Shown here: positions 1 to 64,000 of the stretch, piece after piece
Layout of the letters: each line of letters begins with the position of its first letter
Numbering within the stretch: position 1 is the stretch's first letter
DNA from: Gemmatimonas sp.
Lineage (GTDB): Bacteria > Gemmatimonadota > Gemmatimonadetes > Gemmatimonadales > Gemmatimonadaceae
Direction of reading: 5' to 3'
DNA length: 64,000 bases
NCBI GenBank assembly: GCA_031414535.1
Contig: JANNVQ010000030.1
Location: forward strand, 144,936-208,935
Position numbers and translations under genes: made by a program
The notes under the pieces: generated by a model
The model's input: only the letters and a program-made list of their open reading frames with translations
Told to the model about the DNA's origin: nothing
Database searches by the model: none

Positions 1-7
1 GCTACGG

Positions 8-31
8 GCATCCGTCTTCCGTCATCCGTCC
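8..31. repeat. Right arm of a (GATGACG)n/(CCGTCAT)n heptamer palindromic repeat, cut by the window edge
   Basis: GCATCCGTCTTCCGTCATCCGTCC matches the arms of the elements at 34439-34492 and 49585-49637. Confidence 0.6.
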
Positions 32-33
32 TG

Positions 34-1344
34 TCACATCAACGGTGCCAGTTCCGTCTCCGTCAGCCTGTCCCTATACCGCATCAGCACCAGCAGGGAG
101 ACCGCTGCGACACCCAGTCCGGCCCAGGCGAGCGCCTCTGGTCCGAGACCAGTCCAGAGCAGGTACAGGCTGCCGAGGGCCAGGGTGAGCTGGCGAGCGG
201 TCTCGAGCGTGGCGGCCCACTTGGCGCTTTCGAATACGCCGCCGACGCCCGCCAGGGCCACGGCGATGAAGAAAGCGGCCGCGGCACTCTGCGCGAGCGG
301 GAGCGCATTGGCCTGCTGCAGGAGTACGAAGGCCGCCGCGAGCGCCATCACGAACTGCGCGAAGGCGTACCACGCCAGCGGAGCCGGAAGCGGCGGATCG
401 AATTTCTCGAAGGTCTCCGCGCTCACCTCGCGCGGACGTTCGACGTTCCCGAGCTCGGCGGGCCGCCAGCTCGGACGTCCAAACACGATGCGCAGCTTGT
501 CCGCCCAGCGTGAGGCCCGCCAGGCGTCGCGTGCGATTTGTACAAAGACGTGCACGTTGGCCCAGAGCGGATTCCAGCTTTGGAGCGGCTTGGTGATGCC
601 GTACACGGGCTCTTCTTCTTCCACCTGGAAGCTGCCGAACCAGCGGTCAAAGGTGATGAACACGCCGGCGTAGTTCTTGTCCTGGTACTTGGGATTCACG
701 CCGTGGTGCACGCGATGATGCGATGGCGTATTCAGGATGTACTCGCCCAGCGGCGAGAGGCGCGCGATGGCGCGGGTGTGAATCCAAAACTGATAAATGA
801 GGTTGATCGCGTTGCAGGCCACGAACATCCGCCACGGTACGCCGATGAAGGCGAGCGGCATGTAGAAGACCCAGCTCATCAGGCCGTGCAGGGCGCTCTG
901 CCTGAGCGCCACCGGCAGGTTGTACTCCTCGCTCGAATGGTGCACCACGTGGCCCGCCCAGAGGATGTTCACCTCGTGCGCGTAGCGATGGCTCCAGTAG
1001 TAGCAGAAGTCCACGAGCACGAACACCAGCGCCCAGCTGAGCAGCGCGGGCAGGTCCACACCGAAGTACGGGAAGATGTCGGCAGCAAACATCGGCGCGC
1101 GCTCGGGCCAGGACGGGAAGCCCGTCACGAACAGCTGTACCGACCAGTGCTCCGCCACCCAGATGAAGACTCCGATGGTGAGCAGCTTGGTGAAGATGCC
1201 GGAGAGCTGACTGAGGATTCCGCAGCTCAAATCACTCAGCGAGTCGTTCAAGCGCAACACGCGGCGCCCCGTCACGCGGCTCCAGAGGAGCTCCGCGCCA
1301 ATGAGGAGAAAAAACAGCGGAATGGAAGCCTGGATGATGCCCAT
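34..1344 (-). CDS. Sterol desaturase / fatty acid hydroxylase family membrane protein (alkylglycerol monooxygenase-like)
   Basis: His boxes HRYAH, HVVHHSS, HHRVHH; DKNYAG; many TM segments; start moved to MGIIQ. Confidence 0.85.
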   Translation of the reverse strand: MGIIQASIPLFFLLIGAELLWSRVTGRRVLRLNDSLSDLSCGILSQLSGIFTKLLTIGVFIWVAEHWSVQLFVTGFPSWPERAPMFAADIFPYFGVDLPALLSWALVFVLVDFCYYWSHRYAHEVNILWAGHVVHHSSEEYNLPVALRQSALHGLMSWVFYMPLAFIGVPWRMFVACNAINLIYQFWIHTRAIARLSPLGEYILNTPSHHRVHHGVNPKYQDKNYAGVFITFDRWFGSFQVEEEEPVYGITKPLQSWNPLWANVHVFVQIARDAWRASRWADKLRIVFGRPSWRPAELGNVERPREVSAETFEKFDPPLPAPLAWYAFAQFVMALAAAFVLLQQANALPLAQSAAAAFFIAVALAGVGGVFESAKWAATLETARQLTLALGSLYLLWTGLGPEALAWAGLGVAAVSLLVLMRYRDRLTETELAPLM

Positions 1345-1369
1345 TGCCCGAGAATAGTAGATTAGTCGC

Positions 1370-2176
1370 GTGCCCAATACCAATCAGACGTTTTCTCGCC
1401 CCCTCGCCTGCATCACCGGCGCCTCGGCCGGGCTCGGCAAGGTCTTCGCCAAACAATTGGCGGAGCGCGGCTTTGACCTCCTGCTCGTGGCCCGCGACGT
1501 AGACCGGCTGACTGCTCTCGCCGACGAGCTTTCACTGCAGCACGGCATCGCGGCCACGGCGCATCAGGCCGACCTCTCGCGCGACGAGCCGATGCGAGCG
1601 CTCGCCGAGAAGCTGGCCAAGGAAGAGCGCCTGATGGTGCTGGTGAACAACGCCGGCTTCGGGACCAAGGGAAAGCTCGCCACTCGCCCCGTGGGTGAGC
1701 AGGCGACGATGCTCGAGCTGCACGTGATGGCGCCGATGCTGCTCACGCGCGCGGTTGTACCAAAGATGATTGAGCGCCGCGAAGGCTTCGTGATCACCGT
1801 AGCCTCAGTCGCCAGCTTCACCGCCAGCATGGGCAACGTGAACTACTGCGCCACCAAGGCGTATCAGCGCGTTTTTATGGAAGGGCTCGCGATGGAACTC
1901 GCTGGCACCGGTGTGCGCGTGCAGGCGCTCTGCCCTGGATTCACGCACACCGAGTTCCACGATCGTATGCAGATTGATAAGTCCAAAGGCATTCCCGCGT
2001 GGGCCTGGCTCTCGGCGGACGAGGTCGTGCGCGACTCGCTCGAGAATGCGTTCGGGAATGGCCCGACGGTCGTGATTCCGAACTGGAAGTACAAGATGAT
2101 TGTGCTGATGCTGCGCTACATGCCGATGTGGCTGCGCGGGATGATGCAGGAGCGGTACGGGCGGGCGCGGGTCTAG
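1370..2176 (+). CDS. SDR family NAD(P)-dependent oxidoreductase
   Basis: TGASAGLG, NNAGFG, YCATK motifs. Confidence 0.93.
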   Translation: MPNTNQTFSRPLACITGASAGLGKVFAKQLAERGFDLLLVARDVDRLTALADELSLQHGIAATAHQADLSRDEPMRALAEKLAKEERLMVLVNNAGFGTKGKLATRPVGEQATMLELHVMAPMLLTRAVVPKMIERREGFVITVASVASFTASMGNVNYCATKAYQRVFMEGLAMELAGTGVRVQALCPGFTHTEFHDRMQIDKSKGIPAWAWLSADEVVRDSLENAFGNGPTVVIPNWKYKMIVLMLRYMPMWLRGMMQERYGRARV

Positions 2177-2182
2177 GATTAG

Positions 2183-3250
2183 CTACCAGCCACAGCGCGG
2201 TTCGCCTTCGCCCCATCCCCGCGGTGGCACGGCTCCGACGATCATTCCGCAGCTGTACCCGGACGACAGCATCCAGATGCTTCCGCTCCAAAACCGGTTG
2301 TTTGCCTGCTGGACGGCGAAGCGCGTGCCTTCTGGAAGACGTATTGTCAGCGAGTCAGTGCGCATTGTGTAGGTATTGTGCTGCGCGTAGAAGGCCTCTT
2401 GTGACATTACCGTTCCGCGGATCGCCGCGCGCAGTTGACTGCGCTGCCCAGAGTCCACTGGTGACACTGCCCGAGGGCTGGGGCGCGGGACCACACCATT
2501 GGGCCTGGAAAATCTAAAGATCGCAACTTGCTCGAAGTCATCGGCGTCGGTGCGTACGCCGACAACTCGATTCCCGACGAACTGCGTGGGCCGGAATCCG
2601 CCGGGCAGCGTCACCTGACCGACGGCCCGACTACCTGCATATGCAATCCAGCTTCGCATTTCTCGATCTCTGTGTACCCACAGGAGCGATGTCTCATCGA
2701 AGAACGCACGCCGCAACTCGGGTAATGAATCGACAAGGGCACGAAGCAGTGGCGGAGCCCAATTGGGCACAACGCCTTCACCCAGGACGAGTACGCCGGC
2801 GTGCGTCCACGCCGCGTCGCCTACGGTATCGCGCAGCACGGTCAGTTGATTGCTGCCGTGCCTGACCTCAGTCCAACGCGACTGCGATGGATCCCAGACA
2901 GCGACGGCGCTGTTCCCAAAACTTGACATCGAAATGCGGCCGTTGAACTCGCCCGGTCCGCGCCCGCGACGACCGAGCTTGGCGACACGTCTCCCTGTGG
3001 AATCGAAGAAGAGCACCGCGAACTCGCCGCCATCCGCGATGGCGAGGACGCCGTTCGGCATCAGCCGGGCGTCGGCGACGCTACCGATGAGCGAGGTGTC
3101 CACCTCAGCGTTGTCTCCAACAATCAGCACCGGACGCGCATCGAGCGGCCACACGGGTGGACGCTGGCGCTGGGCCGCAAGCGGACTGATGGTGATTGCC
3201 GAATACAGCACCAACAGCGCGGCTAGTGAACGCGAAGGGGGAAACCTCAT
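2183..3250 (-). CDS. Secreted protein: beta-propeller-like N-terminal region and pilin-head-like C-terminal domain
   Basis: Signal peptide; GRRGRGPGEF motif typical of 6-bladed propeller/NHL-like proteins; C-terminal Cys pair. Confidence 0.6.
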   Translation of the reverse strand: MRFPPSRSLAALLVLYSAITISPLAAQRQRPPVWPLDARPVLIVGDNAEVDTSLIGSVADARLMPNGVLAIADGGEFAVLFFDSTGRRVAKLGRRGRGPGEFNGRISMSSFGNSAVAVWDPSQSRWTEVRHGSNQLTVLRDTVGDAAWTHAGVLVLGEGVVPNWAPPLLRALVDSLPELRRAFFDETSLLWVHRDREMRSWIAYAGSRAVGQVTLPGGFRPTQFVGNRVVGVRTDADDFEQVAIFRFSRPNGVVPRPSPRAVSPVDSGQRSQLRAAIRGTVMSQEAFYAQHNTYTMRTDSLTIRLPEGTRFAVQQANNRFWSGSIWMLSSGYSCGMIVGAVPPRGWGEGEPRCGW

Positions 3251-3316
3251 CGACACCTCTAGTGTATTAGTGTATCCATACACTAGATGTTCCCTACACG
3301 ACGCGCAAGGGCTTGC

Positions 3317-4552
3317 TCAGCCCCCGAACGCGTTCATCCCCGTCACGGCCTGCCCAAGAATCAGCGAATGAATGTCGTGCGTGCCTTCATACGTGTACAC
3401 GCTCTCGAGATTCGCCATGTGCCGCATGCTCGCATACTCGGCGAGCACACCGTTGCCGCCGAGCAAGCGCCGCGCCTCGCGAGCGATCTCTGTGGCGATG
3501 TTGACGTTGTTCCGCTTGGCCAGTGACACCTGCTGGGGCGTGAACGTCCCCGCGTCCTTCATGCGGCCCAGGTGCAGCGAAACCAGCTGACCTTTAGTCA
3601 GTTCGGTGAGCATGTCGGCTAGGCGCACCTGCTGGATCTGGAAGCCACCAATCGGGCGGCCAAACATCACACGCTCCTTGGAGTAGCTCACCGCTTCCTC
3701 GAAGCAGGCCATCGCCGCGCCAAGCGCGCCCCAAGAAATGCCGTAGCGCGCCTGCGTGAGGCACATGAGCGGGCTCTTGAGGCCACCGCTCTTCGGCAGG
3801 ATGGCATCGGCCGCGAGATGCACACCATCAAACACGAGCTCAGCGGTATCCGACGCACGCAGCGAGAGCTTGCCTTTCACCTCCTTCGATGTGAATCCCT
3901 TGGCGTCCGTGGGGACGAGGAAGCCGCGAATCGAGTTGCCGGTTTCATCGTTGTCTTCGGTCTTGGCCCACACAACGCAGACGTGCGCCTGCTTGCCGTT
4001 GGTGATCCACATCTTGCCGCCGTTCAGAATCCAGCTGCCGTCTGCCTGCTTGCGAGCACGCGTGATCATGCCGGCGGGATTGCTGCCGTAATCGGGCTCA
4101 GTGAGACCGAAGCAGCCAATCTTCTCGCCCTTCGCCATCTGCGGCAGCCAGTACTTCTTCTGTTCCTCGGAGCCAAACGCGTAGATCGGATACATCACCA
4201 GCGCGCCCTGCACCGACGCAAACGAGCGAATGCCCGAATCGCCGCGCTCGAGCTCCTGCATGATGATGCCGTACATCACGTTGTTGAGGCCGGCGCAGCC
4301 GTACTCCTCAGGCAGGTTCGCGCCGAAGTAGCCGTTCTCGCCCATTTCGGCGATCAGCTCTTTGGGGAAGCGGCCGTCCACGTAGCACTGCCCGATAATC
4401 GGCAGGACTTTCTCGTCCACAAAGGCGCGCACGGAGTCGCGCACCGCGCGTTCTTCCTCTGTGAGGCCAGCGTCGATATTGAAAAGGTCGCCTTCGCGCG
4501 GCTTGAGTTGCGGCGAGGCGAGGTGGGTCTCGATTTCAGTCATGTGGGACAT
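3317..4552 (-). CDS. Acyl-CoA dehydrogenase (glutaryl-CoA dehydrogenase-like)
   Basis: CFGLTEPDYGS, KMWITNG, YTYEGTHDIH motifs. Confidence 0.92.
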   Translation of the reverse strand: MSHMTEIETHLASPQLKPREGDLFNIDAGLTEEERAVRDSVRAFVDEKVLPIIGQCYVDGRFPKELIAEMGENGYFGANLPEEYGCAGLNNVMYGIIMQELERGDSGIRSFASVQGALVMYPIYAFGSEEQKKYWLPQMAKGEKIGCFGLTEPDYGSNPAGMITRARKQADGSWILNGGKMWITNGKQAHVCVVWAKTEDNDETGNSIRGFLVPTDAKGFTSKEVKGKLSLRASDTAELVFDGVHLAADAILPKSGGLKSPLMCLTQARYGISWGALGAAMACFEEAVSYSKERVMFGRPIGGFQIQQVRLADMLTELTKGQLVSLHLGRMKDAGTFTPQQVSLAKRNNVNIATEIAREARRLLGGNGVLAEYASMRHMANLESVYTYEGTHDIHSLILGQAVTGMNAFGG

Positions 4553-4647
4553 CGCGGGGTCCGAAAAAGGGTCCCCAAAATCTAACGCTCTGACCCACAC
4601 TCCGGCGGGTGCCCCCGGACTCTGTCCGGGGGTATGTTCCGATGTAG

Positions 4648-6390
4648 ATGCCACACAGCGTCCCACTGATCGCCACGATCGCCGGCGCTTTCGGCCTCGC
4701 CCTCTTGCTCGGCTTCATTGCCGTACGCCTCAAGATGCCGGCGCTGGTCGGATATCTCGTGGCGGGCGTCATCGTGGGACCGTTCTCTCCGGGCTTCACC
4801 GCCGACTTAGGCCTGACGCAGCAGCTCGCCGAAGTCGGCGTCATTCTGTTGCTCTTCGGCGTCGGACTGCACCTCTCGCTTGACGACTTGCTCAGCGTCC
4901 GCGCCATTGCCGTCACTGGCGCGGTCGTGCGCATCCTCATCGGCACGACCGTATCCGTGGCACTGGCGCTGTGGTGGGAATGGGACCTTGGGGCCGGCAT
5001 CATCTTCGGGCTTTCGCTGTCCGTGGCCAGCACGGTGGTGCTGCTGCGCGCCCTCGAAGCGGACGGTACGCTGCAGACGCTGACGGGCAAAATTGCGATT
5101 GGTTGGCTGGTGGTTGAGGACATCATCATCGTGCTGGCCCTCGTGCTCCTGCCACCGCTGGCCCTCGTGCTGGGCGCTGGCGCGGCACCCGACACGCTGG
5201 CGAGCGGGCGGGGTCTGGGAGTGGAACTCAGCATCACGCTCGGGAAGCTTGCGCTCTTCGTGGCGTTGATGCTGGGCGTGGGACGTCGCGCCTTCCCCTG
5301 GCTCTTGATGCAAGTTGCGCGCACGGGTTCGCGCGAGCTCTTCACGCTTTGCGTGGTCGCTGCCGCCGTGGGCATCGCCTACGGCGCCGGAGTGCTCTTT
5401 GGCGTTTCGTTCGCACTCGGCGCGTTCTTCGCTGGACTCGTGTTGCAGTCGTCGGAGTTCAGCCAGCGCGCGGCCGACGAGTCGCTCCCGCTACGCGATG
5501 CGTTCTCGGTGCTGTTTTTTGTGTCAGTGGGCATGCTCTTTAACCCATCTATCCTGTGGAGAGAGCCGGCGCATGTGCTCGCGACGGTTGGCATCGTAGT
5601 GGTCGGCAAGAGCATCGTCACGATCGCCCTAGTGCTCGCGTTTCGGTATCCGCTCAATACGGCCGTCACGGTGGGCGCAGGACTGGCACAGATCGGCGAG
5701 TTCTCGTTCATCCTCGCGGGGATGGGCGTCTCACTTGGTCTCCTACCAGTCGAGGGCCGCGATCTCATCTTGGCAGCCTCGGTGATTTCTATCGCGATCA
5801 ATCCGTTGGTGTTCGGGCTGGTAGATCCCGTTCAGCAATGGATCCTCAAGCGCTCGCCCCAGGCGCGCTTCATGGAACGCAATCTGGACCGTTTGGCGGA
5901 ACTCCCGCGCTCCATCACGCCGGCACAGCTGACTGGCCACGTCCTGATTGTCGGCTACGGTCGCGTAGGACGGCGGATTGCCGACGTGGTACGCGGGCTC
6001 GGCATCGCCATCGTTGTTGCTGAACAGAACCGGGAGATCGTCGCGCGATTGCGCGCGGAGGGGATTCCCGCTGTGTCCGGTGATGGCTCCGAAGCGTCCG
6101 TGCTCATCCAAGGCCACGTGTCGCGCGCCCGGGCCCTTGTAATCGCCACGCCAGATGCAGCTGCGGCTCGCGCCATGTTGGAAATAGCGCGCCAGCTCAG
6201 GCCTGAGCTCCCCGTGATTATCCGGACGCACAATGATGATGAGACCTCGCTGCTCCGCGCCGCGGTAGGGCGTGGCAGCGTGGTGTTTGGCGAAGAAGAA
6301 CTCGCCACCGGTATGACGCGGGCGGTATTGGAGCAGTTGGGCGATTTAAACACCACGGCACCGACGCCGTCGTCTACACCGGCCGTTTAG
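4648..6390 (+). CDS. ybaL: CPA2 cation:proton antiporter with TrkA-N domain (YbaL/RosB-like)
   Basis: Many TM helices, SVASTVV, AQIGEFSF, C-terminal VGYGRVG. Confidence 0.88.
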   Translation: MPHSVPLIATIAGAFGLALLLGFIAVRLKMPALVGYLVAGVIVGPFSPGFTADLGLTQQLAEVGVILLLFGVGLHLSLDDLLSVRAIAVTGAVVRILIGTTVSVALALWWEWDLGAGIIFGLSLSVASTVVLLRALEADGTLQTLTGKIAIGWLVVEDIIIVLALVLLPPLALVLGAGAAPDTLASGRGLGVELSITLGKLALFVALMLGVGRRAFPWLLMQVARTGSRELFTLCVVAAAVGIAYGAGVLFGVSFALGAFFAGLVLQSSEFSQRAADESLPLRDAFSVLFFVSVGMLFNPSILWREPAHVLATVGIVVVGKSIVTIALVLAFRYPLNTAVTVGAGLAQIGEFSFILAGMGVSLGLLPVEGRDLILAASVISIAINPLVFGLVDPVQQWILKRSPQARFMERNLDRLAELPRSITPAQLTGHVLIVGYGRVGRRIADVVRGLGIAIVVAEQNREIVARLRAEGIPAVSGDGSEASVLIQGHVSRARALVIATPDAAAARAMLEIARQLRPELPVIIRTHNDDETSLLRAAVGRGSVVFGEEELATGMTRAVLEQLGDLNTTAPTPSSTPAV

Positions 6391-7168
6391 CTCTCGGTAG
6401 CGCACCCACCTCACGGCACTTCCGCCGGAAGTCGAGCCCGTGATCGATCGGCAGGCCGTTCTCGTGCTGCCACTGGTGTACCATCTCGTGTAGCAGCGTT
6501 TCGACGGCGCTGGCGAATCCGTCCCGGCGAATGTGCCGTGCACTGAGGGCAATCTCAGCACCACCGCCCTCGACGCCGGGTGCGTAATGCCCCAGCCGAC
6601 GCATCATCCGACGCGACACGCGAATCGCAATCTGTTGCAACTTTGCTTGAAAGCGCTCACCGTTCAACCGCGTGTGCCACTCCGCCAAGCGCTCGGCGAA
6701 GACTTCATCGTCGGGATGCGTGCGCTCAGGAGCACGAGGCGGTTTGGTGTGCTTGGGTAACTGATAGGCGAGGATGGCCTGACGCGCCGTCTGCCGCTCC
6801 CAAGGCTTCTTGGCCATCACGAAGCGCACAATCTGCGCGTGCATATCCACCGGCGCCGTGCAGAAGCCCTCGTGTAGCCGCAACTCGTAGCCCTTGAGCG
6901 ACACCACAACACTGCGATTGCGAGTCAGCACCAGCGAGCGCACGTGCTGCAGTCCCATGCCCTTCAAGGTGCCGAGGAGGAGGTCCGCCGCGCGTGCAGC
7001 ATCCTCCGCGTCTTCGGCATCCTGCTCGTCCTCGCCATCGCGGTCATCGTCCGCGACTTGGGGGGCGGAAACGGGCGCGGCAGCACCAAAGAACTCCGAC
7101 ACCGCAGTCGCCGCCGCATCAAAGAGCAGTCCGAGCTGTGACCCATCGTCACTCGCGCGACGCTTCAT
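6374..7168 (-). CDS. SprT-like zinc metalloprotease domain protein
   Basis: TLLHEMVH zincin motif followed by HGLDF. Confidence 0.75.
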   Translation of the reverse strand: MKRRASDDGSQLGLLFDAAATAVSEFFGAAAPVSAPQVADDDRDGEDEQDAEDAEDAARAADLLLGTLKGMGLQHVRSLVLTRNRSVVVSLKGYELRLHEGFCTAPVDMHAQIVRFVMAKKPWERQTARQAILAYQLPKHTKPPRAPERTHPDDEVFAERLAEWHTRLNGERFQAKLQQIAIRVSRRMMRRLGHYAPGVEGGGAEIALSARHIRRDGFASAVETLLHEMVHQWQHENGLPIDHGLDFRRKCREVGALPRAKRPV

Positions 7169-7983
7169 CGCGGGAACACGCGCGTGTTGCGCGGCGAGAA
7201 GTCCCGCTCCTCGGCGCTCCAAACGCAGGCGCGCACGCGGAACTCCTTGGGCTCGACCTCAATCTCCTGGAACGCCGCCGGCAGTCCGCCGCGCGTGCGC
7301 TCGCAGAAGCTGGTGCTGTGCGACACGACCATGCGTCGGCCCATCAGCTCAACCGGCTCAATGCGCGTCTGGTGATCGTGCCCGTTGAGCACGAGATCGG
7401 CGCCGGTCTCAAGCGCTTCACCGATGCCCGTGGCGCGATTCACCAAGCCCCAACGCCGCGAGAGATCACCGCGCAGCAGGTTGTGGTGGAACACCAACAC
7501 CTTCAAATGATCAGCTGGCGCTGCGGCAAAGATGGCCTTGGCCTTCTCCCATTGAGCCGGTCGAATGGCTCCCACCACAGAGAGGTCACGAGCCCGCGTT
7601 GTCAGCGTGTACGTGCGCACACCGTGGCTGGAATTGAGCCCCACGATGGTGACGCCCGGCAACTGCAGTGTGGGCTCAAGCTCGCTGTGTATCCACTTGC
7701 GGTACCCAGCGAGCAAGGACGATTCCACGCCAAGACCCATCGGCTTCCACCACCAAGCCACATCGTGATTGCCTGGCACGGTAAAGACCGGCACAAGCGC
7801 CCGCAACGCATCTAACCAGGCTTTGGCCGCACGGAACTGCTCACGAAAGTTTCGCTGCGTGAGATCGCCGGCCACCACCACGGCATCGTAGCGACCACTC
7901 GCCACGCGCCGCTCGACGGCATCGGTGTAGGCCGCCACGGCGTGACGGCCAAAGTGTACATCCGACACCTGAAGCAGACGCAC
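7165..7983 (-). CDS. Calcineurin-like metallophosphoesterase
   Basis: SDVHFG, GDLT, PGNHD, HH, GHDH motifs. Confidence 0.9.
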   Translation of the reverse strand: MRLLQVSDVHFGRHAVAAYTDAVERRVASGRYDAVVVAGDLTQRNFREQFRAAKAWLDALRALVPVFTVPGNHDVAWWWKPMGLGVESSLLAGYRKWIHSELEPTLQLPGVTIVGLNSSHGVRTYTLTTRARDLSVVGAIRPAQWEKAKAIFAAAPADHLKVLVFHHNLLRGDLSRRWGLVNRATGIGEALETGADLVLNGHDHQTRIEPVELMGRRMVVSHSTSFCERTRGGLPAAFQEIEVEPKEFRVRACVWSAEERDFSPRNTRVFPR

Positions 7984-7991
7984 GGAGCGAA

Positions 7992-9020
7992 TCAGCTCTT
8001 GGCGAGACGCGCGATCACCGCGTCGGTGTACTCGTCCGTGCTTGCCGTGCCACCCACGTCGCGCGTGACGGTTTTCTGTTCACGCAAAGTGGCCTCGATG
8101 GCCGCCCGAATGCGATTGGCGCGCTCACCCTGACCGACGTGATCGAGGAGCTGACAGGCCGCGAGCATCACGGCTGTGGGGTTCGCGATGCCTTGCCCCA
8201 CGATGTCGGGTGCCGTCCCGTGCACCGCTTCGAAGATGCCGCAGTCATATCCGATGTTGGCTCCCGGTGTCAGGCCGAGCCCGCCGACGAGGCCACTCGT
8301 GAGATCCGAGAGGATGTCACCGAAGAGATTTGTCGTCACAATCACATCGAAGCGCTCGGGACGCATCACGAGCTCCATCGCGCAGGCGTCCACGATCTTG
8401 TCCTCGCAGAGCACGCGACCCTCGTACTCCTTAGCCACCACGCGCCCCGTCTCGAGGAACAATCCCTGCGAGTACTTGAGGATGTTGGCCTTGTGCACGA
8501 TGGTCACCTTCTTGCGTCCGTGCTTGAGCGCGTACTCAAACGCATAGCGCACGATGCGCTCGGCCGCGTGCCGCGACACGATTGCCACCGACTGCGCCAC
8601 CGCGTGCGGATCGTCACCGACCTTCACGTAGTTCTCGATGCCGACGTAGAGGCCTTCGGTGTTCTCGCGCACGAGCACGAGGTCCACATTCTCAAACCGT
8701 CCGCCCGGAATCACGGTCTTGGCAGGACGGAGATTCGCGTAGAGATCGAACTCCTTGCGGAGCGCCACGTTGATGCTGCGAAACCCCTTGCCCACCGGCG
8801 TCTCGAGTGGACCCTTCAGCGCAAGTCTGGTGCGCTTAATGGATTCGATGGTCGCGTCGGGCATCGGATCGCCGTGGGCCTTCACCGCCGCCATGCCGGC
8901 AAGTTGACGATCCCACGTGATGTCAGCGCCCGCTGCCGCGAGCAAGCGTAGGGTCGCTTCGGTGATGGCGGGGCCGATGCCGTCGCCAGGAATCAGTGTG
9001 ACGTCGAGTGACTTTGTCAT
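7992..9020 (-). CDS. Isocitrate/isopropylmalate dehydrogenase family protein (NAD-IDH-like)
   Basis: PGDGIGP, RENTEGLY, HKANILK, NLFGDILSD, EAVHGTAPDI. Confidence 0.92.
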   Translation of the reverse strand: MTKSLDVTLIPGDGIGPAITEATLRLLAAAGADITWDRQLAGMAAVKAHGDPMPDATIESIKRTRLALKGPLETPVGKGFRSINVALRKEFDLYANLRPAKTVIPGGRFENVDLVLVRENTEGLYVGIENYVKVGDDPHAVAQSVAIVSRHAAERIVRYAFEYALKHGRKKVTIVHKANILKYSQGLFLETGRVVAKEYEGRVLCEDKIVDACAMELVMRPERFDVIVTTNLFGDILSDLTSGLVGGLGLTPGANIGYDCGIFEAVHGTAPDIVGQGIANPTAVMLAACQLLDHVGQGERANRIRAAIEATLREQKTVTRDVGGTASTDEYTDAVIARLAKS

Positions 9021-9035
9021 TTCTGTAAGAGAGCG

Positions 9036-9641
9036 TTACGGATCAACAACGAGATCGGCGATGCGCTTCGCCAGCGACTCTACCAGCGCAGTCGGCGAAT
9101 CCGCTTCCACCGCGAGGTCAGCGTACCAGACCACCACACGCTGACGCGTGTCTACAATCACCAGGCGGAGCGTGGCCACGCCGCCGTACCCACGCAACTC
9201 CACGGGAATCAGGGCGTAGCGCGTGTCTCCAAGCGCCGAAATCGCGCGCAGGTTGTCGCCGAGGAGAGGCGGCAGGGGCTCGCGTGCGACAGGCGGAACC
9301 GTGCGCCAACGCCCGGCACCAAGTGCCGTGGGGTCCGAGCGTAGCGTGGGATTTCGGCGCGCGCTGCGCACCACGTCGCCTGCGAAGGCCCAGCGGCTGC
9401 CCATTCCGCGCTCACGAAACTCACGAGCAATGGCGGAATCGAGGTCGGCGCGCAGCATCGCGCCGTCTGCGGCCACGCTCCATCCCGCGGAATCGGCTCG
9501 CCAAAACTGCACTGGCGTGACCGCCATGCGCTCCGCCGCAAACTGGGCCAGCGGACGCCCCGCTGGTGGCGACTCAGCAGCCGATTGAGCCCCGAGCCAG
9601 ACAGGGAGCAGCACCATAGCCAGCGCTCGGAGGGTTCGCAT
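9036..9641 (-). CDS. Hypothetical secreted protein
   Basis: Signal-peptide-like N-terminus; co-oriented 15 nt upstream of the dehydrogenase. Confidence 0.65.
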   Translation of the reverse strand: MRTLRALAMVLLPVWLGAQSAAESPPAGRPLAQFAAERMAVTPVQFWRADSAGWSVAADGAMLRADLDSAIAREFRERGMGSRWAFAGDVVRSARRNPTLRSDPTALGAGRWRTVPPVAREPLPPLLGDNLRAISALGDTRYALIPVELRGYGGVATLRLVIVDTRQRVVVWYADLAVEADSPTALVESLAKRIADLVVDP

Positions 9642-9765
9642 AGCGGAAATCTAACGGAGCGCCACCATCACTCCCACTGCCTCGCCCTTACGCCGGAGGG
9701 GGAAAATCCGGTAGGATTGGCAGACCTCACGACACGCTCGGGCCACCCCCCCCTTTCCACCCCCG

Positions 9766-11838
9766 ATGCCACGCTGGATTTCTGCACTTATCTGGGCCGT
9801 CGTCGCCATCGTTGGCGCCTTCGCATTCGGCTACTTAGGCCTGCGCCGCGGGGAGACAATCTCCGCCGCCTGGCTCCTCACGGCTGCCATCTGCACCTAC
9901 GCGGTGGCCTATCGCTTTTACTCCAAGATCATCGCGGCCAAGATCTTCGCGCTCGATGCCACGCGGGCCACGCCGGCGGAGCGCCTCGCCGATGGCCGTG
10001 ACTTTGTCCCGACCAACAAGTGGATTGTCTTCGGACACCACTTTGCGGCTATTTCTGGCCCTGGTCCCCTCGTCGGACCAACGCTCGCCGCACAGTTCGG
10101 CTACCTACCTGGCGCGCTGTGGATCATCGTCGGCGTCGCGCTCGGCGGCGCGGTGCAGGACTTCGTGATTCTTTGCGCCTCTGTGCGCCGCGACGGCAAG
10201 TCGCTGGGCCAGATGGCAAAGGAAGAGATTGGCCCCATTGCCGGCTACACGGCGCTCGTTGCGGTGATGGGCATCATGATCATCCTGATCTCCGTGCTGG
10301 CGCTGGTCGTCGTCAATGCGCTGCGCGATTCCGCGTGGGCCACCGTGACCGTTGGCCTAACGATACCTATCGCCATGCTGATGGGCGTGTACATGCGCTA
10401 CATCCGTCCCGGTGCCGTGCTGGAGACCAGCCTGATTGGACTCGTGTTGCTCGCCCTTTCGCTGTACGCGGGGCGCTGGGCCGCGGAGCACGCCGTACTC
10501 GGGCCGATGTTTACGCTCGATGCCAAGACCCTAGCGTGGTCAGTGATGGTGTACGGCTTTGCGGCGTCAGTGATTCCTGTGTGGCTGCTGCTTGCGCCTC
10601 GCGACTACCTCTCGGCGTTCGTGAAGATCGGCGTAGTTGTGGCGCTCGCGGGCGGCATCCTCTTCGTGCTCCCGCCTCTACAGATGCCCGCGGTCACGCA
10701 GTTCATTGACGGCACAGGGCCCGTATTCGCGGGCAAGCTCTTTCCATTTGTGTTCATTACAATCGCCTGCGGCGCCATCTCTGGATTCCACGCGCTGATT
10801 GCCAGTGGCACCACGCCCAAGCTGCTCGACAACGAAGCCGACGCGCGCATGGTCGGGTACGGTGCAATGCTCACAGAATCGCTCGTGGCGGTGATGGCAC
10901 TCATCGCGGCCTGCGTACTCACGCCGGGCATCTACTTCGCGATTAATGCACCCGTTGGCATCATCGGGACTACGGCGGAGAGCGCCGCGCAAGTGATTGC
11001 CACCTGGGGCTTCGTGCTCAACCCCGCCGATCTCACCGCGCTCGCCGTGCAGGTGGAGGAGAGTTCCCTGCTCTCGCGTACCGGCGGCGCGCCTTCGCTC
11101 GCTGTTGGCATGGCCAAAATCTTTGCTGATGTGCTCGGCGGCGACACGGCGATGGCGCTCTGGTACCATTTCGCGCTGATGTTCGAGGCCCTGTTCATTC
11201 TCACGACGGTTGATGCGGGCACGCGTGTGGGCCGCTTCATGCTGCAAGACCTCGGGAAGCACATCTGGGAGCCCTTTGGTCGCACGGGGTGGTATCCCGC
11301 GGTCTTGCTGTCCTCGGCGATGGTCTGCGGCATGTGGGGCTGGTTCTTGTATCAAGGTGTGACCGACCCGCTCGGCGGCATCAACTCGCTCTGGCCGCTG
11401 TTTGGCATCTCCAATCAGTTGCTCGCCACGGTGGCGCTCTGCGTGGGCACGACCATCATCATTCGCATGGGCAAGGCGAAGTACGTGTTCGTCACGCTCA
11501 TTCCCATGACGTGGTTGGTGATTGTCACGAGTACCGCAAGTTTGCAGAAGATCTTCGATGCCAACCCTCGCGTGGGATTCCTCTCGCACGCCCAGTGGGT
11601 GCGCGACAAGCTGGCGGCGGGAGAGTTGCCGCCCGGTGTGGCGGATGCAGCGGGCGCGGCTCGCATGATCCTCAACGACAACATCAATACGGGCGTGGCA
11701 AGCTTCTTCTTGATTGCCACCCTGATCATCCTGCTCGACTCGATGCGGACCTGGTACTTGGTTCTCAGTGGTCGGATTCCGGCGACGACGAACGAAGCGC
11801 CATATCAGGTTTCAGCGCGGGCGAAGGTAGCTGCGTAG
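9766..11838 (+). CDS. cstA: Carbon starvation protein A family transporter
   Basis: GHHFAAISGPGPLVGP, CGAISGFH, LWPLFGISNQLLA. Confidence 0.95.
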   Translation: MPRWISALIWAVVAIVGAFAFGYLGLRRGETISAAWLLTAAICTYAVAYRFYSKIIAAKIFALDATRATPAERLADGRDFVPTNKWIVFGHHFAAISGPGPLVGPTLAAQFGYLPGALWIIVGVALGGAVQDFVILCASVRRDGKSLGQMAKEEIGPIAGYTALVAVMGIMIILISVLALVVVNALRDSAWATVTVGLTIPIAMLMGVYMRYIRPGAVLETSLIGLVLLALSLYAGRWAAEHAVLGPMFTLDAKTLAWSVMVYGFAASVIPVWLLLAPRDYLSAFVKIGVVVALAGGILFVLPPLQMPAVTQFIDGTGPVFAGKLFPFVFITIACGAISGFHALIASGTTPKLLDNEADARMVGYGAMLTESLVAVMALIAACVLTPGIYFAINAPVGIIGTTAESAAQVIATWGFVLNPADLTALAVQVEESSLLSRTGGAPSLAVGMAKIFADVLGGDTAMALWYHFALMFEALFILTTVDAGTRVGRFMLQDLGKHIWEPFGRTGWYPAVLLSSAMVCGMWGWFLYQGVTDPLGGINSLWPLFGISNQLLATVALCVGTTIIIRMGKAKYVFVTLIPMTWLVIVTSTASLQKIFDANPRVGFLSHAQWVRDKLAAGELPPGVADAAGAARMILNDNINTGVASFFLIATLIILLDSMRTWYLVLSGRIPATTNEAPYQVSARAKVAA

Positions 11839-11842
11839 TTGT

Positions 11843-11976
11843 TCACCACGGAGGCACGGAGACGCGGAGACTGCGACCGCAAGGAGTACGGGGGGGGGTG
11901 CCCAAGACGTTTCATTTGCGTTTTTCCCCAAGTCCTTGCCTTTGTCATTCTCTGAGCCTCCGTGCCTCCGTGGTGA
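11843..11976. repeat. REP/REPIN-like element with 19-bp terminal inverted repeats
   Basis: TCACCACGGAGGCACGGAG (11843-11861) and its reverse complement CTCCGTGCCTCCGTGGTGA (11958-11976). Confidence 0.8.
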
Positions 11977-12007
11977 TTGTCTTTTCTTTCTTAACGGACC
12001 GATTCTC

Positions 12008-14344
12008 ATGCGTCGCGTAGCACTCGCGCTCTCACTCCTCGCTGTACCGCTCGCGGCGCAGCAGCAGCCCGCCTTTGACCTGTCGGTGCGTAACATCATG
12101 CGCGGCCCAGAGCTCTACGGGCGCGAACCGGCACAGGTGCGCTGGACTGCTGATGGTCAGTGGGTGTACTTCCGCTGGCTCGCGCCGGGCGCGGCGTGGA
12201 ACGAGAGTCTCAAACCGTACCGCATCGCGCCGCGCGCTGGCGCCACACCTGAACTGCTCACCGAAGCACATCTGGATTCCGTGGCGCCCATGCTCGGCAC
12301 CGGCCCGCGCTCCCGCGACGGCCGCCTACGCGTGGTGGCCGCTAATGGCGATATCTGGGTGCAGCAGCGAGACCAGCAGCAACGCGTTGGATTGCGCCGC
12401 ATCACGCAAACCGCGGCCACTGAATCGGGTCCCCGCATCGCCCAAGACGGCCGTACGCTGTACTTCGTGCGCGAGAACAACGCTTACGCGTTTGACCTCG
12501 CGACGGGCCTTACACGGCAACTCTCCGATATCCGCAGCGGGGTGGCCCCGCGTGATCCCGCTGCTGCCACTGGGCAGCGCGGTGCAGTCGCCGAGCAACA
12601 GAGGATTCTCCTCGAGTATGTGCGCGAGCAGTTGCGTGCCGATTCCATTCGCCGCGCTGATCGCCGCGAGGCCGACGCGCGAGCACTGCCCGTCGTGTGG
12701 ATTCCAACCGCCGAGCGCATCACTTCGCTTTCTATTTCGCCGGACGGCCGCAGCGCGCTGATCGCCACGACCACACCGGCGCAAAACACCAAGGGCAGCG
12801 ACGTACCGGACTACGTCACCACGGACGGCTACCCGCGCATGATTCCGGGTCGCACCAAGGTGGGCGACGCGCAAGGCACGCCAAAGGTTGGTCATCTCGA
12901 CTTCGCCAGCGGCCGCGTCACGTGGCTCAAACTCACGCCGGATTCCGCCGCAGTCGTTGGCGGCGCACAGATTGGCGACTGGAGCGCTGATGGCGCATTT
13001 GCCATCGTGAGTTCCACGAGCGCGGACTTTAAGCATCGCTGGCTCTTCAGCGTAGCCTCGGCGAACGGTGCAACGGTGCTCGTGGATGCCCTGCGCGATG
13101 AAGCCTGGGTGAACGGTCCCTGCTTTGGCTGCAACGGATTCACGCCCGAGGGTCGCATCTGGTTCGTGTCCGAGCGCACGGGATTCTCGCAACTCTACGC
13201 CGTGAAGCCGGACGGTTCGGACAAGGTCGCAATCACCAGCGGTCGCTGGGAAGTGCTTGAGGTCGCCCTCAGCGACGACGGCCGCAACTTTGAGTTGAAC
13301 ACCAGCGAGCCAACGCCCTTCACGCGGCAGGCGTATCGGGTGTCCACCACCGGGGGAGCGCGTACGCGCATTACGAGCGGCGATGGCGGCCACAGCGTGA
13401 GCTATGCGCCAGATGGCCAGCGCTATGTGACGGTGTACTCTGAAGCGAACACACCGCCCGAACTGTATCTGGGCCGGGTCGGGCAGGCCGCAACGTCGCG
13501 CCTCACGACGTCCACCACCGAGGAGTTCCGTCGTCAGGCGTGGATCAAGCCAGAGATTGTGATGGTGCCCGGCGAGGATGGCACGCCTGTCCCCGCACGC
13601 ATCTATCGTCCGCGTGATGTGGGCGCGCAGGCCAATGGCGCTGGCGTGATCTTTGTGCACGGCGCGGGCTACCTGCACAACATCCATAACTGGTGGTCCA
13701 CGTACTCGCGCGAGTACATGTTCCATCACCTGCTCGCCTCCCAAGGCTATACGGTGCTCGACATCGACTACCGTGGCAGCGCAGGCTACGGCCGCGATTG
13801 GCGCACCGCCATCTATCGTCACATGGGCGGATGGGACTTGAACGATCATGTGAGTGGCAGCAAGTATCTCACGGCCAACTTCGGCATCAATCCTGAGCGC
13901 ATCGGCATTTACGGCGGCTCCTACGGCGGATTCATCACACTGATGGCGCTGTTCAACAAGCCAGAGTACTTCGGCGCCGGTGCCGCGCTACGCTCCGTGA
14001 CCGATTGGGCCAACTACAATCACGGCTACACGGGCCGCATCCTGAATCTTCCGCAGGACGACACGCTCTCGTACCGTCGTTCTTCGCCAATCTTCTTCGC
14101 CGAAGGCCTGCGCGACCCGCTGCTCATCGCCCACGGCATGGTGGACACCAACGTGCAGTTCCAAGACGTGGTGCAGCTCGCGCAACGCTTGATTGAACTC
14201 GGGAAGACAGATTGGGAGATGGCCGTATATCCCACAGAAGATCATGGCTTCGTGCGTCCGAGTTCGTGGACGGACGAGTATCGTCGCATTCTTGAGTTGT
14301 TCAATCGCACGATTGGGCCCAACGGGAGCAAGACACGCCCGTGA
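12008..14344 (+). CDS. S9 family peptidase (dipeptidyl/prolyl oligopeptidase-like), secreted
   Basis: Signal peptide, propeller region, GGSYGG nucleophile elbow, DTNV Asp and EDHGF His. Confidence 0.92.
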   Translation: MRRVALALSLLAVPLAAQQQPAFDLSVRNIMRGPELYGREPAQVRWTADGQWVYFRWLAPGAAWNESLKPYRIAPRAGATPELLTEAHLDSVAPMLGTGPRSRDGRLRVVAANGDIWVQQRDQQQRVGLRRITQTAATESGPRIAQDGRTLYFVRENNAYAFDLATGLTRQLSDIRSGVAPRDPAAATGQRGAVAEQQRILLEYVREQLRADSIRRADRREADARALPVVWIPTAERITSLSISPDGRSALIATTTPAQNTKGSDVPDYVTTDGYPRMIPGRTKVGDAQGTPKVGHLDFASGRVTWLKLTPDSAAVVGGAQIGDWSADGAFAIVSSTSADFKHRWLFSVASANGATVLVDALRDEAWVNGPCFGCNGFTPEGRIWFVSERTGFSQLYAVKPDGSDKVAITSGRWEVLEVALSDDGRNFELNTSEPTPFTRQAYRVSTTGGARTRITSGDGGHSVSYAPDGQRYVTVYSEANTPPELYLGRVGQAATSRLTTSTTEEFRRQAWIKPEIVMVPGEDGTPVPARIYRPRDVGAQANGAGVIFVHGAGYLHNIHNWWSTYSREYMFHHLLASQGYTVLDIDYRGSAGYGRDWRTAIYRHMGGWDLNDHVSGSKYLTANFGINPERIGIYGGSYGGFITLMALFNKPEYFGAGAALRSVTDWANYNHGYTGRILNLPQDDTLSYRRSSPIFFAEGLRDPLLIAHGMVDTNVQFQDVVQLAQRLIELGKTDWEMAVYPTEDHGFVRPSSWTDEYRRILELFNRTIGPNGSKTRP

Positions 14345-14514
14345 TCGCACGGATTGCCGCCATCCTGCGCCGGATTATTGGCGCGCCCGACTACGCCGCG
14401 TATGTAGCGCATGTGCGGGCGCATCATCCGGAGCGGGAACCGCTCTGCGAGCGGGACTTTTTGACCGAGCGCCTAAGTGCACGCTACGAGAAGCCGGGGG
14501 CACGTTGTTGCTAG
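14341..14514 (+). CDS. YbdD/YjiX (DUF466) family small protein, absent from the ORF track
   Basis: Manual translation MIARIAAILRRIIGAPDYAAYVAHVRAHHPEREPLCERDFLTERLSARYEKPGARCC*; PDY..Y..H...HP and terminal RCC are family hallmarks; GTG overlaps the peptidase stop. Confidence 0.9.
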   Translation: MIARIAAILRRIIGAPDYAAYVAHVRAHHPEREPLCERDFLTERLSARYEKPGARCC

Positions 14515-14538
14515 AGGGATGCGTGCGCAGCATGGTGG

Positions 14539-15786
14539 CTAGGCCTGCGTGGAGCGTGGAGTCGGTACAAACATGGCAAAGAGCAGGCAGGATAGCACGG
14601 CGATGCCAGCACCCATCTGGAACGCAGCGGCTGAGCCGTGTGCATCCCACACCAGTCCAAATACAATCGATGCCGGCAGCGCGGCGATGCCAATCGCCGC
14701 ATTGAACCAGCCAAACGCCGCACCTCTGCGCGACGCAGGCACCAAATCCGCCACCAAAGCCTTCTCGGCGCCTTCACTCATGCCGAAGTACAAGCCGTAG
14801 ACCACAAACAGTGCCCACACATGCCAAGCATCGGTGGCCGTGGCGAACCCCAGATACACCAGCGCGTATACGCCCCATCCCCCGAGAATCAGCGGGCGAC
14901 GACCAACCTTATCGGCTAGCGCTCCACTCAGCACTGAGCTCGACGACTTCACCACGTGCAACGCCGCCCACAGAATGGGAATCAGCGAGGTGGCCACGCC
15001 AAGCTGAGAAGCGCGAAGCAAAAGGAACGCGTCTGTAGAAAGGCTTAGCGTGAAGAGGAACATCACCGCCAGCATCCGCCAGAACGCAGAACCCAGCGGA
15101 GTGTCATTGGAGCTACCACGCGCGGCGATTGGCACTGCGAGTGGCGCGACGCTCGCATCCGCTTCGTCCTTCGGCAAAGCGCCTGACACAATCTTCAACC
15201 TCTGCCCTGTGTCCCCCGGCTCGCGCACGAACAGCACGAGCAACAGCACCGAGAGCATGCCAGGCAGCGCCGTCCAATAGAACAGCGTTCTGAGCTCAGC
15301 CCAGCCATAGGTGAGAGCGGCCCAAGCGATGAGCGGGCCAAACACAGCGCCAAGGTTGTCCGCTCCGCGGTGTACGCCATAGGCATATCCGCGTTGCGAC
15401 GCCGGTACAGAATCGGCAATAAGCGCGTCGCGAGGCGCGCTGCGTAGTCCCTTGCCGAACCGATCGCTCATGCGTATTGCCAACACCTGCCCGGCGCTCT
15501 GAGCGAGGCCAAGCAGGGGACGGGCCAGCCACGCAATGGTATATCCAATCACCACCAGCGGCTTTCGCCGCTTCGTTCGGTCTGACCACCATCCCGCGGG
15601 TAATCGCAGCAGCGAAGAGGCCGACTCGGCGAATCCCTCAATCACCCCGAGCCCCACCGCGCTCACGCCAAGCACCGTCGAGAGAAACAGCGGTAGCAAG
15701 GGATACACCATCTCGCTGGCCACGTCCGTAAGAAACGAGACCGCCGCGAGCACTTTGACGTTTCGTGGCAGGGGGGCGCGTTTCAT
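14539..15786 (-). CDS. MFS transporter
   Basis: About 12 TM segments, DRFGKGLRSAPRDALIADS; ATG overlaps the upstream TGA. Confidence 0.88.
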   Translation of the reverse strand: MKRAPLPRNVKVLAAVSFLTDVASEMVYPLLPLFLSTVLGVSAVGLGVIEGFAESASSLLRLPAGWWSDRTKRRKPLVVIGYTIAWLARPLLGLAQSAGQVLAIRMSDRFGKGLRSAPRDALIADSVPASQRGYAYGVHRGADNLGAVFGPLIAWAALTYGWAELRTLFYWTALPGMLSVLLLVLFVREPGDTGQRLKIVSGALPKDEADASVAPLAVPIAARGSSNDTPLGSAFWRMLAVMFLFTLSLSTDAFLLLRASQLGVATSLIPILWAALHVVKSSSSVLSGALADKVGRRPLILGGWGVYALVYLGFATATDAWHVWALFVVYGLYFGMSEGAEKALVADLVPASRRGAAFGWFNAAIGIAALPASIVFGLVWDAHGSAAAFQMGAGIAVLSCLLFAMFVPTPRSTQA

Positions 15787-16994
15787 CAGAGCCAACGCAC
15801 GCCGTCTGACGGCGCTAGGTGTAACCACTCGCTCTTGGCAGCCCGCGAGGGGTAGGCCTGTGCGTACAATGCGCGCCAACGCTCGCGCACCTCCTCAAGC
15901 TGCGACGCATCGCACACAGCCCACACAGCACCACCGAAGCCCGCGCCGAAGGCCGACGCCGCGTGTGCGCCCGCCGCCATCGCCGCGCGCGACAGAAACA
16001 TCGTCTCCGGCACCTGATTGCGCAGTGCGAGCTCCGCTCCTTGCTGCGACTCCACAGCCCAGCGCCCGAGGGACTCACCGTCGGCGGCTGAAATCGCCGC
16101 CAACGCCGCGGGGACCACAACGGTGGTCTCACGCCGAAACTGCGCGAGACGCGCCAACAGCATGGGCGCATCATTCGAGCGGCCAGCCAGAACTTCTATC
16201 TGCGACGGCGCGTCTGTTGATGAACCCAATGCGGCCGCCAAGGATCGATCCTCGCGCCCCGTCACCACATTCCAGTGGGCGAGCAGTCCGTGCACCAGAT
16301 CGGCGGCGCGATTGTAGTCGGCCTGCGCCCCACCAGTCTTCGTGGCCCGCACGCCGCTCACGGCCACCAAGAGCGCCCACGACTTGGGAAACGTCGCTTC
16401 GCCGATCAGCGTTGCGGGTAGATACCCATACGCACCAACACGCCCCGCGGTATTGCAAAGAATCGCCACGTGGTCCTGTGCGCCACCACGCGTACCCACA
16501 CCGCGTTCACCGGGCCACGGGCCAAACACACCGCCGGTCTCCACCGCGCCGCAATATTCAGCGAGCGCCAAGCGATTGCCCAAGTACTGCTGCCACTCCG
16601 GCCGCTCCGTGAGCCCGTTGGTCTCCGCAACTGCCATCGTCAGCATCGTGACGAACGCACTAGAACTCGAGAGTCCCGCCGAACGTGGCAGTGTGCTCAC
16701 CGACACAAGACGGACACCGTGCTTGAGCGGACCAAAGTCCCGCGACAAACGGCGCGCTACCGCCGCGATATAGGTCCCACCGTGCGCACCGCCTGGACGC
16801 GCGTCTCGCCTGAGCGGTACGCGAGCCCGCCGACCCGTGCGCCCATCCTCAAGATCAATGACCGGCACATCCAAAGGCTCCACATCGGCCGTGATGCCCT
16901 CATTGATGGCACAGGTCATCGAGATGCCACCGCCGTAATCCACGTGCTTGCCGAAGAGTTCAATTCGGCCGGGCACAAAGAGCCGGCGTGTCAC
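15786..16994 (-). CDS. GHMP sugar kinase, galactokinase-like with altered signature
   Basis: PGRIELFGKHVDY, LPRSAGLSSSSA, GAGFGG. Confidence 0.85.
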   Translation of the reverse strand: MTRRLFVPGRIELFGKHVDYGGGISMTCAINEGITADVEPLDVPVIDLEDGRTGRRARVPLRRDARPGGAHGGTYIAAVARRLSRDFGPLKHGVRLVSVSTLPRSAGLSSSSAFVTMLTMAVAETNGLTERPEWQQYLGNRLALAEYCGAVETGGVFGPWPGERGVGTRGGAQDHVAILCNTAGRVGAYGYLPATLIGEATFPKSWALLVAVSGVRATKTGGAQADYNRAADLVHGLLAHWNVVTGREDRSLAAALGSSTDAPSQIEVLAGRSNDAPMLLARLAQFRRETTVVVPAALAAISAADGESLGRWAVESQQGAELALRNQVPETMFLSRAAMAAGAHAASAFGAGFGGAVWAVCDASQLEEVRERWRALYAQAYPSRAAKSEWLHLAPSDGVRWL

Positions 16995-17836
16995 GGTCGT
17001 GGGACCACGCCGCTCAGTCGCTCGCTCAGGGCCGCCACATCCCTTCGATGCGTGAGGTCCAGCACCGCTTCGGCGCGCGTCAGTGCCCGATACTGCTCCC
17101 CGCGTTCCATCGAGATACGTACTGCATCCGCCAGCTCAAGCTCACCGCGAGGTGACGGCTGCACGGAGGTACAGGCGTCGAAGATTGCCTCGGTGAACCG
17201 CCAAAGGTTCATTGACACCCAGCGGGGCTTCGCCTGCATCAGCGGATGGTCTGCACGAGGCTTCTCCACGATGGCGTTCAGCATGCCATCCTTGGAGATG
17301 TCCACGAGCGCGAAACTCCGCACGCGCTCCGCTTCCATGCCGCCCTCACGGACCAGCACATCGGCGTCATACGCCACGAGACCAGGGCCACGCAAATCCA
17401 CCAGCGACTCTATCGCAGCTGTAGAATACAAATTGTCGGCGTTACACATCAGGAAGTGCCGCACGCCCTCAGCGTCGGTGCTCGCGCCAAGAGGTGCCGC
17501 CACCGCATCGCGAGCGGAGAGGAGTGCGTGGGCCGTGCCCCTCGGTTCATCCTGCACGGCGAATCGCACACGAATGCGGCTCGGCTCTGCGTCCTCTTCG
17601 TAGCGCTGCCTGAGCGCCGAGTCACCGGGCGGTACGACGAAGACCACATCACGGACTCCGCCGTCGGCCAGCGCGTGCAAGGCATAGTCCAGCAACGGCC
17701 GGCCGGCCAAGGGCATAAGTCCCTTCACGCCCGCATCTGCAGCTGACGACTGCGCCGCGTCGAGCTCGGCCCCGTCATCGTCGCGCAACCGCGAACCCAA
17801 GCCGCGCGCTAAGATCACCGCGAGTGTGGCGCGCAT
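16991..17836 (-). CDS. Sugar-phosphate nucleotidyltransferase
   Basis: LARGLGSRLR, K-G-L-M-P, QDEPRGTAHA, VEKP, SPRGELEL; start moved to MRATL. Confidence 0.88.
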   Translation of the reverse strand: MRATLAVILARGLGSRLRDDDGAELDAAQSSAADAGVKGLMPLAGRPLLDYALHALADGGVRDVVFVVPPGDSALRQRYEEDAEPSRIRVRFAVQDEPRGTAHALLSARDAVAAPLGASTDAEGVRHFLMCNADNLYSTAAIESLVDLRGPGLVAYDADVLVREGGMEAERVRSFALVDISKDGMLNAIVEKPRADHPLMQAKPRWVSMNLWRFTEAIFDACTSVQPSPRGELELADAVRISMERGEQYRALTRAEAVLDLTHRRDVAALSERLSGVVPRP

Positions 17837-19599
17837 CAGGCGGCGCGCCGGAACCCCTGCACCACGCGCCACGCCACCGTCCCGCTCACCACAAACACCA
17901 CCGCCCATATGCTGGCCAAGCGGGTATTGCCCATCAAGTACGCGCCGACGCCGAAGAGCGAGGCATAAACAAAGAACACGCCGGCCAGCCAGCCGAGCAG
18001 CGCCTGCGAGAACGAATCCGGCGACGCCGTCACGCCAGACTCCGCGCGCACCGCCGCCCAACCAGGCCCGGCCGGGCGCACCAACTCATAGAAGCGCCGC
18101 AGCACCATGGGATCCGTCTTCGGGCCCATGAAGGCTGCGACCATCCAAATGGCCGTGGTTGCTCCAACCGTAATCAGCAGAGAGATGTGCGCCGGTACCT
18201 CGGCGCCGCTCCGCCGCGCTACCTCAAAGCCAATCGCAATCGCAAACGAACCCACCATCGCCGCCACCTCGGCGGCAGCGTTCACGCGCCACCAGTACCA
18301 GCGCAGCAGGTAGAGAAGACCCGTACCGGCGCCGATTGAGAGCAGCAGCGTGAAGCCCGCTCGCGCTGTCTCGAGATAGAAGGTGAGGCCAGCCGCGACG
18401 ACCATTAGCCCCGCGGTCACGAGGCGACCAACGAGCACATAATGTGCCTCGCTTGCTGAAGGCTGCACAAAGCGGCGATACAAATCGTGCACGAGGTAGC
18501 TCGTGCCCCAATTGAGGTGGGTGACGATGGTAGACACGTAGGCCGAGAGCAGACCAGCAACCATCACGCCCAGCCACCCAACGGGCAGGAAGGTTAGCAT
18601 CGCGGGGTACGCGATATCATTACCAATCAGATTGCGGGGCACGTCGGGGAACGCGCGCGCGATATCGTCCAGCGTGGGGAACACGAGGATCGAACTCAGC
18701 GCCACGATAATCCAAGGCCAAGTGCGCAGGCCGTAGTGCGCCACGTTAAAGAACAGCGTACCAAAGAGGGCATCCTGTTCGCTCTTGGAGGCCAGCATGC
18801 GCTGCGCGATGTAGCTGCCGCCACCGGGTTCGGCGCCGGGGTACCACACGGACCACCACTGCACGGTGATTGGCAGCACGAACACGGCGAGTGCCACCGT
18901 CCAGTCCGAGAAGTCCGGCATGAAGGCGATGGTCTGCGCCGGAAGTTGGCTGAACAGGCCGCTCAAGCCACCGACCTCCGGGCGCTGCAGCGCAAAGTAG
19001 GCTGCCGCCACTGAGCCCGACATCGCGATGCCAAACTGAATGAAGTCGGCCACGAGCACGCCCCAGAGGCCGCTCACCACCGCAAACAACACGTTCAGTA
19101 CGGCACACACCGCCAGCGTCTGCCACATCGGCCAACCGAGCAGGATGGACGCAATCTTCGCCGCCGCGAGATTCACCGTCGCCATGATGACGACGTTGAA
19201 CACCAAGCCGAGGTAGATGGCGCGGAATCCACGCACGAAGCTCGCCGCCTTGCCCGAGTAACGAATCTCGTAGAATTCGAGGTCCGTCAGCACACCCGAG
19301 CGCCGCCACATCCGCGCGTAGAACATGACCGTCGCCATGCCTGTGAGCAAAAAGGCCCACCACACCCAATTGCCCGACACGCCACCGCCACGCACGAGAT
19401 CCGTGACGAGGTTCGGCGTGTCTGTCGAGAACGTGGTCGCAACCATCGAGACGCCAATCAACCACCACGGCGCCGAGCGACCGCTCGTGAAGAACTCTGC
19501 GGTGGATTCTCCGGCGCGGCGCGCCAGCAACAACGCCGGCACGAAGGCAACCAACAGCGAGGCGACGACGATGACCCAGTCGAGTGTCGTGAGTCTCAT
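17836..19599 (-). CDS. Sodium:solute symporter (SSS) family transporter
   Basis: SMVATTFSTDTP, QRMLASKSE, many TM segments. Confidence 0.92.
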   Translation of the reverse strand: MRLTTLDWVIVVASLLVAFVPALLLARRAGESTAEFFTSGRSAPWWLIGVSMVATTFSTDTPNLVTDLVRGGGVSGNWVWWAFLLTGMATVMFYARMWRRSGVLTDLEFYEIRYSGKAASFVRGFRAIYLGLVFNVVIMATVNLAAAKIASILLGWPMWQTLAVCAVLNVLFAVVSGLWGVLVADFIQFGIAMSGSVAAAYFALQRPEVGGLSGLFSQLPAQTIAFMPDFSDWTVALAVFVLPITVQWWSVWYPGAEPGGGSYIAQRMLASKSEQDALFGTLFFNVAHYGLRTWPWIIVALSSILVFPTLDDIARAFPDVPRNLIGNDIAYPAMLTFLPVGWLGVMVAGLLSAYVSTIVTHLNWGTSYLVHDLYRRFVQPSASEAHYVLVGRLVTAGLMVVAAGLTFYLETARAGFTLLLSIGAGTGLLYLLRWYWWRVNAAAEVAAMVGSFAIAIGFEVARRSGAEVPAHISLLITVGATTAIWMVAAFMGPKTDPMVLRRFYELVRPAGPGWAAVRAESGVTASPDSFSQALLGWLAGVFFVYASLFGVGAYLMGNTRLASIWAVVFVVSGTVAWRVVQGFRRAA

Positions 19600-20981
19600 G
19601 CGCGAGCCTTCCTCCACTCACCACGCGTGAAGTCCGGGAAGCGCATCGGCTGCGATCCACGGGCCACGCTCATCTGTGACAGCGGCAGCGGCGCGCTCCA
19701 AGCAGCGGCATCGTACACATCGAAGTCGGGCGCCAAGCCTTCGCGGATGCATTCCACCAAGCGCCACATCATGACGTAGTCCATACCTCCGTGGCCGCCG
19801 TTCGTACGCGCCATCTCACCGATCCGCGTCCATAGCGGATGCTCGTGCGTGGTCTTGTACTCATCAATCGTCGCCCAGCGGTGCGACTGCCCGCGCCCTT
19901 CTATATAGATGCGAGCCGGATAGTCTTCGAAGGTCCCCTTGGTGCCGCTCACATGATTGAGCCGCGAGTAGGGCCGCGGGCTCGAGACATCATGGGCCAA
20001 ATGGATGGTGCGCCCCTTCTTCGTGCGGATGAGCGTCGTGTTGAGGTCGCCGTTGACATAGCGCTCCCGCCACTTGGGATTGCTGCGGTCCGGCACTGTC
20101 GCCTCGCGATACAGCGTCAGGCCGCGTTCCTCGGTGCTCATCGAAACCAAGTAGTCGAAGGCATCCCCATTATGAATGTCCATATACCACGACACCGGCC
20201 CGAGCCCGTGCGTGGGGTAGAGATTGCCGTTGATGCGCGTGTGCCACTCGCGGCGCCACAGGCCTTCATCACGATCCTCAAAGAGGATGCTCCGGAGGTC
20301 GTGGATATACGCCGCCGCCCCGTGCTGAATCTCGCCAAGCACACCATCGTGCACGAGGCGATTCACCATCATCTCGTTGTAGCCGTAGTTGCAGTTCTCC
20401 AGCTGCAAGCAATGCTTGCGGCTACGCTCCGAGGCATCCACCACCGCCCAGAGGTCAGTGAGCGTGATGCCCGTGTTGCACTCGGTACCACAGTGCTTGC
20501 CGGCGCGCATTGCCGCGAGCATCACGGGCGTATGCCACTGCCAAGGCGTCGCCGTGTACACGAAATCAATGTCGTCGCGTTGTACCAGGCGCTCGAAGTC
20601 GCGTTCGCCGTTGGTGTAGACGGCCGGTTCGGACTGGCCCGCGTCCGTGCACATCTTCACCGCGCGTGCGGCCTTCTCTGGCGCGATGTCAGCGACAGCG
20701 ACGATCCGCACGTTCGGAATCGCCAGCAGTTCCGAGATGATGGACCGACCGCGGAGGCCCGTGCCGACGACGGCGAATCGCACCGTCTCGTTGCGCTCAA
20801 ACGGGACACCGCGCATCGTGCGGGCATTGGCGGCACGTGGCGGAGCCGCGTCGGGCACATTGATCGCGTCTATGGACTCCGCGAGCGCAACGTGGGGCGT
20901 GAGGGCGGAAACTCCGGCCAATCCTGCGCCTGCGAGCAGCGCCTGCTTCAGCAGGTCGCGGCGATCCATCGCGTCGGTCAC
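19596..20981 (-). CDS. Tat-exported Gfo/Idh/MocA protein, GH109 (alpha-N-acetylgalactosaminidase-like)
   Basis: DRRDLLK Tat signal; TPWQWH, ENCNY, YIHDLR, NLYPTHGLGP, GHGGMDY are GH109-like motifs. Confidence 0.88.
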   Translation of the reverse strand: MTDAMDRRDLLKQALLAGAGLAGVSALTPHVALAESIDAINVPDAAPPRAANARTMRGVPFERNETVRFAVVGTGLRGRSIISELLAIPNVRIVAVADIAPEKAARAVKMCTDAGQSEPAVYTNGERDFERLVQRDDIDFVYTATPWQWHTPVMLAAMRAGKHCGTECNTGITLTDLWAVVDASERSRKHCLQLENCNYGYNEMMVNRLVHDGVLGEIQHGAAAYIHDLRSILFEDRDEGLWRREWHTRINGNLYPTHGLGPVSWYMDIHNGDAFDYLVSMSTEERGLTLYREATVPDRSNPKWRERYVNGDLNTTLIRTKKGRTIHLAHDVSSPRPYSRLNHVSGTKGTFEDYPARIYIEGRGQSHRWATIDEYKTTHEHPLWTRIGEMARTNGGHGGMDYVMMWRLVECIREGLAPDFDVYDAAAWSAPLPLSQMSVARGSQPMRFPDFTRGEWRKARA

Positions 20982-21069
20982 GTGCGCTCCGGGGGCTTAC
21001 GGGTGGTACCAGTGGGGTCCTGACCCGCTGAATCTGTGTCCGATTCCGCCGGAAAGGAACTGCACCGGC

Positions 21070-21193
21070 TTTCACCACGAAGGCACGAAGGGAGCCGGAA
21101 CACATCTCGGCCCCGCAACCCCAAGAAGAAATTCTTCTTTGGCGTTGCGGGGCCGAGAGTTCACTGGGAGCCCTTCGTGCCTTCGTGGTGAAA
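21070..21193. repeat. REPIN-like long nested palindrome
   Basis: Outer arms TTTCACCACGAAGGCACGAAGGG / CCCTTCGTGCCTTCGTGGTGAAA; inner arms TCTCGGCCCCGCAAC / GTTGCGGGGCCGAGA. Confidence 0.85.
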
Positions 21194-21199
21194 AAGCAG

Positions 21200-22180
21200 C
21201 TACCGTTTCACCTCGGAATTATCCCCAACCGTCACGACCCCGCTCACGCCCTCAAGCAGCACGCCGTCGCCAATCATCGAATCGTGCAGCGTGCAGCCGT
21301 CGAGCGTGGACTTGTCGCCGAGCACGGTGTCACGGAGCGTGGAGCCCCGAACCACCGACCCCGCGCCGATCACGACGTTCGGCCCAACCGTTGAGCCTTC
21401 CACCACCGCACCCGCCTCAATGCGCACCGGCTCCACAATCTTGGAATCCTTCACCGTACCCATCACGCCCGTGCGACCCTTCTCCAGCATCGTGCGGTTC
21501 GTCTCAAGCAGCGTGTCGAGCTTGCCGGCATCGTACCAACCCTTCACGTCCACCACGCGAATCTTCGCGCCTTTATCAATCATGTACTGAAAGGCATCCG
21601 TGAGATAATACTCGCCCTTGTTCGTCGGCTGCTTGAGCACGTGCGCGATGCCTTCGTACAGCAGCTTCCAATTCTTGATGTAGTACAGCCCGATGTTGGC
21701 CCGCTTGGAGATTGGGGTGCTCGGCTTCTCCACAATCTTCGTCATGTGGCCGTTGGCATCCGTGACCACCACGCCAAAGCGCTGGTAATCCTCCACCTCC
21801 TGCGTCCAGATGATGCCGTCGTCGGTGCTCGTCTCCACGATCGAGAGATCAGCATCGAAGACCGTATCCACGAAGATGATGAGCACCGGCTGGTCTACGT
21901 ACGGACGCGCCAACTCTACCGCGCCCGCCGTGCCATCCTGAACCTTCTGCTCCACGAACACGCCCGGGAACTTGTAGTGCGCCTTCGCGTAGGCTTCCAC
22001 CTTCTCCTTCAAGTGCCCCGTGATGTAGACCACCTGCTCCACACCATGGAGTTTCGCCACGTCTTCCATCACGTAGTCCATCACGGGCTTACCCGCCACC
22101 TTCAACATCGGCTTCGGCACGGTGTGCGTATGCGGCCTCAGGCGCGTGCCCTTGCCGGCCAACGGAATGATCACTTTCAC
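21200..22180 (-). CDS. Sugar-phosphate nucleotidyltransferase with C-terminal left-handed beta-helix
   Basis: LAGKGTRLRP...PKPM, VEKP, GEYYLTDA, C-terminal hexapeptide repeats. Confidence 0.9.
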   Translation of the reverse strand: MKVIIPLAGKGTRLRPHTHTVPKPMLKVAGKPVMDYVMEDVAKLHGVEQVVYITGHLKEKVEAYAKAHYKFPGVFVEQKVQDGTAGAVELARPYVDQPVLIIFVDTVFDADLSIVETSTDDGIIWTQEVEDYQRFGVVVTDANGHMTKIVEKPSTPISKRANIGLYYIKNWKLLYEGIAHVLKQPTNKGEYYLTDAFQYMIDKGAKIRVVDVKGWYDAGKLDTLLETNRTMLEKGRTGVMGTVKDSKIVEPVRIEAGAVVEGSTVGPNVVIGAGSVVRGSTLRDTVLGDKSTLDGCTLHDSMIGDGVLLEGVSGVVTVGDNSEVKR

Positions 22181-22557
22181 GGCTTGCTCGTCCCCTCTCG
22201 CCCGTAGCGGTCAGTGAGTCGCACCACGTCATCGAGGTGCGGTGTGGAGGCTTCCAATACATCGCAATCGGTTACGGCTTCCATCTGATGGATCTGGCCA
22301 GGCGTGTTGCGAAAGCTTTGCCCCGCCTTGAGCGGGAAGTCTTCGAGCCCGTTGCCTTGGTCAATACGATAGATCATCTCACCGCTCAGCAGGTGGATGG
22401 TCTCGTCCTTGAGGTTGTGGTATTGCACGGAAAGCGCGTGCCCCGCCTTGATGTGAAGCACCTTGCCCACGTACTGCTCCGTGTGCGCCCAGTGCACCTC
22501 GTGTCCCCACGGCTTGGGAACAATCCGCACATCCTGCACTCCTGAACCCGGTTTCAC
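22177..22557 (-). CDS. Cupin domain protein (mannose-6-phosphate isomerase type-2-like)
   Basis: VPKPWGHE, LSVQYH...KDET, DDVVRL; GTG overlaps the upstream TAG. Confidence 0.82.
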   Translation of the reverse strand: MKPGSGVQDVRIVPKPWGHEVHWAHTEQYVGKVLHIKAGHALSVQYHNLKDETIHLLSGEMIYRIDQGNGLEDFPLKAGQSFRNTPGQIHQMEAVTDCDVLEASTPHLDDVVRLTDRYGREGTSKP

Positions 22558-23129
22558 TAGTTCATCTCCAAGGGACGCGCGCTTATGCTCGTTGGCGTCG
22601 TCACGCACGCATTCAAGCACTGCCCGCATCCGGTACAGGCCGCCCCGATTACGGGCCGACCACGGTCATCCATCTTGAGTGCGTCTTCGCCAATCGGACA
22701 CACCCTCGCGCAGATCCCACACTCCACATCGCGATACGTGATGCATCGCGTCTCATCAATCGCAATCGTTGCCACTCGTGCGTCGCGCCAACCCCAGGGC
22801 GGCACATCCAAAGCCGGCGTCGGACACGACGCCGCACAAGGCATGGTCTCGCACATGATGCAGGCCATCACGCTGACGTCCAGCACTGGTGTGCCGGCTG
22901 CCAAACCCGCCGACGAGGGCAGTTTGCTGATGGCATGCACCGGACACACATCCGAGCAGGCGCCGCAACGCGTACACGCCGCCACGAACGCTGCTTCCGG
23001 TAAGGCACCCGGCGGCCGCTGATACTTGGTCTGCACTACACGGCTCTCTACCGCGCCGACGACCTCACGCAGGGCCCGCGTGAGGCCCTGGGTGAAAAAG
23101 GAGCGGCGATCGAGTGGTGAATCTGTCAC
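22557..23129 (-). CDS. MauM/NapG-family 4Fe-4S ferredoxin-type protein
   Basis: RPPGA, CTRCGACSDVCP, CGICARVCP, CTGCGQCLNAC. Confidence 0.85.
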   Translation of the reverse strand: MTDSPLDRRSFFTQGLTRALREVVGAVESRVVQTKYQRPPGALPEAAFVAACTRCGACSDVCPVHAISKLPSSAGLAAGTPVLDVSVMACIMCETMPCAASCPTPALDVPPWGWRDARVATIAIDETRCITYRDVECGICARVCPIGEDALKMDDRGRPVIGAACTGCGQCLNACVTTPTSISARPLEMN

Positions 23130-23342
23130 GACATAATCTCGCTTGCTTCGCTAGGGCCGGGTACCTGGCTGGAAAAATCAACTGACCCAGGAAAATGACC
23201 TAGGTCATTGTCAACGAATAATACATCTCGGCGCCTGTAACGAGGCGCCCTAGGCCGATCGTCACACTTCATTAAAAGGAGAGGGTATTGCGCAGAGGAA
23301 AAGATTGGTCGCAGATTTTTGCGGTCATATATGGGGAGGTAC

Positions 23343-26300
23343 ATGCGCGCTCGGAGCTGGTCGTCGTGGTTCGTCTTCACTCCTGTCGTTCGCTTCACCG
23401 CGCTGGCGGCCACGGTTTTTTCGACAGCAACGTGCGCGCTTGAGTCGCTGACGGCTCCTGAGAGCGATCTCGCACTCTCAATTGCTGCCGACACGGCCCT
23501 GATCGTCGGTGAGACCGTTACGATTGCGACGCTGACTTCGGGCGGCGCCCCAGTAGTCGGAGTACGTATCCGCTACAGCAGTGAATCGCCTAGTATCATT
23601 CGCGTCGACAGCGTCTCTGGTGAGATGACAGCGCTGCTCGACGGCGTGGCGGTGGTCCGCGCGCGGGCCGATGCTCCTTCACTTCCTCCGGGCGGCGTCA
23701 CCGCTTCTGTCTCGGTGCGTGCGCGCTACGCTGGCGTTGCCATCGATCCGATCGACTCGCTGACGGGTTTGGGGCAGATGGTGACGCCCGTGGTCCGAGG
23801 ATTGGGTGTGAGCGGCGCCCCAGCCGGCATCGTCACCGCCACGCTGACCGTCTCTGATACGACCGTACTCCGTCGCAACGGAAATCAGTTCTTTGCGCGT
23901 GCCAATGGCACGACCAACATCGTGGCGACCTATGGCACGCTGACCGCAACGCGCGCCGTGCGCGTCCGACGTGTGGCGAAGTCGGTGAGCGCTGCCGCTC
24001 AGCCCTTCGTATTCACGGCCATCGGTCGCGACACCAACCTCATCGTCGTAGTGCGCGATACGCGGGACTCCATCATCGCGAGCCCTGCGCTTGTGGTGCA
24101 AAGCCTCGACGCCGCTGCCATTCAAGTTGGTGCCGGCAATGTTCTGCGTTCACTGCGGACTGGGACCTCGACCGTCCGCGTCAGCGTGGACACGGCTTCT
24201 CTCACCGTCAGCACCTCCGTCTCACAAGTGCCGACGCAGCTCGTCAAGCTATCCGGCGACGCGCAGACGGGAGTCGTTGGGAGCGCACTGCCTGAGTCTC
24301 TCAGCGTGCAGGTGCGGGACGCAGGCGGCACGAGCATCGCCGGTGCGAGCGTAGCCTTCTCCCTGGGCTCGGGTGGCGGCAGCGTACAGACCGCCACCAG
24401 CGTCGCGGATGCGCAAGGTCGCGCCTTTGCAGGAGCTTGGACCCTCGGCACCGTTCCCGGCACCGCCACGCTCAGCGCTGCAGTCGGGGCAGCGGTCACC
24501 TCGTTTTCTGCTACGGCGCAGCCGGGAGCCGCGGCCAGCCTCGTGCTCAGTGCATCGCCGATCAGCGGAAGTGCGGGTCAAGTACTCACGCCAATTCAGG
24601 TGACGCTGCGCGATCAATTCGGGAACATCGCAACGCTCGCGACCGCAACGGTGAGTCTCACCGTGTCGGAAGGAACGCTGAGCGGCACGACCTCTAGGGT
24701 CGCGACGGCTGGCATAGCGCATTTCAACGATATCGTGTTCGGACGCCCCGCTTCCCAGATACGACTCAGTGCGCAGGCTACTGGCGTTTCAAACGCAGTG
24801 CTCAGTGGCCCGTTCAACGTGGTGGGCGCGCCGTTCCGTCTCCGATTCTCGAGCCAGCCGACGAGCATCGTCGCCAATGCCCCATTCGCTCCCGGCGTGA
24901 CCGTCGCGATTGAGGATTCCATTGGAAACGCACTTCCCGCTGCGACGAACCAAGTGACCCTCACACGCGGCGCGGGTGGCGACTCATCAGCAGTATTGCT
25001 CGGCGGTTTGACTTCCAACGCGGTTGCCGGCTCTGTCACATTCGGCACAGCCACGTTGCAGCGCGCCGGAACTGGCTACACGCTGGTCGCATCGGCGACC
25101 GGACTGGCGAGCGCCACGAGCAATCCCTTCAACGTCTCGGCAGGCACCGCTTCGCGCTTGGAGTATCGAGTCCAACCGACGACCATAGGCCCCAACGTGC
25201 CCATCACCCCCGCGCCGCAAGTCGCGGTGACGGACGCCTTCGGCAACCAGACGACCAGCAGCGTCTCGGTGGCGATGGCCTTCGGTGCGAACGCTACCGG
25301 CGCCACGTTGTCGGGCACAACCAGCACGACCTCCGCATCCGGCCTCGCGACCTTCAGCAACCTCCGCCTCAACACGGTGGGCAGTGGCTACACCCTCGTG
25401 GCCGCGAGTGCGGGCCTTACCTCGGCTACGAGCGACACCTTCCGAGTCCTTGGCCCTGGAACGCCGCGCGCGCTGATCTTCAGCACCCAGCCGAGCACGG
25501 CGACCGCTGGAGTTGCGAATCCTGCATCTATTACGGTGCGGGTCATTGACAGCGTGGGTGTCACGGTGAGTTCGTCGTCGGCGTCTGTCACGTTGGAGTT
25601 CGCGGACAATCCCAATGCCGGAACTCTCTCCGGGACCCTGACTCGCAGCGCAGTCAATGGAGTGGCGACGTTCACTGACGTGCGAGTGAATCGCTCAGGG
25701 ACTGGAACCACCTTGCGCGCCATCTCAGCGGGTCTCACCCCTGATACCAGCGCCGCTTTTGCCGTGGTGCCGGGAGCGATCTCTAACCTTGCATGGCAGG
25801 TGCAGCCGGATTCCGGGATTGCAGGAGAAGCGATGTCGCCCGCCCCCGTCGTGGCCTGGCGGGACGGACAAGGAAACGTCGTGTCCAGTGCTACCGACAC
25901 CATCGTCGTGAGCCTGAGCGGCCAGCCTGGAAATGCGACACTGACTGGAACGCTCAGAGTTGCCGCCGTTAATGGCGTTGCCACCTTCTCGAACCTCGTG
26001 CTCGACAGGGCGTACACGAGCTACAGCTTGCGGGCGGCGAGCGTCTCAAATTCACCCGCCGCTCTCAGCTCGAGCTTCGTAATCGTCGGTGGTGCACCGG
26101 CGGGCGTGGAGCTCACGAGCGAGCCAGCTCTGCGTGCGGTCAACGCAGACCTACCGACCATATCAGCGCGCGTCGTCGATGCCTTCGGTAACCTTGCGGC
26201 GGGTTCGACGAATGAAGTTTCGCTTACGCTGGCCACCAACACGTTCAACGCGGCTCTCGGCGGAACGACCACGAGAAGCGCGGCGAACGGCAGCGTCTCC

Positions 26301-28370
26301 TTCAACAGCTTGTCGGTGGCGCTGCCCGGGCGTGACCTTCGCATCGTCGCCACAAGCCCACTGCTCGCGCCCGATACGTCGGCGGTGTTCAACATCTACG
26401 GCGCACCCCACAGCATTTCCTTCTCGACTCAGCCCGTAAACGGTATCCGCAACGCGATACTTGCGCCTTCAGTTGTCCTGCAGGTGCTAGACTCGGTGGG
26501 GAATCTCGCACTCGGTGCTTCTGGCAGCGCCACCATCTCGCTTGCCGTCAATACCAATGCCGGGTCGTTGAGTGGAACCCTTTCCCGCGGGTTCAGCTCT
26601 GGCGTTGCGACCTTCGACAACCTTCGCGTCGACTCGGCAGGCATCGGATATCGGTTGGGCGCCAGCTTCTCCTCACTTCCGACGGTGCAGAGCTCCACAT
26701 TCAACCTTGCCGCGTTTGGCACTGCGACGCAGTTGCGGGTGCTCGATCAACCTGCGTCGGCCGATGTGGATTCGATCATTCGCCCAGCGGTGCAAGTCGC
26801 GATTTTGGACGCGGTGCAGAATCGCGTGACGAACTCTACGGCGAGCGTGACGATTGCGCTGGGCTCCAACAGCGGCAGCGGAACCCTCAACGGCACAAGG
26901 ACAAAAGCTGCCGTGAACGGTGTTGCGACATTTGATAGTCTCTCGGTCAGTGCCGCAGGAACCGTGACGCTTGCGGCCAGTTCTGCGGGACTGACAGCCA
27001 CGGCCACATCGGCATTCGGTATTGTGAATCCAGGCCAACCCGTACGCTTCGTGTTTGACGTGCAGCCCTCGAATCAGGTAGCGGGAAACATTATGGTGCC
27101 CGCCGTTCGCGTGTGCGCCGTCAACAGCGCTGGGGCACTGACGCCAAGCTATTCCTCCTCCATCACTCTTTCCGTACGTAGTGGCCCGCTGAGTGGTTCG
27201 ATCACGGGAACTACTTCAGCGGTGGCAGGCTCGGGCTGTGCCACATTCTCGAACATCAGTTTCCGCAAGGTCGGTGTGTACTCACTTCGCGCCGCACAAG
27301 GCGGGTTGCTTGGAGAGAGCGCGACGTTTACGGTGACACACGGATTTGCACATCACCTTGCGTACACCGCAGCTCCCTCGATTGTGGTCGCCGGCGACAC
27401 CATCACTACGCCAGTTACCGTCGAAGTACGTGATGAGTTTGGCAACACTGTTGAGAACGCCGCGAACAACATCACCATCTGTTACGGGACAAGCTATCCG
27501 CAGAGTTCTTGCTTAACCCCAACCTACCTCGATGGAAATGTCACCGAGACAGCAATCAACGGAGTCGCAAACTTTTCAGGCCTAAGAGTGCGACTCGGCA
27601 CAAATTACCAAACATTTACGGCTTTTTCCGGTGCTCTTTCAACCTACGAGTATTCAACGTCGAGAAACGAGTATATCGAAGGGTACACCTTACCAACTTT
27701 CAGGCCGGGCTCGCCGTACACTTTGTACATCGACCCCACTCATCCGCGGTCAAATCAAGGCGCGCTTGTCGTCATCGCTCGCGAGGCAATTCCAACTTTT
27801 GTCGTGGAAGTAAGGGACTCACTCGGAAACAATGCAGCTGCTTGGAACCTCCCCGTTGTTATCGCATTGAATTCGAATCCAACGGGGGCCTCTCTTAACG
27901 GCGTGACCGCACGGTTGCCCGCCAGTGGCTATTACGCCAGTTTCTCTGGCGTCGGCATTGACCGAGTCGGTACCGGGTACACAGTAGTCGCGAGCAGCGC
28001 AGGCCTCGTTTCAGCGGAGACTGCGCCATTCAACGCAGTATCACGCACGGCAAGCTCGCTGCGCTTCGCAACACAGCCGGCAAGCGCCGCAGTCGGAGCC
28101 GCCATCTCGCCCGCAATCCGCGTCCAAGTCGAGGATGAGCTCGGTAATACAGTCACCTCGTCATTCGGTACCATCACGCTTGCCATCCAGACAAACCCAG
28201 GCGGAGCCACGCTCGGCGGCACCCTCACAGTCAACGTCGTAAACGGCGTCGCCCAGTTCCCCAACATCACTCTCTCCGCCGCCGGCACCGGATACACGCT
28301 CCGCGCCACAACCAACATCTCCGGCGTCACAGGCACCTTCGTCAGTCAATCCTTCAACATCACGCCCTAG
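23343..28370 (+). CDS. Giant Ig-like repeat surface protein (about 1675 aa), probable lipoprotein/adhesin
   Basis: About a dozen ~105-aa repeats (F.xQP...V.V.D..GN...LSGT...A.NGVATF..L...G.GYTL.A...GL..ATS..F); hydrophobic N-terminus followed by Cys; start uncertain. Confidence 0.8.
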   Translation: MRARSWSSWFVFTPVVRFTALAATVFSTATCALESLTAPESDLALSIAADTALIVGETVTIATLTSGGAPVVGVRIRYSSESPSIIRVDSVSGEMTALLDGVAVVRARADAPSLPPGGVTASVSVRARYAGVAIDPIDSLTGLGQMVTPVVRGLGVSGAPAGIVTATLTVSDTTVLRRNGNQFFARANGTTNIVATYGTLTATRAVRVRRVAKSVSAAAQPFVFTAIGRDTNLIVVVRDTRDSIIASPALVVQSLDAAAIQVGAGNVLRSLRTGTSTVRVSVDTASLTVSTSVSQVPTQLVKLSGDAQTGVVGSALPESLSVQVRDAGGTSIAGASVAFSLGSGGGSVQTATSVADAQGRAFAGAWTLGTVPGTATLSAAVGAAVTSFSATAQPGAAASLVLSASPISGSAGQVLTPIQVTLRDQFGNIATLATATVSLTVSEGTLSGTTSRVATAGIAHFNDIVFGRPASQIRLSAQATGVSNAVLSGPFNVVGAPFRLRFSSQPTSIVANAPFAPGVTVAIEDSIGNALPAATNQVTLTRGAGGDSSAVLLGGLTSNAVAGSVTFGTATLQRAGTGYTLVASATGLASATSNPFNVSAGTASRLEYRVQPTTIGPNVPITPAPQVAVTDAFGNQTTSSVSVAMAFGANATGATLSGTTSTTSASGLATFSNLRLNTVGSGYTLVAASAGLTSATSDTFRVLGPGTPRALIFSTQPSTATAGVANPASITVRVIDSVGVTVSSSSASVTLEFADNPNAGTLSGTLTRSAVNGVATFTDVRVNRSGTGTTLRAISAGLTPDTSAAFAVVPGAISNLAWQVQPDSGIAGEAMSPAPVVAWRDGQGNVVSSATDTIVVSLSGQPGNATLTGTLRVAAVNGVATFSNLVLDRAYTSYSLRAASVSNSPAALSSSFVIVGGAPAGVELTSEPALRAVNADLPTISARVVDAFGNLAAGSTNEVSLTLATNTFNAALGGTTTRSAANGSVSFNSLSVALPGRDLRIVATSPLLAPDTSAVFNIYGAPHSISFSTQPVNGIRNAILAPSVVLQVLDSVGNLALGASGSATISLAVNTNAGSLSGTLSRGFSSGVATFDNLRVDSAGIGYRLGASFSSLPTVQSSTFNLAAFGTATQLRVLDQPASADVDSIIRPAVQVAILDAVQNRVTNSTASVTIALGSNSGSGTLNGTRTKAAVNGVATFDSLSVSAAGTVTLAASSAGLTATATSAFGIVNPGQPVRFVFDVQPSNQVAGNIMVPAVRVCAVNSAGALTPSYSSSITLSVRSGPLSGSITGTTSAVAGSGCATFSNISFRKVGVYSLRAAQGGLLGESATFTVTHGFAHHLAYTAAPSIVVAGDTITTPVTVEVRDEFGNTVENAANNITICYGTSYPQSSCLTPTYLDGNVTETAINGVANFSGLRVRLGTNYQTFTAFSGALSTYEYSTSRNEYIEGYTLPTFRPGSPYTLYIDPTHPRSNQGALVVIAREAIPTFVVEVRDSLGNNAAAWNLPVVIALNSNPTGASLNGVTARLPASGYYASFSGVGIDRVGTGYTVVASSAGLVSAETAPFNAVSRTASSLRFATQPASAAVGAAISPAIRVQVEDELGNTVTSSFGTITLAIQTNPGGATLGGTLTVNVVNGVAQFPNITLSAAGTGYTLRATTNISGVTGTFVSQSFNITP

Positions 28371-28374
28371 CGCA

Positions 28375-30153
28375 GTGGCAACCACACTCGCTTGCCCGCG
28401 TTGCACCACCGCCAACTCGAGTGGCGCAACGTTTTGCGTGTCCTGCGGAGCAAGCCTGACCGCTGACGCGCACGACGAACCCACGGTACCAGGCGCGCCG
28501 AGCACGCCAAGCGCTCGTCGCAACGACGCCGCAATGCTCGAGCGTCTGCGACACGCCACGCTCGGCAACTACGACGTCGCCATGGAGCTCGGTCGCGGCG
28601 GTATGGCCGCCGTGTATCTCGCACATGACCTGCGCCTCGACCGAAAGGTCGCCATCAAGGTGATGCTCCCTGAGCTCACCCACGGCGAGGAGATGGTGGA
28701 GCGCTTCCGCCGCGAAGCGCGCACGGCCGGCAACCTCTCGCATCCGCACATCATCCCGATCCACGACGTGCACGACGAGGATGGACTCGTCTTCTTCGTG
28801 ATGAAGTTCGTGGAAGGCCGCAGCCTCGACTCCGTCGTGCGCGAACTCGGGCCACTGCCCATCAAGATGGTGGAAACCATCCTCACGCAGTCAGCAGGCG
28901 CCCTCGCCTACGCGCATCGCAAGGGCGTCATCCACAGAGACATCAAGCCCGCGAACATCATGCTGGACGAGGAGGGCTGGGCAGTGGTGACGGACTTTGG
29001 CATTGCCAAGGTCACGGACGCCGCGATGCTCACCACCACCGGCTCGACGATGGGCACGCCCTACTATATGAGTCCGGAGCAGTGCTCATCCAAGCCGGTC
29101 ACCGGTGCCTCTGATCAGTACTCGTTGGGCGTCACCTGTTACGAGTTGCTGACCGGCTCACCGCCGTTCAACGGCCCCTCGCTGATGGAAGTGATGAGCG
29201 GCCACTTCTTCACGGCGCCCACACCCATCCGCCAAGTTCGCCCTGAGTGCCCGCACGAGCTCGAGGCAATCGTGATGCGGATGCTTGAGAAGAATCCCGA
29301 GCAACGCTTCGCGCACCTGAATGAGGTTGTCAGCGCGCTCAAGGCTCCCACTCTCGCACACGATGATCCTGTTCGCGAACAGATGATTGACCTGGCGCGT
29401 AGCGGTGCCAAGCTCCGTGAGCGCCTCAGCGTGCCCATTTCGCCCATTCCGGCGGTGCGCCCGGCAGGCAGACGGCCCTCACAGTCCCCGCGAGCGGGCA
29501 CTGGCGAGGCGGCCGTTCCGTCGGTGTCGCAGGACGCCGAGACGCTGCGTCAGGCCAAGAAACCCAACTGGATACGGAATGCGGCGGCAGGCGTAGCGGT
29601 GATTGTGGTGGCCGCCGTGGCCGTGACGCAGTGGCCCGCAGACAAGACCGCCGGTACAGATCTATCTCAGCCGGCGGCCGCAGTAGAGACAACGCCGACG
29701 CCGCTTCCTGCACTAGGACTCGAAAGCGGTACAGGCGTCAAGCCGGCCTCGGAAATGGAGACCACGACCGTGGCGCCCACAAAGACCCCACCCCCCCCTG
29801 AGCCGAGACCTCGTGAACCGGCGGCAAGAACGCGTCAGGTCGTGACGCCACCGCCGGCGCCAGTTGTCCTAGATACGCCAGTAACCGTACCGGAGCCGCA
29901 AACGCCGGCGCAAACCACCGGTCGCATCCAACTCGCAACCCGCACACCGGGTGCGATGCTCTACCTGAACGGCGAACCACTGCAGGTGATGGGCACTCGC
30001 CCTCAGGTCATTTCACTCCAGGTTGGCCGGAACCAGATCAGCCTCGTGGCCGAAGGTTGTACCTCGTGGGATACCACCATCACGGTCGTTGCCTCTACAA
30101 CCCAAAGCATCGGCCGCCGAGAACTGCGCTGCGGTGCGGATCCCAGAGACTGA
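28375..30153 (+). CDS. Hanks-type Ser/Thr kinase with N-terminal zinc ribbon, one TM segment and C-terminal PEGA-like domain
   Basis: CPRC..CVSC; GRGGMAAVY, VAIK, HRDIKPAN, DFG, GTPYYMSPE. Confidence 0.92.
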   Translation: MATTLACPRCTTANSSGATFCVSCGASLTADAHDEPTVPGAPSTPSARRNDAAMLERLRHATLGNYDVAMELGRGGMAAVYLAHDLRLDRKVAIKVMLPELTHGEEMVERFRREARTAGNLSHPHIIPIHDVHDEDGLVFFVMKFVEGRSLDSVVRELGPLPIKMVETILTQSAGALAYAHRKGVIHRDIKPANIMLDEEGWAVVTDFGIAKVTDAAMLTTTGSTMGTPYYMSPEQCSSKPVTGASDQYSLGVTCYELLTGSPPFNGPSLMEVMSGHFFTAPTPIRQVRPECPHELEAIVMRMLEKNPEQRFAHLNEVVSALKAPTLAHDDPVREQMIDLARSGAKLRERLSVPISPIPAVRPAGRRPSQSPRAGTGEAAVPSVSQDAETLRQAKKPNWIRNAAAGVAVIVVAAVAVTQWPADKTAGTDLSQPAAAVETTPTPLPALGLESGTGVKPASEMETTTVAPTKTPPPPEPRPREPAARTRQVVTPPPAPVVLDTPVTVPEPQTPAQTTGRIQLATRTPGAMLYLNGEPLQVMGTRPQVISLQVGRNQISLVAEGCTSWDTTITVVASTTQSIGRRELRCGADPRD

Positions 30154-30158
30154 GGAGT

Positions 30159-31241
30159 ATGCTCCAGACCCTTCGAAGATTCATCGTGGTCATTGCAGCC
30201 TTGCCGCTCGTGGGAACCCCAGCGCAGGCTCAACGCTCGCCGATCGTGGACGTGATGTTGCGCGCTCGCACGGCGCTCAATGACTTTCGCTTCGCCGAGG
30301 CGGATTCGCTCTCTACGCTGGTTCTCACGGCCTTTGACCGACAGCTGAATCGTCAGCAACGCATCGAAGCGCTATCAATTGCGGCGGCGGCCAGATTCCC
30401 GGATGCGGTCGAGGGCGCAGTCCAGCGCCGCGAATCCGCGCTCGAAGCGCTACGCCAGTTGGTTCGTCTGGATCCGGAAATTCGCCTCCGTGAGGATCTG
30501 AGCTGGAGCGGCCTCGACGTCCTGCTCGATGAGGCAAGAGCATCGACCTTCGTGCCGCGCGCCGCCCATGTCGCCCAGTCATCACTACCATCTGGTCAGG
30601 TGCAGAACGTTGTCACGGGTACCTCAACACTGCCCGCGCGCTGGACTTGGCGCCTCACACCGGACTCAGGCGCCGCACCGGTCCTGCAAGACAGCAGCGG
30701 TCCCGCGCTCACCGCGACCGTGCCTCTACGCTTCACGCTCGGCGAGGAAGCCAGCAGCATTCGCGACGGCAGCTACCGCTTGCTCGTCACCGCGCGCAAT
30801 GTGTCGGCGAGGACGGACAGCGCGACTTGGGCTTATCGCGTGATTGTGAGCGCGCCAGTGCTTGAGCGCGTCCCTGTCCCCGCTGCGCTCGACCCCGCGA
30901 CGCTACTTCCCGAAGTCGCGCCTCGTGCGCGCACGCGAGGCGTCGTCGCTGGCCTAATCGCCGGCGCCGTGACTATCGCCGGCACATCGGCAATTCGTGC
31001 GAGCTCTGACTTATCGTCCGCAGTCTCAGTCGATTCGCGTTCGGTGATGGTGGGGGTCCTGATTGCGCTCGGAGCGGGCACTGCGGGGTTCTTGGATAAA
31101 GGGCAGGCGCTACCAGAGAACGCGGCCGCGAATCTCCAAGCGCGGACGCAGCGCACGAACGAGATCCAAGCCGCTATCGCAGAGAACCGCCGGCGCAACG
31201 AATCGTACAGAGCCACTGTCACTGTCGAGGCTATCCCGTGA
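30159..31241 (+). CDS. Hypothetical secreted protein
   Basis: GAGGAG RBS before the ATG, signal peptide (AQA), C-terminal hydrophobic hairpin; in operon with the kinase. Confidence 0.7.
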   Translation: MLQTLRRFIVVIAALPLVGTPAQAQRSPIVDVMLRARTALNDFRFAEADSLSTLVLTAFDRQLNRQQRIEALSIAAAARFPDAVEGAVQRRESALEALRQLVRLDPEIRLREDLSWSGLDVLLDEARASTFVPRAAHVAQSSLPSGQVQNVVTGTSTLPARWTWRLTPDSGAAPVLQDSSGPALTATVPLRFTLGEEASSIRDGSYRLLVTARNVSARTDSATWAYRVIVSAPVLERVPVPAALDPATLLPEVAPRARTRGVVAGLIAGAVTIAGTSAIRASSDLSSAVSVDSRSVMVGVLIALGAGTAGFLDKGQALPENAAANLQARTQRTNEIQAAIAENRRRNESYRATVTVEAIP

Positions 31242-31891
31242 AGCTCCGCCTGACGCATCTCTTCGCCGGGCTTGCAACCTGCCTCGCCTCAGTCACCGCG
31301 CAGGCTCAGGAGCCGAAATTCGAGTTTCGACTCGGTGGCGTATCGCAGCTCAGCGTGCGCAACGCCCTGCTTGCCAGCGATGCCAGCAGCTCCAACGGCA
31401 GCACCGGCGGTGTGGACCTCGGACTTCGATGGAAGCAGTTCGGATTCGCCGTGCGAGCCCACGGCGGCACCTTCGATGACAGCGGTCCCGCTGGTGGCAG
31501 CATTGGCGATCTCGCCTTTGCGGATGCAATGCTGCTGATGGGGCCTCGCGTCACGGCCCTCCACCTCGGCTACGGCCTGCGAGGCAGCAGTTCCGTCCTC
31601 GGCGCGAGTTCGTTCTCGTTCGCCCGCGCGGGCCTCACCTCAGCGATTGAAATCGGCGGCACCGGCATATCCGCGGTCTTTTCGGGTGGGCTCTTGGTGC
31701 CGTCCTTCGGTGAGACTGAAGCCACAGGATTCGAACTCGAGACGTCCTTGATCTGGGCCCCGCGTCGCTTCCCGGTCTTTGCGCAGTTCGGTTACCGCCA
31801 CGAGCAATTCAACTTGGTGTCAGGCGACTTTGAGCGTCCTGAAGAGACCGGGAGCGTCGTGCTAAGCGGCGGCCTCCGACTCAGCCGATGA
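31238..31891 (+). CDS. Putative outer-membrane beta-barrel protein
   Basis: Signal peptide (AQA); alternating amphipathic Gly/aromatic-rich strands; GTGA coupling. Confidence 0.6.
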   Translation: MKLRLTHLFAGLATCLASVTAQAQEPKFEFRLGGVSQLSVRNALLASDASSSNGSTGGVDLGLRWKQFGFAVRAHGGTFDDSGPAGGSIGDLAFADAMLLMGPRVTALHLGYGLRGSSSVLGASSFSFARAGLTSAIEIGGTGISAVFSGGLLVPSFGETEATGFELETSLIWAPRRFPVFAQFGYRHEQFNLVSGDFERPEETGSVVLSGGLRLSR

Positions 31892-31904
31892 GCCCGAGCA
31901 GGCC

Positions 31905-32393
31905 TCAGCGAAGTCTTCGAATCTCCTCAAGCACCACAATGTCCGCTACATCCTGCGGCCGCCCCGTTCGCTTAGACGCAATCAGGTCATCGAGCGACAG
32001 CGTGGGGATGTCCACGCCCTCCACTTCGAAGTGCACAACACTGCGCACGGCATCCCGGTACCGTACGCTCCACGCCAACGTGAGAATGTCTACCCGAGGA
32101 TCGTCACCAATGATGGTCACGAACTTCCGCGCCACCTCCGCCGCAGCCCACTCCTTGGCGAAGCCGTAGCCCATCGTCGCAAGCGCATCCAGCACGCGCT
32201 GCGCGTTGGGCGCGTTGGCTTCAATCAGGATATCAATATCCCGCGTGGCGCGCGCTGAACCCCAGAGTTGTAGTGCGCGCGCGCCGGCTAAGAGGTAGTG
32301 GGCGCCCGCCTGATTGAGCCGCCAGCACACATCAGCGAGCTCAGTACGAAACGGCGGCTTTAACGTAAACCCAGCGCCTCCGCGCGCTTCCAC
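31905..32393 (-). CDS. Nucleotidyltransferase (DUF6036/AbiEii-like), putative toxin
   Basis: AGARAL..WG..RATRDIDIL and LIASKRTGRPQDVADI motifs; start uncertain. Confidence 0.75.
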   Translation of the reverse strand: MEARGGAGFTLKPPFRTELADVCWRLNQAGAHYLLAGARALQLWGSARATRDIDILIEANAPNAQRVLDALATMGYGFAKEWAAAEVARKFVTIIGDDPRVDILTLAWSVRYRDAVRSVVHFEVEGVDIPTLSLDDLIASKRTGRPQDVADIVVLEEIRRLR

Positions 32394-32707
32394 TCCAAGA
32401 AATCCTCGAAGCGTTCGAAGCTCACGAACAAGGATCCATACCGACGCGTCGGCACTTCGCGCGCCGTGCGCTCCGCCGCGGCCACGCGCTCGGTCGGCGT
32501 CATCGCGAGATCAGCCTCGAGCTGCACACGTCGCGAATCGTCCAGCCGCGGTGGCTTCGCCGGAGCGGGCTCCTCCAGATGCCGAACCGCCTCGGCCAGC
32601 ACCCAACTCCGCGAGCGTCCCTCGCGCTTCGCAATCCGATCGGCCCGCCGGAGGACGTCGGGCGGGATAGTCATGCTGATACGAGCGAGGGAGGATTCAT
32701 TAGACAT
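32360..32707 (-). CDS. CopG/ribbon-helix-helix protein, putative antitoxin
   Basis: RISMTIPPDVLRRADRIAKREGRSRSWVLAEAV is an RHH pattern. Confidence 0.8.
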   Translation of the reverse strand: MSNESSLARISMTIPPDVLRRADRIAKREGRSRSWVLAEAVRHLEEPAPAKPPRLDDSRRVQLEADLAMTPTERVAAAERTAREVPTRRYGSLFVSFERFEDFLEWKRAEALGLR

Positions 32708-32712
32708 ACTTA

Positions 32713-32729
32713 GTAATACTCAGTACTAC
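32713..32729. promoter_or_regulatory. Imperfect palindrome immediately upstream of the RHH gene, candidate auto-operator
   Basis: GTAATACT-C-AGTACTAC, AT-rich, 5 nt before the ATG. Confidence 0.45.
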
Positions 32730-32755
32730 CTTCCCAGAGGTCAAGGCCCGAATGC

Positions 32756-32788
32756 AAAAGGGGCCGGCTCACGTCGTGAGCCGGCCCC
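32756..32788 (-). terminator. Intrinsic terminator after atpH
   Basis: Minus strand GGGGCCGGCTCACG-A-CGTGAGCCGGCCCC followed by TTTT. Confidence 0.8.
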
Positions 32789-32811
32789 CATTGCAACCCA
32801 AGAACAGCGTC

Positions 32812-33354
32812 TCAGCCCTGCCCAACCAACGCCGTGCGCAGCTTGCTGATCTTACGCTTGATAGACCCATCCATCACCTGGTCGCCCACGCGCACCACCA
32901 CGCCACCAATGATCCGCTCGTCCACCGTCACGTGCGGCACCACGTTCTTGCCCAGCGCCTTCGACAACGCCTGCGCAAGCGACTCCGTGGCCGCCGCATC
33001 GTACGGACGCGACACCGTCACACGCGCATGCACGCGGCCCTCGGCCGCATCCAACAGCGAGTGGTACTCCGTGGCCACCTGCGGAAACAGCGTCTGACGA
33101 CGGTTCGAGACCAGCTTCTGCACGAAGAGCACAAACGAGCGCGGCGCCTTGCCTGCAAGCGCCCTGCCGAGCACCGCGTTCTTCTCGGAGGCGCTCACCT
33201 GAGGCGCCGCGAGGAAGGCCTGCAGCGTGCGGTCGCCGCTCACCGCATCGCCAAGCGCGCTGATGAGCACGCCGTAGCCAGCCTGGTCATTCGCCTTGGT
33301 GGCGAGGACCAGCAGGGCCTCAGCGTAATTGCGGGCGATTGAAGCGTCGCGCAT
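32812..33354 (-). CDS. atpH: ATP synthase F1 subunit delta
   Basis: IARNYAEAL, IIGGVVVRVGDQVMDGSI. Confidence 0.95.
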   Translation of the reverse strand: MRDASIARNYAEALLVLATKANDQAGYGVLISALGDAVSGDRTLQAFLAAPQVSASEKNAVLGRALAGKAPRSFVLFVQKLVSNRRQTLFPQVATEYHSLLDAAEGRVHARVTVSRPYDAAATESLAQALSKALGKNVVPHVTVDERIIGGVVVRVGDQVMDGSIKRKISKLRTALVGQG

Positions 33355-33924
33355 TTACTTCTTCCCGAGCGAAGCGAGATAGGTCTCAACAATCTGACGG
33401 TCAGCAGCGCCATCGAGCTTCTGCCCAATGAGCTTGCCAGCGCCGGCCAGCGCGAGGTCCACCGCTTCGCGGCGGAGCTCTTCGATGGCCTTCAGCTTCT
33501 CCGTCTCGATTTCCTTGCGAGCGCGGTCGAGCAACTCCGCCTGCTGCGTGCGCGTCTGCTCCAACATCTCCGAGCGCATGGACTCGGCGGTGGCGCGGCC
33601 TTCAGCGATGAAACGCTGCGCCTCGTTGCGAGCCGTCTCGATGGCCGCCCTTTGCTCCATAATCATCTTGGCGGCTTCGTTGCGATCGCGCTCAGCGGCG
33701 GCGATGGCGTCGAGCAGGGCCTGCTCGCGGCCGCGCACGGCAGCGAGGATCGGGCCCCACGCGAACTTGCGCAGCAGCAGCAGCGTGATCGTGAAGACCA
33801 CGATGGTCCACGTAATCAGGCCGTAGTGCGGCTCGAGCAGATTGACCTTGCCACCTTCAGCGGCGGCAAAAGCCGGCGACGCCGAGAGCGCGAGGAGCGA
33901 GAGAGCGGAGAGGAGCTGACGCAT
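33355..33924 (-). CDS. atpF: ATP synthase F0 subunit b
   Basis: TM segment, then KFAWGPIL and a long coiled coil; position in operon. Confidence 0.93.
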   Translation of the reverse strand: MRQLLSALSLLALSASPAFAAAEGGKVNLLEPHYGLITWTIVVFTITLLLLRKFAWGPILAAVRGREQALLDAIAAAERDRNEAAKMIMEQRAAIETARNEAQRFIAEGRATAESMRSEMLEQTRTQQAELLDRARKEIETEKLKAIEELRREAVDLALAGAGKLIGQKLDGAADRQIVETYLASLGKK

Positions 33925-34047
33925 TGAGAAATCCAATTGGAAATCGGTCACTGCGGACCGACGTTGGAATACTTGGAACAGCTATTAAGAAAGCGGAGGG
34001 TGGCGTGGAGCGGACCGTTTAGCCCGCTCCACACCGGTACAAACAGT

Positions 34048-34323
34048 TTAGAACTTGCCCTGCACCGAGAACGCGACGACGATGCCGAACAGCGCAGCGC
34101 CCTCGATGAAGGCCGCGAGAATCAGCGCAGCCGTCTGGATCTTACCAGCAGCTTCCGGCTGACGAGCCATGCCTTCAACTGCCGAGCCGCCAATGCGGCC
34201 AATGCCCATGCCAGCGCCGACAACGGCGAGACCGGCGCCGAGCGCGGCACCTGCCATCGCAATGCCATTGCTGTTGGTGGCGGCCACTGCTGCTTCCTGA
34301 AGCATCGGAACGAACGAGATCAT
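34048..34323 (-). CDS. atpE: ATP synthase F0 subunit c
   Basis: GMGIGRIG, ARQPEA, conserved Glu in AAFIEGA. Confidence 0.96.
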   Translation of the reverse strand: MISFVPMLQEAAVAATNSNGIAMAGAALGAGLAVVGAGMGIGRIGGSAVEGMARQPEAAGKIQTAALILAAFIEGAALFGIVVAFSVQGKF

Positions 34324-34438
34324 TTGGAGAATCCTGTAGAGTGATGGTCCAGCATTTTCTTACTGCGCGTTGCTGATGACGCTTCTCGCCGGCGGGCATT
34401 TCTGCCCAGCGAGATTCTCCCAGCGCTCGCTGGGATAC

Positions 34439-34492
34439 TGGACGGAAGACTGATGACGGATGCTTGAAGCGTCCGTCATCCGCCATCCATCC
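34439..34492. repeat. Heptamer (GATGACG)-type palindromic repeat between atpB and atpE
   Basis: GGACGGAAGACTGATGACGGATGC-TTGAA-GCGTCCGTCATCCGCCATCC. Confidence 0.7.
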
Positions 34493-34493
34493 T

Positions 34494-35423
34494 TTAGTGG
34501 TGCGCCTCGCGAATCAGCCCAATGAACACGCTCGACAGCAGCGTGAACACGAATGCTTGGAGGAGCGCCACAAACAACTCGAGAAACATGATGGCCACGG
34601 CCATGCCAAGCGGCGCGACGCCAGCCGGGAACCCGAAGCTGAAGAAGAGACCCATCATCGCGAGCAACACGATGTGGCCGGCCGTCATGTTGGCGAAAAG
34701 ACGAATGGCCAAGGCGAACGGCTTGGTGAACTTGCCGAGGAGTTCGACCGGCGAGATGATGACAAACATCAGGGGCCGCATCACCACCGGCAGATCCTTG
34801 TTCCAATAGAAGATCGTGCTGAGGTAACCCCAGCCATTGGCGCGGATGCCGGCGATCTCCACCGTGATGAACGTGATGAAGGCCAGCGTCGCCGTCACCG
34901 AGATGTTGCCGGTAGCGGTACTGCCGTAGGGCACGAGGCCCAACAGGTTCAACGTCAGGATGAAGAAGAACACCGTGAGCAGGTAGGGCACGAAGCCTTC
35001 ACCGTGGTGTCCCACGTTGGGGAGGATGACCTCGTTGCGGATATAGAGGATCATCGCTTCGATGGCATTGGTGGCACCCTTGGGAGCGGTGCCCTGCGCG
35101 GCCGTGCGCGCGTGCGCCCGAGCCGTCAACGTCATCACCAGCACGAGCAGCGTCGCGCCAATCAGCAGAAAGTACACGTGCTTGGTGGGCGAGAGATCAA
35201 TCTCCAAGCCACCCACGTGGAACTGCAGCGCCTCGTACTTGGGGAGATGAATCTCCTTGAAGAACGGCGGCAGAATCCAGGGGACCTCCATATGGTCCCC
35301 GTCCGTGATGTGCGGCGTGATGATGTCCACTTTCTCGGCCTGCGCCGGCGTCTCCGAGGCGCCAGCGAAAGCAGGCGCGGAGACGAAAACGAGGGCGGCG
35401 GCCAGTATGCGTGCGATCTTCAT
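34494..35423 (-). CDS. atpB: ATP synthase F0 subunit a
   Basis: ALAIRLFANMTAGH, LQAFVFTLLS. Confidence 0.96.
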   Translation of the reverse strand: MKIARILAAALVFVSAPAFAGASETPAQAEKVDIITPHITDGDHMEVPWILPPFFKEIHLPKYEALQFHVGGLEIDLSPTKHVYFLLIGATLLVLVMTLTARAHARTAAQGTAPKGATNAIEAMILYIRNEVILPNVGHHGEGFVPYLLTVFFFILTLNLLGLVPYGSTATGNISVTATLAFITFITVEIAGIRANGWGYLSTIFYWNKDLPVVMRPLMFVIISPVELLGKFTKPFALAIRLFANMTAGHIVLLAMMGLFFSFGFPAGVAPLGMAVAIMFLELFVALLQAFVFTLLSSVFIGLIREAHH

Positions 35424-35767
35424 TGCTTCAGGAAGAGGGGCTCAACGAGCATCGTGACGAACAGGAATCCCACCAAACTCAGCAGCGCCGGCCCCGACTC
35501 AAGCCCCAACGCCTTCGTTCCCACCACCGCGTACAGAATCAGCACCAGCATCCGCAGGAGGGAGCCGAGTCCCCAGCCCGCAATCGGATTCGTCTTCACA
35601 AACGGCCGCGCGATGGCAAATGCGATGATCTGCACAAACAGCGAAATCACTGCCGACGTCCACACTGCCCGGGCAATCTCAGGCTCAGGACGCAACGTCG
35701 TGATGCCCCAGGCCCCACCCAGCGTGATGAGCGCGGCGATGGCCGCAAACGCCAACGCCTTGTTCAT
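35420..35767 (-). CDS. ATP synthase protein I-like membrane protein (4 TM)
   Basis: Hydrophobic protein, translationally coupled directly upstream of atpB. Confidence 0.7.
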   Translation of the reverse strand: MNKALAFAAIAALITLGGAWGITTLRPEPEIARAVWTSAVISLFVQIIAFAIARPFVKTNPIAGWGLGSLLRMLVLILYAVVGTKALGLESGPALLSLVGFLFVTMLVEPLFLKQ

Positions 35768-36117
35768 CGGTCCTTCCCATCCTTTGCCGACTCAGCGCGT
35801 TTTCGAGCCGCTTCCGCTTCTTCTTCCCGCCGTTGGTCGGCCATCAGGCTTCGATAAATCGAGTAGAAAGCCGCACCGAAGCCCACCAGCACTCCCAGCA
35901 GCATGAAAATTGAGTTGGTTCCGAGCTTCCGGTCCAGCCACTGCCCGAGATACAGGAAGAGGAGGATCGAGAGCGTGAACTGCATCCCAATTCCGGCGTA
36001 TTTACCCGCCCCACCCATGGATCCGATGCCGCCCGAGTGCTGAGCCAGCCCCTTCAGCGGATCCACATCCCGAGGGCGTGGTCCCGATGGTTCTTCCGGG
36101 GGAGAATCAGGCTGCAT
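35764..36117 (-). CDS. AtpZ/AtpI family protein
   Basis: YLGQWLDRKLGT motif, 2 TM segments, first gene of the atp operon. Confidence 0.82.
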   Translation of the reverse strand: MQPDSPPEEPSGPRPRDVDPLKGLAQHSGGIGSMGGAGKYAGIGMQFTLSILLFLYLGQWLDRKLGTNSIFMLLGVLVGFGAAFYSIYRSLMADQRREEEAEAARKRAESAKDGKDR

Positions 36118-36441
36118 TTAGCCTCTAAGAATATGAGCTTGTGAAATATTTCGCAAGCAAAACCCCAGCGCGAGAACACGTCCTCGACCGGCCATCGTTG
36201 GCAGCCGCCGAAACGTCCCGTGACATTCGAGCAACCGAGGCGTCCACGCATGAGAGCCGCGGAACCGAAGAAACCCGAACAGACACAGAAAGAGACTTTT
36301 GCACACCTGCCATACTGCCAGCCGCAGATAAGTGATTTGGCGTCAAGTGACGGCGCCGCTTTCAGTTAGCTGTTACCTAGCTGTTTGACGAATCGTCCAA
36401 CTGTTGATAAGTTATTCATCACCCCCACTGGTACTGTCTAG

Positions 36442-36909
36442 ATGCGTGACAAGGTCCCATTCACTCTTGTGTGTATTGCGGTGCTCGCATTTGCGTGCGG
36501 ACCGCGTCCACGTGGTGATGGAACACCGGATCGCAGCACCGCAAAGCGTAGTAGCGCAACAATTGATGCGCGCGCACCACTCGCACCAACGCTTGACGTT
36601 GCCGTGAACGACGGTGTGCGGTTCAACTTCGACGTCACCAACGCGGGCGCGCGAAAAGTCGAGTTGCTTTTCAATGATGGTCGCACGCACGACATCGTCG
36701 TGATTGATTCACTCGGCCGCGAAGTATGGCGTTGGAGCGAAGGCCGCATGTTCACGCAGACGGTGCAGAACAAAGTTCTGCGAGCAGACGATACGATTAG
36801 CTTCGCGGAGTCGTGGACCGACGCAACACCAGGTTCCTACGTCGCCGTCGCATCAATGCCCTCGCGCAACTTCCCAGTCGAACATCGCGTCGCATTCGTC
36901 GTACGCTGA
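36442..36909 (+). CDS. Lipoprotein with intracellular proteinase inhibitor (BsuPI)-like domain
   Basis: AFAC lipobox; VWRWSEGRMFTQ motif. Confidence 0.75.
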   Translation: MRDKVPFTLVCIAVLAFACGPRPRGDGTPDRSTAKRSSATIDARAPLAPTLDVAVNDGVRFNFDVTNAGARKVELLFNDGRTHDIVVIDSLGREVWRWSEGRMFTQTVQNKVLRADDTISFAESWTDATPGSYVAVASMPSRNFPVEHRVAFVVR

Positions 36910-36934
36910 GCTCGGATTTCACTCGAGAAACTTC

Positions 36935-36963
36935 AAAGGCCGCGCAGGATTGCGCGGCCTTTT
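36935..36963. terminator. Bidirectional intrinsic terminator
   Basis: AAAGGCCGCGCA-GGAT-TGCGCGGCCTTTT between convergent genes. Confidence 0.85.
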
Positions 36964-36966
36964 CGT

Positions 36967-37698
36967 TTACGCGTCGCTCGGTTCTTCACCGGCAGCAGTA
37001 AATCGATATCCGACACCGCGCACGGTGTGAAAGTGCCGCGGTCGCTCGGGCTCTCGCTCAAATCGCTTGCGCAGCCGCACGATGAAGTTGTCAATCGTGC
37101 GTGAGCTCGGGAGCACTTCCCCGCCCCACACGCGCTCCAAGAGATCCTCGCGCCACACCACGCGCCCATCGCGCTTGGCCAGCTCAGCGAGAATGAGCGC
37201 TTCCTTCGGCGTGAGCTGCTGCTCCTCGCCATCGAACGAACGGCCACGGAAACTCGTGAAGTCAAATTCGTTACCGCCAAAGTGCAGTAGCTCTCGGCTG
37301 CCGAGTAGCGCATCGAAGCGCGTACGCCGACGCACGATGGCGGCCACGCGCAATAGGAGTTCGCGCAGATGAAACGGCTTGGGCAGGTAATCGTCGCCAC
37401 CGGCCTCGAGCCCTCGAATGCGATCGTGCGCGCCACCCTTGGCCGTGAGAAACAGCACGGGCGTGTCATTCCCCTCACGACGCGCCGTCTCGCAGACGGT
37501 GAAGCCGTCTAGGCCTGGCAACATCACGTCGAGCACTACCACCGCGTAGTCGTGCGCGCGCATCTTGGCGAGCGCCGTCGGGCCGTCGCCCACGAGCTCA
37601 ACGTCGTAGCCCTCGTGCACGAGGTTCTCACGAATCCCGCGCGCGAGATTCGGTTCGTCTTCCACCAAGAGCACCTTGGCGCCTGGGACTGCGCTCAC
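36967..37698 (-). CDS. OmpR/PhoB-family response regulator
   Basis: VEDE, LDVMLP, FLTA, KPF, HTVRGVGY. Confidence 0.95.
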   Translation of the reverse strand: MSAVPGAKVLLVEDEPNLARGIRENLVHEGYDVELVGDGPTALAKMRAHDYAVVVLDVMLPGLDGFTVCETARREGNDTPVLFLTAKGGAHDRIRGLEAGGDDYLPKPFHLRELLLRVAAIVRRRTRFDALLGSRELLHFGGNEFDFTSFRGRSFDGEEQQLTPKEALILAELAKRDGRVVWREDLLERVWGGEVLPSSRTIDNFIVRLRKRFEREPERPRHFHTVRGVGYRFTAAGEEPSDA

Positions 37699-38723
37699 GA
37701 TTGATTCTCCGGCTTGTCGAATGTGGGGCGAGGCCAGCGCACGCTGAAAACTGCGCCGAGTCCGTGGCCCGCGCTCTGTGCACGCACGCGGCCTCCCGCG
37801 TGCGTCACCAAGCGCTCAACGAGGTAGAGGCCCAGTCCGGTGCCCTGCATGCGACCTCGACCATCGCCCTCAACCCTATAGAACTGCTCGAAGAGCCGCG
37901 GCGCTTCCCTGGGCGGAAAGCCAACGCCATCGTCGCTCACCTCGACGAGCACGTCGTGAGCCTCCACCTCGCCGTGCACGCGCACCACACCCTCGCGGGG
38001 CGAGGCCTTGATCGCATTGTGCAGCAGATTGCGCACCACGGTGCGTACGCCATCGCGGTCGGCGAGCACGACCAACCCGTGCGGCAACACGGCATCCACA
38101 CGCACGCCGCACTCAGCGGCGAACTCGCGCAGCTCTTCCGTCATCTCTAGTACGATGTCATCCAGCGGCACGCGCTCGGGATGCGCTTCGCCGCCGCTCG
38201 CCAAGCGCGACGTGTCGAGCGTGTTGGCCACCATGCGCTCCAAGCGACCGAGCTCCACCAGTACGCGTCGCACCAACTCAGCGCGCTCGGCGGGGCCGGG
38301 GTTGCGCAGCGAGAGCGTTTCGACCGACAGACGTAAGCTCGCGAGCGGTGACTTGAACTCGTGCGACACGGCCGCGAGAAATTGATCTTGACGGCGCCGT
38401 AGCTCCGATTCTTCGCGCAGCGCCTTGAGGACCACGACCATGGCGGCCAGCAACACGCCGAGGAAGAAGGCCCCTTCCCACGCGTAGCGATTGAGTCGCT
38501 GCGCGCGCTCGGTGACCAGCGAGGCAATCTGATCTGGACCCGCACCGTTGGCCACGAGCGCCGCGGCGAGCCGTTCCGTCATCAGTTGCGTGTACCGCCA
38601 CTCATCCCATATCCAGAAGGCGAGCTGGGCCGCACAAACGAGCAGCAGGACGATAAAGCCAAGCTGCACGGAGCGCGTGGAGGGGGTGCGCCCGGTGGGG
38701 GCGCTGGAGCGCGATGAAATCAT
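37695..38723 (-). CDS. Sensor histidine kinase
   Basis: SHEFKSPL H-box, NLLHNAIK, DDGVG, GTGLGL; 2 TM segments. Confidence 0.93.
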   Translation of the reverse strand: MISSRSSAPTGRTPSTRSVQLGFIVLLLVCAAQLAFWIWDEWRYTQLMTERLAAALVANGAGPDQIASLVTERAQRLNRYAWEGAFFLGVLLAAMVVVLKALREESELRRRQDQFLAAVSHEFKSPLASLRLSVETLSLRNPGPAERAELVRRVLVELGRLERMVANTLDTSRLASGGEAHPERVPLDDIVLEMTEELREFAAECGVRVDAVLPHGLVVLADRDGVRTVVRNLLHNAIKASPREGVVRVHGEVEAHDVLVEVSDDGVGFPPREAPRLFEQFYRVEGDGRGRMQGTGLGLYLVERLVTHAGGRVRAQSAGHGLGAVFSVRWPRPTFDKPENQS

Positions 38724-40024
38724 GCACGAAGTCTAGCGCGTAGGTCGCGGGCGAGGTCGGGAGCGGCAACTTCGAGAAAGTCTGCCGCTGCCTCTGGACC
38801 GGCCGCGGCGGAGAGGTCGCGCAGTCCGCGCGACGGGATGTGCGCGAGTTGGTGCGAGAGTCCGTCCGCCCAGAGGCGCAGCGCTGTGCGCTGTACGGCA
38901 TCGAGCGAACTCAAGTCGGACTTTAAGGCCCGCTCCACTTCGCGTTGGGCGCTGTCCGCGTAGCGGCGACGCAGCTCCACAATGGTGGGGTTCACCACGT
39001 CGGTCCGTGCGCGTCTGCGACGCTCGTCGAGCGCCGCATCAACAATCGCGCGCGCTTCGCCGAGGGTCTCCAGTGCCAGCTCTCGCTCCGCTTCGGCGCT
39101 GCGCGTGATGCAATCCATCCCTACGTATGGCATGCCTGCCGCCGTGGCGTCCTCAGCGCGTAGCGAGGCGGGCACGCTCAAGTCCACCACAAGTGGAGGG
39201 ATGCCCGTGGTGCCGTTCTTGGCGATCCGCAGGCAGTCCGCCTGGGAGAAGAGCGGTTCTTGCGCTGCGGTGGCAATGAGTAGCGCGGACACCGCATTCG
39301 GTGCGCCGCGGAAGTCCTCAAGTGAGCGCAGCCGCGCGTCGGGCGGCGCAATTGCCTCAGCGCGCGCCAGTGTGCGATTCACCATCACGACTGGGATGCC
39401 GCGCTGAGTGAGCGACGCAGCGCAGTGCGCCATCATGGGCGACGCCCCAACGAGCGCAACGGCTCCTGGCTGCACGGCGAGCCGTTGCGTCACATGCTCG
39501 AGGGCGATATCCGCGAGCGACGCTCGACCAATGCGGCCATCGGTAGCGGGGCGAACGCGCTTTGCAACCTGCAGGGCATCATGCAGTACGGCGCGCAACG
39601 CATCGCCGAGGAGTCCCGCTGCCTCGGATTCGGCGGCGGCAGTCTTCAGTTGCCCCGCAATCTCACTCTCGCCCGCGCGAGCGGAATCGAGGCCACTGGC
39701 CACGAGATACAGATGCTCGATTGCCCCTTCGGCGTCCCACGCACGCAATACCCGATTCGCGGCGAGCACTCCAAAGAATTTCTGCAGTCGGACGCGGCGC
39801 TCGGCGACGCCAATATCGGCTCCGCCCGTAAAGGCGACTTCCACGCGATTGCAGGTCGCCAAGTAAAGGAGCCCATCCACCTCAAGCGCCGACGCAAGCT
39901 CGCGCAACTGCTCCTCGCGCCGTTCCCGCGGAAGCGTGAACTGTGCGAGCAGGTCTGCGCTGGCGTGTCGCCAAGAGATACCGAGGAGGCCGAGCGAGTT
40001 GTGCATCGTGCCGCTGGCGCTCAC
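38720..40024 (-). CDS. hemA: Glutamyl-tRNA reductase (divergent)
   Basis: LATCNRVE, VASGLDS...GESEIAGQ, NRT..RA, VDLSVP. Confidence 0.85.
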   Translation of the reverse strand: MSASGTMHNSLGLLGISWRHASADLLAQFTLPRERREEQLRELASALEVDGLLYLATCNRVEVAFTGGADIGVAERRVRLQKFFGVLAANRVLRAWDAEGAIEHLYLVASGLDSARAGESEIAGQLKTAAAESEAAGLLGDALRAVLHDALQVAKRVRPATDGRIGRASLADIALEHVTQRLAVQPGAVALVGASPMMAHCAASLTQRGIPVVMVNRTLARAEAIAPPDARLRSLEDFRGAPNAVSALLIATAAQEPLFSQADCLRIAKNGTTGIPPLVVDLSVPASLRAEDATAAGMPYVGMDCITRSAEAERELALETLGEARAIVDAALDERRRRARTDVVNPTIVELRRRYADSAQREVERALKSDLSSLDAVQRTALRLWADGLSHQLAHIPSRGLRDLSAAAGPEAAADFLEVAAPDLARDLRARLRA

Positions 40025-40974
40025 GCTACCGCGAGACGCGCGAGAGCGCGGATGAAGGCGGGATGCGTATCCACGGCCGCCACGCGAACGAAGCGTTCAC
40101 CGCCCGCTTCCATGAATGACTCGCGACCGCGATCGCCAATCTCCTCGATGGTTTCCAATCCGTCTGTCACGAAGCCCGGCGTGACGACGGCTACCGACTT
40201 GATGCCGCGCTTCGGCAAGTTCTCGAGCACAGCGTCGGTGGCTGGCGTGAGCCACTTCTCGGGGCCGAACTTACTCTGGAAGGTGAGCGTGGACTTCTCC
40301 ACCGGCCACTTGATGGCCTCAAGCAGGGCCGTGGTGGTGTGGCAGCAATCGGAGGAGTAGGAGCGGCGCTCGTTGCGGTCGTAGCGCTCGGGGATGCCGT
40401 GGTACGAGATCACGACGTGCTGTGGCGGCTCGTCGCCGATGGCTTCGAAGAATCGCTCCGCCTGCGCTTCGATGTAGCCGGGATCGGCGGCGGGAATTAC
40501 GCGGTCAATGACCGGCACGCCGAGCTCCATCGAAACCGCAGATTCGAATGCGCGCCTGAATGCCGTGCCTGTGGTGCTTGAGGTGCGCTGCGGGAACAGC
40601 GGCACGACGATGAACTTCTCCACACCGGCATCCTTCATCCTCTGCTTCTCGGACGCGATGCTTGGCTCGCCGTACCGATACGCCGCGCTCACCGTGAAGT
40701 GCTCATTGGCCACGGCGCGCACTTCGGCGACGATGCGCTCTGTGGAGGCGCGCAGTGGCGAGCCCTCGGGCGTCCAGATGGACTCGTAGGCGTGGGCCAC
40801 CTTCTTGGGCCGCGTGCGCAGGATGATGCCCTGCAGGATTGGCTGCCAGAACCACTTCGGAAAATCGATGACGTCGGGGTCGGAGAGGAATTCGTCGAGG
40901 AAGCGACGGACGGATTCCGCCGTGGGGGCGTCGGGGGTGCCGAGGTTGACGAGGAGCAGGTGTGGGCGGGGCAT
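40021..40974 (-). CDS. hemH: Ferrochelatase
   Basis: LVNLGTP, SYHGIP, FQSKFGPEKWLTP, DGLETIEEI. Confidence 0.93.
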   Translation of the reverse strand: MPRPHLLLVNLGTPDAPTAESVRRFLDEFLSDPDVIDFPKWFWQPILQGIILRTRPKKVAHAYESIWTPEGSPLRASTERIVAEVRAVANEHFTVSAAYRYGEPSIASEKQRMKDAGVEKFIVVPLFPQRTSSTTGTAFRRAFESAVSMELGVPVIDRVIPAADPGYIEAQAERFFEAIGDEPPQHVVISYHGIPERYDRNERRSYSSDCCHTTTALLEAIKWPVEKSTLTFQSKFGPEKWLTPATDAVLENLPKRGIKSVAVVTPGFVTDGLETIEEIGDRGRESFMEAGGERFVRVAAVDTHPAFIRALARLAVA

Positions 40975-41111
40975 GTGTGTAATTGTCGGCACCTGCCGCC
41001 AGCGAGTGTCATCGAACTGTCATGGATGACGGGCCCCGTTCTCTTGAGCGTCTGGCGGGGGCTGTGCGTTAGATTCCCGAACCCCTGCCGCACCCCCATT
41101 CGAGGACGCTT

Positions 41112-42128
41112 GTGAGCCAGACTGTTGGGCGCGACGCTGCGGCGGACGCGCGGGACCTGGAGATGTTGGCACGCCTCGCCGAGGCGCGGAAGGAGATGGG
41201 CCGTCAGATTGCCCAGCGCATCGTGGGCCAGACGGACATCGTGGATATGATGACGAGCGCGGTGCTCGCGGGCGGCCATGTGTTGCTCGTGGGCGTGCCG
41301 GGCCTCGCCAAGACCCTACTGATCTCTACGCTGTCGCAGGCGCTGGATCTGGAATTCAGCCGCATCCAGTTCACGCCCGACCTCATGCCGAGCGACATCA
41401 CGGGCACGGAACTGCTTGAGGAAGACCACGGCACAGGCAAGCGCGCGTTCACGTTTGCGCGTGGGCCTGTGTTTGGGAACATCGTGCTCTCGGACGAGAT
41501 CAACCGCGCGCCGCCAAAGACGCAGGCGGCGCTGTTGCAGGCCATGCAGGAGCACACGGTGACGGTGGCCGGCAAGACATACTCGCTGCCTGAGCCGTTC
41601 TTTGTGCTGGCGACGCAGAATCCGATTGAGCAGGAAGGCACGTATCATCTGCCTGAGGCTCAGCTGGACCGCTTCATGTATGAACTGCGTATGGGCTATC
41701 CCAGTGCGGCGGAGGAAGAGGCGATCGTCGCGACGACTACGGGCGTGCTGAAGGGCGTGGTGAAGCCGGTGTTGACGGCCGCTGAGGTGCTGGAGATGCA
41801 GAAGCTGGTGCGCCGCTTGCCGGCTCCGCCCTCGCTGGTGAGTTATGCGGTGGGTCTTGCTCGTGCCACGCGTCCGGGCGAGCCAGAGGCGTCGGCCGCG
41901 GTAAAGAAGTACGTGAGCTTTGGCGCGGGGCCGCGTGCTGGGCAGAATCTTGTGCTTGGCGCCAAGGCGCGGGCGGCGATGGATGGGCGCGCGGTGCCGG
42001 ATCTTGAGGATGTGGATGCGGTGGCGTTTAGCGTGCTGAGGCATCGCGTGGTGCTCAACTTCCAGGCTGAGGCTGAGGGGATGGGGATTGAGCAGATTTT
42101 GGGGTTGGGGAGTCGGGCTGGCCGCTAG
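41112..42128 (+). CDS. MoxR-family AAA+ ATPase
   Basis: GVPGLAKT, RIQFTPDLMPSD, DEINRAPPKTQ, ATQNPIEQEGTY. Confidence 0.93.
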   Translation: MSQTVGRDAAADARDLEMLARLAEARKEMGRQIAQRIVGQTDIVDMMTSAVLAGGHVLLVGVPGLAKTLLISTLSQALDLEFSRIQFTPDLMPSDITGTELLEEDHGTGKRAFTFARGPVFGNIVLSDEINRAPPKTQAALLQAMQEHTVTVAGKTYSLPEPFFVLATQNPIEQEGTYHLPEAQLDRFMYELRMGYPSAAEEEAIVATTTGVLKGVVKPVLTAAEVLEMQKLVRRLPAPPSLVSYAVGLARATRPGEPEASAAVKKYVSFGAGPRAGQNLVLGAKARAAMDGRAVPDLEDVDAVAFSVLRHRVVLNFQAEAEGMGIEQILGLGSRAGR

Positions 42129-42149
42129 CGCCCCCTAAGAAGGTTTTCG

Positions 42150-42183
42150 CCGCCGCCGGATGACTTCCGGCGGCGGTTTTTTT
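42150..42183 (+). terminator. Intrinsic terminator after the MoxR gene
   Basis: CCGCCGCCGGA-TGACT-TCCGGCGGCGG followed by T7. Confidence 0.88.
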
Positions 42184-42284
42184 GCCGTTGGCCTTCTAGC
42201 GGGCCGAGCCTGTCGAGCGCATTCTAGCCGTGGCGGCTGGCACAGGTGACGGCCGAGTGACGGGCTCTGCGAGGATATGGCTAC

Positions 42285-45200
42285 ATGGCGCGCAAACAGG
42301 TGAAGCCGGATCGAGTCCGTGTGCGAGTGCTCGGGGCCACCGAGCTCCAGATTGGCTCGCGCCGCGTGGGAATGAATACGGAGGCGCTATTTGCGCTTGC
42401 GCTGTACCTGACGACGCGCGCCGGGGAGCGAATCGCGCGGGAGCAGGTGTTGGAGATTTTCTGGACCGACGGTGCGGAGGAGAGCCGCCGCCATGCGATG
42501 CGGCAGATGATGTATCGACTGCGGCAGAAGGGTTTGGAGCTTGATGAGGATGGCGAGTTTCTCCGGTTGGACCCGGCTCATATTGAGAGCGATTTGCGGG
42601 ATTGCCTGCAGGCGGATTGGCCGGAGCGAGCGGGTGCTGCTGCGGTGGAGGCAGCCCTAGCTTTGGGTCCCACGTTTAGCGCTCGCCTTGCAGCACCGTT
42701 TTTGGATTGGTTTGATGGGGTGCGGGCGGAGGTGGCGGCGCAGCATCGGAAGGCGGCTGCCAAGCAGATCACGCTTGCCCGGCGCGAGGGGCGCTGGTCG
42801 GAGTTGGAGCGCTGGGCGCGTTCCGTCCTGCAATCAGACCCGCTGAATGAGGAGGCGACGTTAGCGCGGGCTGAGAGCGCAGCGATGTCGGGGTCGAAGG
42901 TCGCGGCGTTGGAGATACTGGATACTTATTTGGCGGAGATTGGGCAGGTGGCGCCGGAGTTGGGGAAGCCGGCGGTGGTGCTGCGGAAGCGGATTGCGGA
43001 GAAGAGGGCGGATTGGACTCAACGAGGGCCACGCGAAGTCCGGTTGATTGGGCGGTCCGACCTTATGCGGAAGCTGAATGCGTTCGCGGACTCCGTAACG
43101 GCCGGAGACTCTAAACACTTAGTCCTCGAGGGTCCACCCGGTAGCGGAAAGTCGCGGTTGCTCGCAGAGGCCGGTGAATATTCCCAGCTCAGAGGACTAA
43201 GAGTGCTGGGTGTTCGAGCAGAGAAAGTCATGGAGGAACATCCTCTGGCGTTTTGCAGAGAAATAGCAGCGCAGCTTGTCAGAGTACCGGGAGCTGCTGG
43301 AGTTTCCCCAGCGACAATGAAGGTGGCATCTAGCCTGGCCGAAGAAGCGGCACAATTTCGGACGGATGCAATACGCCCGACACCACAACTATCGGTATCG
43401 AGTATTGCGGGAGCATTATCCGGCCTGCTATCTGCTATTGGGTCAGAGCAGCGTTTCGTGCTGGTTTTGGACGATCTTCAATGGGCAGACGACTTATCTC
43501 TGAAGATCCTAGGCGAACTCATTCGCGCTGCCAGCCACAGCCGCGTCGGGATAGTAGCGGGCACCAGACCCCATTCAAGCGGATTGCAGCTCAACTCCGT
43601 AGCGGCGGCGTTCGACCAACTGCATCGAGTCAATCCACTCGTAGACGAGTACGCAACAGATCTTGCGAACGAGACTGCGAAGTCGCACGGCCGAGTGCTA
43701 GACGCCGCCGCGCTGGCGGCAATACTGCGCACTGCAGGAGGTAACCCTCTCTTTGTGAGAGAACTAACAATTGCTCGAAGCGCATGGCCCCATCGCACAT
43801 CGCTACCAGATTCGCTATCTCAGATTGTAGAGGATCGGATTCGAACTCTCGACGCTCGGGAGCAGCGGTTGCTGAGGATTACCGCGCTACTCGGAGACGT
43901 CGCAGCGCTTTCGAGAGTACGCGCGACAGCAGCACTCTCACACTCAGAGCTACAGCACTCGCTCGAGAGACTTGAGGCAGAGTCGATGATTCGCATGTCT
44001 GGCGAGCGCACGTTAAGCGTCCACGACTGCTGGTCTGAGGTGTTGCTCCAGCAGACCCCAGCCACGTCTCTCGCCGCCTTGGCCCTCGAGTGCGCCGAAC
44101 GGCTCATTATTGACTCCGCCGCACGATCACACGCCGTCCAGCGAAGAACCGGCCACCTACTCCGACTCGCCGGCGAGAACGATCGAGCTCTCGAATACTT
44201 CTTGGCAAGCACCGATTCTCTCCATGCAATCGGCTTGCCTCGTGAGGCGAGGGATTCGATGGCCTCGTACTCTGAGCTAGCCAACCATCCGACGGCCCAG
44301 GCACGCCTGAAGTATCGATCCGCTCGAAGTCTGTCTACCCTTGGAAATCCAGAGTCGGCGATTGCAATCGTGGAAGAGCTTCGGAGACATGGTTGGCTTC
44401 GCCAGAATGCGCTCTGGCAGGAGCACCTCGACTCCATTCTCATTCTCGCGGAAGCGTACATCAGAACCGAGAATGCGGATCATGCCCCAACAGACGAAGC
44501 ACTCACACTCGCTTTTCACCCCAACTTGGGCGCAGACGACCAACAGAAGGCATGCCTACTAGGAGTACGAATCGCGAGCAATCGAGCCGACGCGCGGCTG
44601 ATGAGGGACTTCGCTGAGCGCTCCAAGGAACTCGACGGGACTGGAGCTAGGAGCTATGCCAGCTGGATGACGGCCCTCGTTCACGCAACTGAGTGCGGAT
44701 CTGCAGCAGACATTCTCGATATTATTGACAGCGCCTCCGTAATCGACCGGAGCGACCTCACCGTGCATCAGACCTACCTAATGCACCGATTCGCTTGCCA
44801 AGCCCTCAGAGTCGCGAGGAAGTTTCACAGGTCCTTGGAACACGGCACCGCAGCGCATGACCTAGCAATCGAACACGGGCTATACCATCAGGCACGAGTC
44901 GGGGCGGAGCTGTTGGCCCACGTGTGCCTAGACTATGAAGAGATCACCGCTGCTCGCGAATGGATTTCCCGAAGCGAGCACTTGTCGACTGAGGCCGCGG
45001 TGGCAGCCACAACAAGATCTCACGACCACGTCAAGGATCGCCTAAGTGTACAGGAGGGGAAATTCGACGAGGTGTGTGGGCGAATTCTCGCACGGCTACC
45101 CTCGTCGAGAGTCGCAGGAACTCCTACGGCACGGCTAGGCGAGCTGTCACTGGCGGCGCTGTGCCTCTCACAACTTGGACGTCACGAAGAGGCGGAACTC

Positions 45201-45431
45201 GTGATTGCTGAAACGCTCGAGGCCGTCAGTCCAATCCTTGGTCAATATTCCAGTAACTTCGCAGTTGAACTCACCGCGCGTTCGCTTCGACTTATTGGCA
45301 ATGGCAAGCGAGCTGATCAGCTCTTGCGGGACCACATGCATTCGAGGATTGCGAAGAATCCCCCGACGCCGCCCCCGTTCTTCATGCAGCTCATGTCGGT
45401 GGAAAACAGCCTATCGCTGAGCGGCAACTAG
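42285..45431 (+). CDS. SARP/BTAD-domain regulator with AAA (STAND-like) ATPase and helical-repeat C-terminus
   Basis: N-terminal wHTH (VRVLG...REQVLEIFW), BTAD (DPLNEEA), Walker A GPPGSGKS, LDDLQWAD, GGNPLF. Confidence 0.85.
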   Translation: MARKQVKPDRVRVRVLGATELQIGSRRVGMNTEALFALALYLTTRAGERIAREQVLEIFWTDGAEESRRHAMRQMMYRLRQKGLELDEDGEFLRLDPAHIESDLRDCLQADWPERAGAAAVEAALALGPTFSARLAAPFLDWFDGVRAEVAAQHRKAAAKQITLARREGRWSELERWARSVLQSDPLNEEATLARAESAAMSGSKVAALEILDTYLAEIGQVAPELGKPAVVLRKRIAEKRADWTQRGPREVRLIGRSDLMRKLNAFADSVTAGDSKHLVLEGPPGSGKSRLLAEAGEYSQLRGLRVLGVRAEKVMEEHPLAFCREIAAQLVRVPGAAGVSPATMKVASSLAEEAAQFRTDAIRPTPQLSVSSIAGALSGLLSAIGSEQRFVLVLDDLQWADDLSLKILGELIRAASHSRVGIVAGTRPHSSGLQLNSVAAAFDQLHRVNPLVDEYATDLANETAKSHGRVLDAAALAAILRTAGGNPLFVRELTIARSAWPHRTSLPDSLSQIVEDRIRTLDAREQRLLRITALLGDVAALSRVRATAALSHSELQHSLERLEAESMIRMSGERTLSVHDCWSEVLLQQTPATSLAALALECAERLIIDSAARSHAVQRRTGHLLRLAGENDRALEYFLASTDSLHAIGLPREARDSMASYSELANHPTAQARLKYRSARSLSTLGNPESAIAIVEELRRHGWLRQNALWQEHLDSILILAEAYIRTENADHAPTDEALTLAFHPNLGADDQQKACLLGVRIASNRADARLMRDFAERSKELDGTGARSYASWMTALVHATECGSAADILDIIDSASVIDRSDLTVHQTYLMHRFACQALRVARKFHRSLEHGTAAHDLAIEHGLYHQARVGAELLAHVCLDYEEITAAREWISRSEHLSTEAAVAATTRSHDHVKDRLSVQEGKFDEVCGRILARLPSSRVAGTPTARLGELSLAALCLSQLGRHEEAELVIAETLEAVSPILGQYSSNFAVELTARSLRLIGNGKRADQLLRDHMHSRIAKNPPTPPPFFMQLMSVENSLSLSGN

Positions 45432-46754
45432 GTATTCACCCGTGTTGCCAATCGCGGGAAACGATTCAGCAACATCACTGGCAGGAAACTCCCGCTGGGC
45501 GTCAGCGACTGCTCGCTCCAGAGCGCTCCACCCTGAAGCCGAAATCAACTTGGAACATACCTTTGGGTCGAACTGGCGCCCGCTCTCGCGCTCTAATTCG
45601 ACTCGGACGTCGTCGAGTGAAAGCCCGGCGCGATAAGGGCGTGACGTCGTCATCGCGTCAATCGTATCAGCAAGAGCGATAATTCGCGCCGACAGCGGTA
45701 TGCTCTCACCGCTGAGCTGGTCTGGGTAGCCTGTTCCGTTCCAAGCCTCGTGATGAGCGCGGACCGAAGAGACCAAATCCGAAAAATTCGAGACCTTCGC
45801 GACTAGCTCAGCACTTCGGATTGGATGGAGCTTCATTCTTCCGAACTCCTCGTCCGAAAGACGACCCGGCTTTCGCAGAATCGACGCGAACTCCTCGTGA
45901 ATTTTGCCGACGTCGTGCAGTAACGCGGCAATCTCGACCCGCTCGACCTGACTTACCGTAAGTCCCGCCGTCCGCGCCACTTCCCGTGCATACCGCGCGA
46001 CTCGCTGTGAGTGTCCGGACGTGTAGGGGTCACGCGCCTCGATCGATGCTACCATAAGCTGCAAGAGTTCTTCGTTGATTTTCTCTAACGCAAACACCAT
46101 TCGGTACAACTGCCGGATGCCGAGCATCGGAAGCGCTGCCAGGGCGGTCCACATTGGCCCCTTCGACACGTACATCAGCGCGAGAAGCACGATGAGGGGC
46201 AAGGAGAGTGCGTCGTACACGCCGGAACCCTTAATGCTCTTCGCCCAGTGCCTCAGCGTGTTGGCGTCAGAGGACGCCGCCACAACCGTGCTTACGGCGA
46301 GCTTATTGAGTGCAAAATAGGTCGCGCAGAGCCCGACGAAAGGAAGAATTTGAGAGACTTCGAGGGTCGCAGACTTTCCACCTAGTCCGAGGTACACAAA
46401 CAATCCCACGGCGACAGCAAAAGTGTGCTGAGCCACATTGAACGCAATCTTTAGACGGGCTCTGCGGAGCATTAGTTCGCCCGCGAGTGTGCTCAAAGCG
46501 ACTGAAATTAATGCGGCTCCGTTGGGGGCAACCAACGCGACGCTTAAGTAGGGCAAGAATACAATCGAGCCTGTTGTGGCCTTGCCCACGGGATACGAGA
46601 GGACGGCGAACAACACGCCCATTCCAGTAAAGAACAGTGCCGATTGCCAGTCTGTATTGGTCGGCGATGGCGCAAGGGCAAACACGGCCGCCACGGATAT
46701 TATGCATCCGGCGGCGACACCCTCTACGACGCGCTCGACTCGGCTCGCTGACAT
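45411..46754 (-). CDS. HD-GYP cyclic dinucleotide phosphodiesterase with multi-TM sensor domain
   Basis: About 6-7 TM segments, then EARDPYTSGHSQRV, LHDVGK, HHEAWNGTGYP, RPYR. Confidence 0.92.
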   Translation of the reverse strand: MSASRVERVVEGVAAGCIISVAAVFALAPSPTNTDWQSALFFTGMGVLFAVLSYPVGKATTGSIVFLPYLSVALVAPNGAALISVALSTLAGELMLRRARLKIAFNVAQHTFAVAVGLFVYLGLGGKSATLEVSQILPFVGLCATYFALNKLAVSTVVAASSDANTLRHWAKSIKGSGVYDALSLPLIVLLALMYVSKGPMWTALAALPMLGIRQLYRMVFALEKINEELLQLMVASIEARDPYTSGHSQRVARYAREVARTAGLTVSQVERVEIAALLHDVGKIHEEFASILRKPGRLSDEEFGRMKLHPIRSAELVAKVSNFSDLVSSVRAHHEAWNGTGYPDQLSGESIPLSARIIALADTIDAMTTSRPYRAGLSLDDVRVELERESGRQFDPKVCSKLISASGWSALERAVADAQREFPASDVAESFPAIGNTGEYLVAAQR

Positions 46755-46804
46755 GTTGAGTTGTGCTCTTGGTAGAACCGGAGGACCCCTCGTCCCCAGC
46801 TGGA

Positions 46805-46876
46805 CTAGTTCCAGCTATGTGAATCGCCCATCACAAACGCCGCCATTGCAGCAATGATTGACGTGATAATAGACAT
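46805..46876 (-). CDS. 23-aa peptide MSIITSIIAAMAAFVMGDSHSWN, putative signalling peptide precursor, absent from the ORF track
   Basis: AAAGGGAGGTGAT Shine-Dalgarno 5 nt before the ATG; hydrophobic core and polar Trp-containing tail; 50 nt upstream of the HD-GYP gene on the same strand. Confidence 0.72.
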   Translation of the reverse strand: MSIITSIIAAMAAFVMGDSHSWN

Positions 46877-46881
46877 CGAGA

Positions 46882-47020
46882 ATCACCTCCCTTTCGGTGA
46901 GATCACTGAATCCGAAGATCCAGCGCCCAGCCTAGGTCGGCTCCGCTCGTCGCACCCTTACGGTGCACCGCTTGTGTCCTCTCCGCTCAGAGAGAACGAG
47001 GGGTACCTCTTCGTGTCCTG
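46882..47020 (-). ncRNA. Candidate structured 5' leader RNA
   Basis: Consecutive hairpins including CTGGATC-TTCG-GATTCAG, GCACC-GTAAG-GGTGC and a GAAA-capped stem that includes the SD. Confidence 0.45.
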
Positions 47021-47075
47021 TACGTACTGCACTTCCTAAAACAACTACACTTGCCCGTTCACCAACTCCATCACC

Positions 47076-47888
47076 TCAACGCGAACCGCGACGATCCTCC
47101 ACCACCGGCATATCGCCCGATGGCGTCATCGTCGCCATCCACCTGTTCGTCGCATCCAATACGGCCAGCACCGCCGCCGTCTCCGCACTATCGCGAATCT
47201 CGGCGCTCCCGGTGAGCATCACCTGCTCACGACCAGCCCGAGCCATCACCGCCACAAACACAAAGTCGCGCTCAAACGCCGTCATCACCTTGGCGCCCTC
47301 GAGGGAAAAGATTCCCCCGGTCGGCCCAGCAAGACTCAGCGCCATCAAGGCCGCACGCGCGCTCACGTCCACACGACTGCGGTCGCTCTGTACGGTCTCC
47401 TCAGCCTCGCCGGCGTAATGATCTGAACCAACGCGAAGCGTCACCTTGCAGGTCACACCACGCGCACGCGAGCCGCGGACTTCCACGTCCTCGAAGTACA
47501 CAGGGCGGCCTACAGCGGGAGACTTGGCAGATACTGGCTCTGGGATGGCGGCCTGCTCGCCCGTAGTGGGACGGCGCGTGGTGGCAGCCACCGAAATCTT
47601 CCGGTGGTCAACCTTCAAACCGAGCTGCGCCATAAGCGCGCTCTCAATATTTCGTACCACGGCCTTTGCCGGCGTGTCGCCAGTCACCAGGACGTGAATG
47701 GTATCTATAGATCCGTTCTCCGCCGCCGAAATCCGCGCGGACACCACATCCTTCAGCGAGCCAATCAGCTCCTCCGCGCGCTGCAACGGCAGTACGCTTC
47801 CGGCTATCGCCGAGCTGTTCTCGCTCGGATGGGGCAGCTGTGGGGACACGGAGTTCTGGGGCGGGACGGTGGGAGTCAGCCTGAACAA
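47076..47888 (-). CDS. Conserved-looking hypothetical cytoplasmic protein (two domains)
   Basis: Long ORF with normal codon usage; IHVLV...KAVVRNIESALMA..G..VDHRKISVA and AVLAVLDATNR segments; start uncertain. Confidence 0.75.
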   Translation of the reverse strand: MFRLTPTVPPQNSVSPQLPHPSENSSAIAGSVLPLQRAEELIGSLKDVVSARISAAENGSIDTIHVLVTGDTPAKAVVRNIESALMAQLGLKVDHRKISVAATTRRPTTGEQAAIPEPVSAKSPAVGRPVYFEDVEVRGSRARGVTCKVTLRVGSDHYAGEAEETVQSDRSRVDVSARAALMALSLAGPTGGIFSLEGAKVMTAFERDFVFVAVMARAGREQVMLTGSAEIRDSAETAAVLAVLDATNRWMATMTPSGDMPVVEDRRGSR

Positions 47889-47972
47889 TGCGACCTAGGT
47901 CACCGGCCGCAATGCCATTAGTCTGTCGAATATCTAAGCAGTTCGGTAGGGGGACCGTCAAAAACTCCCGGT

Positions 47973-49568
47973 TTATCCGTCAAACTGTTCAGGAACTTGA
48001 TACTCCTTGAGCTTTCGGTAGAGCGTTCGCTCACCAATATCAAGCACTTCTGCAGCCTTTCGACGATTTCCTCTGCTATCGCGCAACGCGGCGACAATCG
48101 CCGCCCGTTCAATATCGGCCATCGTCATTCCGGACCTGACGTTGAGACTGGAAGCGACCTGAGCGCTGTCGGGAGGCTCGATGCCGGTGCCGAGCGAGCC
48201 GATGGCAAGCGCAGCTGGAACTGGTCCCCCACCAGCCATCACTCCCGCGCTACCGCCAGCAAGCCCGGTGGCCACCGCCGCCCACTGATCGCGCTCCGCG
48301 CGAACCTCGTCCACTCGCCGACGCAACTCTTCGAGCTGCAACTTCACCTCGACCAAGCTTCGGACGATGAACTCCAGTTCCCTGCCCTCCGCACGGCTCT
48401 CCTCACGGAGGATGGCTCCCATGGGCACAGGAAACAGTCGGTCCGAGCCGCCCTGGCGAATCGCGGTTGGGATGTCCTGCACGCCGATTTCCCGGCCCGT
48501 CGCCAAGACCACCATCGATTCAATCAGGTTGCGTAGCTCGCGTACGTTGCCCGGCCAGCCGTAGTTCACCAAGGCGTTCATGGCGTCGGACGAAATACCG
48601 TGGAACTCACGGTTGTGCTCCTCGGCGAATTCCTGCACAAAGCGTCGCACCAGCAAGGGGATGTCCTCGCGACGCTCGCGCAGCGGCGGCAGGTAGATGC
48701 GGAGCACGTTCAGTCGATAGAACAGGTCCGAGCGGAATTCGCCGGCCTGCACCGATTCGCGCAAGGGACGGTTGGTGGCCGCCATTACACGCACATCCAC
48801 GGGCACGGTTTGCGTGCCGCCAACACGGGTGACTTCGCGCTCCTCGAGCACGCGTAGCAGCTTGACCTGCGTGCTCGATGGGATCTCGCCAATCTCGTCG
48901 AGAAAAAGCGTTCCGCCTGAAGCGAGCTCAAAGCGGCCAATGCGACGCTCCGCGGCACCGGTGAAGGAGCCCTTTTCGTGACCAAAGAGTTCGCTCTCCA
49001 GCAGCGTCTCTGGTAGCGCGCCCACATTCACCGCAATAAACGGCTTGCTGCGGCGCGGACTCAACTTGTGGATGGCACGAGCTACCAACTCCTTACCCGT
49101 GCCGCTCTCGCCCTCGATGAGGACGGTGCTGGACACGGGCGCCATCTGGCCTATAGCAACAAGTACTTGGCGCACTGCCTCGCTGTCGCCCCAGAGGCCG
49201 GTCTCGCGCGCAATCCGCGCCCGCTCGATGAGTTCCTCGACGCTCTGCCGCAGGGCCTCGGGATTCACGGGCTTGGAGATCACATCGGAGAAGCCCACGA
49301 GGCGCAGCTTCTGCTCGAGTTGCGGATCGCCCACGTCGGCCAAGCCAATTACCGCAGCGCCACCCCACATCTGGTCACGCGCAATCGCGAGGGTCTGGGG
49401 ATCCAACAGATTGCCCGTGAAGACAATCACCGCTGGCCGCGCTTTCCGCACCTCGCTCGGCAGGTCATCAAGTGGCGAGACCACAGCCGTCTTGATGCCA
49501 TCCGCTTCCAGGAGGGCGTTGAGGCGAACGGCGGGCTCGACATCAGCTAGGGTAATCAGGACGCTCAT
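47973..49568 (-). CDS. Sigma-54-dependent Fis-family enhancer-binding protein with atypical receiver domain
   Basis: [31 protein letters not shown]-terminal HTH. Confidence 0.93.
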
Positions 49569-49584
49569 AGGAGACTCTGAAAAT

Positions 49585-49637
49585 GGACGGATGACGGATG
49601 ACGGATGCCGTCAGCTTCCGTCATCCGTCATCCGTCC
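49585..49637. repeat. Heptamer palindromic repeat with perfect 21-bp arms
   Basis: GGACGGATGACGGATGACGGA ... TCCGTCATCCGTCATCCGTCC. Confidence 0.85.
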
Positions 49638-49641
49638 GGCT

Positions 49642-50748
49642 CTATCGCTTTACCGTTCCCTGCTTCCAAAACGGAAACGGCACGATCGTTCCTGTAACTC
49701 GCTTCCCGCGAATTTCCACCTCAATCGTGTTGCCTTCCTTGGCGTGCGCCGTGGGCACATACGCGGTACCGAGTCCGCAGCCGACGCTGGGGCTCATGAT
49801 GCCGCTCATCACCAAGCCACTCGGCGCGCCGTTCACAAACACTGGATATCCGTGACGTGGAATGGCCTTCTCTTCGAACGTGAAGCCCACGAGCTTGCGC
49901 GTGATGCCGGCGGCCTTCTGCGCTTCGAGTGCGGCGCGGCCCACGAAGTCGCCCTTCTTCATCTTCACGAGCCAGCCGAGTCCGGCTTCGAGCGGCGTGT
50001 ACGTGTCGTCAATGTCGTTGCCGTAGAGCGCCATGCCCATCTCGAGGCGCAGGGAGTCGCGGCAGCCGAGTCCGGTTGGCGTGATGCGGCCGGTGGCCAT
50101 TAAGGCGGCCCAGAGCTTTTCGGAATCCTTGGCGCTGTGGTAAAGCTCGAAGCCGTCTTCGCCGGTGTAGCCCGTGCGCGAGAGCGTCATGGGGATGCCG
50201 GCCACGCTGGTCTCGGTGAACCAGTAGTACTTGATGGCATCGAGGTCAGCAGGCGTGAGCGCCTTGAGGATCTCCTGCGCCGCGGGACCCTGCACGGCGA
50301 GCAGGCCGATGTCATCGCTGATGTCGGTGAGCGTGCAATCAAAGCGACCCAAATATTGCGAGATGTGCGCGAAGTCTTTGTCCTTGTTCGAGCCGTTCAC
50401 CACCATCATGAGATGGTCGGCGTAGCGGTACACCAGGCAGTCGTCCACAAACGTGCCCTGCGGCGTGAGGATGCCCGAGTAATGCACCTGGCCCACGCTG
50501 AGGGCAGCCACGTCGTTGCTGGTCACGTAGGAGACGAAGTCGATGGCCTGGGGGCCGCGCACGATGAACTCGCCCATGTGCGACACATCAAACACGCCGC
50601 AGCTCTTGCGCACCGCATTGTGCTCGGCGGTAATCCCCTGGGGATACTGGATGGGCATCTCGAATCCGGCGAAGGGCACCATCTTGGCGCCGGCGGCGAG
50701 GTGCAGGGCGTGAAACGGGGTGCGCTTGAGTGCTGAGCTATCGGTCAT
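49642..50748 (-). CDS. gcvT: Glycine cleavage system aminomethyltransferase T
   Basis: [31 protein letters not shown]. Confidence 0.96.
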
Positions 50749-51023
50749 CTTCAGATCTAGAGAACTAGGGGGCTGGAGCGTGAGTGAGAACCTTCAATAT
50801 GCCGGAAAGGCAGAGTCTCTTCCACTGTTGCAGGAAGATCGTTTGTCAGACGAGTTCCGAGGAACCTCCACTATATAGATGTGCAATTTTGATGCGGTGA
50901 TGAGAAACTGGCACAGATGGCGTCTTGAAACGTGACGCCCGCTACTGCGTCTATGAGAGGAATGACCTAGGCTTCTAGTGTGCTTTATTCGGGACCAACT
51001 CCCACCCGGTCGACTTCAAGTAC

Positions 51024-52883
51024 ATGCTGGTTCTCGCACTATCACTCGCGCTCGCCATGGCCATCGGCTGGAGCGCACTGCTGTATCGTCGCCTACGCGC
51101 AACAGCGGCTGAGGCGGCAGCGGCGGTTCGTGCGGCCGCCATCGCTTCGGATGATGGTGCCGCACTCAGGGTGCACAGGTCCAGCGCCGAGTGGCTTTTG
51201 TTGCCGGCCCGTGGCGCACAGGAAGCGCTCTGGGATTGGGATGTGGTTGAAGAGCGCATTCGCTTTTCGCCGCGCTGGCGCGAGATGCTTGGACGCGCCG
51301 CCGAAGAAGTGATTGCGTCCACGGAAGAGTGGTTGAGCCGGGTGCACCCAGCGGACCGCGCCCAGGTGCAGGTAGATGTAGCCGCGCAAACCGCTGGCTC
51401 GGGCGTGCGCTTTGCGAGTGAGCACCGCGTGCGTCACGAGAGCGGACAGTGGCTCACGGTGCAGTGGGCCGGCGTCATTGTGCGCGACGCGCAGGGACGG
51501 GCGCTGCGCGTGGCGGGTTCGGTGCGCGACACCACCGTACAACGGCACGTTGAAGAGCAGGCACGACGCGAAGCCTTTTACGATGCGCTGACGGGCATTC
51601 CCAACCGTGCGCTCGCGCTGGACCTCCTGCGCCGCGCCATCGCCCGCACCCGCCGCCACGGCGAGCGCCGCTTTGCCGCCCTCGTGGTGGACGTGGATCG
51701 CTACCGGGCACAGAACGACGCGCTCGGTCACGGCGCCGGCGATGAGTTGCTGCGCGCGTTCGCGCGCCGTTTAGGCACGGCCGTGCGCCCGGGCGACGTC
51801 GTGGCCCGACTCGGAGGCGATGTCTTTCTGCTCATCCTCGACGCGGTGCACGAGCCTGAGGAAGCGGAGCGCGTGGCTGACCGAGTGCATCTTCTGCTCA
51901 AGGAACCACTGCGCGTACTCACGCACGATGTGGTGGTCACGGCTAGCGTCGGCATTGCCCTTCACGATCCGTCCATTGAGACAGCGGTGGACTACGTGCG
52001 CAACGCCGAACTCGCCATGCAGGAAGCCAAGACACTCGGCGGCGCGCGTCACATCATCTACCGCCCGGAGATGCGCGAAGGCGTACTACACCGCGCGTCG
52101 ATGGAGCACGACCTGCGCACGGCCATCGCGCGAGGCGAGATGATGGTGTGGTATCAGCCCATCTTCTCCACCCGCGAAGGCGGCCCCAATCAAGTCGCCG
52201 GATTTGAAGCCTTGCTACGCTGGGCGCACCCCACGCGTGGGCTACTCGGCCCCGGCGAGTTCATTCCACTCGCCGAAGAAACCGGGATGATTGTCCCGCT
52301 GGGGACTTGGGCGCTCGGCGAAGCCTGTCGGCATATGATGGAGCTCGCACCGAACAGTCCGAGCGCGCCGTGGGTGAGCGTCAACCTCGCCGCCAAGCAA
52401 TTGATGGATAGTACGCTGGTAGAAATTGTGGATCGCGCGCTGGAGCAACACGGGCTTGAGGCGCGACGCCTACGACTCGAAGTGACGGAAAACGTCATTC
52501 TCTCGGACGAGGACAAGGCGCGCACCACGCTACAGACCCTGCGCGCGCGCGGCATCGGCATTCTGATGGATGACTTTGGGACGGGCCACGCATCCCTGAG
52601 CTACCTGCATCGCCTCCCAATTGGCAGCATCAAGATTGACCGCTACTTCGTGGGCCGGATGGACGTGAGCACGGAGTGCTTAGAGATTGTGCGCTCGGTG
52701 GTCACGCTGGCCAAGAGTCTTTCGATGGACGTGGTGGCGGAGGGCGTGGAGCAGGAGGCGCAGTTGGCACAGCTACGCGCGATGGGTTGCGCGCATGTGC
52801 AGGGCTTCTTGCTGTCGCATCCCCTGCGTCCCGAGGAGACGCTGCCCTTCTTCCCACCCGCCCTGCGCGCCGCCGCGAGCTAA
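51024..52883 (+). CDS. PAS-GGDEF-EAL protein (degenerate GGDVF, intact EAL)
   Basis: N-terminal TM, PAS (WLSRVHPADR), GGDVF, EALLRW, DDFGTG, KIDR, EGVE. Confidence 0.92.
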   Translation: MLVLALSLALAMAIGWSALLYRRLRATAAEAAAAVRAAAIASDDGAALRVHRSSAEWLLLPARGAQEALWDWDVVEERIRFSPRWREMLGRAAEEVIASTEEWLSRVHPADRAQVQVDVAAQTAGSGVRFASEHRVRHESGQWLTVQWAGVIVRDAQGRALRVAGSVRDTTVQRHVEEQARREAFYDALTGIPNRALALDLLRRAIARTRRHGERRFAALVVDVDRYRAQNDALGHGAGDELLRAFARRLGTAVRPGDVVARLGGDVFLLILDAVHEPEEAERVADRVHLLLKEPLRVLTHDVVVTASVGIALHDPSIETAVDYVRNAELAMQEAKTLGGARHIIYRPEMREGVLHRASMEHDLRTAIARGEMMVWYQPIFSTREGGPNQVAGFEALLRWAHPTRGLLGPGEFIPLAEETGMIVPLGTWALGEACRHMMELAPNSPSAPWVSVNLAAKQLMDSTLVEIVDRALEQHGLEARRLRLEVTENVILSDEDKARTTLQTLRARGIGILMDDFGTGHASLSYLHRLPIGSIKIDRYFVGRMDVSTECLEIVRSVVTLAKSLSMDVVAEGVEQEAQLAQLRAMGCAHVQGFLLSHPLRPEETLPFFPPALRAAAS

Positions 52884-52901
52884 AGGCGGCTCAGGAGCGC
52901 A

Positions 52902-53792
52902 CTACCAGCGTGGGCCCAAAGCATCGCGGAAGCCGGCCGCGTTGGGAAAGCGATCGTCGGGCTCCTTGGCCATTCCCTTCTCCAGCACGCGTGCGAGCTG
53001 TTCCGGAATCTCTGGCCGGACCTCGTGCGCCGGCGGTGGCATCTCGGTGAAGTGTGCGACCATCATCCGCGCGCCCTTGTACTCAGCGAAGGGCGCTTTG
53101 CCCGTGAGAATCTCGTAGCCGAGCATTGAGAGCGCGTACACGTCAGCTCGGGCGTCAGCTGGTTCGTCTCCGTGGAACTGCTCGGGAGCCATGTAGCCCG
53201 GCGTGCCGACGGCGAAGCCTTTGTCCGTGAGGCGGTTTCCACTCACGGCAAGGCTCTTCCGTGCCTCGCTCAGCGACACCCCGTTGGACTGTCGCATGGA
53301 CTCGAGACGCGCGTGAGCCACTCCGAAATCCGCGAGCACGGCGTGTCCGCTCTGAAAGAGCACGTTGGCCGGCTTCAGGTCGCGATGCACAACGCCAATC
53401 TCGTGCGCGTGTGCGAGCGCGTCGGACACTTCGTGCAGCACGCGCAACCCACCGCTGAGCGAGAGCGCACCGGAGCGGAGACGGAACTCCAGCGAGTCAC
53501 CATTGATGAACGGCATCGCGTACCAAATGATGTGCTCGTTGGCGCCCATGCCGAGGATCGGGACGATGTACGGATGCTGCAGTTGCACCGTCACGGCGAT
53601 TTCGCGTTTGAAGCGCTTGAGTGCGACCTCGCCAGCGAGCTCTGGTGGCAGGAGCTTGATGACGACTTTGCGCGGCAACTGGGCGTCGCTGGCGAGAAAG
53701 AGTCGGCTCTGCCCACCGGCGGTCAACTCGCGCTCGAGGACGTAGTCGTCACCGAGCGCATGCTGAAGCTTATCGAGGAAGCCGTCCGCCAT
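52902..53792 (-). CDS. Stand-alone Ser/Thr protein kinase
   Basis: VVIK, HRDLKPAN, DFG, GTPGYMAPE; start moved to MADGF. Confidence 0.9.
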   Translation of the reverse strand: MADGFLDKLQHALGDDYVLERELTAGGQSRLFLASDAQLPRKVVIKLLPPELAGEVALKRFKREIAVTVQLQHPYIVPILGMGANEHIIWYAMPFINGDSLEFRLRSGALSLSGGLRVLHEVSDALAHAHEIGVVHRDLKPANVLFQSGHAVLADFGVAHARLESMRQSNGVSLSEARKSLAVSGNRLTDKGFAVGTPGYMAPEQFHGDEPADARADVYALSMLGYEILTGKAPFAEYKGARMMVAHFTEMPPPAHEVRPEIPEQLARVLEKGMAKEPDDRFPNAAGFRDALGPRW

Positions 53793-53808
53793 AGACTCCA
53801 ACGTACTC

Positions 53809-54318
53809 CTATTTCTTCTTTGCCGCTCGGGGGGCCCTAGGCGCCGGCTTGCCCTGTGCCGGCAAGGCGACGCCGCGCAGGACGGCTGATACTTCGGCGG
53901 CGTGACCAGCGTGCGCGACGTTCTCCCAGAGATGCTCCACGCGCCCGTCCTCGCCAATGACGTAGGTCGTGCGCATCACGCCGAAGTACTTCTTGCCATA
54001 GAGCATTTTCTCGCGCCAGACTCCGTACGCCTGCGCCACGGAGGTCTCTTCATCGGCGAGGAGGTTGTACGGCAACTGCTTGGCAGCCTTGAACTTGGCC
54101 TTTGACTTCACGCTGCCGGGTGCGACGCCCAGCACCACCGCCTTGGCCCGCTTCAGACGCGGCAACTCCTCGCCAAACTCGCAGGCCTCAACCGTGCACC
54201 CGGGAGTGGAGTCCTTGGGATAGAAAAACAACACCACACGCGTGCCGCGCATCGACGAAAGCGTGAACGGCTTGCCTTCATCTGTGGGCAATGTGAAGTC
54301 CGGAGCCAGCTGGCCCAC
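53809..54318 (-). CDS. bcp: Peroxiredoxin, BCP/PrxQ family
   Basis: APDFTL, FYPKDSTPGCTVEAC; start uncertain. Confidence 0.9.
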   Translation of the reverse strand: MGQLAPDFTLPTDEGKPFTLSSMRGTRVVLFFYPKDSTPGCTVEACEFGEELPRLKRAKAVVLGVAPGSVKSKAKFKAAKQLPYNLLADEETSVAQAYGVWREKMLYGKKYFGVMRTTYVIGEDGRVEHLWENVAHAGHAAEVSAVLRGVALPAQGKPAPRAPRAAKKK

Positions 54319-54364
54319 TTGGACTAGGGAGTACAGGGAAGTCAAAGCGCTCTCTCCCAGGGGA

Positions 54365-55297
54365 TCAGCGTCGCCCTTGGGCCTCTGCAAAAATGGTGAA
54401 CGCCTCGGCCGAACTCTTGCTCGGCACGAAGCCGAACTCTTCCTTGAGGCGACGGTTGTCGAGCACTGGGCGAAAGCGCAGGAAGTCCATCTGCTCCGGC
54501 CCGTAGCGCGTGAGATGGAAAAACTGGCCAATCTCGAGCGCCTGTCGCAGAACGAACGCGGGAAGTGCCATCACTGGTTTCCCAAGCCGCTCCGCAATCT
54601 CGTAGATCGTCAGCGCGCCATCGCCAGCGACGTTGTAGATGCCCACGCGATCGCCGGCGATACCGTGCGCAATGGCCGCCGCCACATCTTCGTCCCACAC
54701 AAACACAAAGCGAGAATCGGAGCCGCGCACCGCGAGGATGCGCTGCCGCTTGAAGAGCGCCGTGATCTGGTTGTTGGTGGTAGCTCCCAGTACGGTACCA
54801 ATGCGCAGCACGAGTTGGCCGAGCTGTGGATGCGAGTGGCGATACCGTACGAGCAACTCCTCAATCACTCGCTTGTGATGCGCGTACGCAAAGGCGTACG
54901 ACGCTCGGAGGGGATGCGTCTCGTTGAGCCACTCGGGATTGTCCGCGAAGTAGCCATACGCCGCACCCGAACTCGCGATGGTGATGTGCCGAACCCCCGC
55001 CTTGATGCAACTCTCCACCACATTGTTGGTGCCGCGCACATCAATGTCGTAGTCGCGCTCGCGGTCCTTGCCTCCCTCGAGCACTGCGGCGAGATGCACG
55101 ACGTGCGTGATGCGACGCTCGCGCAGAAGACGATGCAGGGTGGTATCGCGGATATCGAGTGGGAGCACTTCGAATCCGAGATCGGTGCGCGGCCGCAGGT
55201 CGGTGCCCAACACGTCGTAGGCGTCAGCGAGCCGCTGACCCAAGTGCGAGCCCACGTAGCCAGCCGCTCCGGTGATGAGGATGCGCTTGGTGTTCAC
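54365..55297 (-). CDS. NAD-dependent epimerase/dehydratase (extended SDR)
   Basis: ITGAAGYVG, HLAA, SSGAAYG, YAHHK. Confidence 0.88.
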   Translation of the reverse strand: MNTKRILITGAAGYVGSHLGQRLADAYDVLGTDLRPRTDLGFEVLPLDIRDTTLHRLLRERRITHVVHLAAVLEGGKDRERDYDIDVRGTNNVVESCIKAGVRHITIASSGAAYGYFADNPEWLNETHPLRASYAFAYAHHKRVIEELLVRYRHSHPQLGQLVLRIGTVLGATTNNQITALFKRQRILAVRGSDSRFVFVWDEDVAAAIAHGIAGDRVGIYNVAGDGALTIYEIAERLGKPVMALPAFVLRQALEIGQFFHLTRYGPEQMDFLRFRPVLDNRRLKEEFGFVPSKSSAEAFTIFAEAQGRR

Positions 55298-56196
55298 GCG
55301 GCCGCCACGGGAGGACGCCGCGCCCACCATCCCGAGAGCAGCAAGCCACTCACGAGGTGCCACACGCCCCAGAATGCCGTAATCAGCATCATGGAGCCCG
55401 CCGCAGGAAAGAACGTGAAGAGAATGGCGAGGCCGAGCCCGGAGTTGTGAATGCCAACTTCAATGGTCACGGCGCGGCGATCGGCGTCACCAAGCTTCGC
55501 AAGCCGCGCCACCCACAGGCCGATACCAAGCGCCAGCGCGTTCTGCAGAACTACGAGCCAGAAGAAGTCGCCAAAGCGCGAGATGAAGAGCGTGCGATTC
55601 TCCCAGAACGCCCCGGCGATGAACGCAATGAGGATGACGAAGGACAACTGGCGCAGCGGCTTCTCGGCGCGTTTGGCAAGCGCCGGTGCCTGTTGTCCCA
55701 ACAACATTCCAAGCAACACCGGTAGCGCGACCACCAGCGCCACCTGCGCCAAGATTCCCCCGACCGGCAGGTCCACCTCGCGCAGCAACTCCCTGGTGCG
55801 CGGGTTGAGCCAGCCGTAAAAGGCAAAGTTGAACGGCGTGAGCAGCGTTGCCGCCAGACTGGACACCGTGGTGAGTGCTACGGAGAGCGCCACATTGCCG
55901 CGCGAGCGCCAGGTCAGCACGTTGGACAGCGCGCCGCTTGGGCACGCGGCCACGAGCATCATCCCAAGCGAGAGTGCAGGATCTACGCGAAACACCCAGG
56001 TGAGCAGACAGGTGAGCGCCGGCGTTAGCAATGCCTGCGCGGACAGACCCGCAATGATTCCCGCCGGCCGCTGCACCACGCGCCGCAAATCTTCCAGCCG
56101 AAGGTCCAGCGAGGCACCAAACACCATCAGCGCGACAATCGCGTTGAGGACGACGAGACCCGAGGGATCGAACTTGAGTGGGAGCGCGTCGTTCAC
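55294..56196 (-). CDS. Bile acid:sodium symporter (BASS) family transporter
   Basis: ACPSGALSN, GNVALSV, IEVGIHNSGL. Confidence 0.9.
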   Translation of the reverse strand: MNDALPLKFDPSGLVVLNAIVALMVFGASLDLRLEDLRRVVQRPAGIIAGLSAQALLTPALTCLLTWVFRVDPALSLGMMLVAACPSGALSNVLTWRSRGNVALSVALTTVSSLAATLLTPFNFAFYGWLNPRTRELLREVDLPVGGILAQVALVVALPVLLGMLLGQQAPALAKRAEKPLRQLSFVILIAFIAGAFWENRTLFISRFGDFFWLVVLQNALALGIGLWVARLAKLGDADRRAVTIEVGIHNSGLGLAILFTFFPAAGSMMLITAFWGVWHLVSGLLLSGWWARRPPVAAA

Positions 56197-56205
56197 CGTG
56201 ATCGC

Positions 56206-57495
56206 CTATCGCGTGAGCGCACGGATGTGCCGTCGAATCTCCTTCAGGTAGCTGGCCTTGTGCACGTAGTAGGCCATGCGGTCAAGCTTGAGGTACTTGA
56301 AGCCGCCATCAATGCGCTGCGCGAAGTTCACTTTCTTCTCCCGCTGCAGGGCCAAGGCCGCAGGATGGCGCATGGTCAATCCCTTTAAATACAGCGCCAC
56401 CAGTTCCGCTTGTTCATAGCGGCCCTGCCAGCCGAGCCCACTGGCCTCCACCATGCCCATCACGAAGATGGAGTCGTCGGTGGGGTGCATCGCATTGAGG
56501 TAGAGCTGCGGCGCCGAACCCTTGGCCCAGTTGAGCGCCGTGCGCTCGACGAAGGGATAGTGAAGCGCATAGCCCGTAGCTTGCAGGATCACGTCGTACT
56601 CCGCACTCAGGCCATCCGCGAATATCACTCGCTTGCCCTCAACGGAGCTGATGTCCTTGCGGGCCGTGATATCGCCGTGCGCGAGATGATGCAGCACCAG
56701 CGAATTCATGACCGGGTGCGATTCGTACAGTTTGTAGTCGGGGTCTGGCAGGCCGTAGTCACTCGGCTTACCCACGACCAAGCGCACCATCAGGCCGTCA
56801 ATGCGCTGCTTCAAGGGCCGCGGCAATTGAATGAGCCCTCCGAGTGTATCTATGGGCCGACCTTTGAGGAACTTCGGTAAGAACCAGTAGCCGCGGCGCA
56901 CGCTCAGGTCCACGGACGCGGCGCTGCGTACGGCATCCACCGCGATGTCGGCGCCGGAGTTGCCGCAGCCCACCACGAGTACACGCTGGCCCGCCAACTG
57001 CTTGGGGGACTTGTACTGCGCCGAATGCATCAGCGTGCCCGTGAAATTGCCCGGCAGTGCTGGCTGATGCGGATGATGCAGCGTGCCCGTGGCAATCAGC
57101 ACGCCGGCGAAGCGTCTCGTGCGCGTTTGCCCACTTTGCTCGCTACTCAGGTTCCAGCCGCCTTCGGGATGCGGCTCGAGCCGTGTGACGCGGGTGGAGA
57201 ACTCGTACTTCTCGTGCAGGCCAAAGTGAGAAGCGAACTCCCGAAAGTACCGACGCAGCTCGTCGTGGCGCGGGTACGGCGCCACTTCGTCACGCATCGG
57301 GAACTCCGCGAACTCCGTCATGCGCTTGGACGAGATCAAATGCGCACTCTCATACACGGTGCTGTGCGGATTGTCGATGTCCCACAGGCCGCCCACATCG
57401 GAATGCTGCTCGAATCCGACGAAGGGCAGTCCGTGCTTCTGCAGTACGCGCGCGGTGGCGAGTCCCATCGGTCCCGCGCCAATCACCGCGTACAT
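56206..57495 (-). CDS. Flavin-containing monooxygenase
   Basis: GAGPMG, FTGTLMHSAQY (FxGxxxHxxxY), GCGNSG, ATGY. Confidence 0.92.
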   Translation of the reverse strand: MYAVIGAGPMGLATARVLQKHGLPFVGFEQHSDVGGLWDIDNPHSTVYESAHLISSKRMTEFAEFPMRDEVAPYPRHDELRRYFREFASHFGLHEKYEFSTRVTRLEPHPEGGWNLSSEQSGQTRTRRFAGVLIATGTLHHPHQPALPGNFTGTLMHSAQYKSPKQLAGQRVLVVGCGNSGADIAVDAVRSAASVDLSVRRGYWFLPKFLKGRPIDTLGGLIQLPRPLKQRIDGLMVRLVVGKPSDYGLPDPDYKLYESHPVMNSLVLHHLAHGDITARKDISSVEGKRVIFADGLSAEYDVILQATGYALHYPFVERTALNWAKGSAPQLYLNAMHPTDDSIFVMGMVEASGLGWQGRYEQAELVALYLKGLTMRHPAALALQREKKVNFAQRIDGGFKYLKLDRMAYYVHKASYLKEIRRHIRALTR

Positions 57496-57502
57496 TGGCC
57501 GC

Positions 57503-58416
<914 letters not shown>

Positions 58417-58420
<4 letters not shown>

Positions 58421-59076
58421 TGAAAGTGGCACTCCTCTTCCTTGTGCGTCCACGTGGGCAGCGAGTCGGGGTTGGGCTGGCCACGTTCTGGAAAGCGCCC
58501 CGAGAGCGACATACGGCGCACGGCGATGGCCACACGCGACGACAGGGTGTCTTGGTTGGTCAGGCGCACGGCCGGTGCGAAGGACACCGCGAGCCGCCAG
58601 TCGCCGCCGCGGTCAAACTCCACGACGTCGAGCGAGAAGCCGGAGCCGTGAATCATCAAGCAACGCGGCGTTGCGCCGGTGACATTGCGAATCTGCTTCG
58701 CCGTCTCGAACCACGCCGTCTTGGCGAGCGAGTCGGCGACGACTTGACGCGTAGCCTCAACCTCAAGGATCTGCACCTCTTCCTGCGGCCAGGAGCCGTC
58801 GCTGCCATCAAACCCTTGCGACGTGTACACAACGTCCCACTCACCTAGACGCTCGCGGTAGCCTTCGAGCGGCGAAGGCTGGATGTTAGGGCGCATGGCG
58901 CGCACCTGCCCGCCGCGGAGTGTGGCGATGTTCGTGCCGCTGAGCTGATCGAAGGGCGCGAGTCCAGCCGCAACGTCCGAGATGTCGCGACGTTCACCGC
59001 AGCCAAGGCTCGACACAAGGGCGCAGCAGGCGAGCGCCACACCGAGCTTCAAGCGACCGTTCATCACTGGCCTCAC
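58417..59076 (-). CDS. Hypothetical lipoprotein
   Basis: Lipobox-like SLGC after a hydrophobic stretch; coupled to hslU and argF by 4-nt overlaps. Confidence 0.65.
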
Positions 59077-60503
59077 AGGATGTATTTCCTCAGGTCTTCG
59101 TCCTCGGCGATAGCCCCGAGGCGGGCCCGCACCATCTTGGCGTCCACCACCATCGGGGCGCTACCGCGATCGGGCAATTCATACAGGAGTTCTTCGAGCA
59201 GGGTCGTCATCACGGTGTGCAGACGCCGCGCACCGATGTTCTCCATCTTGGCGTTGACCTGCGCGGCAATCTTCGCAATCTCGGCGATGCCTTCTGGCTT
59301 GAACGTGAGCTCGCACCCGTCGGCCTGCACCAAGGCGGCGTACTGCTTGGTCAGCGCGTTCTCCGGCTCCGTCATGATGCGCACGAAGTCCGCCTCGGTG
59401 AGCGGCTGCAACTCAACACGAATGGGAAAGCGGCCCTGCAGTTCGGGAATCAGGTCGCTGGGCTTCGACACGTGAAAGGCACCGGCGGCGATAAAGAGCA
59501 CGTGATCGGTCTTCACCATGCCGTGCCGCGTCTGCACGTTGCTGCCTTCGACGATCGGCAAGAGGTCGCGCTGCACGCCTTCGCGCGAGACATCGGGGCC
59601 ACCGAAGTCACCCTTGGTACCGGCGATTTTATCAATCTCGTCGAGGAAAATGATGCCCAAGGATTCCACGCGCTCGAGGGCATCCACAACGACATCGTCG
59701 AGGTCAATGAGCTTCTCGAATTCTTGGTCCAGCAGGATGCGTCGTGCCTCGCTCACCTTGACGGTGCGCTTCTTGGTGCGCTTGGGCAGAAAGTCGGAGA
59801 GCATGTCCGTGAAGTTCTGCATGCCCTCTGGCGCACCGGGCTGGGAGAGCGCGTCCATGACTGGCGCCTGCTGCGCAACTTCGACTTCGACCTCGCGCTG
59901 TTCAAGCTGTCCGTCGCGCAGGAGTTGCCTGAGCTTCTCTCGCGTGCGCTTGTGGCGCTCGTCGGCGAGGGTCTGGTCCTGTTGCACGTTGCCTTCCGGA
60001 CCCGCGACGAACACGCGCTCGGTTTCGCTCGCCGGCTTTGACGAGGCCAGGGGTGCTGGAAGCAGCAGATCGAGCAGGCGCTCGTCCACCTTATCGTTCG
60101 CGAGGTCTTCGACTTCAGACTCGCGCTCGGTGCGCACCATCTCGATGGCACTGTCCACGAGGTCGCGCACCATGCCTTCAACATCGCGGCCGACGTAGCC
60201 CACTTCCGTGAACTTTGAGGCCTCGACCTTCACGAAGGGCGCACCGGAGAGCTTCGCCAAGCGGCGCGCAATCTCCGTCTTGCCCACGCCCGTGGGGCCG
60301 ATGAGGATGATGTTGTTGGGCGAGATCTCGTGGCGGATGCTCTCCGGCGCGCGCTGGCGGCGCCAGCGATTACGCAGCGCGATGGCCACGGCCTTTTTGG
60401 CGTCCGCCTGCCCGACGATGTAGCGGTCCAACTCAGCGACGATGCGCCGTGGCGTGAGGTCCGCGAGACGGGCGAGGGCCTGCTCCGTGCGTGGACCCGT
60501 CAT
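59073..60503 (-). CDS. hslU: ATP-dependent protease ATPase subunit HslU
   Basis: GPTGVGKTE, GYVG, DEIDK, ENIGARRL. Confidence 0.97.
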   Translation of the reverse strand: MTGPRTEQALARLADLTPRRIVAELDRYIVGQADAKKAVAIALRNRWRRQRAPESIRHEISPNNIILIGPTGVGKTEIARRLAKLSGAPFVKVEASKFTEVGYVGRDVEGMVRDLVDSAIEMVRTERESEVEDLANDKVDERLLDLLLPAPLASSKPASETERVFVAGPEGNVQQDQTLADERHKRTREKLRQLLRDGQLEQREVEVEVAQQAPVMDALSQPGAPEGMQNFTDMLSDFLPKRTKKRTVKVSEARRILLDQEFEKLIDLDDVVVDALERVESLGIIFLDEIDKIAGTKGDFGGPDVSREGVQRDLLPIVEGSNVQTRHGMVKTDHVLFIAAGAFHVSKPSDLIPELQGRFPIRVELQPLTEADFVRIMTEPENALTKQYAALVQADGCELTFKPEGIAEIAKIAAQVNAKMENIGARRLHTVMTTLLEELLYELPDRGSAPMVVDAKMVRARLGAIAEDEDLRKYIL

Positions 60504-61048
60504 CAGCTCGTGGGCTCAACGACGGTGATGTGCGTGTTGGTGTACACGCAAATCTCGCCCGCAATGGTAAGCGCGCGCTTCACGATCTCCGCTGGCGGCA
60601 GGGACGTCTCACGGATGAGCGCGCGAGCCGCGGCCAAGGCATACGAGCCACCCGAACCGATGGCAAGAATGCCATCATCAGGTTCGATGAGCTCACCATT
60701 GCCGGAGATCAGGAAGCCGTGCTGGAGATCCACCACCACAAGCAGAGCCTCCAAGCGACGTAGCGCGCGATCCGAGCGCCAATCCTTGGCGAGCTCAACA
60801 GCGGCCTTGGGCAGATTCCCGGGGTGCCGCTCGAGCTTCTCTTCAAATCGCTCGAACAAGGTGAAGGCATCGGCCGCGGCACCGGCGAAACCGGCAAGCA
60901 CACGGCCGCCCTTCAGCGCGCGCACCTTAATGGCTCCCGCCTTCATCACAGTGTCGCCGACGGAGACCTGGCCATCGCCACCGATGGCGACCTTGCCGTC
61001 ACGGCGGACAGCGAGGATGGTGGTAGCGTGAAATACGGGGAGCGGCAT
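60503..61048 (-). CDS. hslV: ATP-dependent protease subunit HslV
   Basis: HATTIL, GDGQV, IGSGG, ICVYTN. Confidence 0.96.
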
Positions 61049-61101
61049 AGGAGGAATATACCGCGAAGCGGGCACGGGGCGCTGAGGTTGGCAGCGCTAA
61101 A

Positions 61102-62034
61102 TCAGGCCCGCGGATGCGCCCCGCGGTACACCTGCTTGAGCCGCTCCACGGAGGTATGCGTATAGATCTGCGTGGTGGAGACCGAGGCGTGACCCAACAG
61201 CTCTTGGACCGCGCGGAGGTCGGCCCCACCGTCGAGCAGATGCGTGGCGAAGGTATGCCGCAGCGCGTGCGCCGAGAGTCCCGCACCCTCATCCACTTGG
61301 GACAGCCAGTGGGTCACGGCGTTGTGCAGGGTCTTCTGACTCATCCGCGCACCGCGCTGACTGAGAAAGAACGCCATGCGGTCGGCCTTGGGACCAATCT
61401 TTGCAATGAGCTGATCGCGCACGCGTTCGTACTCGCGTAGGGCGCGCTGTGCCGGCGCCCCAATGGGCACGATGCGCTCCTTCCGTCCCTTGCCGCGCAC
61501 CTTCACGGAGCCGGCGAGCAGGTCAATATCGCGGCGATCAATGCCGCGCAATTCGGAGAGTCGTAAACCCGTGGAGTAGAACAGCTCGAGGATCGAAAGA
61601 TCCCGCAAGTCGTTGAACTTCCCGTCCTGCGCCCGCGTGGCGACGGCCGCGAGCAGGGTCTCCACCTGCGCACGGTCCAGATGGCCTGGCAGGTATTTCT
61701 CCAACTTGGGTGAGTTCACCGCTCGCGCGGGATTCGCCTCCACCAAATCGTTGCGATGCAGGAAACGGAAGAAGGATCTCGCCGCCGAGAGCGCGCGGGC
61801 GGCCGATCGCTTGGAGAGGCCGCGTCGCGAGAGATGCGCCAGCCAAGCCCTGAGTGCGAGGCGATCCACCTTGGCCCAGTCCAACTGCTCGGTGCCCAGA
61901 TGACGGGCGAGCACCTCGCGCAACTCGGTGAGGTCATGCGCGTACGCCGTCACGGTGTGCGGTGAGACGTCGCGCTCCTTCTCGAGATGCGTGAGGAAGG
62001 CGGCGACCAGATCCTCGCCGCCCGATTCAGTCAT
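61102..62034 (-). CDS. xerC: Tyrosine recombinase XerC
   Basis: TGLRLSEL, GKGRKER, HALRHTFATH, LGH, TTQIYTH; trmFO-xerC-hslVU synteny. Confidence 0.9.
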   Translation of the reverse strand: MTESGGEDLVAAFLTHLEKERDVSPHTVTAYAHDLTELREVLARHLGTEQLDWAKVDRLALRAWLAHLSRRGLSKRSAARALSAARSFFRFLHRNDLVEANPARAVNSPKLEKYLPGHLDRAQVETLLAAVATRAQDGKFNDLRDLSILELFYSTGLRLSELRGIDRRDIDLLAGSVKVRGKGRKERIVPIGAPAQRALREYERVRDQLIAKIGPKADRMAFFLSQRGARMSQKTLHNAVTHWLSQVDEGAGLSAHALRHTFATHLLDGGADLRAVQELLGHASVSTTQIYTHTSVERLKQVYRGAHPRA

Positions 62035-62554
62035 GCCGCGGGTTCACCGGTTCGCCAAAGTGCCCACCCAGCGCGATGAGGTACGAATCCACTGTGCGGT
62101 ATTTGCCGAGCAACTTCATGAGCGTGCGGAACACCGGGGATTCCACGAAGCCTTCCTCGGTGATCGAGACTTCCGTGCCTGAGGCCGAGGGTTGCACGTC
62201 ATAGAACCACGTGCCGCCCCAACCCTGGGCCTCCGCGTTCAGGATGGTCGTCTCCATAGAACGGCCCGGCACCACGCGACCAATCTCGACTTCGATGGTA
62301 CCCGCTCCCATGCCCATCACCTGACGCCAAGACTCCTTGCGCGCGCCCTGAATACGCTCAATGCTCGTGACGCTGGGCCACCACTCACGCTGTGCCCCGA
62401 TGTTGCGAATGACCTTGAAGACCGTGTCGGGCGTCGCCACCAGCGTGATGGTGCTCGTCACCACGTGCTCACGCGGCAGGCCACGCCCATGCAGGTAGGC
62501 ACCGCCAATCACGAGGACCATGACGACGAGCACCAACTTGATGAGGAACTTCAT
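62027..62554 (-). CDS. SRPBCC/polyketide cyclase-like family protein
   Basis: N-terminal TM, LPREHVV, WGGTW, GTEVSITEEG. Confidence 0.72.
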   Translation of the reverse strand: MKFLIKLVLVVMVLVIGGAYLHGRGLPREHVVTSTITLVATPDTVFKVIRNIGAQREWWPSVTSIERIQGARKESWRQVMGMGAGTIEVEIGRVVPGRSMETTILNAEAQGWGGTWFYDVQPSASGTEVSITEEGFVESPVFRTLMKLLGKYRTVDSYLIALGGHFGEPVNPRHD

Positions 62555-63900
62555 ACGCCAACTCCGGAGGGAGACACAGGCACAATGCCACACTCTAGAC
62601 GCCACGAGTCCAGCTCCAGTAACGCTCGCTCGGCATACTTGACGCGCTTCTCGACCTTGTCTCGCGGCGGACTCGCCAGTTCTTCCAACAACCCAAAATT
62701 CGCGTTCATCGGCTGGAAGTGCTTGGGGTCGGCGTCACGCAGGTAGCGGTACAGCGCCCCTAGCATGGTCGTAGGGGGCGGAACCACGGTCTGAAGGCCT
62801 CGGAGCAGGCGATCCAAATTGATGGCCGCCAGCAGCCCCGTGGCCGTGCTTTCCGTGTATCCCTCGACTCCCGTGAGTTGGCCAGCAAAAAGCGTCGTCG
62901 CGTTGTCGCGGAGGGCGAGGTGCGGGCTCAAGGCCGCTGGCGCGTTCAAGTACGAGTTGCGATGAATGCTGCCAAAGCGCAGGAACTCTGCATTGGCGAG
63001 CCCGGGAATCATCCGGACCACCTTCTGCTGCTCGCCGATGCGCATGCGGGTCTGGAAGCCCACGAGATTCCACATCCGGCCGGCCTTGTCCTCGCGCCGT
63101 AGCTGAATCACGGCCCAGGGACGCCGACCCGTGCGTGGATCAATGAGCCCCACCGGACGCATCGGTCCGTGCCGCAGCGTCTCGGGGCCACGACGCGCCA
63201 TCTCTTCCACCGGCATGCAGCCTTCGAAGTACGGCACGTCGTCAAACTCGTGCGCCGTGAACTGGTCCGCCGCGACAATCGCTGCGATGAAGGCATCGTA
63301 CTCTTCCTTGTTCATCGCACAGTTGAGGTAAGCCCCTTCCTCGCCGGCCTCAGCCATCGTCTCCTTGTCCCAGCGCGCCGCACGGAAGGCGACACTCTCA
63401 TCAATGCTCTCCGCCGCCAACACCGGCGCAATGGCGTCGTAGAAAGCGAGGCCGCTCACCCCAAGCCGTGCGCGAATCGCCTCGGCCAAGGCGTCACTGG
63501 TGAGTGGCCCCGTCGCGACGATGCCCACCTCAGGAAGCGCCGTGACCTCCTCGCGCGTCACCGTGATCCGCGGATGCGCGTGCACACGATCATGCACGGC
63601 CACCGAGAAGAGATCGCGATCCACGGCGAGTGCGGAGCCGGCGGGCACACGCGCCAAGTCGGCGGCCTCAAGCACGAGGCTGCCGAGTGCCCGCATCTCG
63701 GCCTTAAGCAAACCGTGCGCGTTGCTGGTCTCGGTGCTCTTGAATGTGTTGGAACACACGAGTTCCGCGAGCCGATCCGTCTTGTGCGCGGCCGTCGAGC
63801 GCACGCCACGCATCTCGTGCAAGTGCACGGTGTGCCCGCGCTCCGCCAACTGAAAAGCGGCCTCCCACCCCCCGAGGCCGCCACCCACCCCCGGAACCAC
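62551..63900 (-). CDS. trmFO: tRNA (uracil-54-C5) methyltransferase TrmFO; 5' end unreliable
   Basis: ELVCSNT, YFEGCMP, VGFQTR, GSIHRN, AGQLTGVEGYTES, PMNANFG. Confidence 0.92.
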   Translation of the reverse strand: MVPGVGGGLGGWEAAFQLAERGHTVHLHEMRGVRSTAAHKTDRLAELVCSNTFKSTETSNAHGLLKAEMRALGSLVLEAADLARVPAGSALAVDRDLFSVAVHDRVHAHPRITVTREEVTALPEVGIVATGPLTSDALAEAIRARLGVSGLAFYDAIAPVLAAESIDESVAFRAARWDKETMAEAGEEGAYLNCAMNKEEYDAFIAAIVAADQFTAHEFDDVPYFEGCMPVEEMARRGPETLRHGPMRPVGLIDPRTGRRPWAVIQLRREDKAGRMWNLVGFQTRMRIGEQQKVVRMIPGLANAEFLRFGSIHRNSYLNAPAALSPHLALRDNATTLFAGQLTGVEGYTESTATGLLAAINLDRLLRGLQTVVPPPTTMLGALYRYLRDADPKHFQPMNANFGLLEELASPPRDKVEKRVKYAERALLELDSWRLECGIVPVSPSGVGV

Positions 63901-64000
63901 AGGGAAATAAGTAACGCTGGCACAGCCACCCCGCCGTACGTCCCCACGGCTACCACGAAGTACCACACGTTTGCGCACGTCAGGCCCATTAGGTAGTTCC

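What the first reader, a model, noticed from the sequence alone, without database searches (positions are those of the whole stretch)
42285..47888. Candidate undescribed peptide-signalling system: 23-aa Trp-tailed peptide, membrane HD-GYP receptor and accessory genes
Seen: an unannotated minus-strand ORF at 46805-46876 (MSIITSIIAAMAAFVMGDSHSWN) carries a full anti-SD complement (GGAGGTGAT), among the strongest ribosome-binding sites I noticed. It has a hydrophobic signal-like segment and a short polar tail (GDSHSWN). It ends 50 nt before a gene with about 6-7 TM helices fused to an intact HD-GYP domain. A hypothetical gene lies upstream on the same strand, and a BTAD/AAA regulator converges with a 21-nt overlap. 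Known: tiny precursor + adjacent sensor is the layout of peptide quorum sensing (AgrD/AgrC, ComX/ComP, SHP/Rgg), and HD-GYP domains hydrolyse cyclic dinucleotides. Inference: the peptide, exported or membrane-embedded, is the ligand or regulator of the TM domain, coupling a peptide signal directly to c-di-GMP turnover rather than to a kinase. I recognised no AgrB- or ComQ-like maturase in the window.
Basis: partly seen in the sequence, partly recalled or inferred. Interest (0 to 1): 0.9.

Follow-up and report, generated by a model that had tools for sequence, protein, structure and literature searches.

The report
Micropeptide leader gene before HD-GYP enzyme
A tiny, unannotated 23-codon gene ending in tryptophan sits inside a folded RNA leader directly in front of a membrane enzyme that degrades the bacterial signal c-di-GMP, and the whole arrangement recurs across the phylum Gemmatimonadota, so it probably controls, and may also partner, that enzyme.

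Summary
The 23-codon ORF (46805-46876, minus), its GGAGGTGAT ribosome site, the 50-nt gap to a MASE9/HD-GYP gene and the 21-nt convergent overlap are all present. A matching ORF of 15-30 codons lies between a homologue of the 270-aa protein gene and the HD-GYP gene (where the contig reaches it) in 117 of 118 usable Gemmatimonadota loci. These give 99 distinct peptides; tryptophan is the last or next-to-last residue in 94. Substitution pattern and composition fit a coding sequence. Two features were missed. The ORF lies in a conserved, covariation-supported leader RNA with no Rfam match. A long-range helix also pairs the leader's 5' C-run with a G-run that starts a median of 9 nt after the ORF's stop. 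My best reading is that translating the micro-gene opens this helix and gates HD-GYP synthesis. The hydrophobic, Trp-ended product probably also acts on the MASE9 membrane domain. A diffusible quorum signal is possible but has no specific support: I saw no exporter or maturase among the neighbours I checked. Expression and binding remain untested.

The parts
46805..46876 (-). Micro-gene (23 codons plus stop): MSIITSIIAAMAAFVMGDSHSWN
   Evidence: Searches show it. It is conserved in 117 of 118 usable loci, giving 99 distinct peptides, with Trp last or next-to-last in 94 of 99. pN/pS is 0.49 in frame. GRAVY is +1.05 in frame against -0.06 and -0.05 off frame.
46882..46890 (-). Shine-Dalgarno GGAGGTGAT of the micro-gene, 5 nt before the ATG
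   Evidence: The core G(G/A)(G/A)G(G/A)(T/C)GA is found before every micro-gene located (one locus has AGGAGAC). Columns are invariant or nearly so in the alignment.
46874..47023 (-). Structured leader RNA (match to covariance model R1), containing hairpins P1-P3 and the anti-SD helix
   Evidence: Model R1 gives one true match in the window's own genome. On the model-fitted alignment of 80 matches, 83.5% of cells pair against 64.6% in shuffles, and 20 of 25 pairs change on both sides. No Rfam family matches.
46997..47009 (-). 5' strand of long-range helix P0 (GAGGT-ACCCCTCG)
   Evidence: It is complementary to 46781-46792 (read). P0 appears in the window's minimum-free-energy fold, z -3.58. 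A C-to-T change here is matched by G-to-A in the partner strand in L001, L002, L003 and L005.
46781..46792 (-). 3' strand of P0 (CGAGGGGT-CCTC), between the micro-gene stop and the HD-GYP start
   Evidence: Cognate 5'/3' strands pair better than non-cognate ones (-41.5 against -35.0 kcal/mol; 0 of 2000 permutations reach this). RNAalifold finds the C-run:G-run core on an unfitted alignment. Pair counts give 73.7% against 66.2%, with 0 of 500 shuffles as high. A G-run starts a median of 9 nt after the stop in 82 of 97 loci.
46976..46997 (-). Hairpin P1 (GTTCTCTC / GAGAGGAC) with an AGC loop
   Evidence: (8 of 9 pairs change on both sides).
46951..46967 (-). Hairpin P2
   Evidence: (5 of 5 pairs change on both sides).
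46939..46948 (-). Conserved GAGCGGAGCC block, one of several (G/T)AGCG repeats in the leader (its first eight bases, AGCGGAGC plus a near-invariant G, do not vary in 28 sequences)
   Evidence: Invariant columns in 28 sequences. AGCG occurs 3.8 times per leader against 1.2 in dinucleotide shuffles; GAGCGG 2.0 against 0.14.
46906..46923 (-). Hairpin P3 (CTGGATC-TTCG-GATTCAG)
   Evidence: (6 of 6 pairs change on both sides in 28-35 sequences each).
46899..46903 (-). Candidate anti-SD (ATCTC) pairing with GAGGT of the SD
   Evidence: helix 4: 82% of cells pair, but changes are almost all one-sided because the SD does not vary. Support is weak.
45411..46754 (-). MASE9 membrane domain fused to an intact HD-GYP domain (447 aa)
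   Evidence: (the only MASE9 match in this genome).
47076..47888 (-). 270-aa protein family found here only in Gemmatimonadota. The N-terminal part is a small alpha-beta-beta-alpha-beta domain. The C-terminal part folds like the LeuA/citramalate-synthase regulatory domain.
   Evidence: AF2 mean pLDDT 76.6. Foldseek: 3fig E 2.5e-5, 3f6g TM 0.63. VIA: Z 9.8, rmsd 2.9 over 110 residues to 3f6g_B. The family matches in 227 of 301 genomes of the phylum. The Atlas returns only hypothetical proteins whose commonest phylum is Gemmatimonadota.
47973..49568 (-). Sigma-54 activator (AAA+ plus Fis-type HTH), a conserved upstream neighbour
   Evidence: It matches upstream in 74 of 80 related loci.
42285..45431 (+). 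Convergent 1048-aa regulator (weak winged-helix hit, AAA_16, TPR) overlapping the HD-GYP gene by 21 nt
   Evidence: Relatives lie convergently downstream in 27 of 80 loci, many of which end before that point.

Best explanation
The 23-codon ORF is a real, translated micro-gene that works as a leader ORF for the MASE9/HD-GYP gene. The transcript folds so that a C-rich stretch at the leader's 5' end pairs with a G-rich stretch starting a few bases after the micro-gene's stop. This helix (P0) encloses three hairpins, the micro-gene's own ribosome site and the micro-gene itself. A ribosome reading the micro-gene to its stop must unzip P0. That would free the region in front of the HD-GYP start and deliver a ribosome 15-66 nt from it. 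HD-GYP synthesis would then depend on whatever lets ribosomes reach the micro-gene's ribosome site, which may itself be masked. The product is kept hydrophobic and Trp-ended across the phylum, so it probably has a use of its own. Most likely it is a small membrane partner or intramembrane ligand of the MASE9 domain, made in cis alongside the enzyme. Shown here: the ORF's conservation and coding signature, the RNA helices and the synteny. Inferred: translation, the unmasking step and any peptide-MASE9 contact.
For: ORF recurrence. It was found in 27 of 28 loci with upstream DNA among 30 HD-GYP loci, and in 21 of 21 RNA-model hits that reach the HD-GYP gene. It was found in all five genomes tried from other families and classes of the phylum. 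Pooled, 117 of 118 usable loci have it, giving 99 distinct peptides of 15-30 aa; Trp is last in 26 and next-to-last in 68.

Coding signature. pN/pS is 0.49 in frame against 0.83 and 1.66 off frame, and the second codon position varies least. Both halves are constrained, at 0.56 and 0.37. GRAVY is +1.05 against about 0 off frame, Trp makes up 6.7% of residues, and ORF GC is 52.9% against 61.7% for the loci. ATG, GTG and TTG starts and all three stop codons occur.

RNA. P1-P3 show covariation. P0 is supported by a cognate versus non-cognate duplex test, by RNAalifold on an unfitted alignment, by pair counts and by the window's own minimum-free-energy fold. The G-run starts a median of 9 nt after the stop. 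The model finds one copy per genome.

Precedent and context. In Salmonella, translation of the small ORF mgtQ releases the sequestered ribosome site of mgtB (PMC8092293, abstract read). MASE9 was proposed to bind its ligand within the membrane (bioRxiv 10.1101/2021.11.05.467447, passages read).
Against: I obtained no expression data: the one RNA run found gave nothing that could be laid. The P1-P3 counts come from an alignment fitted to the model. On the unfitted alignment P0 is only moderately better than the controls, and sliding the partner by -1 gives almost the same figure. In this window the HD-GYP ATG lies 27 nt beyond the end of P0, so here the start codon itself is not inside the helix. 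Many peptides (15-19 aa) are too short to span a membrane, and none has a basic N-terminus typical of a signal or anchor. The anti-SD helix lacks two-sided covariation. No contact with MASE9 could be tested.
Confidence: 0.5

Rival explanations
1. Purely cis-acting leader peptide. Only the act of translation matters, and the conserved terminal Trp sets how long the ribosome dwells at the end of the ORF. This could work through slow termination after Trp. It could also work through stalling at the single UGG codon when charged tRNA-Trp is scarce, which would hold P0 open. The released peptide would have no function.
For: The ORF sits between a structured leader and the main gene. The P0 3' strand starts a median of 9 nt after the stop, within reach of a ribosome at the last codons. 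The most conserved peptide feature is Trp directly at or next to the stop (94 of 99). At 15-24 residues, such peptides would lie wholly inside the exit tunnel at termination. Leader peptides that act this way are known: TnaC, the erm leaders and the anti-TRAP leader with Trp codons (recalled, not read here), and mgtQ.
Against: A pure leader peptide does not explain why the N-terminal part is kept hydrophobic across the phylum (GRAVY +1.05 against about 0 off frame; ORF GC nearly 9 points (52.9% v 61.7%) below its surroundings). It also does not explain why the N-terminal half is under constraint (pN/pS 0.56). The position of Trp relative to the stop is not fixed: it is last or next-to-last, and 2-5 residues from the end in three peptides of one genus-level group, 15 in a fourth (L038, a degraded locus). 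Stop codons vary, and the distance from the stop to the G-run ranges from 1 to 31 nt.
Confidence: 0.25
2. Diffusible peptide pheromone. The precursor would be exported and perhaps trimmed to its C-terminal D-x-x-x-W part, then sensed from outside by the MASE9 domain. Cell density would thus be coupled to c-di-GMP hydrolysis.
For: The form resembles the small hydrophobic peptide precursors of Gram-positive bacteria (SHP, ComS, enterococcal inhibitor peptides; recalled). These are 15-30 aa, hydrophobic, and have an acidic residue a few positions before an aromatic C-terminus. Here 81 of 99 peptides have D or E within 7 residues before the last Trp. Peptide sequences differ strongly between genera. 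The peptide gene sits next to a membrane sensor.
Against: I saw no exporter, peptidase or maturase in the conserved neighbourhood. The recurring neighbours are gcvT, a sigma-54 activator, the 270-aa protein and a convergent regulator, though only these four were looked for. The peptide has no signal-peptide-like N-terminus. Tight coupling to the receptor gene through P0 suits a cis-made partner better than a shared public signal. There is one copy per genome. No evidence of secretion exists.
Confidence: 0.1
3. The peptide acts on something other than MASE9. One option is the TPR part of the conserved convergent regulator, as in RRNPP-type peptide sensing. Another is that it is a substrate modified by the HD-domain protein, as in RiPP pathways.
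For: The convergent regulator has TPR-like hits and recurs downstream in 27 of 80 loci. An atypical HD-domain enzyme that modifies a precursor peptide has been described (PMC12186529, passages read).
Against: The HD domain here is a canonical HD-GYP, with HD_5 at E 1.2e-32 and the GYP motif present, not the atypical HD_4/DUF6817 type of that paper. The TPR hits are below their cut-offs. The micro-gene is tied by RNA structure to the HD-GYP gene, not to the regulator. In three loci of another family (L019, L021, L024) a further gene sits between the 270-aa gene and the leader, yet the micro-gene stays next to HD-GYP.
Confidence: 0.05
4. The ORF is not translated. The region is only RNA, and the apparent ORF is a by-product of RNA conservation.
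For: The ORF lies inside a conserved structured RNA. No expression data were obtained. The exact peptides are absent from a collection of about 15 billion predicted proteins.
Against: The frame is kept open with 15-30 codons while the nucleotide sequence diverges. Third positions vary most and second positions least. Composition is strongly hydrophobic only in this frame. An invariant SD lies at a fixed distance before ATG, GTG or TTG. Gene callers do not as a rule report ORFs under about 30 codons (recalled), which accounts for the absence.
Confidence: 0.03

Closest known systems
mgtQ between mgtC and mgtB in Salmonella (PMC8092293; abstract read)
   Same: A very small ORF lies just upstream of a membrane-protein gene. 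Translating it releases a downstream ribosome site held in an inhibitory stem.
   Different: mgtQ has 8 codons and acts through ribosome-destabilising acidic codons. Here the ORF has 15-30 codons and encodes a conserved hydrophobic, Trp-ended peptide. The masking helix is long-range (about 200 nt apart) and encloses a multi-hairpin leader. The unmasking step is inferred here, not shown.
Leader ORFs that control a masked downstream start (ermC/ermB, cat/cmlA leaders, secM-secA, mifM-yidC2, tnaC; recalled from general knowledge, not read here)
   Same: A short ORF precedes the regulated gene, with RNA structure overlapping or next to its end. A conserved C-terminal peptide feature lies near the stop.
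   Different: No arrest sequence, ligand or antibiotic is known here. The Trp position relative to the stop is not strictly fixed, and the whole peptide is kept hydrophobic.
Small membrane-protein modulators of sensors and pumps (MgrB-PhoQ, SafA-PhoQ, KdpF, AcrZ; recalled)
   Same: A hydrophobic micro-protein is proposed to act on a polytopic membrane protein. KdpF is encoded in the same operon as its partner.
   Different: Many peptides here (15-19 aa) are shorter than a membrane span. The partner would be a MASE9 sensor fused to a c-di-GMP phosphodiesterase. No interaction is shown.
Peptide quorum sensing: AgrD/AgrC, ComX/ComP, SHP/Rgg, ComS/ComR (recalled)
   Same: A tiny precursor gene lies beside a sensor gene. 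The precursor is hydrophobic, with an acidic residue and an aromatic C-terminal part like SHP and ComS.
   Different: I found no AgrB/ComQ-like maturase or exporter among the neighbours checked. The receptor is neither a histidine kinase nor a cytosolic TPR regulator. The organism is a Gemmatimonadota bacterium, not a Firmicute.
Riboswitch or leader control of c-di-GMP turnover genes (c-di-GMP-I/II riboswitches in Rfam)
   Same: A structured 5' leader with ribosome-site masking precedes a c-di-GMP enzyme gene.
   Different: No Rfam family matches at E <= 1 to 5. The ligand or binding protein is unknown. The leader carries (G/T)AGCG repeats and a coding micro-gene.

Membership tests
HD-GYP c-di-GMP phosphodiesterase | HD_5/HD domain above the curated cut-off | tested here: met
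   PF13487 at 113.4 bits against 27.2; PF01966 at 77.3 against 22.
HD-GYP c-di-GMP phosphodiesterase | HD dyad, HH and GYP motifs present | tested here: met
   HD at residue 280, HH at 334, GYP at 342.
HD-GYP c-di-GMP phosphodiesterase | Hydrolysis of c-di-GMP | not testable with these tools
   Needs an enzyme assay.
MASE9 membrane sensor domain | Pfam PF20972 above the gathering score | tested here: met
   35.3 bits against 24.3, residues 60-197. A six-frame search gives 36.2 bits, over the cut-off.
MASE9 membrane sensor domain | About 8 hydrophobic segments, two of them short (Galperin and Chou preprint) | tested here: inconclusive
   A simple hydropathy scan gives about 7 segments in residues 1-215. 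No topology predictor was run.
Leader ORF that unmasks a downstream start (mgtQ/erm type) | Small ORF immediately upstream on the same strand, with its own ribosome site | tested here: met
Leader ORF that unmasks a downstream start (mgtQ/erm type) | RNA helix that a ribosome on the ORF would open, covering the region before the downstream start | tested here: met
   P0 is supported. The G-run starts a median of 9 nt after the stop. In this window P0 ends 27 nt before the ATG.
Leader ORF that unmasks a downstream start (mgtQ/erm type) | Downstream translation depends on ORF translation | not testable with these tools
   Needs reporter fusions with start-codon and P0 mutants.
Peptide quorum sensing (Agr, ComX, SHP/Rgg types) | Dedicated maturase or exporter (AgrB, ComQ, PptAB/Eep) linked to the precursor | tested here: inconclusive
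   The recurring neighbours seen in 80 loci were gcvT, a sigma-54 activator, the 270-aa protein and a convergent regulator. Only these four were looked for, and distant loci were not searched.
Peptide quorum sensing (Agr, ComX, SHP/Rgg types) | Receptor is a histidine kinase or an RRNPP/Rgg TPR regulator | tested here: not met
   The adjacent gene is MASE9/HD-GYP.
Peptide quorum sensing (Agr, ComX, SHP/Rgg types) | Peptide is secreted and acts from outside | not testable with these tools
   Needs peptidomics and add-back assays.
Any described RNA family (Rfam 15) | Match to a curated covariance model | tested here: not met
   No match in the leader at E <= 1 (window 44000-50000) or at E <= 5 in eight related loci.
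LeuA/citramalate-synthase regulatory domain (for the 270-aa neighbour) | Tandem beta-beta-beta-alpha fold | tested here: met
   Foldseek: E 2.5e-5 to 3fig, TM 0.63 to 3f6g. VIA: Z 9.8, rmsd 2.9 over 110 residues.
LeuA/citramalate-synthase regulatory domain (for the 270-aa neighbour) | Sequence membership (Pfam LeuA_dimer) and amino-acid binding | tested here: not met
   No Pfam or NCBIfam hit. Ligand binding cannot be tested here. The likeness is of fold only.

The most novel reading that the evidence does not exclude
The Trp-ended micropeptide is the natural intramembrane ligand or subunit of a MASE-type sensor. That would give the first ligand for any MASE9 domain and a direct peptide-to-c-di-GMP link used across a whole phylum. 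Its synthesis would be set by a new leader RNA whose (G/T)AGCG repeats are read by the neighbouring 270-aa protein, which has a LeuA-regulatory-like small-molecule-binding fold. This would work in a TRAP-like, metabolite-dependent way.
Probability: 0.12. Interest if true: 0.9.

Novelty: new variant of a known kind. Interest (0 to 1): 0.7.

Why it matters
MASE-type membrane domains head many c-di-GMP enzymes, yet their signals are unknown. Here one such enzyme has a conserved micro-gene and a covariation-supported leader RNA attached to it across the phylum Gemmatimonadota. This gives concrete handles for experiments: the start codon, the terminal Trp, and the two strands of the long-range helix. 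With them one can ask how a MASE9/HD-GYP enzyme is switched on. The micro-gene is invisible to standard annotation; the four exact peptides I looked up (of 99) are absent from a collection of about 15 billion predicted proteins. The leader matches no Rfam family. My searches of the held literature found no description of either. Cultured relatives such as Gemmatimonas aurantiaca and G. phototrophica (species names recalled) make the tests feasible.

Tried and rejected
Expression. One metatranscriptome run held 5% of the sampled words, but nothing could be laid on the stretch. This gives no information either way.

Second leader copy. A weak R1 hit in the window's own genome (E 0.96) lies inside a 242-aa ORF, so I take it as chance. 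Three weak hits in other genomes (L059-L061) have no 270-aa gene, micro-gene or HD-GYP gene, so they are false positives.

Broader RNA model. 

Sigma-54 promoter. A scan for TGG-N9-TGC between the activator gene and the micro-gene showed no consistent site. That script printed wrong coordinates, so this is inconclusive and I dropped it.

Complex prediction. The peptide-MASE9 job was not sent, because the tool asks for chains of 30 residues or more and the peptide has 23. The only 30-aa variant (L038) sits before an HD-GYP gene split over two frames, so I did not use it.

Exact-sequence look-up. Four peptides are not in the protein collection, as expected for ORFs under 30 codons.

RiPP idea. 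The HD-domain enzyme of PMC12186529 is of another, atypical type.

270-aa protein, N-terminal domain. Matches to PrgK/EscJ, cation-transporter C-terminal domains and acyl-CoA-ligase C-terminal subdomains (Z 6.6-9.1; all but the top hit, PrpE at 9.1, lie within about 1 of the typical best-Z noise range of 7-8) show only a common small alpha/beta arrangement. The dsRBD matches have poor TM scores.

Other phyla. Presence of the module outside Gemmatimonadota is claimed in an earlier scan note.

Peptide/receptor co-variation (mirror-tree). Considered but not run. All parts share one phylogeny and the peptide is too short for a clear answer.

Full report
1. The observation

The minus-strand ORF at 46805-46876 reads MSIITSIIAAMAAFVMGDSHSWN. 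GGAGGTGAT sits at 46882-46890, 5 nt before the ATG. The stop lies 50 nt before the start of a 447-aa gene (45411-46754). That gene's N-terminal part matches MASE9 (PF20972, 35.3 bits against a cut-off of 24.3), and its C-terminal part matches HD_5/HD-GYP (E 1.2e-32). The HD, HH and GYP motifs are intact, and a hydropathy scan gives about seven hydrophobic segments in residues 1-215.

The 270-aa gene upstream (47076-47888) has no Pfam or NCBIfam hit. The convergent 1048-aa gene (42285-45431) overlaps the HD-GYP gene by 21 nt. It has a strong AAA_16 hit, with weak Trans_reg_C and TPR hits; the BTAD family itself did not hit. A sigma-54 activator (47973-49568) lies further upstream.

2. Organism and range

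Record titles of 80 related loci name Gemmatimonadota, mostly Gemmatimonadaceae or Gemmatimonas MAGs. An alignment of the 270-aa family matches in 227 of 301 genomes of the phylum at E <= 1e-8. That tally includes four genomes flagged as unpublished (G112, G125, G264, G214), and nothing else here rests on them. The protein Atlas returns only hypothetical proteins whose commonest phylum is Gemmatimonadota.

I fetched 30 loci that hold full-length relatives of the HD-GYP protein. Of these, 28 have upstream DNA. In 27 of them an ORF of 23-28 codons follows a GG(A/G)GGTGA-type site. In the remaining locus (L030) the frame runs on to 50 codons.

An RNA model of the leader gave 27 further loci. Three are false positives, three are cut off right after the leader, and all 21 that reach the HD-GYP gene have the micro-gene. 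In the 80 named loci, every locus with enough downstream DNA has it, and three use a TTG start. I also tried five genomes from other families and classes of the phylum. All five have leader, micro-gene (16-27 codons, ending TWG, RW, GW, VW or CW) and HD-GYP gene.

I pooled 141 loci, some of which are the same genome reached twice. Of 118 usable loci, 117 carry the micro-gene. They give 99 distinct peptides of 15-30 residues. Trp is the last residue in 26 and next-to-last in 68. An acidic residue lies within 7 positions before that Trp in 81.

4. Is it coding?

Among 17 genus-level copies the length is fixed at 23 codons, and all three stop codons occur. pN/pS is 0.49 in frame against 0.83 and 1.66 in the other frames. 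The second codon position varies least, with column entropies of 0.80, 0.37 and 0.96 for positions 1-3. Both halves are constrained: 0.56 for codons 2-15 and 0.37 for codons 16-23.

Over 97 peptides the mean hydropathy is +1.05 in frame and about 0 in the other two frames. Trp makes up 6.7% of residues, and K, R, E and P are rare. The ORFs have 52.9% GC in loci of 61.7%. These are marks of selection on a hydrophobic product. Four exact peptides are absent from the large protein collection, as expected for ORFs that gene callers skip. No family library matched the peptide.

5. The leader RNA

The 150 nt before the micro-gene are conserved and structured. Three hairpins are present (P1 46976-46997, P2 46951-46967, P3 46906-46923). 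They flank a GAGCGGAGCC block (46939-46948) whose core (AGCGGAGC) is invariant in the 28 sequences aligned.

On 80 matches aligned to model R1, 83.5% of cells pair against 64.6% in shuffles and 38-46% with slid partners. Twenty of 25 pairs change on both sides, including all six pairs of P3. That alignment is fitted to the model, which favours the structure. However, the window's own minimum-free-energy fold gives the same hairpins, with z -3.58.

A short ATCTC (46899-46903) can pair with the ribosome site, but it shows only one-sided changes. (G/T)AGCG-type repeats are enriched: AGCG occurs 3.8 times per leader against 1.2 in shuffles, and GAGCGG 2.0 against 0.14. Rfam has no match in the window or in eight related loci. 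The model finds one copy per genome: one in the window's own genome, and 31 of 151 genomes of the order at E <= 0.01 with one match each. The model is biased towards the window's genus.

6. The long-range helix

The C-rich stretch at the 5' end of the leader (47009-46997, GAGGT-ACCCCTCG) is complementary to a G-rich stretch just after the micro-gene (46792-46781, CGAGGGGT-CCTC). Four loci that have T in the C-run (L001, L002, L003, L005) have A in the G-run. More distant loci keep the pairing with quite different sequences, for example L106, L107, L173, L174, L175 and L176.

Several tests support this helix (P0):
- Cognate 5' and 3' stretches pair better than non-cognate ones: -41.5 against -35.0 kcal/mol, with 0 of 2000 permutations as low.
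- RNAalifold on an unfitted MAFFT alignment of 30 full-length regions picks the C-run:G-run core.
- Counts for a 16-pair P0 on that alignment give 73.7% paired against 66.2% in shuffles (0 of 500 as high). Sliding the partner by -1 gives nearly the same figure, because the runs can slip.
- A run of four or more G starts a median of 9 nt after the stop (IQR 7-14) in 82 of 97 loci. A C-run lies about 122 nt before the micro-gene start in 83 of 97.

7. How it most likely works

A ribosome reading the micro-gene to its stop must open P0. It then terminates 15-66 nt before the HD-GYP start; the gap figures are rough. So HD-GYP synthesis is probably gated by translation of the micro-gene, and that in turn by access to the micro-gene's own ribosome site within the folded leader.

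This is the logic shown for mgtQ and mgtB in Salmonella (PMC8092293, abstract read). It is also the logic I recall for the erm and cat leaders. In this window P0 ends 27 nt before the HD-GYP ATG, so here the start codon itself is not in the helix.

Gating alone does not explain the conserved hydrophobic helix and the terminal Trp. I therefore think the product is also used, most likely as a small partner or intramembrane ligand of MASE9. The authors who defined MASE9 suggested that it binds its ligand within the membrane (bioRxiv 10.1101/2021.11.05.467447, passages read). Translation, unmasking and binding are all inferences.

8. Rivals

- Purely cis-acting leader peptide. The dwell at Trp or at the stop would hold P0 open. 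This fits the geometry but not the hydrophobic composition.
- Secreted pheromone. This fits the likeness to SHP and ComS precursors (recalled). It lacks an exporter, a maturase and any evidence of secretion among the conserved neighbours I checked.
- Other targets. Action on the convergent TPR-bearing regulator, or modification by the HD domain, is unlikely.
- RNA-only reading. This is contradicted by the coding signature.

9. The neighbours

The order gcvT, sigma-54 activator, 270-aa gene, leader, micro-gene, HD-GYP gene, then the convergent regulator recurs widely. The activator matches upstream in 74 of 80 loci and the regulator downstream in 27 of 80, many of which end before that point. 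In three loci of another family (L019, L021, L024) a further gene sits between the 270-aa gene and the leader.

The 270-aa protein was modelled with mean pLDDT 76.6. Residues 128-252 fold like the leucine- or isoleucine-binding regulatory domain of LeuA and citramalate synthase: Foldseek E 2.5e-5, and VIA Z 9.8 with rmsd 2.9 over 110 residues. Residues 30-104 form a common small alpha/beta domain. Whether this protein reads the (G/T)AGCG repeats is speculation.

10. What is known

My searches of the held papers were: MASE9; Gemmatimonas with HD-GYP; Gemmatimonadetes with RNA motif and riboswitch; HD-GYP with leader peptide; and Gemmatimonadota with small protein and c-di-GMP. None found a description of this module.

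Notes from earlier agents of this scan on other Gemmatimonadota genomes reach the same reading. One of them claims the micro-gene occurs in other phyla too. I retrieved these notes after my own analysis. They are not independent evidence, and I could not test the other-phyla claim.

11. Verdict

The finding is real, conserved and unannotated. It is best filed as a new variant of leader-ORF control, joined to a probable micro-protein partner of a MASE9/HD-GYP enzyme. The quorum-sensing reading is not excluded, but it is the least supported part.

Noticed in passing
window 46874-47023 (-) and the leaders of L002-L176: The leader carries 3-5 (G/T)AGCG(G) repeats, often as GAGCGGAGCG doublets with a 5-nt period. 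Counts are 3.8 AGCG per leader against 1.2 in shuffles. This recalls the triplet-repeat sites of ring-shaped RNA-binding proteins such as TRAP. No binding protein has been identified.
   Followed up: partly
window 47076-47888 (-): The 270-aa hypothetical protein belongs to a family I found only in Gemmatimonadota. Its C-terminal half folds like the amino-acid-binding regulatory domain of LeuA/citramalate synthase. It has an invariant VRNIESAL...DHRK stretch and an invariant LDATNRW near its end.
   Followed up: partly
window 47973-49568 (-): The sigma-54 activator has no recognisable receiver domain in its first ~110 residues (no Pfam hit there). It is conserved directly upstream of the 270-aa gene in 74 of 80 loci. 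I saw no convincing sigma-54 promoter between it and the micro-gene.
   Followed up: partly
window 46785-46820 (-): In this window only, the last codons of the micro-gene and the bases after the stop form a perfect 7-bp local hairpin (AGCTGGA-ACTAG-TCCAGCT). The spacer between P0 and the HD-GYP ATG also appears longer than in some close relatives (for example L016). This is not conserved in the other loci I looked at.
   Followed up: no
L038 (1644-3072) and L030: Two relatives look degraded. In L038 the micro-gene runs to 30 codons and the HD-GYP gene is split over two frames. In L030 the micro-gene frame runs on to 50 codons and only the HD-GYP half matches.
   Followed up: partly
L113 (4935-5036 and downstream): A locus with the 270-aa gene, leader and a 17-codon micro-gene, but no detectable HD-GYP gene in the 4 kb downstream. 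It may be a rearranged or mis-assembled copy.
   Followed up: no
L019, L021, L024: In one family of the order a small gene (products ending ...ARQMAA or ...ERRMAA) is inserted between the 270-aa gene and the leader. I did not scan it; to my eye it looks receiver-like. L019's peptide is the only one of 99 without Trp.
   Followed up: no

Follow-up and report, generated by a model that had tools for sequence, protein, structure and literature searches.

A conserved micro-ORF unit with a covarying long-range RNA helix precedes a MASE9/HD-GYP gene in Gemmatimonadota: a proposed translational gate

INTRODUCTION

In the phage MS2 coat-replicase system (the Min Jou interaction) and in Escherichia coli rpmI-rplT, the initiation region of the second cistron is hidden in a long-distance helix, which is opened by ribosomes that translate the first. 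The first cistron in these systems is a full-length protein gene, whereas in the locus described here it is a micro-ORF in a dedicated, conserved 5' leader. Type I toxin mRNAs are typified by a long-range helix between 5' and 3' regions, a masked Shine-Dalgarno (SD) sequence, and a short hydrophobic ORF. In hok and aapA, the two ends of the mRNA fold back on each other around such an ORF, whose SD is masked, and this resembles the arrangement that we describe, but the Gemmatimonadota unit is single-copy, has a fixed gene order, and is always followed by an enzyme gene. The c-di-GMP-I, c-di-GMP-II, and other cyclic-dinucleotide riboswitches share with our locus a structured leader before a c-di-GMP turnover gene; they differ from it in that there is no match in sequence or structure and in that the Gemmatimonadota leader contains an ORF.

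Two systems with short leader ORFs come closer, as far as the accessible parts of the published accounts describe them. In Salmonella, the mgtQ uORF lies between mgtC and mgtB and frees the mgtB ribosome-binding site (PMC8092293). Like mgtQ, the micro-ORF described here is a very short ORF just 5' of a membrane-protein gene, and while acidic peptide residues matter in mgtQ (PMC8092293), an acidic residue is conserved in the Gemmatimonadota peptide. In contrast to what is described for mgtQ, the Gemmatimonadota helix, which is known from sequence alone, is long-range (~200 nt) and encloses the entire leader and ORF, and the ORF has its own predicted masked SD, an anti-SD element, AGCGGAG repeats, and a conserved peptide of 15 to 38 aa. 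The phylum and the target gene are also different. In E. coli, CsrA controls iraD via a translationally coupled leader ORF (PMC5574718). The iraD leader, as described there, likewise has repeated purine motifs, one of them at the SD of the short ORF, and the main gene SD is held in structure, with iraD translation depending on the short ORF. Our locus differs from it in that no CsrA gene was found in the Gemmatimonas genome, the micro-ORF stop is separated from the main start by 50 nt instead of overlapping it, and the repeated motif is AGCGGAG rather than the GGA loop consensus. Judged against these partial accounts, the class of mechanism is known (mgtQ-mgtB and CsrA-iraD), and the novelty lies in the repeats, in the target gene, and in a long-range helix that encloses a conserved micro-ORF. 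A literature search, with most subscription journals lying outside its reach, found no published account of such a Gemmatimonadota leader or RNA motif.

RESULTS

Organization of the locus and its occurrence in Gemmatimonadota

The window, by which we mean the whole 64,000-nucleotide stretch of Gemmatimonas sp. DNA that was analyzed, carries the unit on its minus strand between a gene for a 270-aa protein and a gene for a membrane phosphodiesterase (Table 1). The phosphodiesterase matches the Pfam families MASE9 (1.4e-8) and HD_5 (1.2e-32), and the genome has no other MASE9 gene. In relatives, the order of sigma-54 activator, 270-aa protein, leader with micro-ORF, and MASE9/HD-GYP protein is kept: an HD-GYP orthologue is found 3' of the leader at 43 of 45 loci, and the 270-aa gene is found 5' of it at 23 of the 24 loci that have enough flanking sequence. 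N-terminal protein fragments encoded 3' of the leader match MASE9 in 25 of 29 cases at E ≤ 0.01, and 17 exceed the Pfam cut-off. The MASE9/HD-GYP gene is the likely target of control by the leader.

Table 1. Coordinates of the leader, the micro-ORF, and the flanking genes, in order of the minus strand
Feature	Position or length	Strand	Description
Sigma-54 activator gene	49568-47973	minus
270-aa gene	47888-47076	minus	No Pfam or NCBIfam family match
Gap between 270-aa gene and micro-ORF	199 nt	minus
Spacer	47010..47075	minus	From the stop of the 270-aa gene to the conserved unit; sequence not conserved
P1 5' strand	46992..47009	minus	GAGG 47009-47006; bulged U47005; core ACCCCUCG 47004-46997; lower UUCUC 46996-46992
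P2 hairpin	46976..46997	minus	GUUCUCUC / UGAGCG / GAGAGGAC; includes the first of the AGCGGAG copies
Second AGCGG motif (46972-46968) and P3 hairpin	46951..46972	minus	UGCACC / GUAAG / GGUGCG
Third motif, predicted anti-SD strand	46935..46949	minus	CGAGCGGAGCCGACC
P4 hairpin	46906..46923	minus	CUGGAUC / UUCG / GAUUCAG; sequence varies, position kept
SD region	46877..46903	minus	AUCUCACC-GAAA (local arm of the earlier reading); SD GGGAGGUGA 46891-46883; UUCUCG before the start codon
Micro-ORF	46876-46805	minus	23 codons, MSIITSIIAAMAAFVMGDSHSWN, stop TAG
P1 3' strand	46781..46797	minus	GGGGA 46797-46793; CGAGGGGU 46792-46785; CCUC 46784-46781
Pyrimidine-rich spacer and HD-GYP ATG	46752..46780	minus	Weak SD; can pair with the 5' flank
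Spacer from micro-ORF to main ATG	50 nt	minus
MASE9 + HD-GYP (HD_5) membrane phosphodiesterase gene	45411..46754	minus	447 aa; ATG 46754-46752

A DNA match to the leader was found in 12 of 24 same-genus genomes. For wider comparison, we used a covariance model of the unit, R1 (137 positions, 15 pairs), which matched in 58 of 151 sampled Gemmatimonadota genomes, mostly with one copy each; this count was made under stricter filters, and weak copies may be missed. By family, the matches are 24/31 (f1), 29/71 (f2), 1/2 (f3), 1/1 (f5), 2/6 (f6), 0/16 (f7), and 0/13 (f10). A pattern scan of species genomes gave at least 120 loci (estimate, 550), and of those listed, 48 have the full architecture and come from Gemmatimonadota-type records, except for one labeled "uncultured bacterium." A protein search with MASE9 found only Gemmatimonadota-like proteins among the 120 matches listed. 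Sequence comparison shows that several Gemmatimonadota families share the unit, its micro-ORF, and the order of the surrounding genes. The idea that genomes carry several paralogous copies was rejected, since the strict pattern and R1 each give a single copy in the genome of the window and most genomes have one.

Several observations concern the neighboring genes. The 270-aa protein is restricted to Gemmatimonadota and has two conserved domains with a variable linker between them (mean pLDDT of the predicted model, 80.7). In the model, the C-terminal (beta-beta-beta-alpha)x2 domain resembles the allosteric domain of LeuA and citramalate synthase (Foldseek E of 5e-5 to 4e-4; target TM of 0.60 to 0.64), and a fold search relates the N-terminal domain to the ring-building motifs of PrgK and EscJ. 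We had considered this protein as a candidate RNA binder and set the idea aside, given that the fold search led to a LeuA-type regulatory domain and ring-building motifs and that the TM value for a dsRBD was below 0.2. In one family (L159 to L161), the leader is separated from the 270-aa gene by an additional gene, whose 200-aa product has a helix-turn-helix-like motif at its N terminus. On the other side, a gene for a 1,048-aa AAA_16/STAND-type regulator (42285-45431, plus strand) runs toward the HD-GYP gene, and the two share 21 nt at the 3' end of the latter.

The micro-ORF is conserved and has the pattern of coding sequence

Of 50 model hits, 45 have a micro-ORF of 15 to 38 codons with an intact start, frame, and stop, as do 48 pattern loci. 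Its codon-position entropies (21.4/11.7/24.8 and 12.4/8.0/16.7) have the pattern of coding sequence, and synonymous changes make up 31 to 37% of the differing codons. It has start signals of its own and lies immediately 5' of the main gene on the same strand, which is one of the features expected of uORF-type control. In relatives, the median distance from the micro-ORF stop to the main start is 35 nt (50 nt in the window), which is long for termination-reinitiation. A 3,969-nt contig binned as Chloroflexota (L112) carries a window-like micro-ORF, MSIISSLLSALCKFVLGDAASWT; its assignment is probably a binning error rather than an occurrence in another phylum.

The peptide has no match in Pfam or NCBIfam. 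It usually ends in (G/A)(D/E)xxxW followed by 0 or 1 residue, with some members of family f2 lacking the Trp, and this tail suggests that the peptide may do something further, by acting at termination or by partnering the MASE9 domain. Taken further, the 23-aa product would itself be a working small protein, most likely a partner of MASE9 or an input to it, and the RNA fold would serve mainly co-translation, stoichiometry, or mRNA stability rather than switching. Across families, the length class, the hydrophobic helix, and the (G/A)(D/E)xxxW tail are kept while the nucleotides drift, and the micro-ORF always lies directly before the sole MASE9 gene; the paper that defined MASE9, in its accessible part, suggests that ligand binding occurs within the membrane (10.1101/2021.11.05.467447). 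Such a function is difficult to reconcile with members of 15 to 18 aa, which are below membrane-spanning length, or with the absence of Trp from some members, and a small-protein gene alone needs no extreme conservation of P1 and of untranslated elements. We consider it quite unlikely that the peptide alone accounts for the locus.

A long-range helix encloses the leader and the micro-ORF

The sequence-only reading of the window missed that ACCCCUCG is exactly complementary to CGAGGGGU, which lies just 3' of the micro-ORF stop. This helix, P1, was also recovered independently as a 9-nt perfect inverted repeat. In a comparison of 14 sequences of the window's own subfamily (MAFFT alignment and per-sequence folds), 94.6% of P1 cells are paired, and one pair is CG in 10 sequences and UA in 4, with CCCCUCG/CGAGGGG in the latter number of sequences and CCCCCCG/CGGGGGG in the former. 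Other families have very different lower parts of P1 (e.g., GGUCAUCG/CGAUGACC).

We compared the predicted pairing energy of cognate strands (both strands of one sequence) with that of non-cognate strands (strands from different sequences). For 95 distinct units, cognate P1 strands reach -37.4 kcal/mol and non-cognate strands -29.5 kcal/mol, and none of 10,000 partner permutations is as good as the cognate set. For 52 units, the values are -36.0 and -29.2 kcal/mol, respectively, with -24.3 for a reversed control and -21.5 for a shuffled control. These pairing comparisons show that the 5' and 3' strands of P1 change together across relatives. Pairing of the leader with the body of the micro-ORF, a rod-like fold-back suggested by single folds, was evaluated in the same way and rejected: cognate and non-cognate values are -24.2 and -24.0 kcal/mol, 2,201 of 10,000 permutations are equally good, and the reversed control gives -25.0.

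In relatives, the paired 3' strand of P1 starts at a median of 0 nt past the micro-ORF stop. When the purine-rich 5' and pyrimidine-rich 3' flanks are included, the predicted helix ends 12 nt or less from the main start in 77 of 84 units (RNAduplex), a figure that is generous because RNAduplex tends toward over-extended helices. The flanks alone also pair slightly better with their own partners (-12.2 kcal/mol, versus -11.0 for non-cognate flanks), a difference that is reached by 15 of 10,000 permutations. In the window, the P1 core stops 27 nt 5' of the HD-GYP start, and masking of that start would therefore rest on the weaker flank pairing. Farther upstream, two segments (47053-47041 and 47080-47072) have complementarity to 46764-46752, where the HD-GYP gene starts. 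The spacer upstream of the unit probably holds both a promoter and a purine-rich 5' flank able to extend P1.

A helix at this position could in principle act on transcription rather than on translation, with P1 and its A-rich 5' and U-rich 3' flanks forming a long-range terminator that is blocked by a ribosome at the micro-ORF stop. The stop codon does abut the 3' strand of P1, and many relatives have an A-run before the G-run of P1 and a U-rich tract after it. However, known intrinsic terminators do not have strands ~200 nt apart, as P1 does, the window (CCGGUUCUACC) and approximately half of the relatives have only a poor U tract, and an RNA contig from one relative continues 30 nt beyond the 3' strand of P1. 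A scan of 46650-47250 also found no intrinsic terminator between the micro-ORF and the HD-GYP gene. Transcription attenuation of this kind is, in our judgment, highly improbable. The sole terminator-like site in the scanned region is inside the micro-ORF (46838-46853, minus strand; a 6-bp stem followed by UUUGUGAU) and is probably due to chance.

P1 and the predicted SD masking described below also resemble the corresponding parts of type I toxin mRNAs, in which case the unit would be an mRNA for a small hydrophobic peptide, silenced by its 5'-3' fold-back and masked SD and accompanied by an antisense RNA. Mobile, multicopy toxin loci are unlike the unit, which occurs as a single copy per genome, in fixed gene order, across a class. 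Moreover, the HD-GYP gene always follows, and many of the peptides are too short or too polar, so that a toxin-like function is scarcely credible here.

Only some of the local hairpins are conserved

The sequence-only reading had described a structured leader of ~200 nt (46877..47075) with six hairpins and two copies of AGGACAC. All of these are present at the places given for them on the minus strand, but only some are conserved. The second, third, and fifth hairpins, which we call P2, P3, and P4, are kept in relatives, whereas the first 65 nt are not; DNA conservation begins at ~47011, not at 47075 (matches in relatives start at query positions 70 to 74). As a single sequence, the leader folds only modestly better than chance (z = -1.78 for the minus strand and -1.19 for the plus strand).

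P4 covaries strongly: in a model-based alignment of 50 relatives, 93.6% of its cells are paired and 6 of its 7 pairs change on both sides, and a stem of 6 bp or more is folded in 82 of 86 relatives. The canonical UUCG loop to which the earlier reading drew attention is private to the window; among the predicted loops, UNCG occurs 2 times and GNRA 16 times. P2 (GTTCTCTC/GAGAGGAC) is 99 to 100% paired and nearly invariant in the 14 subfamily sequences, and in the wider family, its site forms a local hairpin of shifting register with AGCG at the loop in 43 of 90. The 5' arm of P2 overlaps the lower part of P1, which makes the two alternative pairings. P3 (GCACC/GGTGC) is 52.9% paired in the MAFFT columns of the 14 subfamily sequences, with a shifting register; a stem of 5 bp or more is nevertheless present in all 14 subfamily folds, with differing stem sequences. 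P3 is confined to the window's subfamily and one other.

The remaining elements fared less well in the same 14 sequences. The first hairpin, GAGG/CCTC, has 76.8% of its cells paired, and its variable column is explained better by the long-range pairing. The AGCC-GACCTA-GGCT hairpin has only 48% of its cells paired and is not conserved. AGGACAC occurs 4 times in the window, fewer than the 6.6 occurrences expected by chance, and its upstream copy lies in DNA that is not conserved in relatives; the repeat is not a conserved feature.

For the model structure as a whole, 94.8% of cells are paired, compared with 84.3% in shuffles (0 of 500 as good) and no more than 53.5% after sliding of the partners, in an alignment that was itself fitted to the model. 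RNAalifold applied to the raw MAFFT alignment of 52 leaders gave almost nothing (-3.4) because the hairpins are misaligned there, and a naive scan of column pairs was too noisy for use. The structural conservation and covariation in related genomes that had been proposed as a test of the leader are both found: P1 and P4 covary, and P2 is kept. Several unpaired or mismatched nucleotides are invariant, but the architecture of the part enclosed by the SD helix differs from family to family. The helices contain G-U pairs of the kind expected for a minus-strand RNA (GU in 14 of 14 sequences at one anti-SD pair). Together with the covarying, strand-specific structure, this is in line with the earlier suggestion of selection at the RNA level on the coding strand.

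An invariant upstream element is the commonest predicted partner of the Shine-Dalgarno sequence

The SD of the micro-ORF, GGGAGGUGA, lies 6 nt before the ATG and is invariant in all relatives. The GAGCGGAGCC element, which had been overlooked, lies 55 to 60 nt upstream of the SD and is invariant in 50 of 50 model hits; within the third motif (46935..46949), GAGCGGAGC is likewise invariant in the 50 hits. The SD is paired in all 86 predicted minimum-free-energy leader folds, as expected from the claim that the leader sequesters it, but the commonest predicted partner is not the local arm proposed in that claim: in leader-only folds, the SD pairs with the GAGCGGAGCC element in 57 of 86, with the local arm ATCTCACC in 16, and with other sequences in 13. 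The predicted GAGCGGAGCC-GGGAGGUGA duplex has an energy of approximately -15 kcal/mol; its blocks are CGAG with CUCG (46880-46877), GCC with GGU, and CC with GG, with purine-purine mismatches between them. Covariation is silent on this helix because both strands are invariant (0 of 6 pairs change on both sides), while one pair flanking it is CG in 6 sequences, UA in 3, and other combinations in 4. Within the subfamily of 14, the two alternatives fit about equally well: the local hairpin (ATCTCACC/GGGAGGT) is 90.7% paired, with one-sided changes only, and the anti-SD helix is 92.8% paired. The mean anti-SD energy is -11.4 kcal/mol for the micro-ORF, compared with -5.0 kcal/mol for the main gene.

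Each leader has 2 to 4 related copies of an AGCG[G/A]AG motif, which in some families is also found in the P4 loop. Family f2 (L165 to L175) has two hairpins rather than one between the anti-SD element and the SD, and the loop of its first hairpin again has an AGCGAG/AGAGAG motif, which makes loops a recurrent site of the repeat. The micro-ORF SD sequence GAGGUGAU has a further exact copy at 47070-47077 (minus strand), where it coincides with the stop codon that ends the 270-aa gene; an AUG and an 8-codon frame follow immediately.

This degree of conservation bears on the interpretation that the sequence-only reading preferred, namely, that a riboswitch or a protein-binding RNA sets access to the SD. 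The micro-ORF and P1 would then be an output stage, and the putative binding site would consist of the AGCGGAG repeats, which are invariant, together with the internal loops, rich in purines, that interrupt the SD helix. The 12 nt around the SD and 9 to 10 nt of GAGCGGAGCC are invariant across families, which is beyond what an SD alone needs, and the motif is repeated in every leader; in addition, the target gene degrades c-di-GMP, which is a common context for riboswitches. On the other hand, the part enclosed by the SD helix is one or two hairpins, unlike a fixed aptamer core. A covariance search with Rfam 15 (4,227 families, including c-di-GMP-I, c-di-GMP-II, ROSE, and ykkC) found none in 46700-47100 at E ≤ 10, and a search of five related loci found no family at E ≤ 1, in agreement with the earlier impression, gained by eye, that the leader falls outside the c-di-GMP-I consensus. 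With regard to a protein ligand, neither CsrA (PF02599) nor TRAP (PF02081) was found in this 98.4%-complete genome, while E. coli, B. subtilis, and T. maritima controls gave matches, and the 270-aa neighbor is predicted to fold like a small-molecule regulatory domain rather than like a known RNA binder. We consider a dedicated sensor of this kind unlikely, and it could coexist with the translational gate that we propose below. What stands of the earlier proposal of a cis-regulatory RNA is a conserved, covarying, strand-specific RNA beside the peptide and HD-GYP genes, although P1 and the GAGCGGAGCC element had escaped it.

Transcription signals and RNA contigs

Contigs from six metatranscriptome runs, belonging to six studies, cover 46777-47037 at 85 to 99% likeness, hairpins included. 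Two of them span 46777-47011 and 46779-46992, that is, from one P1 strand to the other, and the 5' limits of the contigs range from 46992 to 47037. These contigs are assemblies from relatives, from which transcript ends, strand, and abundance are not derivable and in which DNA carry-over is possible, and they give a weak hint that the leader is transcribed. The flanking genes are covered in these runs, at 80% likeness, only by short pieces of low identity; this is not evidence against a longer transcript, because the runs were found through sequence words of the leader itself.

A sigma-70 promoter scan of 46650-47250 found no site. The sigma-54 promoter pattern is uninformative, with 296 matches against 293 expected, and none was seen by eye at the leader. 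In several Gemmatimonas-like loci (L136, L025, L061, L063, L090, and similar ones), an inverted repeat, TCGTC-N7-9-GACGA, lies just 5' of the A-rich tract that precedes P1, about 25 to 45 nt upstream of the C-run, and it is possibly an operator or promoter element.

DISCUSSION

Based on the main gene's poor SD, the predicted reach of P1 and its flanks to near the main start, and the slightly better fit of each unit's own flanks, we lean toward the view that the ~230-nt minus-strand RNA unit (47009-46781) around the 23-codon ORF is a translational gate with two locks for the MASE9/HD-GYP gene. The first lock would be the masking of the micro-ORF SD GGGAGGUGA and its flank by the invariant upstream GAGCGGAGCC element, as predicted by folding. 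A signal would free the SD; candidate inputs are a metabolite, a protein, temperature, or the nascent peptide. The second lock would be P1, which, together with its purine- and pyrimidine-rich flanks, is predicted to span the region from the stop codon to the main start. A ribosome that loads on the freed SD would translate the 23 codons into P1 and melt it, and the opening of P1 would expose the HD-GYP initiation region, 50 nt past the stop, and admit ribosomes there. The main gene, with its weak SD, would thus depend on ribosomes translating the micro-ORF, a coupling that would operate by unmasking. P2, whose predicted pairing draws on 5' nucleotides that the lower part of P1 also needs, could for this reason hold the gate open. 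The gate model gives no established role to the strongly conserved AGCGGAG repeats.

The readings in which the locus is only a peptide gene, an attenuator, or a toxin-like mRNA are each weaker. A bolder version of the gate, which we put forward tentatively and regard as somewhat unlikely in its entirety, is that the AGCGGAG-repeat leader and the Trp-tailed peptide constitute an undescribed, phylum-wide riboregulator. Such a device would sense a signal, perhaps a c-di-GMP-related nucleotide, upon which the peptide would be translated and its ribosome would open the 200-nt-span helix and so turn on the sole MASE9 HD-GYP phosphodiesterase of the cell, with the peptide acting as a partner of MASE9 or an input to it.

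The leader represents a new structured RNA family for Rfam, with the unusual architecture of an ORF enclosed by a long-range helix, and the micro-ORF peptide is a small protein that may be a partner of MASE9, an orphan sensor domain. MASE9-HD-GYP proteins are widespread c-di-GMP phosphodiesterases, and in this genome, the sole gene for one lies behind a dedicated, deeply conserved RNA/micro-ORF device. The leader offers a concrete site at which control of c-di-GMP turnover can be tested in a phylum of soil and freshwater bacteria that has received little study.
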